Shown here piece after piece: positions 1 to 37,579 of a stretch of DNA of 37,579 nucleotides (position 1 is its first letter; each line of letters opens with the position of its first letter). The stretch comes from a virus (Duplodnaviria > Caudoviricetes), in IMG/VR virus record IMGVR_UViG_3300044513_000293, positions 1-37,579 of that record. One strand, given 5' to 3'. The notes below the pieces were generated by a model that saw only the letters and a list, made by a program, of their open reading frames with translations, did no database searches and had not been told where the DNA came from. A program made the translations under genes and the position numbers.

Positions 1-154
1 CAGAAATAGATGCATCGATGTCTTCAATAACAGAACGAATATCTAAAATTCGTTCGGGTACATACTCTAGACCATAACCTTTCTGAGATTCAAACAGGAC
101 TTGACGAACTACAGCCGCAGAGCGAACATCCATTTTTACAGTAACTTTGCTCAT
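1..154 (-). CDS. Hypothetical protein, 5' part only (runs off window edge)
   Basis: Manual translation from ATG at 154, which overlaps the mazG stop (ATGA): MSKVTVKMDVRSAAVVRQVLFESQKGYGLEYVPERILDIRSVIEDIDASIS..., open to base 1. Confidence 0.75.
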   Translation of the reverse strand, partial: MSKVTVKMDVRSAAVVRQVLFESQKGYGLEYVPERILDIRSVIEDIDASIS

Positions 155-552
155 CGGTCTCCAGCAGCACGGTTTTCAGAATAATACTCGTCAAACGTAC
201 CTTCAGGGTAACGCTTGGCGAGTTTAGCAATATTTGTGTTCAGAACTTCTTCCATAGAAACATCAAGTGCCATGCAAGCCTGAGCAACATACCACATCAC
301 ATCACCAAGTTCAATCTTCAGGTGATCAATATTGTCCTGATCCCAAGGTTTACCTTGGAAAATAATCTTCTTGACAATCTCCATGAACTCACCACCCTCT
401 GCACTGATGCCAACAGATGCAGTCAGAAGACGTTCAATAGGAGCACCCTGTTCATTGAGTTGATCAAGGCGTTGACCGAAGTCATCATACTTCTTAGAAG
501 GAGAACTGGTTACTTGATTGACAAATTCAGTGTACTTAGTAAAGTCTGCCAT
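151..552 (-). CDS. mazG: MazG-like nucleoside triphosphate pyrophosphohydrolase
   Basis: 133 aa with acidic EGGEFMEIVKK and ELGDVMWY motifs and C-terminal NIAKLAKRYP, typical of single-domain cyanophage MazG. Confidence 0.92.
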   Translation of the reverse strand: MADFTKYTEFVNQVTSSPSKKYDDFGQRLDQLNEQGAPIERLLTASVGISAEGGEFMEIVKKIIFQGKPWDQDNIDHLKIELGDVMWYVAQACMALDVSMEEVLNTNIAKLAKRYPEGTFDEYYSENRAAGDR

Positions 553-574
553 TTCGTTTAATTAGTTCAGGACT

Positions 575-603
575 ATACTATCACGATTTTGATCAGTTGT
601 CAA
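575..603 (-). promoter_or_regulatory. Sigma70-type promoter for mazG
   Basis: Minus strand TTGACA (603-598), 17 nt spacer, TAGTAT (580-575), just upstream of the ATG at 552. Confidence 0.75.
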
Positions 604-1252
604 TGTATCCTTCTTCTCGCAACCACTTTTCAGTCAGTGGAGTTGGTTTGTAAACCTTCCACATTTCCCCAGCAGCACAAGCATTGAGTGCATCTGCTGT
701 CATGTTAGCAGTTTTACCAGCCCACTTTGCTTCCGCTTCAAATGGCACGGCGGACTTAGGATAAGTCTTCTCCACAATATCACGCCAGATAGGTGGCACC
801 ATTTCCTCTGGATGAATCAGAGCAATCAAACTATTTTTGATAGTCCCTGCCATACAATCCTGTGCAGCGTGCCACCCTTCGTGACGCATAACCGTCATTA
901 GAACAGATGGACGATGCATGAATCGTCGATTCAAGAAAAAGTTGTTACCAACAGTATGATAAACACCACGGTGACCAGGGGGAAAATACTTTTCGTCAGC
1001 CAAAAATACATTTACATTAACTCGCTGAAGAGAAGCGATCATAGAATCAAACTCTCCAGAAACTAAACTATAATCAGTATTAGGATAGTCTCTTTCAAGA
1101 TCTTTAATACTGCTCACTTTATCAACATTATCCCTACACTCCCGCACAATCATGCAACCCATGGCATCCATGGTGTACCATCCCTTTGTTGGTTTCGCTT
1201 CAGATGCAAAGGGGAACAGAAGAAGTACCAGAGATAATGCTAATTTTTTCAT
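593..1252 (-). CDS. Putative exported zincin-type metallopeptidase (conserved hypothetical)
   Basis: Signal-peptide-like N-terminus MKKLALSLVLLLFPFASEA, HEGWH (HExxH) motif, downstream PFEAEA candidate third ligand. Confidence 0.65.
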   Translation of the reverse strand: MKKLALSLVLLLFPFASEAKPTKGWYTMDAMGCMIVRECRDNVDKVSSIKDLERDYPNTDYSLVSGEFDSMIASLQRVNVNVFLADEKYFPPGHRGVYHTVGNNFFLNRRFMHRPSVLMTVMRHEGWHAAQDCMAGTIKNSLIALIHPEEMVPPIWRDIVEKTYPKSAVPFEAEAKWAGKTANMTADALNACAAGEMWKVYKPTPLTEKWLREEGYIDN

Positions 1253-2631
1253 GAGAAATTAAGACTTGCAAATTTAGATTTTTTATCATTAATTGATGTG
1301 GTAATTTCTTCGTCTCCAGCATCAATTAATGATCCACCTTCGGACTGATCACAATCATAGAGACGCATCTTTGCCCTGTCAACACCAACGATAAATCTCT
1401 TATTAACAGAGAGATCATTATATCTATTCTTTAACTGCTTCACCATGATCTGACCTAGACCCTCCAACTCCTCGGTGCTAATAAGGGCAAACATAAGATC
1501 AGCAGTAGCAGGGAGGCCAAAGGATTCACTAGTGTCAGTAATGTCAACATCACTGCTGCTATAACCAGAGCGAGTGGTCTGCGTGGCAGATACGATAGGG
1601 ACGTTTGCTTCAACAGCCAACCCTCGAAGTTCCTCTGCAATCGCCTTAATATAGCTATATGAATTGACATTGCCCACCTTGCTATACCTAGAGGAAGCAC
1701 ATATATTAAGGTAATCAATGAAAATAATGTCAGGACGAAATGATTTCTTAAGAGCGAGCTCATTAAGGAGAGCGCGGAAATGTCCAACATGTGCAGATGC
1801 CGTTGGGTACTCTTTAATTATAAGATTTCCATGAGTCTTAGAAACAATTTTATTGACCTTGCGTTCAAAGATGCTCTGAGGAATATCTACGATGTCCTGA
1901 ATGTTTACATCCAAGAGGTTTGCGTCAATACGTTCAGCAATTTTCTCTTCTGCCATCTCCATTGTAATGTAAAGGACATTACGTCCGTTAAGCAGACAGG
2001 CGCTAGCCATATGACACATGAAAAGAGACTTACCAACACCTGTCCCAGCAAGAGCGACATTAAGAGTCTTGTTAGGAAGACCGCCTTTCGTAATCTTGTT
2101 AAAGTAATCAAGGTCAAACGGGATCTTGTCTTCTTTGCGGTGGTAAGTTTCATACCGTGCCTCATAGTCATTAAGGTAATCATGTCCAATATGATTGTCA
2201 AATGAAACTGCAAGGGCTTCTTGGAGGATGGTTGGGATAGCACCCCTGTCCCTCTTTGAATCCTTACCATCGGCAATGTAAATAGAGTCCATCAATGCCA
2301 AATAAATGGCACGATCTCGACACCACTTCTCAGTAGTATCAAGCAACCAATTCATCTGTTGATCTTCTTCATCACACCGAAGTCTATCAATAAGTTGAGA
2401 GATCTCAGTGTAATCAGTCTCAGTCAAATCAGTGCGGTTCTGCACTTCAATTGACAAAGCCTCATAAGAGATACGAGAATCATACTTAGTGATGAAGTCC
2501 CTACACTCCTGAAATACAACCTTTTGATTGCTGTCTTCAAAATAGTCATCCTTGATGAAGGGTAACACCTTGCGTGTGTAGTCCTCATTGGTGATGAGAT
2601 TTTTAAGAATGGAATTCTCGATGCTAATCAT
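1249..2631 (-). CDS. gp41: Replicative DNA helicase (T4 gp41, DnaB-like)
   Basis: 460 aa; Walker A AGTGVGKS, IFIDYLNIC, SATQTTR, SESFGLPATAD, KQLKNRY. Confidence 0.97.
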   Translation of the reverse strand: MISIENSILKNLITNEDYTRKVLPFIKDDYFEDSNQKVVFQECRDFITKYDSRISYEALSIEVQNRTDLTETDYTEISQLIDRLRCDEEDQQMNWLLDTTEKWCRDRAIYLALMDSIYIADGKDSKRDRGAIPTILQEALAVSFDNHIGHDYLNDYEARYETYHRKEDKIPFDLDYFNKITKGGLPNKTLNVALAGTGVGKSLFMCHMASACLLNGRNVLYITMEMAEEKIAERIDANLLDVNIQDIVDIPQSIFERKVNKIVSKTHGNLIIKEYPTASAHVGHFRALLNELALKKSFRPDIIFIDYLNICASSRYSKVGNVNSYSYIKAIAEELRGLAVEANVPIVSATQTTRSGYSSSDVDITDTSESFGLPATADLMFALISTEELEGLGQIMVKQLKNRYNDLSVNKRFIVGVDRAKMRLYDCDQSEGGSLIDAGDEEITTSINDKKSKFASLNFS

Positions 2632-3197
2632 TTATAATGTAGGTATGTCGTCAAAATGTACTTGTCAGAACTAATACAAGGCAATGCCTTGTGTGGAAAA
2701 CACCAGAATGGTGGAAACATCACAAGAGTTCCCTTTGTTGGTACAATTTTTTTGTGAAGAAATTCAGTCTCTCCACCTTCCTCAACATCATTTAGATACC
2801 AGAACATTGCCAAGTATCTACGGGCCGATTCATAGTCACCAACATCAACATGAGTCTTGAACTGGTCATCACTTCCAGCCCTATATTTCTTAATTCTGAA
2901 CTGTTCCCACTGATGCTTCTCTGGAAAACAGTCAGAACACATTGCTTCATAGTATTCATCGCGATATTTCATCGCTGTCTTTACAAGATGCCTATGTAGT
3001 CCCTCATCTTTCTGCAACTCAGCGGTAAAATTCCACTGAGAAAATTGAGGTTTCTGTTGGTTATTAATAAACTCTGGTGTTTGTTGATCAAACAGAGTGA
3101 TAAGTTGATCACATACACCAGATTCTAAAGCATCATCGTAGGTTACAATAAACTTATGAAGATGATCCGTAAGTAAACTCTCGTCTCGCAATTTCAT
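2628..3197 (-). CDS. 2OG-Fe(II) oxygenase (prolyl-4-hydroxylase-like)
   Basis: HxD (HVD), YLNDVEEGGETEF, distal His (PHKA), KYI. ATG at 3197 follows GGAG; TTG at 3200 is an alternative start. Confidence 0.88.
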   Translation of the reverse strand: MKLRDESLLTDHLHKFIVTYDDALESGVCDQLITLFDQQTPEFINNQQKPQFSQWNFTAELQKDEGLHRHLVKTAMKYRDEYYEAMCSDCFPEKHQWEQFRIKKYRAGSDDQFKTHVDVGDYESARRYLAMFWYLNDVEEGGETEFLHKKIVPTKGTLVMFPPFWCFPHKALPCISSDKYILTTYLHYK

Positions 3198-4164
3198 CAA
3201 GTTTCTCCATAATATCGTCAGTGAAATAAGTTTCAGGATCGGCTAGAATTGCCTTTGCGTATAGTTTCTTGCCGTCAATTTCATAGCGTCCTGCGACATT
3301 CTTCCAGAGACCGCCGATTTCACCGAGTTCAAGAAGACCGTAATAACGATCAAGACCACGCTCATCGTAATAAAGACGTACCGTAACATCTTTGTTCTCC
3401 TTACTCAGACGCGACTTAGCAGTCTTAGCTTTGATAAGATTGCCGACCACTTCTGTTCCATCCTTTTCTTTTTTCTTGCTGAGATAGATGATCGTAGACG
3501 CTGCGTACTTGAGTCCACTGCCTCCGCCCATTTCTTTAGTTGGTACATAAGCTCCGATGACATCATAGGTATGGTTGGTAACAAGCATTGGAATGTTTGC
3601 TTGACCCAGTTTTAGAGTCAGCATTCTAAAAGCGCCCTTAATCAGTTGGGATTTAGTCATGTCCCGAACTTGTTTGTCATTTAGAGCGTCAGTGATCTCT
3701 TTCTCAGTAGAAAGCATACCCAGAGAGTCTAACACAAACATCAGAGGTTTGCGATCTTCTGCTGGAGTTTTCAGATATTTATCGACAATCTTGAGAGCCT
3801 GAGATCTAAACTCCTCAACGGTAACTACGTTAGCAACAATGCAACGACTGGTGTCAATGTTCCTCTCTGTCAGCAAATGCTTAGTAATTGCAGACTCAGT
3901 ATCAAAGTAAATAACTCCTCCCTCTGGATTTTCGTTCAGAAAATTCTGAACTACTGCAAGGGAGAAGAAGGTTTTACCAGTACTGGACTCACCTGCAATT
4001 GCAGTGATTTTGTTAGATGATACGCCACCGAAAACGCTACCACAAAGGAGAGCATTGAGGATATAACAACCACTATCAATATACTCTTGGCGATCATCGA
4101 TTTCAGACGCGATCTGAGTGAAGTCACTTTTGATCTCCTTAGCCAGGTCAGCAATAAAACTCAT
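3154..4164 (-). CDS. uvsX: RecA-like recombinase UvsX
   Basis: GESSTGKT P-loop, YFDTE, VLDSLGML, MGGGSGLKYAAS. Confidence 0.96.
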   Translation of the reverse strand: MSFIADLAKEIKSDFTQIASEIDDRQEYIDSGCYILNALLCGSVFGGVSSNKITAIAGESSTGKTFFSLAVVQNFLNENPEGGVIYFDTESAITKHLLTERNIDTSRCIVANVVTVEEFRSQALKIVDKYLKTPAEDRKPLMFVLDSLGMLSTEKEITDALNDKQVRDMTKSQLIKGAFRMLTLKLGQANIPMLVTNHTYDVIGAYVPTKEMGGGSGLKYAASTIIYLSKKKEKDGTEVVGNLIKAKTAKSRLSKENKDVTVRLYYDERGLDRYYGLLELGEIGGLWKNVAGRYEIDGKKLYAKAILADPETYFTDDIMEKLDEIARREFTYGSSS

Positions 4165-4364
4165 AATAATCTTAACTCCTTCAGGTATTCTAACACATGT
4201 TCACGGATTTGTAGCAGTTGATCAAGACACTCTTGATCATGTGCATCCATCCTCAGTTCATAGTCGGGTTTTAAAACAGATTCGATGAACAAATCAAGGC
4301 CTCTATTCCATTTTTCTCGCTTTTCTGGAGGTAAAGAATCTGGCGAGAATGGTAAATTGGTCAT
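4161..4364 (-). CDS. Small hypothetical protein (67 aa)
   Basis: Likely start MTNLPF at 4364 overlapping the gp43 stop (ATGA); its stop overlaps the uvsX start. Confidence 0.75.
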   Translation of the reverse strand: MTNLPFSPDSLPPEKREKWNRGLDLFIESVLKPDYELRMDAHDQECLDQLLQIREHVLEYLKELRLL

Positions 4365-6862
4365 GAGAAGAAGTCCTCCAAGGTATTTCTCTTTTCCACA
4401 CTCCAACCAATGCTTTCCATAATAACTCTCATTGGTTCAATAAAAGACTTCTCAAATTGTAGGTCATAATCAATGTATTGAGTTAGACCAAGTTCTTTTG
4501 GAAAATCTTGGATGAATGAAATCACATTTTCATGGATTGGATTTGGTATCTTTAAATAACAGAACTTGATTTTTTCACCGTCTTGGATAAGAGAGTACTT
4601 ATTTGTAAGTTTCTTGTCTCGCAAGTAGTGATTGAACAAGAGTGCTCCTCTGCAGTGAATGGGTGTTCCCTTCGTATAAATGTCAGAGGATGATTTATAC
4701 TTAGTTATATCACTTACAGACCTTGGGAAAGATACTTCCTCAGGAGAACACTTTCTGAATTTTTTATTACACTCTACGATGTAGTCTTGTACTTGTTCTT
4801 CAGTACCATTCATCATAATCTTGAGAGCATCTTTCAACATCTTCCTGCAAGGAGCAGGAGTAGATGATTTGATTGCCTCAATACCCATGATTTTCAGTTT
4901 GGGCTCTGCATACTGCACACCTTCACTGTTCCAAACGTTGAGAATGTACCGCTTCTTGGCAGTCCAAATGCCTTTGTTAGCGATATTCTCACGCTTCATT
5001 TGCATCTTTTGGTCATAGGCGTTGACATACGTTGCAAGGGTCTGATAAGAATTTTCGATAAAAGGTTCAAATTCCATAGAACACACCTTGTCAAGGAACG
5101 CAACAATAGCTTCATTGTCCTTCTCTCGTCCTTTGTATACAAGATCAACCAAAGGACCCAAATTAAGATAGATACTGTCAGTATCTGAGGCAATAACGTA
5201 GTCAACATCTTTTGTCTTCAGAATTTTGTTAAGATGAGCATTCATTTTTGTCTCAATCCAGCGGATAGAGACTTGACCAGAGAGTGTAATCGCCTCTGCG
5301 TTTGCGAGTTTGTAATATCTAAAGTACTCGTTACCGATAGCGCCATAAGCACTATTAAGAGAGATCTTCTTAGCCATTTGAATGTTATTACATCTGGCAA
5401 TCTCCTTAACAAGTTCAGGATTCTTAGTCTTTTCATATTCCTGCTTGGCGGCTAGCATTTTCTTTTTAAAGATCACACGATCCTGATACATGCTTTCCAT
5501 CAACTCGGGAAGGAATCCGCGCTTGTCCTTACGATACATTGCACCGTTTGCACAAACTGCATTATCTTTATACATCTCAAAAGTCAGTTCCTGATTGAGG
5601 ATCCTTTCAACAGATGCAGTGGGATGCCGTTCGTCAATGAGCGTTTCTGGTGAGATATTATATTGCATGATAAGATGAGGGTACAGGGAATTAAGGTCAA
5701 AGCTAACCACCCAATCATATACCCCAGGAATCGGTTCCTTAACGTATGCTCCCGCATATTTCTCGCTCTTTGATTGACGCAATTTTGGTGGGATTACGAT
5801 ATTCTTCTTTTTAAGATAATTGTAAATGATCGCGTCCCATGTACGAACCTGATAGAAAATGTCTGTATAGTTAACTTTGGCGTCATAAGCCATAGTCAAA
5901 CACAGTTCGATCAGTTTCATCTTGTCTTCCAAACGGTCAACAAGTTTCACGTCTATTATATTGTATTCTACAAACTTTTGCCACCCCTTAGTGTAAAAAT
6001 CCTTAAAGGTTTCAAACTCAGAGTGGTCTAGTTTTTGCTGCCCAAGTTCAACCTGAGCAATGTAGTCAAGGCGATAAGATTCCTGTGCCTTATAAGTGAA
6101 CTTCTTGTAGAGATCAAGATAATCTAACTGAGATACACCACCAATATCATATGCAATCTGGCGGCGACCTTTGATATAGATTTCTTTCTCAGTCAAAAGA
6201 CCCCAAGGAGACAGTCTCTTGGCAAGTTTTTCACCAAGAACTCTCTCCAAACGGCGAGCAATATACGGGATGTCGAACATCTGAATGTTCCACCCAGTAA
6301 TAACGTCTGGAGCATGTTCCATCCACCAATGAATAAAATCATTGAGTAGATCTCTTTCATTGTTAAACTGAATGTATCTTACTTTCTCTTCTTTCAGTTT
6401 AAACGGTCCAACACCCCAAGTAGTAATCTCCTTGGTGGTGTAGTCTTGGATTGTGATTAGAAGAATTTCTTCCGAGGCCGACTCAACGTCTGGGAATCCA
6501 TTCTCTGATGTGGTTTCAATATCAAGAGTGTATAGAAGAATTTTACTCAGATCAAATTTGATCTCATCTTCTGGATACTTCTCAGAGATATATTGGAATA
6601 TAAACTTCTCATTACCATATACAGAGAATCCATCAACCCCATCATATTTGGAAATGAATTCTCTGCACTCTTTTACGTTGCCAGGTTTAATTGGTTCAAC
6701 ATATTCACCATCCAGAGTCTTGTAAAAAGACTTCTTCTTTGAGGGAACAAAGAGGGTTGGTTTCCATCCAGACTGATCACGGAACTCAAACCTTTCACCG
6801 TTTTCATAACCGCGAACGAGAAACTGGTTTCCGACCATCTGGATGTTGGTGTAAAACCTCAT
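4361..6862 (-). CDS. gp43: Family B DNA polymerase (T4 gp43)
   Basis: 833 aa; exonuclease DIET and YNIIDV, polymerase DLNSLYP, KISLNSAYG and SDTDS motifs; uninterrupted. Confidence 0.98.
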   Translation of the reverse strand: MRFYTNIQMVGNQFLVRGYENGERFEFRDQSGWKPTLFVPSKKKSFYKTLDGEYVEPIKPGNVKECREFISKYDGVDGFSVYGNEKFIFQYISEKYPEDEIKFDLSKILLYTLDIETTSENGFPDVESASEEILLITIQDYTTKEITTWGVGPFKLKEEKVRYIQFNNERDLLNDFIHWWMEHAPDVITGWNIQMFDIPYIARRLERVLGEKLAKRLSPWGLLTEKEIYIKGRRQIAYDIGGVSQLDYLDLYKKFTYKAQESYRLDYIAQVELGQQKLDHSEFETFKDFYTKGWQKFVEYNIIDVKLVDRLEDKMKLIELCLTMAYDAKVNYTDIFYQVRTWDAIIYNYLKKKNIVIPPKLRQSKSEKYAGAYVKEPIPGVYDWVVSFDLNSLYPHLIMQYNISPETLIDERHPTASVERILNQELTFEMYKDNAVCANGAMYRKDKRGFLPELMESMYQDRVIFKKKMLAAKQEYEKTKNPELVKEIARCNNIQMAKKISLNSAYGAIGNEYFRYYKLANAEAITLSGQVSIRWIETKMNAHLNKILKTKDVDYVIASDTDSIYLNLGPLVDLVYKGREKDNEAIVAFLDKVCSMEFEPFIENSYQTLATYVNAYDQKMQMKRENIANKGIWTAKKRYILNVWNSEGVQYAEPKLKIMGIEAIKSSTPAPCRKMLKDALKIMMNGTEEQVQDYIVECNKKFRKCSPEEVSFPRSVSDITKYKSSSDIYTKGTPIHCRGALLFNHYLRDKKLTNKYSLIQDGEKIKFCYLKIPNPIHENVISFIQDFPKELGLTQYIDYDLQFEKSFIEPMRVIMESIGWSVEKRNTLEDFFS

Positions 6863-7107
6863 TGAACCTCGGCGCTATAGACTCCCTCCAGTTTAACACT
6901 AGGTTGGACAATAGTCAAGATAGAATCCGAAGACATCATGATGACATTTTGGTCGGTGAAAGGAGGCCATGGTGTCAAACTCATATCCCCATCAACCTTG
7001 TACGGATTGGTTAGTTTGCAATCAGGTTCACCAATCTCAGAACCAACTTCCTCAACATCAGCGATGAGGACAGTTTCATTTTTTAGCAATAGAACTTGGA
7101 GCGCCAT
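6859..7107 (-). CDS. Hypothetical protein, Sm-like beta-barrel family (paralogue 1)
   Basis: LLLKNETVLIADVEE...LTNP...PWPPFTD...ILTIVQP pattern shared with 7076-7420 and 21086-21520. Fold call is from recall. Confidence 0.7.
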   Translation of the reverse strand: MALQVLLLKNETVLIADVEEVGSEIGEPDCKLTNPYKVDGDMSLTPWPPFTDQNVIMMSSDSILTIVQPSVKLEGVYSAEVQ

Positions 7108-7420
7108 TTAGATTTTCCTCATACATTTCAATAACTTCATCAAGAGGGTTAGCAATAGTGACAACCCAATCGAAAGGAATCAAAGATTCCGTGTCTTTAG
7201 ACAGTGGCATGAACGGACTGAACACCACTCTTACGGAATCAGACTCACCAGCGTTTACATCCTCTTCGGTAAGGAATTGAATTTCACTATCCCTAGTCAA
7301 ACAAAGACTTCTTGGATTACCAAACAAATAAGCAACAGGATTTCCTTCCTTGTTCCTAATTTCTTTAACGTCTGCGATTACATCTTCGCCAGACTTCAAA
7401 CGAGCAACTTGTACTGTCAT
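7076..7420 (-). CDS. Hypothetical protein, Sm-like beta-barrel family (paralogue 2)
   Basis: Start MTVQ at 7420, downstream of the promoter at 7444-7472 and a GGAG; RLKSGEDVIADVKE...GNP...PFMPLSKD...VVTIANP. Confidence 0.72.
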   Translation of the reverse strand: MTVQVARLKSGEDVIADVKEIRNKEGNPVAYLFGNPRSLCLTRDSEIQFLTEEDVNAGESDSVRVVFSPFMPLSKDTESLIPFDWVVTIANPLDEVIEMYEENLNGAPSSIAKK

Positions 7421-7443
7421 TAATTTATGATCTCCGTCATAAT

Positions 7444-7472
7444 ATTGTATCAATAAAAAGAGGAGGTGTCAA
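7444..7472 (-). promoter_or_regulatory. Sigma70-type promoter for the Sm-like/gp43 operon, embedded in a terminator
   Basis: TTGACA (7472-7467), 17 nt spacer, TACAAT (7449-7444). Confidence 0.85.
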
Positions 7473-7496
7473 CTGGATTTGGCCAGTTACCTCCTC
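7455..7496 (-). terminator. Rho-independent terminator
   Basis: GAGGAGGT-AACTGG-ccaaat-CCAGTT-gac-ACCTCCTC followed by TTTTT. Confidence 0.85.
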
Positions 7497-7526
7497 GTAC
7501 AGCGTAGCGCCGACGATATTCAGTTC
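7455..7526 (-). ncRNA. Candidate late small RNA (~70 nt), or structured 3' UTR of hsp20
   Basis: TAAATA late motif at 7532-7527, then about 30 nt with no start codon, then a strong terminator. Confidence 0.45.
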
Positions 7527-7529
7527 TAT

Positions 7530-7961
7530 TTAGAACCAATCTTTACGTTGATGATGCTCTGGGACTATTTTCCCAAGTACGATCCGTAGAAGTCCGTCTT
7601 CAAATGTGACTTCCCTGATTTCTGTGTCGTCGGATAAAGTCCAGACTCGTTTAAAACTTCTTTGAGCCAGTCCCTTGTGGACAAAGGTTTTCTCCGACTC
7701 TGTATCCTCTTTTTGTCCTTCGACAAAAAGTTTTCCATGCTCTGTGAAAACATAGACCTCCTTCTTCTTAAATCCAGCTAATGCAATTTCTAGATGTGAT
7801 TCAACATTATTTACCTGAACAAGGTTATATGGGGGATAATTTGATGTAGTTTCATGAAGGGCAAACAGACGATCAAAGTATTCGTCCATGCCAATACTGT
7901 GCTTAGTGATCTTATCCATCAAGGCAGGAAGATCCGCAGCAGAATACCTCTGAATGTTCAT
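7530..7961 (-). CDS. hsp20: Small heat shock protein (Hsp20/IbpA family)
   Basis: NYPPYN, LEIALAGF, HKGLAQRSF, FEDGLLRI alpha-crystallin motifs; start MNIQRY at 7961 after AAGGAG. Confidence 0.95.
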   Translation of the reverse strand: MNIQRYSAADLPALMDKITKHSIGMDEYFDRLFALHETTSNYPPYNLVQVNNVESHLEIALAGFKKKEVYVFTEHGKLFVEGQKEDTESEKTFVHKGLAQRSFKRVWTLSDDTEIREVTFEDGLLRIVLGKIVPEHHQRKDWF

Positions 7962-8027
7962 TATTGTAGCTCCTTTAAAAGCGAGTTTGTATTGTGTGGA
8001 CCCTTTCGGCATCCAATCATATTTATA
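7962..8027 (-). promoter_or_regulatory. hsp20 late promoter and structured 5' UTR (ROSE-like)
   Basis: TATAAATA at 8027-8020; hairpin GGATGCC-GAAA-GGGTCC; CTCGCTT-TTA-AAGGAG can pair over the Shine-Dalgarno. Confidence 0.65.
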
Positions 8028-8037
8028 CTACAAAAAC

Positions 8038-8071
8038 AAAAAAAGAGGAACGGCAATAACCGAACCTCTTT
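8038..8071 (-). terminator. Rho-independent terminator downstream of regA
   Basis: AAAGAGG-tt-CGGT-tatt-GCCG-tt-CCTCTTT followed by a T run. Confidence 0.75.
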
Positions 8072-8117
8072 ATAGGGTGTTCCGATTGTAGAGTGTGCCG
8101 CACGAAAAGCACGAAAC
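8038..8117 (-). ncRNA. Candidate late small RNA (~80 nt), or structured 3' UTR of regA
   Basis: TAAATA at 8123-8118, GTGC...GCAC hairpin, unpaired ACTCTACAATCGGAACACC, then a terminator; no credible ORF. Confidence 0.4.
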
Positions 8118-8120
8118 TAT

Positions 8121-8552
8121 TTATTCAGCAACACTAGTCTTTTTACCAATATTATACTTGGTCTCTAAGTTCCACTCGTGCTTATCTTTAAATGACAAAA
8201 CTTTGATTTGATTGAGAGGAGCAATGTCTCTAATACTATCAACAGTCTTTACAGTTACAAGCCCCCAGTCAACCAGGAGTTGAGTAATTCTGTTTCTACG
8301 CTGAACATCGTTGATTGTAAGATTTGCTTTCTTACCATCAAGGGCAAAGAGTTCTTTAAAGTGAACAATGAAATATCTGCCTTGCTTGTGCAGGATGTGA
8401 CAAGACTGATATAGTTTTTTCTCTTTGCGAGATGCTACTCCAATTCTGGTTAGTGTTTCTCTGACCTTCAAGAAATCATCGGGTTCATTCAAAAAAACTT
8501 CAACCATCTTATCAGGTGCCCAGAGGTATTCGGGCTCAGTCACAACGGACAT
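8121..8552 (-). CDS. regA: Translational repressor RegA
   Basis: DFLKVRETLTRIGVAS, LYQSCHILHKQGRYFIVHFKELF; follows gp62 as in T4. Confidence 0.97.
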   Translation of the reverse strand: MSVVTEPEYLWAPDKMVEVFLNEPDDFLKVRETLTRIGVASRKEKKLYQSCHILHKQGRYFIVHFKELFALDGKKANLTINDVQRRNRITQLLVDWGLVTVKTVDSIRDIAPLNQIKVLSFKDKHEWNLETKYNIGKKTSVAE

Positions 8553-8932
8553 TATTTTACTCCTCCAGTATCAAATTTCAATCTAATGTATTCAAGTTGG
8601 TCTTTAGTTAAGATTTTCAGTGCCTGTTCGGCCTTACTATTACTGTAGTTATAGTATTTTTTGACGAGTTCGAGGTCTTTGATCTTATCTTTTTTTAACC
8701 AGGGTGAGAATCTTTTTCTCTTTCTCACAATATTTAGATAAAACTTATACTGTAGGTACTTATCCAGGCCATGACTGATATTCATCTCATTGGCAAGCAT
8801 GACAGTATCCATGTGGCCACCCATACATTTGTTGATGATGAATGGTGCATACTTCTTAATAGCCTCAGGATCCTCCTCAGTCAGATCCTGCTTGTTCAAG
8901 TTGATCGAGTTTAACCAGTCTTTCAGTTCCAA
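8552..8932 (-). CDS. gp62: Clamp loader small subunit (T4 gp62)
   Basis: WLNSIN, ANEMN, RKRKRFSPW, YYNYSNSKA; position upstream of regA. TTG start. Confidence 0.92.
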   Translation of the reverse strand: MELKDWLNSINLNKQDLTEEDPEAIKKYAPFIINKCMGGHMDTVMLANEMNISHGLDKYLQYKFYLNIVRKRKRFSPWLKKDKIKDLELVKKYYNYSNSKAEQALKILTKDQLEYIRLKFDTGGVK

Positions 8933-9138
8933 TGTCGAATCACTCCGCTAATAATGAAACAATTAGTGACAAGATAAGAAAGGAATATAAGACTCCGTAT
9001 GCAAGCCACTGTGTCCGCTTCTCGGTTGTCACTTCCCTGCTTCTCCCCTAGTGCTTTTGCCCAGACTCTCCATATACGTTTTCTTCTCCTCACAGGTCTT
9101 TTAGTTTGATTTGGTTTTGGGTGGTAATAAACATTCAT
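8923..9138 (-). CDS. Small hypothetical membrane protein
   Basis: 71 aa; basic N-terminus, WAKALGEK...EAD, one hydrophobic segment; overlaps both neighbours. Confidence 0.7.
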   Translation of the reverse strand: MNVYYHPKPNQTKRPVRRRKRIWRVWAKALGEKQGSDNREADTVACIRSLIFLSYLVTNCFIISGVIRHWN

Positions 9139-9278
9139 TTGAAAACTGCCGTAACGCCAACTACTTGTGCGCCAGGGTTTCGTGCTAATGCCACTTGTCT
9201 AGCATCTTGATAATCGCGGGCGATTACTGTTTCTTTGAAAACTGTTCCCGCTTTGAATAGAGTTACTTCACACTTCAT
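9135..9278 (-). CDS. Small hypothetical protein (47 aa; not in supplied ORF track)
   Basis: MKCEVTLFKAGTVFKETVIARDYQDARQVALARNPGAQVVGVTAVFK; ATGA overlaps at both ends fill the gap exactly. Confidence 0.8.
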   Translation of the reverse strand: MKCEVTLFKAGTVFKETVIARDYQDARQVALARNPGAQVVGVTAVFK

Positions 9279-10396
9279 CGGATGATGTCAATGTCAGCAC
9301 CTTTTGTCCAGATCTCTGGTTCAGTTCGGAGTCTTCCCTCACTGACCAACTTGTTATATCGCTTGGTTGCTTTCTTCTTCCAGATAGCGATCAAGTTATC
9401 GAGTTTGTAATCATCGTATCTAGGGCCCTTTACAGGAACTGTCTCTTTGCCCGACAGTATTTCCCTAACATTTGAATATCCGTAGTCGCAGATATAGAAT
9501 CTCTTCTGCTGAGTAAGTGTCTTAGCACGATCCATCACTTCAGAGAACGTCTTTAACTTCTCAGTGTCCTCAAGACTATTCTTGATGATGGAAACCATTC
9601 GATTCTGACGCTTCAGCTTTTTACTGGATGCTGTATCAAGCGTCAGTTTCTTGTTGTTATTCCTGACTATGAAATATTTATGCATCCGATGAAATTCGGT
9701 GTCATGCATAAGTGGTGTAAAGTCAGAAACAGTGTCTCCAATGTGCCTGAGGAAGGGTTTGAGTCCATCGTACTGTGAGACCCCCTTAGCAGTCCCGTAG
9801 AGCGACGTTGTTTCAAACCAGCAGATATCCTTCTGGAATCGACTAGAGACCGCTTCACGGGCGAAATGAGAGGCACACATGAGCGCCAGAAGTTTACCAC
9901 CCAGATAGTTGAATCCGAAGGGCTGAGTGGGTACGATGATGAACCCCATGCAAGCATGGCGGTTGAAGATCTCAAGGTCTGGTGCTCCACCAAGATAAAT
10001 GTTCCTTGGTTTAGAGTTGATCGTGGGGGATCCAAAGCGGATAAATCCCACAAACTTACCAGTATTCTTCTCCATCACGACCCACTTCAGTTCCCTACCA
10101 GGGATGCTGTCCTCAATGACGTGAGAGGCCACAACACCCAAGAGTTCGGAGAAGTAATCATTATCCAGACCACCAGTACCAACTGGAATAATCTGAAAGT
10201 CCATGTCCTCTGGAGACATAGAGAAGTCTGAAAAGAAAGCATCCTCCAGTTTCTCATCAAAAAGAGTAGGGGTGATATTACTCACCCTATCCATCTTTAC
10301 AGAACGGAAGTAATTCTCAATCTGGTCAATGTCTTGGAAGTATGCGATGAACTGGTCTGCAGCCCATACAGCATCTTCTGGAGTCAACTTCATCAC
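9275..10396 (-). CDS. DUF4338 / Druantia DruA-like protein
   Basis: PGRELKWVV..GKFVGFIRFGSP, YLGGKLLAL, ETTSLYG..SQYDGL resemble recalled DUF4338 motifs (GR.LR.LV, LGGKL.A, TTS..G..S.Y..L). Confidence 0.65.
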   Translation of the reverse strand: MMKLTPEDAVWAADQFIAYFQDIDQIENYFRSVKMDRVSNITPTLFDEKLEDAFFSDFSMSPEDMDFQIIPVGTGGLDNDYFSELLGVVASHVIEDSIPGRELKWVVMEKNTGKFVGFIRFGSPTINSKPRNIYLGGAPDLEIFNRHACMGFIIVPTQPFGFNYLGGKLLALMCASHFAREAVSSRFQKDICWFETTSLYGTAKGVSQYDGLKPFLRHIGDTVSDFTPLMHDTEFHRMHKYFIVRNNNKKLTLDTASSKKLKRQNRMVSIIKNSLEDTEKLKTFSEVMDRAKTLTQQKRFYICDYGYSNVREILSGKETVPVKGPRYDDYKLDNLIAIWKKKATKRYNKLVSEGRLRTEPEIWTKGADIDIIR

Positions 10397-11349
10397 TTAA
10401 ACTCACACTCACACATGATCTCAGTCAGCGCAGCGAGGATATTAATTTCCTGATCTGCCGCGAAAGCCATTTGATACTGGTACTTTGCAATAATAAGAAC
10501 TGCTGCAGCAAGACTAGGACCATCAACACTGGTACTAAGGCCATCCCAAACACGGCGAAGAAGAGGGCCTGGATCATTATCAAGATTAGACACAACCCAC
10601 TTGCGAACAGCAGTAAAGTCTTTACTAGCGAGTTTCTTAATAAGGTCATCAACGGACGCATCCGAGAAGGACGCGAGGATGCCAGAGTCAATTTTTCCAA
10701 CACTCGCGTATCGTTGACACTCATTTAGGACTCTCCTCCAGTCTGGGAAGTGTTTTTGGACAAGTTCAGCAAGTACTCTTTGATCGAATCCGACGCCCTC
10801 CGCATCCAAGATGTCCTGTAGACGCTTGAAGAAGGATCCTGCCAACTGGGCTTTCTCTTTGCCTTTGACTCCAAACTCAACAACGGCACATCGCGAGTGG
10901 AGGGGTTCAATGATGCGATTCTTGAAGTTACAGGTGAAGATGAATCTACAGTTTTTACTAAACTCCTCAATAGACGCCCGTAGGAGGAGTTGTACGTCGT
11001 TGGTTGTGTTATCTGCCTCATCAATGATGATGACTTTGTGTCGAGCAGACGACGTAAGTGAGACGGTCGAAGCGAAGTTCTTCGCATTGTTTCGGACAGT
11101 ATCGAGGAATCGACCCTCATCGGATCCGTTGATGACATAATAATCTGCTCCAAGTTGATTGCAGAGTGCCTTAGCAATCGTAGTCTTACCGATGCCAGGA
11201 GGGCCACTCAAAAGTAGGTTAGGGATCTCTCCCTTAGAAAGAAATCCCTTGAAAACTTCTTTAGTTGCATCAGGAAGAATGCAATCTTCTACAGTCTTGG
11301 GTCGATACTTCTCAACCCAGAGAAATTCATCACCACTCATTTCAATCAT
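10393..11349 (-). CDS. gp44: Clamp loader large subunit (T4 gp44)
   Basis: WVEKYRP, GPPGIGKT, IIDEAD, SRC motif. Alternative start at 11340. Confidence 0.97.
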   Translation of the reverse strand: MIEMSGDEFLWVEKYRPKTVEDCILPDATKEVFKGFLSKGEIPNLLLSGPPGIGKTTIAKALCNQLGADYYVINGSDEGRFLDTVRNNAKNFASTVSLTSSARHKVIIIDEADNTTNDVQLLLRASIEEFSKNCRFIFTCNFKNRIIEPLHSRCAVVEFGVKGKEKAQLAGSFFKRLQDILDAEGVGFDQRVLAELVQKHFPDWRRVLNECQRYASVGKIDSGILASFSDASVDDLIKKLASKDFTAVRKWVVSNLDNDPGPLLRRVWDGLSTSVDGPSLAAAVLIIAKYQYQMAFAADQEINILAALTEIMCECEFK

Positions 11350-11681
11350 TCCAAAGGACGGACAAATTCGTTCGATACCAAGTCATTGGCATCAAACATT
11401 TCATACATGTATGTTACACCAGCGCGGGGTTCTGTGTGCTCCCCGCAGGTAAAAACGTCACAAACTGCCATACCGATTTCTGGCCAGGTATGAATGCTGA
11501 TATGCGATTCTGCAAGAAGAGCAACAGCAGTGACACCCTGAGGGTCAAACTTATGAGAAGAAACATTCAACAATGTGCTTTTACACAGATGTGCTGCATG
11601 TACTAATACGTTACGGATGTGAGCCTCATCATCCAAAAGTCCATAAGAGCAACCTTTCAAGGTAAAAAGAATATGTCTCAT
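11346..11681 (-). CDS. speD: Pyruvoyl-dependent S-adenosylmethionine decarboxylase-family proenzyme
   Basis: KFDPQGVT, LAESHISIHTWPE (E-S cleavage site), DVFTCG. Confidence 0.92.
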   Translation of the reverse strand: MRHILFTLKGCSYGLLDDEAHIRNVLVHAAHLCKSTLLNVSSHKFDPQGVTAVALLAESHISIHTWPEIGMAVCDVFTCGEHTEPRAGVTYMYEMFDANDLVSNEFVRPLE

Positions 11682-12211
11682 TATAAAATCCAGTCAGGTT
11701 TTCGTTCTGGAATACGGAGGTAGTTATCCTTAACCCAGGGTTTTGACGCGATATACTTTTTGTATGCAGTGAAAGTGTCGATGCTTTGATCATTTTTCCA
11801 CTCAACTGGCATAGCACGGGCAAAAGGGGTGGGTTCTTTTCCAGAACGTCCTGTTGGATCACCTGTTGGGAAAATTTGTTTTGCCACAACAAGAGTCTTG
11901 AGACAGGAATGTACTTTCCTATACCTGTTAGAATACTCTTCGCAAAGAGCAAGACCATGAGCAATTAACCACTGCCAATTTAGAACAAAACTACCAGCCC
12001 AAACTGTACATGGATGGTTACGAAACGCTCCCTTTTCAGTGTTGTAGGGAGTTCCGTCTACTCTAGGTAAAGTTCCAAATCCATGACCCCATTTGTCAGA
12101 TGCAATAATAGAAAGCATCTGACAGGTCTCCAAAGGCATCTTGACAATATGTTTGTCAGGAAGCACAATGGCAGACTTATATGGAGATGGATCAGTTACA
12201 AAGATGTTCAC
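11681..12211 (-). CDS. Pyrimidine dimer DNA glycosylase / endonuclease V-like family protein
   Basis: MNIF...DKHIVKMPLETCQML, NHPCTVWA, LCEEYSNRY...HSC motifs. Confidence 0.7.
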   Translation of the reverse strand: MNIFVTDPSPYKSAIVLPDKHIVKMPLETCQMLSIIASDKWGHGFGTLPRVDGTPYNTEKGAFRNHPCTVWAGSFVLNWQWLIAHGLALCEEYSNRYRKVHSCLKTLVVAKQIFPTGDPTGRSGKEPTPFARAMPVEWKNDQSIDTFTAYKKYIASKPWVKDNYLRIPERKPDWIL

Positions 12212-12885
12212 TCTTCAAACTCAAAGTCGGGTTCAAGTGCAATGTAGTAACGAACGGCCCCAGATGAGGTAGACCACTTCGACAGAAGTTTGCGACTAAT
12301 GATTACATCATAGTCACCATTGATCAGTTTGATATTCTCCAGTTTGAAGTTGAAGGAGAACTTCTTATCAGTTTCACCGACAGGGAAACCGAAATCATTA
12401 GAACTATCGGTTTTTCGATCATGGATCTTGACCACGACCTTCTCACCGTCACCAACAATCGAGAAGTCAGGCAAATTCAAAATTGCAGCCGACTGCTTCA
12501 GTTTGGTCAGTTGATGTTGAGTAATGCGGAAACTTACATCTTCAGTAGGAAGACTAAGGTTCTTATCTGGGGGAGAGATAATAACGGAAGGATCCGCGAA
12601 GAAGTAATTGGTTTTGTTGCGACCATCAGAAATAGTCACAAACTTTTCGTTGTCAAACTTGAGTTCACTGTCCTCAATACCATGAACAACGCGAACCAGA
12701 TTCAGAAACTGACTGAGATCATAGATTGCGAAGTCGTTGGAGAAGTCCTCGTCAACGTCAGCCTCTGCAAGGATGTTCTTCATCACAGAGATGGTGCGGA
12801 GTTTGTTACCTTCCTTGACATGAATCGACTGATTGATACCAGAGAAATTGTCAAGAATGTCAAAAGTGGTCTTAGAAAGTTTCAT
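12208..12885 (-). CDS. gp45: Sliding clamp (T4 gp45)
   Basis: True start likely MKLSKTT at 12885; NFSGINQSI, FAIYDLSQFL, YYIALE; lies upstream of gp44. Confidence 0.95.
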   Translation of the reverse strand: MKLSKTTFDILDNFSGINQSIHVKEGNKLRTISVMKNILAEADVDEDFSNDFAIYDLSQFLNLVRVVHGIEDSELKFDNEKFVTISDGRNKTNYFFADPSVIISPPDKNLSLPTEDVSFRITQHQLTKLKQSAAILNLPDFSIVGDGEKVVVKIHDRKTDSSNDFGFPVGETDKKFSFNFKLENIKLINGDYDVIISRKLLSKWSTSSGAVRYYIALEPDFEFEE

Positions 12886-13330
12886 AGCCTCGTGCATCAG
12901 TAATCTGGTCCCTGTTGGTAAAGTGGTAAAGAAGAACAGCGTAATGGATAATCTTCTTGATATCCATTTTAGCACATCCCTTCTTATCGTAGCGGGATGC
13001 GTATTTAAGAATGTTACTGCGACAGAAGGCAGCAGCATCTCCACATGAATCAATTAGATCAAGAGTCTGGATTCCACCACTTGCATAGTGGGCCCGATAG
13101 GTATTGGTAATGTAATCCTGAATCTCTTGGAGGACTTTATCCTCATCGTATTTGTAAATGGATCTTGGATCACTGAGTTTAATCTCCTGAGCGGCTGGAT
13201 AACGCTCTGCTCCATATCCACCCTCGGGAGTCCATTCATAACCCCCAGTTTCTCTAACCCATTTCTCGCCAGTAGCGGTGTACTGTTCGTCCATGTTCAG
13301 TTCATCATAAAGCATACTCCATGCATTCAT
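12872..13330 (-). CDS. DUF3310-like protein (family includes T7 gp1.7-type nucleotide kinase)
   Basis: HY..GGIQTLDLI, FCRSNILKYASRYDKKG..DIKKIIHY pattern. Confidence 0.65.
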   Translation of the reverse strand: MNAWSMLYDELNMDEQYTATGEKWVRETGGYEWTPEGGYGAERYPAAQEIKLSDPRSIYKYDEDKVLQEIQDYITNTYRAHYASGGIQTLDLIDSCGDAAAFCRSNILKYASRYDKKGCAKMDIKKIIHYAVLLYHFTNRDQITDARGYETF

Positions 13331-13334
13331 TCTA

Positions 13335-14399
13335 TCACTCCTCCTTCAAAAGGTCAACATCTGCATCAACCTTATCATAAAGGTCAACAAATGCTTGCTT
13401 AGTGTCATCATCAAAACGATTCAGGCAGGTGCGAATTGCTTTGATCTTGTCTCCAAAGATGGCATAAGCACGGATGATATGGACCAGGCGGCGGGTGCTG
13501 ATCACTTCATCGACACCACCATCATAGAAGGTCTTGCGGATCAGTTGAGCCCAGTCAGCAAGATTCTTACAGAAACTAGTGTCGTCACAAAGACGAGTAA
13601 GGATCTTAACCTCAGTGGTGGGAGTAGGATACTCCTGCTCAAGAGTAATGGCAAAACGCTCAAGGAACGCTTCGTTCAGAACGTTTGTACCAATGAAGCG
13701 GCCGTCTTCGCTACCCTTACCCTTGGTATTGGCAGTGGCAAAGATCTGGAACCCTTCAACAGGTTTCACATACTCACCAGTCTTCTTCAGGAAGACACCC
13801 TTGCCCTCAAGGATAGATTGTAGACACAGGATCTTGTTAGAAGCAAGGTCAACTTCATCTAGAAGCAGCACAGCTCCACGTTGAAGAGCCTCCACGACGG
13901 GTCCATTATGCCAGACAGTTTCACCATTAACAAGACGAAACCCACCAACAAGATCATCCTCGTCAGTTTCAATTGTGATATTGACGCGAATCAACTCCCT
14001 ATTTAGGGAAGCACACGCTTGCTCAACACCAAAGGTCTTACCGTTACCAGACAGACCAGTAATAAAGGTGGGGTAAAAAATACGAGACTGAATGATTTTC
14101 TTTACATCAGAAAAGTTCCCGAACGGGATAAAGGTGTCATCTTTTTCTGGAATCAAGTTCTGTTGTTCCCGAACGGTAACAGGGATTGCGGATGGTGCCT
14201 GATAGGTTTGCTCAAGGCGCTCACTGACAGTCAAGTCCCACTTGCCACGCTTGACCTTGTACTGCTCAAGGTGTTTGGTAACAGTAGGATAACTAATATC
14301 GTTTTGAGCGCAGAAAGCACGAACGTCAGCCGTGCTGATTTTGTTCCCATACAGATCGCGCAAAGACTCAACAATAGACATCGTGGACAGGCGGGGCAT
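13335..14399 (-). CDS. MoxR-clade AAA+ ATPase (often labelled CobS-like)
   Basis: GLSGNGKT, LLLDEVD, ATANTKG, LNEAFLERF, ISTRRL; extra ~70 aa N-terminal domain. Confidence 0.9.
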   Translation of the reverse strand: MPRLSTMSIVESLRDLYGNKISTADVRAFCAQNDISYPTVTKHLEQYKVKRGKWDLTVSERLEQTYQAPSAIPVTVREQQNLIPEKDDTFIPFGNFSDVKKIIQSRIFYPTFITGLSGNGKTFGVEQACASLNRELIRVNITIETDEDDLVGGFRLVNGETVWHNGPVVEALQRGAVLLLDEVDLASNKILCLQSILEGKGVFLKKTGEYVKPVEGFQIFATANTKGKGSEDGRFIGTNVLNEAFLERFAITLEQEYPTPTTEVKILTRLCDDTSFCKNLADWAQLIRKTFYDGGVDEVISTRRLVHIIRAYAIFGDKIKAIRTCLNRFDDDTKQAFVDLYDKVDADVDLLKEE

Positions 14400-14423
14400 T
14401 GGAACCTCTGTTTGTATGTAGGT

Positions 14424-14480
14424 ATTATACTATGAAAAAAGCGCCCTAGGTGGGCGCAGAGGACAGTTTGGGGACTGGTC
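14424..14480 (-). promoter_or_regulatory. Promoter cassette: imperfect palindrome, GC hairpin/terminator, TATAAT
   Basis: GACCAGT-CCCCAA-ACTGTC, then 32 nt containing GCGCCC-ACCTA-GGGCGC-TTTTTT, then TATAAT (14429-14424). Confidence 0.7.
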
Positions 14481-16623
14481 AGGCAATGACTGATATGAAT
14501 TTGGAGAGAATTTTCTTGTTTGTTTTCTTCCCGCCATAGGATTTTTTGAATGATGCAAGGATCTGAGCCTTGGTTGCATTCTCCACTGGATCAAACTCTT
14601 TAGAAGATTCTAAGGAGTTACCAGAAACACCTATCATTTCACTGTAACCAAGGACAGAAGAAATACTGATAGACTTTTCCTTCACCCAAACCTTGGTGAT
14701 ATCGTTCTCAGTAAGAGATGAGATTTCCATACGGCGAACCCAACTGCGGAAGTCGCGATTCTCAAGAACACGAATACCAATCATATTCATGCCAGGGAAA
14801 CAATCACGAACATTCTGAACAAGAAGGTTAGTGATCTGCCACCAGGAACTAGGAACAGCATAGCTATTGCCAGTCTTCCTGCAGCGGAGATATCCGTTCT
14901 GCCCAATAGAGCGAGTTCCAACATACTCAGCATCATCATAAGTGCGTTTGATATTCACATGACGAGTTGAGTTGCAGGATTCACCATCAGTCAAGATAAC
15001 ACAATGCACCTTCTCGGTTTTAGTTTTCTTAACGAAGTCTGGGATAATTGTATGAAGAGATGCAATCGCTTCATTCAAAGGAGTTCCAGACAAATTAAGA
15101 CGATAAGGAATACTGTATGGAACTGACTTGTAGGTATTGTAAACTTCCATCTCCACACCAAGACGGAACATATTGCGAATATGAACGTCAAAGTCCTTGG
15201 TCTTCGTCGTGGATGACAGAATATTCAACATAGAAAATCCGTCAGGAATGGTCATGTAACCATCTTTCTTCTCACAGTGTTCGATGATAACATTACCATC
15301 ATCCATTCGATCACAAGCTCTGTGATTCCACTCATTAGTAAAAGCATAAACTTCAAAAGGAATATTGGTTTTTTTGCAGAACCAAACCAAATTGAACAAC
15401 TGCTTCAGAGTGGGGAGCATCTGGCGATGCATCGATCCAGACCAATCAAGAACAAAGATTAGACCATGATTCTTACCATCGGGGACAACAGAGATCTTCT
15501 TAAACAGATCTTCACTGTACTTGTAAGTATGAAGTTTAGACGTGTCAAGCACACCTGTCTTTGCAAATGCGGAACGCGAGTACTGATTTGCAGACTTCTT
15601 CATCTCAAATTCCTTCACGAGATAGTTGACTTCTCGCTGAGCATCTTTTTTATACGCAGCGAATTGTTTGTCAACTTCAGAGAAGGTATCACTGTAAGAA
15701 AGACCAGTATGCTCCATCTCTCGATTCCAATATCCATCAAGATACTCGTGAATGGTAGAGGCTTTGACAACCAAAGTATCAAGATTCAGTTTAGGAATCT
15801 CGAAATAGAAAGGATCTCCCCAATACTGGGACTTTTCTGAGAGGTTTTGAACTTTATCCTTGAGAGAGTCGGCAGTTTTTACTTCTCCACCGTTCTCACC
15901 ACCAGTCTCTTGAGTTTGCTGCTCAGATTGTTCGTCAATGCTCTCTTCACTTTCACTCTCACCACTCTCCGAAGAGTCACCATCACCACCATCAAAACTC
16001 TCAGAAGACTGGTTAGATTGCCCAGACTGACCATCAGTAGGACTCTCTTGCTTCTGTTCTTTGGTAGGAGTCTCTTCTCGTTCTTTCTTACCAAATTTCC
16101 ATAGTGCGATAGCGGCCTCAAGTGCATCTTGAAATGTCTCTGCCTTATCAACCATATCAACAATGACTTTCTCCTCGGCAGTAAAGTCAATGTTGATGAA
16201 AGATCCAATCTTGAAGTAGAGATTGATACGATCAGCAAGACCCATCAAGTTGACATCTTCATCTTCGATGGAAAAGAAGTCGTCATCATGCAGTTCGTTA
16301 TAACCACGATAGAAGGTCTTGGGAAGACCAGCAAAGCGGCGCTTCATCAGTTTCTCAACACGAGCATCCTCAGTCACATTGACATACTGGTGAGGAACCT
16401 CACTCTGCTTGGAGACTTCTTCATCTGGTGTGAAGAGAGCGTGACCAACCTCATGAGCCACAAGCATATCATAGACAGACTCAGACGCTTTCTGCCACAT
16501 TGGCAGAGTGAGAACCCGATTATGAACGTCAAAGGACGCGGTGTCGCACTGCTTGTGCTCAACCACAAGGTCCTCAGTAGCGAGCAGTTTAGCGAGTTGT
16601 CCCTTTACTGAGTGGTTGAACAC
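14479..16623 (-). CDS. VWA-domain protein with N-terminal HExxH metallopeptidase-like domain (often labelled CobT-like)
   Basis: AHEVGHALFT and NVTEDARVE; acidic S/E/Q/G linker; MIDAS DWSGS, SGTPL, LTDGE. GTG start. Confidence 0.88.
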   Translation of the reverse strand: MFNHSVKGQLAKLLATEDLVVEHKQCDTASFDVHNRVLTLPMWQKASESVYDMLVAHEVGHALFTPDEEVSKQSEVPHQYVNVTEDARVEKLMKRRFAGLPKTFYRGYNELHDDDFFSIEDEDVNLMGLADRINLYFKIGSFINIDFTAEEKVIVDMVDKAETFQDALEAAIALWKFGKKEREETPTKEQKQESPTDGQSGQSNQSSESFDGGDGDSSESGESESEESIDEQSEQQTQETGGENGGEVKTADSLKDKVQNLSEKSQYWGDPFYFEIPKLNLDTLVVKASTIHEYLDGYWNREMEHTGLSYSDTFSEVDKQFAAYKKDAQREVNYLVKEFEMKKSANQYSRSAFAKTGVLDTSKLHTYKYSEDLFKKISVVPDGKNHGLIFVLDWSGSMHRQMLPTLKQLFNLVWFCKKTNIPFEVYAFTNEWNHRACDRMDDGNVIIEHCEKKDGYMTIPDGFSMLNILSSTTKTKDFDVHIRNMFRLGVEMEVYNTYKSVPYSIPYRLNLSGTPLNEAIASLHTIIPDFVKKTKTEKVHCVILTDGESCNSTRHVNIKRTYDDAEYVGTRSIGQNGYLRCRKTGNSYAVPSSWWQITNLLVQNVRDCFPGMNMIGIRVLENRDFRSWVRRMEISSLTENDITKVWVKEKSISISSVLGYSEMIGVSGNSLESSKEFDPVENATKAQILASFKKSYGGKKTNKKILSKFISVIA

Positions 16624-16646
16624 GGCGCTTTCCTGAATATGACCGT

Positions 16647-16702
16647 ATTATACGACAAAACCCGCCACAGAGGGCGGGCCGTGTACCAGTTTTAAGATTG
16701 TC
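16647..16702 (-). promoter_or_regulatory. Promoter cassette, second copy of the same architecture
   Basis: GACAAT-CTTAAA-ACTGGT, then 32 nt containing CCCGCC-CTCTGT-GGCGGG-TTTT, then TATAAT (16652-16647). Confidence 0.7.
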
Positions 16703-16704
16703 TA

Positions 16705-16866
16705 CTAGGAGGAAAGGATCGACCTGCAAATTCTCCTACAAGATTGTTGATCATCATCACATTCTGTAAGGCACTCAAAGTATTCATTAACTAACTCATC
16801 TTGATTTTCAGTCAGTTCATTAGTATGCCAAAAAGCAAGTTGATTAAATGAAATTAAATTGTGCAT
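16705..16866 (-). CDS. Small acidic protein with twin CX3C motif (53 aa)
   Basis: Start MHNLIS at 16866 after GGAGG; C-terminal CLTEC-DDDQQS-CRRIC. Confidence 0.8.
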   Translation of the reverse strand: MHNLISFNQLAFWHTNELTENQDELVNEYFECLTECDDDQQSCRRICRSILSS

Positions 16867-16867
16867 A

Positions 16868-16960
16868 ATATGTTCCTCCAAGGAAACAAAGAACATATGA
16901 CGAAGGGGAGGATTTTCGGGTCATTTTCGCCACCTCATAATTCTACTATATCTATGAGGT
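16868..16960 (-). promoter_or_regulatory. Structured leader of the CX3C gene
   Basis: Inverted repeats ACCTCATA/TATGAGGT (16932-16960), ATGAC/GTCAT (16897-16924) and ATATGTTC/GAACATAT (16868-16898); the last encloses the RBS. Confidence 0.5.
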
Positions 16961-16995
16961 TTTGTGAGAATTTCCTGACTTTTATGTCTTTTTTG

Positions 16996-17151
16996 TTACA
17001 CCACGATCCGTTTTGGTCTTTGGAGATTTGACTCACGTTCCTTTGCCTTCCTCATGTCATCATGAAGTCGCTCTAAGGCCTTGATTGTTTCGGGAGTTTC
17101 TTCCCACTCCCAACTGTTACCGTTGCTGTCGATATGAGTTTTTTTAGTCAC
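16996..17151 (-). CDS. Small hypothetical protein (51 aa; not in supplied ORF track)
   Basis: GGAGG-caac-GTG start; MTKKTHIDSNGNSWEWEETPETIKALERLHDDMRKAKERESNLQRPKRIVV. Confidence 0.7.
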   Translation of the reverse strand: MTKKTHIDSNGNSWEWEETPETIKALERLHDDMRKAKERESNLQRPKRIVV

Positions 17152-17461
17152 GTTGCCTCCAGTCATCACTACGATCTTGTTTAAACCAATCTACAATTTC
17201 ATCTGCAGATTCAAACCCCGTTCTATGGTTGGATGGGTCGGGGTCACCTAGTCCCATCCTATTCATAAAATCATCCATACCACCTTCCTGCATATCGGGG
17301 TTAGCCGCTTGGCGTCTAGCCCTTTTTAGCATTTCTCGGGCACTGGTATTTGCTTTACCAAGTTTTTCTGCCCAAATCATATCATCAAGTTTGACTTCTT
17401 CTCCTGCCGCAATACACTTACAAATCGATTCTAATCGTATCCTGTATTGAGTTGATAACAT
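17144..17461 (-). CDS. Hypothetical protein (105 aa)
   Basis: Fills the gap after gp46; preceded by TAAATA at 17488-17483. Confidence 0.8.
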   Translation of the reverse strand: MLSTQYRIRLESICKCIAAGEEVKLDDMIWAEKLGKANTSAREMLKRARRQAANPDMQEGGMDDFMNRMGLGDPDPSNHRTGFESADEIVDWFKQDRSDDWRQRD

Positions 17462-17485
17462 AACATGACTGTTCCATCGGACTAT

Positions 17486-19201
17486 TTATTCCTTGACTAG
17501 GCGAGAGAAAGATCCAACCTTTTCAAAAGCAATTTGTCCAGCAAACTTATCATGCAATTCACTATTGTGAGAGATAACGAAAACGTTAGCGTCTTTGATG
17601 GTATATCTAACGATCTTCAAAAACTCTTGAGTTCCGTTACTATCAAGGGATGAGTCAAAAACTTCATCCATGATAAGAAGATTTGTATTGACGCTATTAC
17701 GAACTTTAGCGACTTCCCTCCAGGTGAAGAGCAGAGCCAAGTCAATTCTCATTTTTTCTCCCTCAGAGAAGGAAGCATATGAGAACTTTTCATGAATCGG
17801 TGATTGAACCGTTTCGTTAAATTCTTCATCAAGATTAAAGTTGATGAAGAAGTCCATCATGCGGATGTACTTATTAACCTTTTGATTAATCAGAGGTAGA
17901 TACTTTTTAACAATTTGGCGTTTTACACCACCGTCCTTAAGGAGGGAGAATGCAAAGTCGTTGTATTGTAGATTGTTCTTTTCCTCTGATAGGTTTTCGT
18001 AACTAGAACTTAACTCTGCCTTGTACTTTTCTAGCTTGTCATACTCAGAATTTCTATTTTTGACCTGATCGGTAACTCTTTGAATTTCAGATTCCAGAGT
18101 TTTTCTGGATTTATCAAGTTGAGTAACCAAATTTGTGGTGTTAGAAATTTCATATGTTAGAGAAGTAGCCTCCTTTGAGAGTTCGACAAAACGGTTCTCT
18201 CTGGATTCTTCTTCTTGTATTTTGTTCTCAAGATCACTGAGACCCTCAACCAGCTGGTTTATAGAAGCATCGAGCTCCGCAATTCTATTTAACCGATTTT
18301 CTTCTTCGATTTCTTGAATGCAGGTAGGGCATACCGTATTTTCGTTAAAAAATGTATGATCCTTTACACAATTCTCTTTTTTAGTATCAATCTTTGCCTT
18401 CAAGTTTTGTAGTTTCCTGACACTCTTAGATGCATTAGAAACTTTTTCAATCTCAGCCGTTAAATCGCGAAGTTTGACTTTAAATGCACTTAGATTTTCC
18501 TCAAGATTATCACGTTCTTCTAGAATGTCTTTAATCTTTTGTTGTTTCTCTTCAATAATCTTCTGACCGTTTTTGGTAATCTCTTCAATCAGTTTTGATT
18601 GGAGTTCTACCTTATCAACCAAATTATTTTTCTTATTGTCAAGACTGATTACCTTTTCTCTTCCCTGACGGATACGATCCTTAATGATCATATTCATGGC
18701 CGAAAAGATCTTGATATCTAAAAGATCTTCAATAACTTCTCTACGATGAGAAGTTGAGAGTTGCATGAATGGAACAAATCCACTGCTACCAAGAATAACA
18801 ATCTGAGTGAAAGATTTGTAGTTTAACTTGAGAATATTTTGCTCCAGAAGTTTTTGATTTGTCCTGTCATCAGCCTCACGATGTAGTGGTTTGCCATTAA
18901 CAAGGACATCAAAGACGTTTGGTTTGATTCCACGCCTTACCAAATACTTCTTTTTACCAATCTTAAAGTTAACCTCAACAACGCAATCCTTTTCATTCTG
19001 ACTGTTTGCTAGTTGTGGTTTATTGATATTTCTGAATGGCTTGTTGAACAACCCAAAACATAGAGCATCCAACAAGGTAGACTTACCAGACCCATTCTTA
19101 CCAACAATGATGGTGTGTGGGTGCTCGTTTAAGTTTATCTCAGTCCAATAGTTGCCAGTAGAAAGAAAATTTTTCCAGCGAATTTTCTCAAACGTGATCA
19201 T
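17486..19201 (-). CDS. gp46: Recombination nuclease ATPase subunit (T4 gp46, Rad50/SbcC-like)
   Basis: GKNGSGKS, coiled coil with CPTC zinc hook, FSEGEK signature, MDEVFD, ISH. Confidence 0.97.
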   Translation of the reverse strand: MITFEKIRWKNFLSTGNYWTEINLNEHPHTIIVGKNGSGKSTLLDALCFGLFNKPFRNINKPQLANSQNEKDCVVEVNFKIGKKKYLVRRGIKPNVFDVLVNGKPLHREADDRTNQKLLEQNILKLNYKSFTQIVILGSSGFVPFMQLSTSHRREVIEDLLDIKIFSAMNMIIKDRIRQGREKVISLDNKKNNLVDKVELQSKLIEEITKNGQKIIEEKQQKIKDILEERDNLEENLSAFKVKLRDLTAEIEKVSNASKSVRKLQNLKAKIDTKKENCVKDHTFFNENTVCPTCIQEIEEENRLNRIAELDASINQLVEGLSDLENKIQEEESRENRFVELSKEATSLTYEISNTTNLVTQLDKSRKTLESEIQRVTDQVKNRNSEYDKLEKYKAELSSSYENLSEEKNNLQYNDFAFSLLKDGGVKRQIVKKYLPLINQKVNKYIRMMDFFINFNLDEEFNETVQSPIHEKFSYASFSEGEKMRIDLALLFTWREVAKVRNSVNTNLLIMDEVFDSSLDSNGTQEFLKIVRYTIKDANVFVISHNSELHDKFAGQIAFEKVGSFSRLVKE

Positions 19202-19204
19202 AAT

Positions 19205-19468
19205 CTAATCTTCGATTCTTGGAGGAATAACAATATCGCCAGGGGTTATCACACTATAGCGATACCCATTTTCAGCACAGGTTTTAACAGCTGTAGCAAA
19301 ATTAACTTCGATAACTCTTAAAGAAACATCTTCATTAGACTCTAACATCATAGCATATCTTTCAGCATCTTCATCCTCTTCAAAGAAGAATAACACTTTG
19401 TTACCGTCCTTATCAAGAACGGCATATGCGCCTTCGGAGTTTTTATCTCCATAAATCAAGATGTACAT
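19205..19468 (-). CDS. DUF3110-like small protein
   Basis: FFEEDEDAERYAMMLE and C-terminal VIPP resemble the recalled cyanobacterial DUF3110 motif. Confidence 0.6.
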   Translation of the reverse strand: MYILIYGDKNSEGAYAVLDKDGNKVLFFFEEDEDAERYAMMLESNEDVSLRVIEVNFATAVKTCAENGYRYSVITPGDIVIPPRIED

Positions 19469-20514
19469 TATTCAAATTCGCAAGATAGTGAGTAAACATC
19501 CGTAAGAATTTTTTTCAATTTACCCTTATCCATATCGAATTCGGGTTCACAGTCATCAACATATCGATTCAAAATTGAGATAGTATTCTCAGTCTCTTCG
19601 ACAGTAAACTCTTCAGACTCTTGTACATTATAGTTCTCCATGACCTTTAAGTCAGCAACTCCAGCCATGTACAACTTATCAATGAACTGTTCGAGTTTTA
19701 CATCGGAAGACTTTTCCTTAATGATCAACTTAACATGCTTATCCTTAAACGGAGTAGCGTTAAACATCTGTGGAGAGTCATCTCGATAATAAAGAATCTC
19801 AAACAAATTGTGTGGATTATTGATTTGTTCGACTTCTAAAGTTTCCGTGTCAATGATGTGAAACCCCCTAGGATCATCAACATCATTCCAGTAGATTTCA
19901 TAAGGATTGCCAAGATAATGAATATTATCTTTATGTCCCCTGTGGTGATAATGACCAGAGAAAACTTTCTTAAACCTCTCAAAAATTGATGGATCATCAC
20001 CGTGCTCCATCATGTAGTTTCTGTTTGGATAAAATCCAGATAACTCAAGGTGTCCAAAGACCACATCTGCTTTTGTTGTATTGACCATATCCATGGTCTT
20101 TTCTCTATTCTCATCATTGATCCAAGGAACCAACAATGATTTCATTGACCCAATTTTTATTTCAGTAGGGTCAGCATAACAGATGACGTTACTATACTCT
20201 CGTAAGAGTAATTTAACTGAGTTAAGGTCGTTAGTGTCTTTGTAGAAGGCAGTATGATTGCCAACAATCGTATGTACAGGTATTTTAAGGTCTCTAAGAA
20301 TATCGTAGTAATTATTCTTAGCCCAGTTGAGACTCCAAAAATCAATACCTTTGCGAGCATCGAAAGTATCGCCCATATCGATGACAGCATCAACCGACTC
20401 TCTTTTAAGAGTTGGGAAAAAGACTCGCTCATAAAACCTCTGAAAATGTCTGTGAAGGTTTTGGTTTCCTTTTCTCGCACCAAAATGTTGGTCAGTTATA
20501 ATAGCAACTTTCAT
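19468..20514 (-). CDS. gp47: Recombination nuclease subunit (T4 gp47, Mre11/SbcD-like)
   Basis: DQHFG, GDTFD, GNH, GHLE, SGHYH metallophosphoesterase motifs. Confidence 0.97.
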   Translation of the reverse strand: MKVAIITDQHFGARKGNQNLHRHFQRFYERVFFPTLKRESVDAVIDMGDTFDARKGIDFWSLNWAKNNYYDILRDLKIPVHTIVGNHTAFYKDTNDLNSVKLLLREYSNVICYADPTEIKIGSMKSLLVPWINDENREKTMDMVNTTKADVVFGHLELSGFYPNRNYMMEHGDDPSIFERFKKVFSGHYHHRGHKDNIHYLGNPYEIYWNDVDDPRGFHIIDTETLEVEQINNPHNLFEILYYRDDSPQMFNATPFKDKHVKLIIKEKSSDVKLEQFIDKLYMAGVADLKVMENYNVQESEEFTVEETENTISILNRYVDDCEPEFDMDKGKLKKILTDVYSLSCEFE

Positions 20515-20987
20515 CGAGAGAGTCTAGTTTGAATATTATCTTTAATGGTATTATAGTCTGAATGACTACCTGACAGCACATTATTGTCAACAACCATGAC
20601 TTCATCATAGCCGTTTCTCTCGATCATTTTATTCTTGATATCAAGTTGCTTCTTCTCTTTCTGAATGCGGCGCAAGAAAGCGAAGTGAATAATTTGAGTG
20701 AAGTATGCGAAAGGATTCTTTGATTTCTCTGGATCAAAGTTGTTAATATACTGAACGCAGTTCTCAACTCCATCAGAGATCATATCATCCCTGAACATAT
20801 AGTTGATGAAATTTGGTTTGTACGATAGGTGCGTGGCAATCTTTAGGAAACACTCACCCAAGTAATTTGAGATGATGGGTTTCGGTTCACCCAGTTCTTT
20901 AGCCTTAGCAACCTTACTCTTGTAGACGATTATTGCCTCAAGAAGTTCTTTATTATTGACGTAATGTTCAGATCTTTTCTTGGGCAC
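20511..20987 (-). CDS. gp55: Late transcription sigma factor (T4 gp55)
   Basis: HYVNNKE, DMISDG, NPFAYFTQI..AFLRRIQKEKKQ. GTG start after GGGAG. Confidence 0.96.
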   Translation of the reverse strand: MPKKRSEHYVNNKELLEAIIVYKSKVAKAKELGEPKPIISNYLGECFLKIATHLSYKPNFINYMFRDDMISDGVENCVQYINNFDPEKSKNPFAYFTQIIHFAFLRRIQKEKKQLDIKNKMIERNGYDEVMVVDNNVLSGSHSDYNTIKDNIQTRLSR

Positions 20988-21012
20988 TTATACTCTCCCT
21001 TATCTTGAGGAT

Positions 21013-21063
21013 ATTATAACATTAATTACAGGGCTTGACAAGGTGCTGTAATACCTGTACAAT
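21013..21063. promoter_or_regulatory. Bidirectional sigma70-type promoter pair sharing one -35 region
   Basis: Minus: TTGTCA (21041-21036)-N17-TATAAT (21018-21013), toward gp55. Plus: TTGACA (21035-21040)-N17-TACAAT (21058-21063), antisense to the uvsW operon. Confidence 0.8.
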
Positions 21064-21085
21064 AACCTTTGTGGAGGTTCAGAGA

Positions 21086-21520
21086 TCAATTAGAAGCTTC
21101 TTTAATGGCTGGAGGAAGTTTAAAGTCTTTCTCAAGTTTACCTCTAGCATCCGAAACTGTACCGAGCGATCCCATCTTGTTGGTGATCTCAGACTCAAAT
21201 GACCAGTCAGGTGACTTTAAGTTTGCAACTCTTTGCAAGAACTCATTGTAAGATTCGATCAGATCGTCATTTTCCAAAGGATTGATCTCAGTCATTGTGA
21301 TGACATTGGAAAGACGGATCATGTAAATATCATCTTCTGGAAGACTCATCCAGGGTTCAATCTTTGTTTGGACCATCAAACCTTTTGTGATGATCTTCAT
21401 CTTTACAGGATTTTGTAAGATAATAATTGGATCCTCTGGCTCCAGATCAATGTCGATTAGAGAGAAAATCTCTTCGCCAGAAACTAGTTTTAATACTGCA
21501 TAAAATTCTGTATCGTTCAT
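21086..21520 (-). CDS. Hypothetical protein, Sm-like beta-barrel family (paralogue 3) with helical tail
   Basis: LKLVSGEEIFS...LQNP...EPWMSLPED...VITMTE; translationally coupled to uvsW. Confidence 0.72.
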   Translation of the reverse strand: MNDTEFYAVLKLVSGEEIFSLIDIDLEPEDPIIILQNPVKMKIITKGLMVQTKIEPWMSLPEDDIYMIRLSNVITMTEINPLENDDLIESYNEFLQRVANLKSPDWSFESEITNKMGSLGTVSDARGKLEKDFKLPPAIKEASN

Positions 21521-22983
21521 TTATCCTTAAGGCTAATGTTTACGATGTCATAATTAAACTTCTCTTCGTTATAGATCTTGATCCTTTCTACCAAGTGATT
21601 AAGTGTATAATTTCTTTTCTTGGCGAAGGTGACATCATCAGCGATGTCATAAAGTGTTGCTCTTGTTTTGTTGTTTCCTTTTCTAAGAACTCTACCGATT
21701 GATTGAAGGTTTCTAACCCTAGATTTGGAAGGCGAAGCAAAAATTACGTTGTGTAGGTTTTTGATGTTAATACCAGTGGAGAATGTTCCATAAGAAGCCA
21801 CGATGATGGCATCTTTTTCCGATTCAGTAATTGTCCGTACTTGTTCTCTATCTTCTGTATCAACTCCACCGTGAATGAAAAACACCTTTCGATGTTCTTT
21901 CACTGAGGTATTTATTAATTCATAAAGTGGTTGTCCATGAGCCTCAACACGATTGAAAAGAATCAACGTATTTCCTTTGAGGTCAAGAGCTAAATTTTTG
22001 ATGAAGTTGTTTCTCTTTTCATGACCTATAATATATTGAACTTCATCTTCATAGGAATCAAACTGATGAGGAGTATGTTTGAGTAAAAGAATTTTGATAT
22101 CCAACTCTGCAAGATTCTTCTTCTCAATCAACTCACTAGTGTTGATAGTTTTATATGAAGGACCAAAGAGTCCTTCCAAAATCCATTTGTGGGTTTGTGA
22201 TCCATCGAGCGTTCCAGTAAAACCAAAACGATACTTACAGTCACATAACTTGGACATGATACTTATCAGTGACTTGCTCTTAAACAAGTGAGCCTCATCT
22301 CCAACAACAACTTCAAATCTTTCAAAGTAAGTTCTTGGAAGCTTGTAAATTGATTGCCAAGTTGTTATAATAACCTGTGCTTCAGATGTTCTTTCTCTGC
22401 CACCATATACTTTATGACAATTGGAACCAACCTCCCAACCATAGTCGGCAAAGTCTTTATACATCTGTTCAACCAAGGAAGTGGTTGGAACAACAATTAA
22501 AATATCTTTCTGGTGCTCAACAAAATATCTGACAATCGAATAGATCATCAGAGACTTTCCAGAAGCCGTGGGTGAAATTAATAATCTTCTATTGTGTCTC
22601 AATGCATCGTAAACGCCATCGACTTGATATTCTCTTGGCGTGTGAGAACAAATAGAATTCATATAGTCCTTAACACCCTCCTTTGAAATCATTTCATTGA
22701 CTTCAAACGGAGTGCCGTAGAACTTATTTTTTGTGAACTCGTATGTATATCCGTGGTCTTTGCAGAATCGAATTAGTTTATCTAACAGACCAACATATAT
22801 TTCTCCAGTCTGAATGTTGAACAAACGGATCTTACCATCCCACCATTTGTTTCTATACTGAGGCATATATTTAGCCCCAGGAACATCAAATGTAAACTGA
22901 TCTGATAGTTCGTAAAAAATATGAGGTTCCGCTTGAACGCGGAGATATACCTCATTCTTTTTTCCGATAACTAAGTGACTCAT
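21517..22983 (-). CDS. uvsW: SF2 helicase UvsW
   Basis: PTASGKS, DEAH, TGT, QSIGRVLR; likely start MSHLV at 22983. Confidence 0.96.
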   Translation of the reverse strand: MSHLVIGKKNEVYLRVQAEPHIFYELSDQFTFDVPGAKYMPQYRNKWWDGKIRLFNIQTGEIYVGLLDKLIRFCKDHGYTYEFTKNKFYGTPFEVNEMISKEGVKDYMNSICSHTPREYQVDGVYDALRHNRRLLISPTASGKSLMIYSIVRYFVEHQKDILIVVPTTSLVEQMYKDFADYGWEVGSNCHKVYGGRERTSEAQVIITTWQSIYKLPRTYFERFEVVVGDEAHLFKSKSLISIMSKLCDCKYRFGFTGTLDGSQTHKWILEGLFGPSYKTINTSELIEKKNLAELDIKILLLKHTPHQFDSYEDEVQYIIGHEKRNNFIKNLALDLKGNTLILFNRVEAHGQPLYELINTSVKEHRKVFFIHGGVDTEDREQVRTITESEKDAIIVASYGTFSTGINIKNLHNVIFASPSKSRVRNLQSIGRVLRKGNNKTRATLYDIADDVTFAKKRNYTLNHLVERIKIYNEEKFNYDIVNISLKDK

Positions 22984-22985
22984 TC

Positions 22986-23417
22986 TTACATTCCATTTTG
23001 AAATCTCATCCAATCAATAGCATTTTTGATAGCAAATCCTCTGTTGTTGAGTGATTTGATAATCTCTTCTAAGAATTTCAAAAGAGTATCATAATACTTG
23101 ATCTTAAGAGATATTTTTGACAACTGGTCATCAGCCTCAATATATCTGATGATTGCATCCTTTTCCCTTACTTTGTATGGGAATGGATCTTCTTCATATA
23201 CATCTGGATGTGCTTTACCAGTGTAATAATTCCAACGTTCTAATTTCTTTTTGTTGTATCCGTCCACAACTTTCTCTCGGAGAAGTGTGGTCGTATTGTA
23301 TATATCCCAATACTTACAGTGCAGCATTGGAGTTCTGAGGGCTTCGTTGGCAAGATCGTCTTTGTCTATCTCGCTATCCTTTTCCCACATTTTTTGAACT
23401 TCATCAAGACTCATCAT
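22986..23417 (-). CDS. uvsY: Recombination mediator UvsY
   Basis: Helical 143 aa; WNYYTGK, RGFAIKNAIDW; upstream of uvsW. Confidence 0.92.
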   Translation of the reverse strand: MMSLDEVQKMWEKDSEIDKDDLANEALRTPMLHCKYWDIYNTTTLLREKVVDGYNKKKLERWNYYTGKAHPDVYEEDPFPYKVREKDAIIRYIEADDQLSKISLKIKYYDTLLKFLEEIIKSLNNRGFAIKNAIDWMRFQNGM

Positions 23418-23434
23418 AAAGTAAAAAATCAGGG

Positions 23435-24028
23435 TTAATCTACAAAATCAGTCGTTAGTCTATTTCCAGACATATCGGTGATTGTATAGTAAGTATACTT
23501 GAAACTTACTGTTGCTGTAAAGTAGTCTGTGTCCGTTGATGTTGCGTCAAAGTCAAGACCTGTGAGTGAATATGGGAACAGATCTTTGAATCTCACCGTA
23601 TGCAACGGATTGAACATACTACTGAGTATGATTAGCGAACCGTCTGAGTACTGTTGGTTGTAATCTGGTTGAGCTTGATTTCTTCCGTATCGTGATACCT
23701 CATTTGGATCACTTACTAATTCTTCAAACTGATCACCCGATTCTGGGAAACCTAATCCCAATAACCAGTTATGGATAGACATGTAGTTTTCTAGATTCTC
23801 ATCTACTAGAAAAGTAATTGACAAGTCTCCATACTCTAATTTGTCACCAGGAACGGGAACATCTTTGAGATACGAGGGTTGATTTGCAATACCCAAACTT
23901 AATTCTGGCAGTCCAGCTTGCTGACAAAAGAATGCTACCTTAGGTGCCTTTGTCAGGGTAAATTTAAAACCAACTGGAGACAGAAAATTTCTGTTTGTGA
24001 TTTGTTGGGTAAAGGCCGATCTAGTCAC
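23435..24028 (-). CDS. gp3: Tail completion / tube terminator protein (T4 gp3)
   Basis: NFLSPVGFKF, PGDKLEY, FLVDENLENY, LFPYSL; between gp23 and uvsY; TAAATA at 24065-24060. Confidence 0.88.
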   Translation of the reverse strand: MTRSAFTQQITNRNFLSPVGFKFTLTKAPKVAFFCQQAGLPELSLGIANQPSYLKDVPVPGDKLEYGDLSITFLVDENLENYMSIHNWLLGLGFPESGDQFEELVSDPNEVSRYGRNQAQPDYNQQYSDGSLIILSSMFNPLHTVRFKDLFPYSLTGLDFDATSTDTDYFTATVSFKYTYYTITDMSGNRLTTDFVD

Positions 24029-24189
24029 GATCTATACTCTTGTAAGATGTCCAATACTTTATTTAGGGCGTCATGGGCACCGTCATGCCACTCACCATTT
24101 TTCCCAAACTGCAATCCACTGTAGAGTTCATCCTTGAGTTTCAAGACTCTACATTTGATCTCATCTTTGTTCACGTTATTTCTTGGCAT
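24025..24189 (-). CDS. Small hypothetical protein (54 aa)
   Basis: Likely start MPRNN at 24189; stop overlaps the gp3 GTG. Confidence 0.7.
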   Translation of the reverse strand: MPRNNVNKDEIKCRVLKLKDELYSGLQFGKNGEWHDGAHDALNKVLDILQEYRS

Positions 24190-24343
24190 AGTACCTATTG
24201 TAATCATACTTCATTGCGCTCAAAGCCCATGCCTGTGTCAGGCTCTTCGGACCTTCTTTCAACAACTGGATTTGAAATGCCGATAGACCAGCCTTCTTCT
24301 CCAAATACTCCTTCTTCCACGATTTCTGGTTTGGATTTTTCAT
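24176..24343 (-). CDS. Small hypothetical protein (55 aa), overlapping the upstream gene
   Basis: GGGAGG-aaa-ATG at 24343; SWKKEYL...LLKEGPKSLTQAW. Confidence 0.65.
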   Translation of the reverse strand: MKNPNQKSWKKEYLEKKAGLSAFQIQLLKEGPKSLTQAWALSAMKYDYNRYYAKK

Positions 24344-24554
24344 TTTCCTCCCATTGTTCCATAATTTCATTGACCTGCTTATCTATCGAGGTCATCTCCA
24401 TGTCAACTTTACCATGAACCCACATTACCCATAACCATTCGATTATGCCTAATGCCAGATGATTGAATGGGAATTTTTGTTTATTGGCCCACCTCTTACT
24501 TTTGGTGTACCAATTATCTTCCCCACCCCAATGATATTTGAATTTGTATTCCAT
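24204..24554 (-). CDS. Hypothetical Trp-rich protein (116 aa)
   Basis: ATG lies 6 nt after TAAATA (24566-24561), so possibly leaderless. Confidence 0.7.
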   Translation of the reverse strand: MEYKFKYHWGGEDNWYTKSKRWANKQKFPFNHLALGIIEWLWVMWVHGKVDMEMTSIDKQVNEIMEQWEENEKSKPEIVEEGVFGEEGWSIGISNPVVERRSEEPDTGMGFERNEV

Positions 24555-24572
24555 GCAGTCTATTTATTGCAT

Positions 24573-24597
24573 AAAAAAAGGGACCCGAAGGTCCCTT
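24573..24597 (-). terminator. Rho-independent terminator of gp23
   Basis: AAGGGACC-TTCG-GGTCCCTT with a C(UUCG)G tetraloop, followed by a T run. Confidence 0.93.
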
Positions 24598-24616
24598 GGA
24601 GTTTGTGTGAATTAAA

Positions 24617-26035
24617 TCACATGAGGTTCTTGACAGAAACTCTTCTGTAGTAGCGGTTAGTACCCGCTGCAATAGCACCGTATGCCTGATTGGTTCCTTC
24701 AGCGAAGGGGTTGGCGACCATGCCGTAGCGGGTCTTAAAGCCAATCTTGGGCTGGAAGGTGTTCTCTCCAACGGCACGAACCATCTGGAGGGGAACATAG
24801 GGGCAGTAGAAGAGACCAGCGTCATAGGGGCTGGAACCCTTGTATCCAACGCAGTAGTACTGCAGGGCAGCACTGTTGCTGGCGAAGGGATCGATATAAA
24901 CGCGATACTTACCGTTGATAGTACCAGCAAAGGTGTTGCCAGTGTCGTCAACGTTCAGGTTTGCATTCAGAGCAGGGGTGTAATCAAGTACACCAGCCAT
25001 GGTCAGAGCAGAAGCAACGTCAGCCGAAGTCAGGATGATGTTACCCTTCCCTCTACGAGTTCTCTGGGCGATAGCGTTCGCATCTCTTTCGATTTGGAAC
25101 AGCAGACCCTTGAACTTCTCAACGCTCCAGCGACCGTTGGAGTCGATGTCGAGGTCAAATTGACCAGCAGTAGCGACGTTGGTTTGAGCGCCAGCTTCAG
25201 CAACCTTATAGATGGTTCTGATGACTTCTCTGTTGATCTCAGCCAGAATCTCAGTCGAGAGAATGTTGGCGAGTTCAGCTTCAGCGTTCAGACCGTGGAT
25301 TGCCTTAAGGTCTTGGGCAAGTTCCAAGGAGTATTCTGCCTTCAGAGCACGGCTCTTAGCAGTAACGGTGACCTTCTCGATCGAGAATGCCATCTTGTTG
25401 AACTCGTCGCCGCTCTCACCGAGGGTCTCAGAGTTCAGGGTGCTCATACCTTGACCAACGCTGTAGTCGCCAGGACCAGCATTAGGATCAAGAACGCCAG
25501 GGTTGGAACCACGCTGAAGGGTTGTACCGAAACCAACAGTGCCGTCACTGTCAGTACCACCAGTGTAGTCGCCTTGGTTTGCGTCGTAGCCTTCGCGCTG
25601 AGCGGAGAATGCCGAATCGGGCTCGTTGAAGAGGGCCTCGGTTCCGTTCATGTTCTCATAGCGAGAACGCATTGCGAAGATCAGTCCAGTAGGACCGCTC
25701 ATGGGTTGAACGCCAGCCAGGTCATAAGCGACCAAGTTGGGCATAGAGCGACGGATCAGGCTGATCAGAACGGGGTCGAAACCACCAGTGGGGTTGCCAC
25801 TGTCAGTACCGCCCGAACCACGGTAGTATGCACCACCACCAGCAGAGAAAGACTGGGTGGGGGCTTCCATCAGGTTGTGACCCTGATTAAATGCTTGCTC
25901 CTCAGAGAGGAACTTTTCTTGGTTTTCCAAGAGAGCGGCAGTTACTGCACGACGATGGGGATCCTTGATAGGATCGCATCCATTGTAATCCAGAAGGGGA
26001 GCCCACTTCTCTTGAAGCTGTTGTGAGTTAAACAT
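24617..26035 (-). CDS. gp23: Major capsid protein (T4 gp23)
   Basis: KWAPLL, GVQPMSGPTGLIFAMR, SRALKAEYSLELAQDLKAIHG, YCPYVPL, GFKTRYG. Confidence 0.99.
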   Translation of the reverse strand: MFNSQQLQEKWAPLLDYNGCDPIKDPHRRAVTAALLENQEKFLSEEQAFNQGHNLMEAPTQSFSAGGGAYYRGSGGTDSGNPTGGFDPVLISLIRRSMPNLVAYDLAGVQPMSGPTGLIFAMRSRYENMNGTEALFNEPDSAFSAQREGYDANQGDYTGGTDSDGTVGFGTTLQRGSNPGVLDPNAGPGDYSVGQGMSTLNSETLGESGDEFNKMAFSIEKVTVTAKSRALKAEYSLELAQDLKAIHGLNAEAELANILSTEILAEINREVIRTIYKVAEAGAQTNVATAGQFDLDIDSNGRWSVEKFKGLLFQIERDANAIAQRTRRGKGNIILTSADVASALTMAGVLDYTPALNANLNVDDTGNTFAGTINGKYRVYIDPFASNSAALQYYCVGYKGSSPYDAGLFYCPYVPLQMVRAVGENTFQPKIGFKTRYGMVANPFAEGTNQAYGAIAAGTNRYYRRVSVKNLM

Positions 26036-26082
26036 GCTTCGTTTACCTGTGATTGTTTGAGTTTACTAAAGGGGTTGCGAGA

Positions 26083-27138
26083 TTACTTATTGCCGAGAGC
26101 GCGGAGGTATGCGTTCATGCGTCCAGTAGGAGCAGCAGGAACGGTTTCCATGCCTTCAGTCAATGTCTCGGTTGCTTCTTGCTTGGCAGCCTTCTCGGTG
26201 GAGAAATACGATTCTCTCAGGTTTGCCAGTTTCTCGCGATAGGATTCTTCACTCTCAAACTCAACACTTTCTGCAAGAGATGCGAGTTTCTCCTTCTGAG
26301 TTACAGCAAGTCCTTCCGATACGTCCTTAAGGATGTGATCAGCGACGGACTCACCGAGCCTCGTATTCAGAGAAATATTCTTCTCAATTTGCTCGTTGAG
26401 TTTTGCCTCCATGTCATCAAGTTTGTCTACCATCATTTCGACAACATCATATTTATCGTCAGGGATATTCACATAATGATCTTCAAAGAGACCTCTCATT
26501 CCTTGGAGGAACGATTCGGTCATTTCTGTTTTGAGACCGTGCTCGATCTGCAGTTCGTTTTCCTTGATCCACTCTTCGGAAACGTACTCCAGGTAAGCAT
26601 CGACGCGAGTGACCAATTCTTCCTTGATCTCTTCAACTTCTTCGACAATGCGTGCAGCATATGCTTCTTCCAGTTGCTCACGAACTTCGGAAACTTTAGC
26701 CTTTACGGTTGCCTCAAAGATGACTTTCGCTTTCTCTTGGAAATCTTCAGAGAGATCTTCTCCAGAGAAAAGAGCGGCAACATCTTCTTCGATGTTAACC
26801 TCTTCTTCGGTTACAGTCTCTTCGATGGTAGATTCATCCACGATTTCTTCTTTGGTTTCTACTTCTTCGCCGTAGCTATTTTTCTTAGAAGCGTCCATAC
26901 CTTCCGCTGCTTTTGCTTTGGTATTAACTACATTACGGACGTGCGAAAGAGAAGGCTCTTTCAGTTTAGCCGAGTCATCGTCGGGCTTGTAGTTATCAGG
27001 AGTGGGGCCACCGAGGTCATCTACTTGGGCATGTCCAGGGACATAACCAGTCTTAGTAGAAGAGTCCATCGATTCGCCAGCTTTCGCTCCCCTGGTTACA
27101 GGGTTCTCCATTTCTTGTAAGTTTTTTCCAGCGGACAT
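26083..27138 (-). CDS. gp22: Prohead core scaffold protein (T4 gp22)
   Basis: Acidic coiled coil, IFEA.V, YLEYVSEEW; between gp21 and gp23. Confidence 0.93.
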   Translation of the reverse strand: MSAGKNLQEMENPVTRGAKAGESMDSSTKTGYVPGHAQVDDLGGPTPDNYKPDDDSAKLKEPSLSHVRNVVNTKAKAAEGMDASKKNSYGEEVETKEEIVDESTIEETVTEEEVNIEEDVAALFSGEDLSEDFQEKAKVIFEATVKAKVSEVREQLEEAYAARIVEEVEEIKEELVTRVDAYLEYVSEEWIKENELQIEHGLKTEMTESFLQGMRGLFEDHYVNIPDDKYDVVEMMVDKLDDMEAKLNEQIEKNISLNTRLGESVADHILKDVSEGLAVTQKEKLASLAESVEFESEESYREKLANLRESYFSTEKAAKQEATETLTEGMETVPAAPTGRMNAYLRALGNK

Positions 27139-27181
27139 TGTTAACTTCTCCGAAAAAATCGTGTTAAATTTAACCTAAATG

Positions 27182-27189
27182 TATTTATA
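27182..27189 (-). promoter_or_regulatory. T4-type late promoter for gp22/gp23
   Basis: Exact TATAAATA in the intergenic gap. Confidence 0.85.
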
Positions 27190-27191
27190 AA

Positions 27192-27842
27192 TTACAAGTT
27201 TGCCAAGAAATCTTGGAAGAGGTTAAGTTTGTTCTCTTCGAGTTTCTTAGTATCAACTAATGTATTGATTTGTTTGTATGTTTTCTCTGCATATTTTTCG
27301 CGGAGAATTCCACCATCCCAAACCCAGTCTTTTCCTTCCATGATGCCATTGACAAAAGCATCAGGTGCAGAAGGATCTGCTACAATATCAGCAGCAGTTG
27401 CAAGCATGAAGTCATCATTGACCATGTTGTATCCTTCTCTAGTTGGAGAAAGAGTTCCAATACCACGAGAAGAAACACCAAGTTTTACTCCTTCACTTAG
27501 AAGAGACTCGGCAATTTTGCCCATGGGGGTGGAAAGAATTTTAGCCTTTCCGATAAAGTTATTACCCTCTCTTTGCAGAGAAATAATTTTGTGGGAAACT
27601 CTATCGAGGTTTACGGTAGGACCATCAGGGTGACCGAGTTCGCCAAGAGCTCGACCTTTGTCAACAAAGGTTTCATTGTATCTCTTAACTTCTCTTTCCA
27701 TGAGTTCCATGGAATAGACGCGACGGTTTCTGTTAGGTTGTTCTGTTTGAAGGAAAATGCCTTCAATGTACAGATTCTTTTTGCCGTTTCTTTCTTCAAC
27801 GACAATTTCAACCTGTTCGATTTCTTCCCTGATGAGTTTCAT
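27192..27842 (-). CDS. gp21: Prohead protease (T4 gp21)
   Basis: ALGELGHP, GVSSRG, DIVADPSAPDAFV. Confidence 0.97.
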   Translation of the reverse strand: MKLIREEIEQVEIVVEERNGKKNLYIEGIFLQTEQPNRNRRVYSMELMEREVKRYNETFVDKGRALGELGHPDGPTVNLDRVSHKIISLQREGNNFIGKAKILSTPMGKIAESLLSEGVKLGVSSRGIGTLSPTREGYNMVNDDFMLATAADIVADPSAPDAFVNGIMEGKDWVWDGGILREKYAEKTYKQINTLVDTKKLEENKLNLFQDFLANL

Positions 27843-27846
27843 TTTC

Positions 27847-28113
27847 TTAAACGGTAAATCCTACTTTTGCACCAAGAACTAATGCGTTGGCAGCGAGAAG
27901 AAGATCGCTATGGTTCTTCTCAATAAATTCTGTTGCTCCAGCTGCCAAAGTCATAGATCCGATTCCTTGATAATCTGAATCTAATAGAGTAATAAGGTGA
28001 GCGCCAGTATCAGAATTGTACAAACGAACAACAGTTGCTTGACTAAAACTAGATGCAGTTCCAACAGTTGTTGGTAGAGCAGCTTGTGCTCCAAGAAGCA
28101 AAGTTCGTGACAT
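27847..28113 (-). CDS. Small hypothetical protein in the head cluster (88 aa)
   Basis: Beta-rich-looking ORF between the acidic core gene and gp21; start overlaps the upstream stop. Confidence 0.75.
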   Translation of the reverse strand: MSRTLLLGAQAALPTTVGTASSFSQATVVRLYNSDTGAHLITLLDSDYQGIGSMTLAAGATEFIEKNHSDLLLAANALVLGAKVGFTV

Positions 28114-28352
28114 TATTCTTGATCCTCTTGTTGGTCTTCATCATACTCCTCTTCGGAGTCATACTCTTCATCTTCCTCATCTTCTTGATCTGGGTCGCCA
28201 AAAAGACTTGTGGCAACAGTTCCTCTCACGTCATCGATTCTTCCAGACGACTTTGCAAAAAGAACATCTTTGATAGCATCGCTGACTTCGGATGCAGATC
28301 GATCATCAATGATCGCATCAATAATTTCAGAAGGAGTCATGTTAATTTTCAA
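28113..28352 (-). CDS. Acidic prohead core protein (gp67-like position)
   Basis: D/E-rich tail; follows the portal gene; TAAATA at 28370-28365. True start may be ATG at 28340. Confidence 0.7.
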   Translation of the reverse strand: MKINMTPSEIIDAIIDDRSASEVSDAIKDVLFAKSSGRIDDVRGTVATSLFGDPDQEDEEDEEYDSEEEYDEDQQEDQE

Positions 28353-28377
28353 ACCTGTATAATCTATTTATCAGTGA

Positions 28378-30033
28378 TTAGATCTCGCCGCCGGTTGGGG
28401 CCTCGGTTTCTTGAGCAGGAACTTCTTCATCTTGAGGAACATCACCTAAATTTGTAGGTTGTCCATCTGCACCGATACCTTCAAGTTCTGCAGGATCGGG
28501 AAGAATACCCTTCTCAATTTCATCCTCAATCTGAGCATCAATCTCAATGATTTCTTCATCAGTTTGTCTGAGAATATTTCTACGAACGTACTCTACGGAA
28601 TAGTATTTTCCAAGATAAGGTTCTACTTGGGAAACAACACCGAGACGGCTGTTCATCAGTTCGGCATCTTTCAACTCATCAAATTGATTGTCGTAAATGT
28701 AATCAAATTGAATGTGCTCCTTCATCATATCCCAATCTTCGGGAGTGATGACGTTCTTGAGAAGCAGTTGAGTTCTGAGAAGATCTAAAAAGATATTGCT
28801 GAAACGCTTGCGGAGACGGCCGACAAACTTGGAAAACTTAAGTTCGTCTCTCAAAATCTCGGAAGAACGTCCAAGATTAAAACCACCATCAGCAGCAATT
28901 CTTGATTCGGGAACTTGAAGAGATCTGTAAAGTTTCTTTTGGAAATACTCTACGTCGGAAAGTTCACCGAGGTTTTGTCCGCCAGGCAAAGTGGTGATTT
29001 CAGTACCACGTCCACCTTCTCTTCTGGGAAGCCAGAAGTCTTCCAACATGGACATGTACTTGCGATCATCACGAATCTCTCCAGTTCCAGCATCGTAAAC
29101 CAACTTGTTACGATACCTGTTCATCACATCTTTGAGGTATTGCTCAGCCTTAACTTTGGGCAGGTTACCTACATCGATATAGAAGATTCTTCTTTCAGGA
29201 GCACGAGACAATCTGTAAATAACCAGAGAGTCTTCAATCATTCGGAGTTGATTGAGAGACTTGATTGCCTTGTGTAGATAAGAAAGAACAATAGATTTGT
29301 TTCTATCGACTAAACCAGAGGTGGCATATGTGATAGAATCTTTCGAGAATCTAATTCCTTTTGCATCACCACCACCAGTAATTTGTGTGGGATACATGCT
29401 TCTAGGAGTATACACGAAATACTCCTCAATCTCAGGAGACACGCCTCTAGAGATTTGATCTACTGGATCAATGCGATTGTTTAAACCACTTGACTTAATG
29501 GCTCTTTGTTCTTCAGACAATTTCTTTTCTTGTCTGACATAACGCATCTTGAGAGCATCGATAAATCTAATCTCCTGAAGGCCTTCTTCTGGATTTTTCG
29601 TATCGATGATTTTATGGTAATAGATTCTTCCATCTACATACCAGTTTCTAAAAATCTCGTGAGACTTGGAATCAAAGTCTAGAAGATCTTTGATGTACTT
29701 AAACTCTTTGCGAATGATCTTTTTTACATCTTCGCTAGCGTTAAGATTTTGTAGATCGACAGTAACCGGAGAATCATTCAAATCAGAGACGATAGCCTCA
29801 TTGACAATATCTTCAATAGCACTGTCCGCTTCTGGGTGCAGCGCCATCTCACGATAACGTCTGATTAAATCAGCTTCAGTTTTATAGACACCTTCGATGT
29901 CAACATATTGACCATAAAACCCACTAGACAAATAATAGTCAACCCCATCCTCATCACTTTGAGGAATAGGGCTGACTACGCCTTTGGGTTTCTTATCGGT
30001 GTCTTCAATTGAGAAGCCAAATAGCTTGGGCAT
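28378..30033 (-). CDS. gp20: Portal protein (T4 gp20)
   Basis: LFGFSI, WYVDGR, RAPERRIFYIDVGNLP, EDFWLPRREGGRGTEI; TAAATA at 30064-30059. Confidence 0.98.
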   Translation of the reverse strand: MPKLFGFSIEDTDKKPKGVVSPIPQSDEDGVDYYLSSGFYGQYVDIEGVYKTEADLIRRYREMALHPEADSAIEDIVNEAIVSDLNDSPVTVDLQNLNASEDVKKIIRKEFKYIKDLLDFDSKSHEIFRNWYVDGRIYYHKIIDTKNPEEGLQEIRFIDALKMRYVRQEKKLSEEQRAIKSSGLNNRIDPVDQISRGVSPEIEEYFVYTPRSMYPTQITGGGDAKGIRFSKDSITYATSGLVDRNKSIVLSYLHKAIKSLNQLRMIEDSLVIYRLSRAPERRIFYIDVGNLPKVKAEQYLKDVMNRYRNKLVYDAGTGEIRDDRKYMSMLEDFWLPRREGGRGTEITTLPGGQNLGELSDVEYFQKKLYRSLQVPESRIAADGGFNLGRSSEILRDELKFSKFVGRLRKRFSNIFLDLLRTQLLLKNVITPEDWDMMKEHIQFDYIYDNQFDELKDAELMNSRLGVVSQVEPYLGKYYSVEYVRRNILRQTDEEIIEIDAQIEDEIEKGILPDPAELEGIGADGQPTNLGDVPQDEEVPAQETEAPTGGEI

Positions 30034-30071
30034 TATCTAATTCCGATTTCTACCTTTCTATTTATGCTGCC

Positions 30072-30650
30072 TCAACCAGTGATGTCTCCACCGTTTCCGT
30101 ATGCTTCCCAGTACTGGACTTGGAGTTCAACAGTGAACTCTTCCAGAGTATCGGAAGAATCATACGAAAGTTCGATCTGAGAAACGTTGGTTGGGAACAC
30201 ATCATAGAAACGATATGTTCTGATTGTTTCTCCTTCACGGTTCAGTTGGAATACATAAGCATCCGACTTATAGTTGAGAGGATTGCTTTCGCCAGTGGCA
30301 TCTGCTACGTTGTTGATAGCATTCATCCACTTTTCAAATGCACCTCTGATAGCAAAGTCGGTATCGTTGATGACGGTTACCGTCCAGGTATCGAAGGTTC
30401 TGTCTCCAGCGATCTTAAGGATTCTTCCTCTAAAAGGAACATCGATAGGAGCGACGTTGGAAGCAGGCAGCGCAGCTGCCTTTACCAAGAATCTTGCCTT
30501 ATCAAGAACGTTGTTGTCTGCAGGGGCAATACCAGGAAACGCTAATGCTACTTCAAATAGATTAGGTCTGGCACCGCCACCAGTCAGCTTGCTCTTGAAA
30601 TCACTGATCTTCCTTAAAGCCGGAGGGTTGAGTTGTTGTCTACTTGCCAT
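30072..30650 (-). CDS. gp19: Tail tube protein (T4 gp19)
   Basis: GGARPNLF, AGDRTFDTWTVTVIND, EEFTV; TAAATA at 30680-30675. Confidence 0.96.
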   Translation of the reverse strand: MASRQQLNPPALRKISDFKSKLTGGGARPNLFEVALAFPGIAPADNNVLDKARFLVKAAALPASNVAPIDVPFRGRILKIAGDRTFDTWTVTVINDTDFAIRGAFEKWMNAINNVADATGESNPLNYKSDAYVFQLNREGETIRTYRFYDVFPTNVSQIELSYDSSDTLEEFTVELQVQYWEAYGNGGDITG

Positions 30651-30685
30651 TGTGGGACCTCTAGTCTTTTTTGATATTTAAGGAA

Positions 30686-33133
30686 TTAAACGTTTCCGAT
30701 GACTTCTTCAAAGTCAACTCCGCTGCGAGTAGCAACGAATGTCAGACCGATGAAGTTGATCGAGCGAGCGGGTTTGATGTAGATATCAGCCACAAACTCG
30801 TTATTATCAATTACAGCAGCGGTGTTGTTTGTCTCGTCGCAGATGACGACGAAATCTGTGATACCACGCTTGGATTGAACATCTCTCAGGAAAGGTTCAA
30901 CCGTGTTGACAAAGTTGCTTCTTGTGATCTCATCGTTGAACTCAAAGAGTTGATCCTTGGCCGCAGCAGAGATTGCCTTCTCAAGGAACAAGAACAAACG
31001 ACGAACGTTAATTCTGTCAAAGGCGGAAGATTTAGCAAGAGCAGTCTTGTCTCCGAAGAGGACAATACCAGATCCAGACTGGAAGATTACAGGGTTGATT
31101 CTGTTGCTGTAAAGAACATCTCTTTGTTGCTGGTTGGGGTTATAAGGAACCTTGACAGCATTCAGAATTGTTCCTCTCAGAGTTCCGGCAGGAGAGAACC
31201 AGGGGAAGTTGTTGATATCGTTTCTAGCGCAGATACCAGCAATGTCTCCGTTCAGAGGTACATATCTAAAGGTAGCATTGAAGCGATCATACATGTACTT
31301 ATAACCGCTGTCGAATACAGCATACGAAGAAGATGTCAGAGGACCGAAGAATCCAACAACATTGTTCGTGATGTCAGTATCAGAGTTTACGGTTACGGAA
31401 CCAGCAGCTGCATCGCTGATGATTGCTTGTCTGTAGGGCGAGATGAATGCCAGAGCATCCTTTCTTCTTTCAGCAACGTCGATTGCTTTCAGAGCAACTG
31501 CTTGTGCTTCGGCAAGACCGTAGTTTGCAGATCCCATCAAAACAAAGTCAACGGGATAGTTATCTGCGTTAGCGAATAACTCAAATCCTGCTCTGATGTT
31601 AGCGGCAGAAGCAGTCAAACCACCAGCGTTAGCAGCAGTGTTTGTTACTCCAGTTTTTGCTCCGTAGTTGATACCACCAACAAGTTGCATATTGGTATTA
31701 CCAATACCAGCGAAGATAATGCCTTGAGCATTTTGATCCCAAGCAGTATCTGTGGCAGCGGTCCATGCGGTGTAGGTGCTAAATCCAGTTGCTCTGGTTC
31801 CAGCAGGTTCACCACCAAGGTAGATGTACTCCGATTGAGCCTTGACATACTTTCTGTAGTAGGAAGCGTCCCCAACAGAGAATTCAGCGTCAGTGGCCTT
31901 GGAGAGTGCGAGATGCTTCTCAAGGATTGTTCCGACGTTACCAGAGATTTCTCCCTTATCGTCGATAACGATAACGTGAACTTCATCATTCAGAGCGGCT
32001 CTTACTTCGCCATATCCAGAAGTTCCAGGACGCTCAGCAACTTGATTCCAAGCAATTACGTTTCCGTTGGAAAGTGTGATTCCTTGATCGTCGAACCAGT
32101 CTCTAGGAGTTCCGTTTCTGAGGTTTCCTGCGAATGTGACAGCAGTTCCAGCAGCGATTGTTTCTGCGGTTGTAGATCCAGCACCGATGATGAACGATGT
32201 AACTCCACCACTATAGGTTACAGATCCAACCGAAACAGCAGTCAGAGCACTACCAACAGAAACAGAAGAACCAGCAGCAACAACTGCAGAAAGATCTCCA
32301 GTCAGAGTGAAGGTGGTTGCACCAGGGCTTGCTTCAGAAGAGAGGGCAGAAGTTCCGTTTGTCAGGAAGTCTGTTGCAGAACCGGTGCTTTGAATAATCT
32401 TAACACCCTCTACACCACCGCCACCAGCGACGAATCTGTAGACTCCGTTGGGGGTATAAGTTTTGTTTGTTACAACTCCAGCAGAAGAGACGTGTTGAGT
32501 TACCTTAACTTCAATAACGTTTCCTTCGCGGACTTCTGTAACAATACCCTTCAGGTGACCGTCGAGAAGAGCAGTTCCTCCAATTCCAGGAATAACTGTT
32601 CCAGAAGGAATTGCCTGGGAGACACCCATACCAACGGTGATGAGCGATGTGGATACTCCAGAGAGGGAAATAATTTGATCGCTCTTACCGTCGATCAACG
32701 CAACTCTCAGACTGTTACCCCAAGAACCAGGGTCGCGACTTACAACATCATAATTTGTAATGGTGTTGTCATCATAACCAAGATCGCTATAATGTTCTGC
32801 GCTCTTGATCTTAGGACCAGTTCCCCAACCTACCGAACTGTAAAATGCGTTCTTAAGTTCGTCATCATCTGCTCTAACGACTCTAAGAGCACCGCCATAA
32901 GCGAGGTAAGAAGAACCTACGAGCCAAGTCTCATACTGTTTGTCGAGGTCATATGATTGACCAAAGTTGTCAAGCAGTTCTGCTTCGTTGGCAACTAAGG
33001 TTGGAAGTTCTACAGGTCCTCTAGCAAAAGGACCGACTAAAGCGCCTGTCTTGTCGGATGTGGAATCGATTCTTCCTAGAGTAAGATCTACTTCTCTTAC
33101 AACAAGGCCAGGAGATGCTAAGTTCAGTGGCAT
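30686..33133 (-). CDS. gp18: Contractile tail sheath protein (T4 gp18)
   Basis: SPGLVVREVD, PWFSPAG, FDRINVRRLF, PARSINFI; TAAATA at 33179-33174. Confidence 0.98.
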   Translation of the reverse strand: MPLNLASPGLVVREVDLTLGRIDSTSDKTGALVGPFARGPVELPTLVANEAELLDNFGQSYDLDKQYETWLVGSSYLAYGGALRVVRADDDELKNAFYSSVGWGTGPKIKSAEHYSDLGYDDNTITNYDVVSRDPGSWGNSLRVALIDGKSDQIISLSGVSTSLITVGMGVSQAIPSGTVIPGIGGTALLDGHLKGIVTEVREGNVIEVKVTQHVSSAGVVTNKTYTPNGVYRFVAGGGGVEGVKIIQSTGSATDFLTNGTSALSSEASPGATTFTLTGDLSAVVAAGSSVSVGSALTAVSVGSVTYSGGVTSFIIGAGSTTAETIAAGTAVTFAGNLRNGTPRDWFDDQGITLSNGNVIAWNQVAERPGTSGYGEVRAALNDEVHVIVIDDKGEISGNVGTILEKHLALSKATDAEFSVGDASYYRKYVKAQSEYIYLGGEPAGTRATGFSTYTAWTAATDTAWDQNAQGIIFAGIGNTNMQLVGGINYGAKTGVTNTAANAGGLTASAANIRAGFELFANADNYPVDFVLMGSANYGLAEAQAVALKAIDVAERRKDALAFISPYRQAIISDAAAGSVTVNSDTDITNNVVGFFGPLTSSSYAVFDSGYKYMYDRFNATFRYVPLNGDIAGICARNDINNFPWFSPAGTLRGTILNAVKVPYNPNQQQRDVLYSNRINPVIFQSGSGIVLFGDKTALAKSSAFDRINVRRLFLFLEKAISAAAKDQLFEFNDEITRSNFVNTVEPFLRDVQSKRGITDFVVICDETNNTAAVIDNNEFVADIYIKPARSINFIGLTFVATRSGVDFEEVIGNV

Positions 33134-33221
33134 CTTAATACTCCTCTTTGGGGGTCCAGAATAAGTCTGTAAGTATTTAGAATTTTGATCGCTTCAAGTG
33201 GGGAAACGATACATGAACAAA

Positions 33222-33452
33222 CTACCAGTCGGGATACTCCCATTTATCAAGAACTTTGGAAACCATTCTACTAGCAACAACTCTTTTTATAGTACACTCT
33301 TTACACTCGTATGAATATGCTGATGAAAAAGTGGCTCTATTTTTTCTTGTGAGATAAAAATCATCCATCAGACTTTTTTTGATCCCACAAGATCTACACG
33401 TCCTTTGCTGAAATAAAAGGTGCTCTAGGCCAAAATCCTCATCAAGACTCAT
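33222..33452 (-). CDS. Small zinc-finger-like protein
   Basis: CRSC...CKEC; ATG overlaps the gp17 stop. Confidence 0.75.
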   Translation of the reverse strand: MSLDEDFGLEHLLFQQRTCRSCGIKKSLMDDFYLTRKNRATFSSAYSYECKECTIKRVVASRMVSKVLDKWEYPDW

Positions 33453-35092
33453 TTATACTCCCACATAAATGCTCGATCACCATATTCATCCGTATACCAC
33501 CTGTCTCCATCAGAATCAACAAAACTGTAATCATCTAATCCATCGGCAACAAATCCAAATGGTGCCATGTCTTGTTCGATCTGATTCTTTTGTTCTTCAT
33601 AGATTTTTTTGCGGACATCTTGATCCGTCATTTCTTTGAAGTAATCTTGCGCTACTAACCATGCAAAGATTACCAAGCACATTGCAAGGTCATCATTACA
33701 ACCTTCTTCTGCTTCAAATGATTGCTTTCTTTGGACAAATGTTGTGAGTTCTGATATAATATCATAGTCTACGGTTAAGATCTTATGATCTTCAACTAGA
33801 GTCTTCAGGTTAGAGCAACCTAACTTCTTTACCGCAGAAGTCATTCTTACTCCCATCTGAGATTTTTTACCAGAAAAACCATGTCCTACTATTTGACCAG
33901 CACGACCCCTCATAGAAGCCATTAACATATTGTCGTACTCTAGGTCAAAGTGTAGAATATTGGCAACCTGTTCGCCAATATCATTTACTTCACATAAAAC
34001 CCAAGAACTATTATATTGGGATGCTACTTCTTGAATGATGCTAGGAAACAGCATCGGTTTAATCTCGTTGTTTCTATATTTCGCTACAACTTTATAAGGA
34101 AACTCTGTGATATCAAATACTAGGAAAGCTGAGTAGTCATTACCAATACCTCTGGCAACGTCAACTGTCATCAAATAATTATGTTCTTCTCTAGGTCTCT
34201 CAAAGATATCCAGTCCAGCATTTGATTGGATGGCATCTTCATAGACCATCGTCTTCAAAATTGCTGGAGCAATCAAAGTATCGACAGATCCTAAGAACTC
34301 ACACTCAAACTCAACACGGAACTGTGACTCTGAAGTGTTTCTAATTGTTTGTTCTTTCCACGCCTCATCACGGCCTGGAACTTCAGACCAGTGAACCTCT
34401 GTAGGAACATATTCATTCCTTTTTCTTTCTGCATCATGCCAATAACGGTAGAAGTGATTCATACCGTGTGGCGTAGACACCATAATTACTTTGGTGTTTT
34501 GTCCAGACGAGATAGTAGGATAAACAGAGGCAAAGAATTGGTCAGCAATGTGATTCGGGATAAACGCGAACTCGTCAAGAAAGATGATATTATAGGAGCC
34601 GCCACGGACAGCAGATGCAGACGTAGATGCGGCGAGAATCTTTGATCCATTTTCGAGTTCAACACTGCCCTTGTTCCATACAATGATACCCTGTTGCATC
34701 CACTTGGGCAAGTTCTCGTAAGCAAGTTGTAACCTTCCAAGAAGGTCTCTTGCAGTTGATGCTTTGTTTGCTAGAATGGCAATATTGACATTATCATTGA
34801 AAATCGCATAATGTAAAAGATACGATACGCACGTTGTAGACTTACCAGTCTGTCGTGGCATCTTGCAAATATTAAATCTGTGTTTATGGAAGTTCCGAAT
34901 CAAATTTTCTTGAAACGGATACATCTTAAAAGGAACCAGACCCTCATCCAGAGAAACAATTTGAATGTGGTTTCTTGCAAAATATACGGGGTCTTCTTTA
35001 CACTTGATAAACTCCTCAATCTGTTCGGGAGTAAATTCAATTTTTGTGTGAGCCTTTTTTAGATTAGGATTACCTAAGTAGATGTCTTCCAT
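33449..35092 (-). CDS. gp17: Terminase large subunit (T4 gp17)
   Basis: YLGNPNLK, PRQTGKST, FLDEFAF, STPHG, nuclease DVARG and DDLAM. Confidence 0.98.
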   Translation of the reverse strand: MEDIYLGNPNLKKAHTKIEFTPEQIEEFIKCKEDPVYFARNHIQIVSLDEGLVPFKMYPFQENLIRNFHKHRFNICKMPRQTGKSTTCVSYLLHYAIFNDNVNIAILANKASTARDLLGRLQLAYENLPKWMQQGIIVWNKGSVELENGSKILAASTSASAVRGGSYNIIFLDEFAFIPNHIADQFFASVYPTISSGQNTKVIMVSTPHGMNHFYRYWHDAERKRNEYVPTEVHWSEVPGRDEAWKEQTIRNTSESQFRVEFECEFLGSVDTLIAPAILKTMVYEDAIQSNAGLDIFERPREEHNYLMTVDVARGIGNDYSAFLVFDITEFPYKVVAKYRNNEIKPMLFPSIIQEVASQYNSSWVLCEVNDIGEQVANILHFDLEYDNMLMASMRGRAGQIVGHGFSGKKSQMGVRMTSAVKKLGCSNLKTLVEDHKILTVDYDIISELTTFVQRKQSFEAEEGCNDDLAMCLVIFAWLVAQDYFKEMTDQDVRKKIYEEQKNQIEQDMAPFGFVADGLDDYSFVDSDGDRWYTDEYGDRAFMWEYK

Positions 35093-35099
35093 TTTAAAT

Positions 35100-35558
35100 T
35101 CAAATCAATGTTCCATTCGCTCTACGAAGTTCGCGGAGTTCTTCAAAATCTTTTTGTTTTGTACCACCGTCATATGCCCAGGCATATCCTTCGGTGATCA
35201 TTTGTTCGTTGAGAGAGACTTCTGCGTCTCCGATGTAGAGCCACCCGAGAAGACGCCCATACTTGCCCATACCACCAACAAGCTCAGTACGGATAACGAG
35301 ATCATCGTCGCCACTGATAGCACCTTCAAGTTTCTCCTTAATCCAGTTGGTTGCATCAATTCCCAGTGCCTTTTCCTCATCATCTCTCGTTCTTTTTTCG
35401 GGGGTGTCAACACCAGCAACTCTAACTCTTTCTTTTTTATAAAGATCAAAACCAAGATCAATAGTTACATCAATCGTATCACCATCGACTACTCGGTTAA
35501 TTTCAATCACTCTAAAATTATAGCAGGATTTTCTGCTAGGAGGAACCATTGCTCCCAT
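35100..35558 (-). CDS. Staphylococcal nuclease (SNase/thermonuclease)-like protein
   Basis: VVDGDTI, RVAGVDTPE, GKYGRLLG, LNEQMITEGYA; likely start at 35558. Confidence 0.9.
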   Translation of the reverse strand: MGAMVPPSRKSCYNFRVIEINRVVDGDTIDVTIDLGFDLYKKERVRVAGVDTPEKRTRDDEEKALGIDATNWIKEKLEGAISGDDDLVIRTELVGGMGKYGRLLGWLYIGDAEVSLNEQMITEGYAWAYDGGTKQKDFEELRELRRANGTLI

Positions 35559-35694
35559 TGTCCATTTCCTCAAAGGCCATTCTTAGTATGTATATGACAC
35601 AATATGCCGTAAATACTAGTCCACAGCAAAGAAGAATAATTACAGACCAGACAGGATCATTTAGATTTTCGTGAGGTTTCAGAAGTAATTCCAC
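35536..35694 (-). CDS. Small single-pass membrane protein (52 aa)
   Basis: AAGGAG then GTG at 35694; hydrophobic VWSVIILLCCGLVFTAYCVIYIL. Confidence 0.7.
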   Translation of the reverse strand: MELLLKPHENLNDPVWSVIILLCCGLVFTAYCVIYILRMAFEEMDNGSNGSS

Positions 35695-35878
35695 GCAAAT
35701 ACTCCTTTTCTGCTTGATAGGGAACAACCTTTTTTGTTTTCAATTCCCAAGCATGAACTAACTCGGGAAATAACCATTCGTCTATTTTTGAACATTGCTC
35801 CCAATTCGAGGGAACAGTTACGCATGGGACAATAACCATTGACCAAAAGGCCGTAACATAATTTATTACTGTCAACAT
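35657..35878 (-). CDS. Hypothetical protein (73 aa)
   Basis: GAGG RBS; hydrophobic N-terminus with a Cys pair. Confidence 0.7.
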   Translation of the reverse strand: MLTVINYVTAFWSMVIVPCVTVPSNWEQCSKIDEWLFPELVHAWELKTKKVVPYQAEKEYLRGITSETSRKSK

Positions 35879-35891
35879 TCTTTATTTTCCT

Positions 35892-36023
35892 CTAGTGAGA
35901 TGTTCCATTTCCGCCATAATTGTCACTATCGTAGTAGTGTCCTTTTTTTGAACCTATAAAAAGAGTGGCGATCACAAAAGGGATCGCCACGATTGCAAGT
36001 GCTTTTCCTAACAGATGTTCCAT
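35892..36023 (-). CDS. ndhP: NdhP-like subunit of photosynthetic complex I (NDH-1L), 43 aa
   Basis: MEHLLGKALAIVAIPFVIATLFIGSKKGHYYDSDNYGGNGTSH: one TM helix plus a tail matching the recalled cyanobacterial NdhP end (FG..NGFYDSD.Y.GNGSAH). Confidence 0.85.
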   Translation of the reverse strand: MEHLLGKALAIVAIPFVIATLFIGSKKGHYYDSDNYGGNGTSH

Positions 36024-36160
36024 TATTGGTCTATCCCAAGTTCCTTTAAGTAATCGATCCACCATTGGGGATCTTTGTTCCTTTTCCACTGTGGAACCTC
36101 CATTTCTTTTTCGGAGTAGTATTCAAACAAAGCGTCATCGATAGTCTGTGCGATCTCCAT
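36023..36160 (-). CDS. Small hypothetical protein (45 aa)
   Basis: Start MEIAQ at 36160; stop overlaps the ndhP start (TAATG). Confidence 0.7.
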   Translation of the reverse strand: MEIAQTIDDALFEYYSEKEMEVPQWKRNKDPQWWIDYLKELGIDQ

Positions 36161-36350
36161 ATTCTTCTTCCTCTTCATCAACGTCTGCATATGCATCTGC
36201 CACATAGGGTCCGTGTGGTTTGAGGGATTCATCTCTGACATACTCAGTTTCCGAATTAACAGCAGCAATCCATACAGATAATTTCATTACTATGTAGATG
36301 ATCGCCAACGGTAAGAAGCATCCGATTAAGATGATAGTTTTAGATGTCAT
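36135..36350 (-). CDS. Small membrane protein with acidic tail (71 aa)
   Basis: GGAGG then ATG at 36350; N-terminal TM IILIGCFLPLAIIYIVM. Confidence 0.75.
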   Translation of the reverse strand: MTSKTIILIGCFLPLAIIYIVMKLSVWIAAVNSETEYVRDESLKPHGPYVADAYADVDEEEEEYGDRTDYR

Positions 36351-36471
36351 CACCATCCTCCCAGTATCCATCAAAAGGTTCTTCCATTAGTTCTCTATGT
36401 TTTAAAAATCTCATGGCTTGACGTAAAAGTTCCTCATCTCTATCAGTAAAGATAATTTCTTCCTCGTTCAT
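36340..36471 (-). CDS. Small acidic hypothetical protein (43 aa; not in ORF track)
   Basis: MNEEEIIFTDRDEELLRQAMRFLKHRELMEEPFDGYWEDGDDI; AAGGA RBS and ATGA overlap. Confidence 0.7.
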   Translation of the reverse strand: MNEEEIIFTDRDEELLRQAMRFLKHRELMEEPFDGYWEDGDDI

Positions 36472-36647
36472 TTGTCCTTTAATAGTTCTTCAATCCTACG
36501 TCTTGTCTCTTCTGATTTCTGTTTGTCACGATCACAATGTCTATAACCACGGTGACCTTTTAAAATCATCGTACCTTGATAAAACATGGTGCCAGCAAAC
36601 ACCAGCAGTAAAACAATACTAATCAGTTCAGGGTAATGCTTAACCAT
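36468..36647 (-). CDS. Small membrane protein (59 aa; not in ORF track)
   Basis: MVKHYPELISIVLLLVFAGTMFYQGTMILKGHRGYRHCDRDKQKSEETRRRIEELLKDK. Confidence 0.7.
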   Translation of the reverse strand: MVKHYPELISIVLLLVFAGTMFYQGTMILKGHRGYRHCDRDKQKSEETRRRIEELLKDK

Positions 36648-36823
36648 GGTAGTACTGGGGGAATAACACCAATAAGTCTTAGAAGTCCCTCAGCAAATAA
36701 AGCAAGAACCACCCAACCAACGCACATGCTAATGATAGAAGCATTACGGTTGTGTCGTCGTATTGCTGCATCGATCATCTCCTGACACTCTTCTTTGGTG
36801 ATCAGATTATTTTTGCTTTCCAT
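36623..36823 (-). CDS. Small membrane protein (66 aa)
   Basis: Start MESK at 36823; HNRNASIISMCVGWVVLALFAEGLLRLIG TM segment. Confidence 0.75.
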   Translation of the reverse strand: MESKNNLITKEECQEMIDAAIRRHNRNASIISMCVGWVVLALFAEGLLRLIGVIPPVLPWLSITLN

Positions 36824-36941
36824 TATGCACAAAAGCTATACCTAGAATAGGAACCATAACAAGTAGAAACGTAAGTATACCTAAAGTATACTGATTATTT
36901 AACACAAAAGCAGCGAAAGAACTAATCTTGTGGATGATCAT
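36807..36941 (-). CDS. Small membrane protein (44 aa; not in ORF track)
   Basis: MIIHKISSFAAFVLNNQYTLGILTFLLVMVPILGIAFVHNGKQK; fills the gap and overlaps both neighbours. Confidence 0.65.
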   Translation of the reverse strand: MIIHKISSFAAFVLNNQYTLGILTFLLVMVPILGIAFVHNGKQK

Positions 36942-37170
36942 CGTCTAACGATTCAAGTCTCTGTTTCCATGTTACACCACCTTCTTTACCCACGACGGGG
37001 TTTATGCAGGTTTTGTCACCCAGATTGTTGCAAACCAGACCTGCAAGGTCCAGTTCATTTCCTAACTTTCCTGTGCCCGCCCAGTAGTGCTGTCCATTGA
37101 TCCATAAAGCACCACACTTGGGGCATTCCTTTCTCTCTATTGAGAGATCGGACAGCTCTTTATCGGACAT
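36922..37170 (-). CDS. Small Cys-containing hypothetical protein (82 aa)
   Basis: Start MSDK at 37170 after AAGGAG; CPKC...DLAGLVC...CINP, possible metal site. Confidence 0.75.
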   Translation of the reverse strand: MSDKELSDLSIERKECPKCGALWINGQHYWAGTGKLGNELDLAGLVCNNLGDKTCINPVVGKEGGVTWKQRLESLDDDHPQD

Positions 37171-37381
37171 TTTTCTTGTACTCCTTGAGAAACTTTTCAA
37201 ATTCGGTTGAATCTTTGATCAGTTGCCTCTTGAGTTTCCTTTCCATCCACTTCATCTGAACACGGATGAATGCATAACGAACCTGTAAGTCCGCATATGC
37301 AAAAAGTCGCATTGTTTCTTCATACCCCGCATACGCTACGAGAATGAGAAAGAATACGACTACGAAATAGGCACCGTACAT
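37160..37381 (-). CDS. Small membrane-anchored protein (73 aa)
   Basis: N-terminal TM then a basic helix; first gene after the promoter region. Confidence 0.75.
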   Translation of the reverse strand: MYGAYFVVVFFLILVAYAGYEETMRLFAYADLQVRYAFIRVQMKWMERKLKRQLIKDSTEFEKFLKEYKKNVR

Positions 37382-37387
37382 ATGCGA

Positions 37388-37447
37388 GTATCAACCTGAT
37401 ACCATTATACAGATATTTAGAAAAAGTGTCTGTAACTTTAGGCTACA
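37388..37447 (-). promoter_or_regulatory. Promoter region of the small-ORF island
   Basis: TAAATA (37419-37414), TATAAT (37409-37404), and two GTA-N9-TAC palindromes at 37388-37402 and 37432-37446. Confidence 0.6.
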
Positions 37448-37475
37448 ATGTCTTGAAAAAAGTATAAAGTTTTAA

Positions 37476-37579
37476 TTATCTCTGTTCAATCCAGTTAAGT
37501 ACCGCAAGTGCTGCTTTGTTGGTATTGGGAGAAGCACAGGCAAGAGTATAGATATCACTGATTGTACCAATACCAGATC
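37476..37579 (-). CDS. C-terminal end of an unidentified protein (partial)
   Basis: Open frame ...SGIGTISDIYTLACASPNTNKAALAVLNWIEQR-stop entering from the window edge. Confidence 0.7.
   Translation of the reverse strand, partial: SGIGTISDIYTLACASPNTNKAALAVLNWIEQR

Follow-up and report, generated by a model that had tools for sequence, protein, structure and literature searches.

Behind the stop codon of hsp20, a T4-like cyanophage fragment of 37,579 nucleotides (the window, i.e. the whole stretch of DNA analysed) carries a short intergenic stretch, and we were interested whether it encodes a small RNA and which molecule such an RNA would recognize. An earlier note had proposed a self-contained late unit whose product is antisense to host 5S rRNA. 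In the window, regA, hsp20, two small genes and the DNA polymerase gene are all found on the minus strand. Of 186 phage records matched by the hsp20 region, 182 are named Synechococcus, Prochlorococcus or cyanophage, and the best DNA matches to the window come from estuary metagenomes. Read on the minus strand, the element begins with TAAATA at the hsp20 stop and continues with five bases, G7521, the seed, a short insert, a hairpin and a U run (Table 1), all between position 7530 and the next gene. An Rfam search of the window led to 0 families and no tRNA match, and a search with the element (E up to 10) gave as its best result a miRNA model at 17 bits against a cut-off of 109.

Table 1. Parts of the element in the window, its neighbour, and copies in two cultured phages
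Feature	Position	Strand	Basis
T4-type (gp55) late promoter TAAATA	7527..7532	-	sequence
Predicted 67-nt small RNA, +1 = G7521	7455..7521	-	fixed spacing to TAAATA
Anti-5S seed, 17 nt	7504..7520	-	exact complement of C-type picocyanobacterial 5S rRNA
Small predicted hairpin, 3' half of seed on phage-specific insert	7497..7514	-	folding prediction only
Terminator hairpin with sequence-conserved apex	7460..7496	-	covariation of pairs
U run at predicted RNA end	7455..7459	-	sequence; present across family
Separate sigma-70-type promoter (TTGACA, 17 nt, TACAAT)	7444..7472	-	11/12 positions match
hsp20, upstream neighbour, outside the unit	7530..7958	-	phrog_432, E 8e-55
Syn9 copy	NC_008296.2, 164123-164186		
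S-PM2 copy	LN828717.1, 115415-115483		

The late motif was indeed found to overlap the end of hsp20, as had been noted, with its TAA doubling as the stop codon, and the 21-mer quoted as antisense lies where it had been placed, at 7523-7503. TAAATA agrees with the cyanomyovirus late consensus, reported as NATAAATA for S-PM2 and Syn9 (PMC2984593). Of 178 classed elements, 165 have their 5' motif beginning 6 nt past TAAATA regardless of its sequence class. As three unrelated 5' sequence classes share this spacing, a start at G7521 and an RNA of 67 nt are indicated for the window; the start suggested previously, near 7522, was corrected accordingly. Among 230 elements, 182 have a pyrimidine at position +5 and 200 a purine at position +6. 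When loci were anchored on the hairpin, TAAATA was present upstream in 112 of 120 and absent within 75 nt in 8 distinct rows. At the sequence level the arrangement is that of a T4-type late transcription unit, with (A)TAAATA at a fixed distance from a purine start.

The strong terminator described before proved to be a GC-rich hairpin followed by the U run (fold z = -3.7), which a simple terminator scan had not called because of a bulge. Seven of its nine consensus pairs vary on both sides, the number of such cells being reached in 0 of 500 shuffles, and the U-A and G-C pairs beneath the apical loop are invariant (62/62). Across the family the apex follows the consensus CUGGCA-AAAU-CCAG (CUGGCC in the window), with CUGGCA in 185 of 204 elements. 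Minor classes with other apices (CUGCCA, UGGUCA, CUGGCU) occur in L010, L037, L044, L073, L093 and L098 and, among cultured phages, in S-RSM4 (L1047), DSL-LC03 (L1049) and S-PRM1 (L1048); they are mostly without an overlapping sigma-70 site, and the U-G beneath the loop is unchanged. In the window, the sigma-70-type promoter overlaps the 3' arm of the terminator and is directed at the next gene, and a looser form of the pattern was detected in 55 of 77 relatives compared to 1 of 77 control stretches. Part of the conservation of the 3' arm is explained by its second use as a promoter, an explanation that does not extend to the seed. The cassette thereby combines a late gene with an early-type promoter. 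The two genes that follow (7420-7079 and 7107-6862, both on the minus strand) belong to the related families phrog_431 and phrog_483, resemble each other and are likely paralogues. On the other side, the hsp20 leader (8018-7956, minus strand), behind its own TAAATA, shows a weak match to the ROSE_3 RNA thermometer (24.8 bits, E 0.0084, cut-off 43), and the same layout of hairpin and ribosome site was observed in S-SRM01, DSL-LC03, P-SSM2 and P-RSM6. It is possible that this leader is a phage heat-shock thermometer, and its thermometer-like layout suggests ATG 7958 rather than 8012 as the hsp20 start.

For the RNA of the window, the predicted probability of being unpaired is 0.8-1.0 for nucleotides 1-7 and 0.0-0.1 for nucleotides 8-14, so the former are predicted to form a free toehold and the latter to be folded on the insert. 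In a set of 185 elements, the seed is predicted to be largely single-stranded. In RNA sequencing runs, covered as assembled contigs, at most 0.20 of the sequence words were present, and these mostly reflect hsp20 of relatives.

The proposed target rested on a stretch of host 5S rRNA quoted in the earlier note, which turned out to be real. A scan with this stretch led to 119 matches, one of them a 5S gene (L209; RF00001, 78.6 bits) from a genome family with CsoS2 in 5 of 5 tested members, i.e. alpha-carboxysome cyanobacteria. The host set comprised 105 usable 5S sequences after removal of 2 of 107 as mis-registered fragments. A 14-mer complementary to the seed, with one free position, matched 86 times in the 151 host-family genomes, 57 of which had a match. 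All 86 places are 5S genes (80 within called 5S coordinates and 6 contig-end 5S pieces inspected individually), and the reversed control pattern gave two matches. The 17-mer of the window is present without mismatch in three 5S genes each of the genomes G010, G099, G126 and G150, and when up to 2 mismatches were allowed in 5 genomes, 14 of 14 matches were 5S genes, 12 of them exact. These C-type 5S rRNAs are the best partners of the RNA, forming 17 Watson-Crick pairs with the seed and a flanking G-U pair at each end, contributed by G7521 and G7503. The marine G-type 5S is a poorer partner, with one G-G mismatch; the pairing proposed before had been about 17 of 18 positions, with two G-U pairs and one mismatch. 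The paired stretch covers the end of helix II, loop A, helix V and the loop E strand, which we take to correspond to about positions 63-81 in E. coli.

Co-folding of the window RNA with C-type 5S led to 19 contiguous pairs and a predicted gain of -11.5 kcal/mol. The first 30 nt paired better than any of 2000 dinucleotide shuffles (-39.4, with two weak extra helices contributing; the shuffles averaged -22.2), in line with the pairing claimed at the outset. When 214 elements were co-folded with their best host 5S, the mean gain was -13.8 kcal/mol compared to -6.1 for 74 shuffled 5S, of which 51 likewise gained at least 5 kcal/mol, and the predicted pairing of the 214 elements was concentrated on one 17-nt stretch of 5S. 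The hairpin apex was also considered as a second site, directed at helix I, and is not claimed as one here: CUGGCA complements the 5S 3' end, yet it pairs in only 14 of 214 co-folds, and the helix I site opposite is invariant among hosts, with minor element classes carrying other apices. Within the window, no second seed site beyond chance was detected.

Short seeds can pair with many mRNAs, and a host or phage mRNA might be the real target with the 5S match being incidental. This is hardly credible, as no non-5S match was found in the 151 genomes, nor at 2 mismatches in the 5 genomes, no site above chance occurs in the window, and seed variants follow 5S haplotypes (see below). The element has the features of a trans-acting small RNA at the level of its sequence, namely a non-coding stretch flanked by a promoter and a terminator of its own, a conserved seed predicted to be accessible, a target encoded elsewhere and compensatory change. 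The mRNA target usual for such RNAs was not observed, only 5S rRNA genes being matched. From these data, 5S rRNA is very probably the target of the predicted RNA.

As the seed pattern was easily recognized, we looked at its distribution. The promoter-plus-seed pattern occurs in an estimated 2,200 viral stretches, and 120 loci retrieved by the seed pattern share the same order of parts, except for the chance-looking L038 and a few with a rearranged hairpin. BLAST with the 86-nt element (E up to 10) matched 315 records, each at a single place, and 305 of these are named cyanophages. A covariance model detected a single copy in 10 of 20 whole genomes of cultured phages, which were hand-picked, several because of an existing match: S-SRM01, DSL-LC03, P-SSM7, S-PM2, S-PRM1, Bellamy, SynMITS9220M01, RB11-B, S-RSM4 and Syn9. 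P-SSM2, P-HM1, P-TIM68, S-SSM7, P-RSM6, S-SZBM1, S-CRM01, P-SSM4, S-CBWM1 and P-RSM4 were negative, so that the element is dispensable; it is absent from 6 of the 7 Prochlorococcus phages among the 20. Divergent copies were sought in the ten negative phages with a loose pattern, which matched at background level, and 7 inspected matches had no element anatomy; a weak BLAST match in S-SZBM1 is likewise not the element. The covariance model gave nothing among the 150 candidates scored in each of 5 host genomes. One generic pattern for analogous RNAs against non-cyanobacterial 5S behind TAAATA led to 66 matches, 0 of them with a terminator hairpin as judged by eye. Three viral contigs (L666, L702 and L779) carry a different conserved hairpin element led by TAAATA, outside the anti-5S family. 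Counts exclude 3 loci without parsable 5S and, in the variant scans, loci failing the hairpin filter plus 9 that passed it without family anatomy; a stricter element filter kept 206 of 230 and also removed 15 genuine elements with variant apices.

An hsp20-like end precedes the element in only 56 of 119 loci, and the association with hsp20 on which the earlier note relied is therefore incidental. In cultured phages the upstream gene can also be hli2 (S-PM2), psbA (S-PRM1) or an unnamed gene. These neighbours also bear on a cis element, in which the seed within the 3' end of the upstream mRNA would tether ribosomes via 5S. Calicivirus termination-reinitiation, which pairs with 18S, offers a parallel, and read-through from the late promoter of hsp20 itself would span the seed. 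With an own promoter at a fixed distance from the G start, unrelated upstream genes, and a terminator rather than a gene downstream, such a function is very improbable. By its anatomy and distribution, the element is a mobile, single-copy gene of T4-like cyanophages, with a late RNA of 60-80 nt as its predicted product.

If the RNA acts on 5S, seeds should vary with the hosts, as the earlier note had anticipated. At the free position, 92 of the 105 host sequences carry G and 13 carry C, accompanied by its own compensating change in helix V, and the 120 phage loci of the seed-pattern set carry G (66), C (38), T (16) or A (0). A search of the whole viral collection led to 0 matches for the A form, compared to about 2,200 for the family. 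Computed energies against G-type and C-type 5S, respectively, are -21.9 and -26.3 for G, -26.3 and -19.1 for C, -23.6 and -19.1 for U, and -19.1 and -19.1 for A; G pairs with both host types and A with neither, and this ranking of the four bases agrees with the phage counts. To avoid circularity, a second set of 120 loci was fetched by the hairpin alone. The seed was present in 118 of these, one of the remaining two having a shortened seed with an anti-loop-D extension and the other no seed. Opposite the first host G/A column, U occurs in 45 distinct elements, A in 1 and G in 0; the second such column is faced by 16 U, 1 A and 0 G, and a host C/A/U column by U (2) or A (4) and never by C. Non-consensus seed bases almost exclusively pair, by these comparisons, with a real host variant or by wobble.

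Linked changes were detected as well. In all 4 A forms, a second change makes the complement of host haplotype L276/L291 complete, compared to 22 of 202 others (Fisher p 2e-4, kinship uncorrected), and other variant seeds match the host 5S sequences L278, L287, L290 and L243/L254 and the small-genome haplotype L257/L258. A double variant predicted for haplotype L275/L878 was found as one genuine element (L1186) among 104 metagenome matches; in viral contigs, of which 2 of 64 parts were scanned, 0 of 121 matches were genuine, reflecting chance matches. In addition, 34 elements carry 5' extensions; 23 of these (21 script-tagged, 2 by eye) are complementary to helix IV/loop D, and the other 11 skip helix IV and complement the opposite strand of helix V. 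In long forms such as L345, L352, L378, L555, L560 and others, the complement spans helix IV and loop D with a length of at most about 25 nt; the 5' extensions of L352 and L378 seem able to fold a hairpin of their own.

Some counts point the other way. Since the elements are related by descent, the numbers exceed those of independent events, and C-to-U variants of the seed are also the commonest type of mutation. A direct tally of transitions in the unbiased set is weak, with 8 wobble-keeping changes in 400 sites against 4 pair-breaking ones in 600. G seeds (50/100) far exceed C-type host genomes (13/105), and seeds matching small-genome haplotypes are rare. S-PM2 is recorded on Synechococcus WH7803 and has a G seed. 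As the 5S of this host is presumably G-type, the pair requires tolerance of G-G, which is known by computation only. These counts loosen the prediction of hosts from seeds and give no alternative target.

Compensatory change also bears on a captured scrap of host 5S, or a DNA site kept for its promoters, as an origin that needs no RNA function. The plus strand reads as 17 nt of 5S and a real-looking sigma-70 promoter overlaps the hairpin, both in favour of such an origin. This explanation is, however, largely refuted and very unlikely, as the retention of the U form and the absence of the A form are explained by G-U pairing of a minus-strand RNA and not by DNA homology, and in some forms two stretches complementary to separate 5S strands, 25 nt distant from each other in the gene, are joined. 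A self-contained late unit directed against 5S, as first proposed, is supported by conservation, uniqueness of the target and compensatory change.

What pairing would do to 5S depends on its protein partners. bL25, which binds loop E of 5S in E. coli, was sought in 101 genomes of the host family (G001 family) and found in none, with the uL18 control found in 5 of 5; it was also not found in the control Synechococcus elongatus. Loop E would be uncovered in the hosts because bL25 is missing. We regard it as very likely that the gp55 polymerase makes the RNA late and that the RNA pairs with 5S in the cell. The unpaired AAUAU toehold may nucleate on loop E, and the duplex would then zip to 14-19 bp. 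All pairing lies on the arm of helix V and loop E, with which 5S is docked to 23S rRNA, and spares helix III and loops B-C, which suggests an undockable 5S particle as the product. With about even probability, given that the RNA is made and pairs, 5S or the uL5-uL18-5S particle would be unable to dock, new 50S subunits would no longer be finished, and nucleotides and phosphorus would be spared for phage DNA. The partners of 5S are uL5, uL18 and bL25, and when 5S is handled faultily, the peptidyl transferase centre of the 50S subunits is malformed (PMC7283268). As undocked 5S, whether free or bound by protein, is also the easiest substrate, a block of assembly was ranked first, and capture of undocked 5S with stalled 50S maturation is about as likely as not. 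Our confidence is not higher mainly because translation is argued to limit the development of S-PM2, and host ribosomal-protein genes are up in high light during infection (PMC5931967); a benefit from blocking ribosome supply sits badly with these findings.

The RNA might instead act on mature ribosomes, threading the bL25-free face of loop E, lifting the 5S arm and retuning the central protuberance, e.g. to counter stalling, hibernation or a defence that watches ribosomes; the conserved apical loop would then be exposed on the ribosome. The bulk of cellular 5S resides within ribosomes, the hosts lack bL25, and a seed at a free 5' end would make winding easier. Limitation of cyanophage yield by translation (PMC5931967) and binding of the phage protein phiKZ014 to 5S on translating 70S ribosomes (PMC10914614) are also in agreement. 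Some forms would pair on both strands of helix V or across loop D, and a duplex of 14-25 bp is structurally hard to combine with a docked arm. We regard action on mature ribosomes as the main alternative, ranked second and tentatively held.

Near-perfect duplexes of 14-25 bp could also mark 5S for destruction, with the duplex or a nuclease bound to the apical loop starting turnover and freeing nucleotides and phosphorus. The apex is conserved beyond the need for pairing and rarely pairs with 5S, as expected for a protein site. As no nuclease gene is linked to the element, its neighbours vary, and late timing would be ill-suited to supplying DNA replication, destruction is unlikely. Less probable still is counter-defence, in which the RNA shields 5S, or withdraws it, from a host anti-phage factor: the patchy distribution and mobility resemble those of accessory counter-defence genes, but we know of no 5S-directed defence in picocyanobacteria. 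Independent of the preferred block of assembly, the RNA family probably tracks host 5S through evolution, acting as an antisense inhibitor or modulator of the central protuberance that exploits the loss of bL25 in hosts which include the most abundant photosynthetic bacteria.

No phage RNA against 5S rRNA was found by literature searches or by term look-ups in PMC10665884, PMC10914614, PMC12197685, PMC2984593, PMC5931967, PMC9602691, PMC10690425, PMC2864571, PMC9964418 and bioRxiv 10.64898/2026.09.22.753630, and neither these nor Rfam contradict the earlier statement that no such element is described. The transcriptome paper of Syn9 (doi 10.1038/ismej.2015.210) or the supplements of PMC10690425, with 10,000 candidate viral RNAs, could list the RNA without a target. 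The element is real, widespread and apparently undescribed. If true, rRNA would join the target classes of small RNAs, and the element would provide a sequence-programmable probe of 5S, whose role in the ribosome itself is unsettled (PMC10914614, PMC7283268). As seeds follow the 5S type of the host, they may serve as a host-group marker for uncultured cyanophages, and as Syn9 and S-PM2, the two best-studied cyanomyoviruses, carry the element, existing infection systems and data permit immediate tests.

Among known systems, C/D and H/ACA guides and ribosome-associated non-coding RNAs pair with or bind rRNA; they are archaeal or eukaryotic, and cellular. No box motifs of such guides were seen by eye in the element alignment. 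A 5S rRNA gene or mimic was also rejected, with 0 RF00001 matches in the contig and the promoter and U run on the antisense strand. The Rfam cyanophage RNAs manA, wcaG, PhotoRC-II, glnA and abiF are likewise structured and intergenic, but do not match the element and are mostly cis-regulatory leaders (PMC2864571, PMC9964418). CfrI of S-PM2 is also a non-coding RNA of a T4-like cyanophage, of about 225 nt and cis-antisense to phage psbA and an endonuclease gene (PMC2984593, PMC9602691). The S-PM2 copy of the element is located apart from CfrI, behind hli2, and a cis-antisense identity was rejected, as the element is intergenic and has its target in the host genome, not opposite its own target gene. 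Trans-acting small RNAs of phages and prophages share the own promoter, 5' seed, intrinsic terminator and length of 60-80 nt, but target mRNAs or small RNAs by short, imperfect pairing, compared to 14-25 nearly perfect pairs with rRNA, a word absent from their review (PMC12197685). The nearest functional parallel is phiKZ014 of the Pseudomonas phage phiKZ, likewise a phage product directed at host 5S at the central protuberance; phiKZ014 is an early protein that clamps the 5S ends by charge, whereas the element is predicted to encode a late RNA acting on helix V and loop E (PMC10914614).
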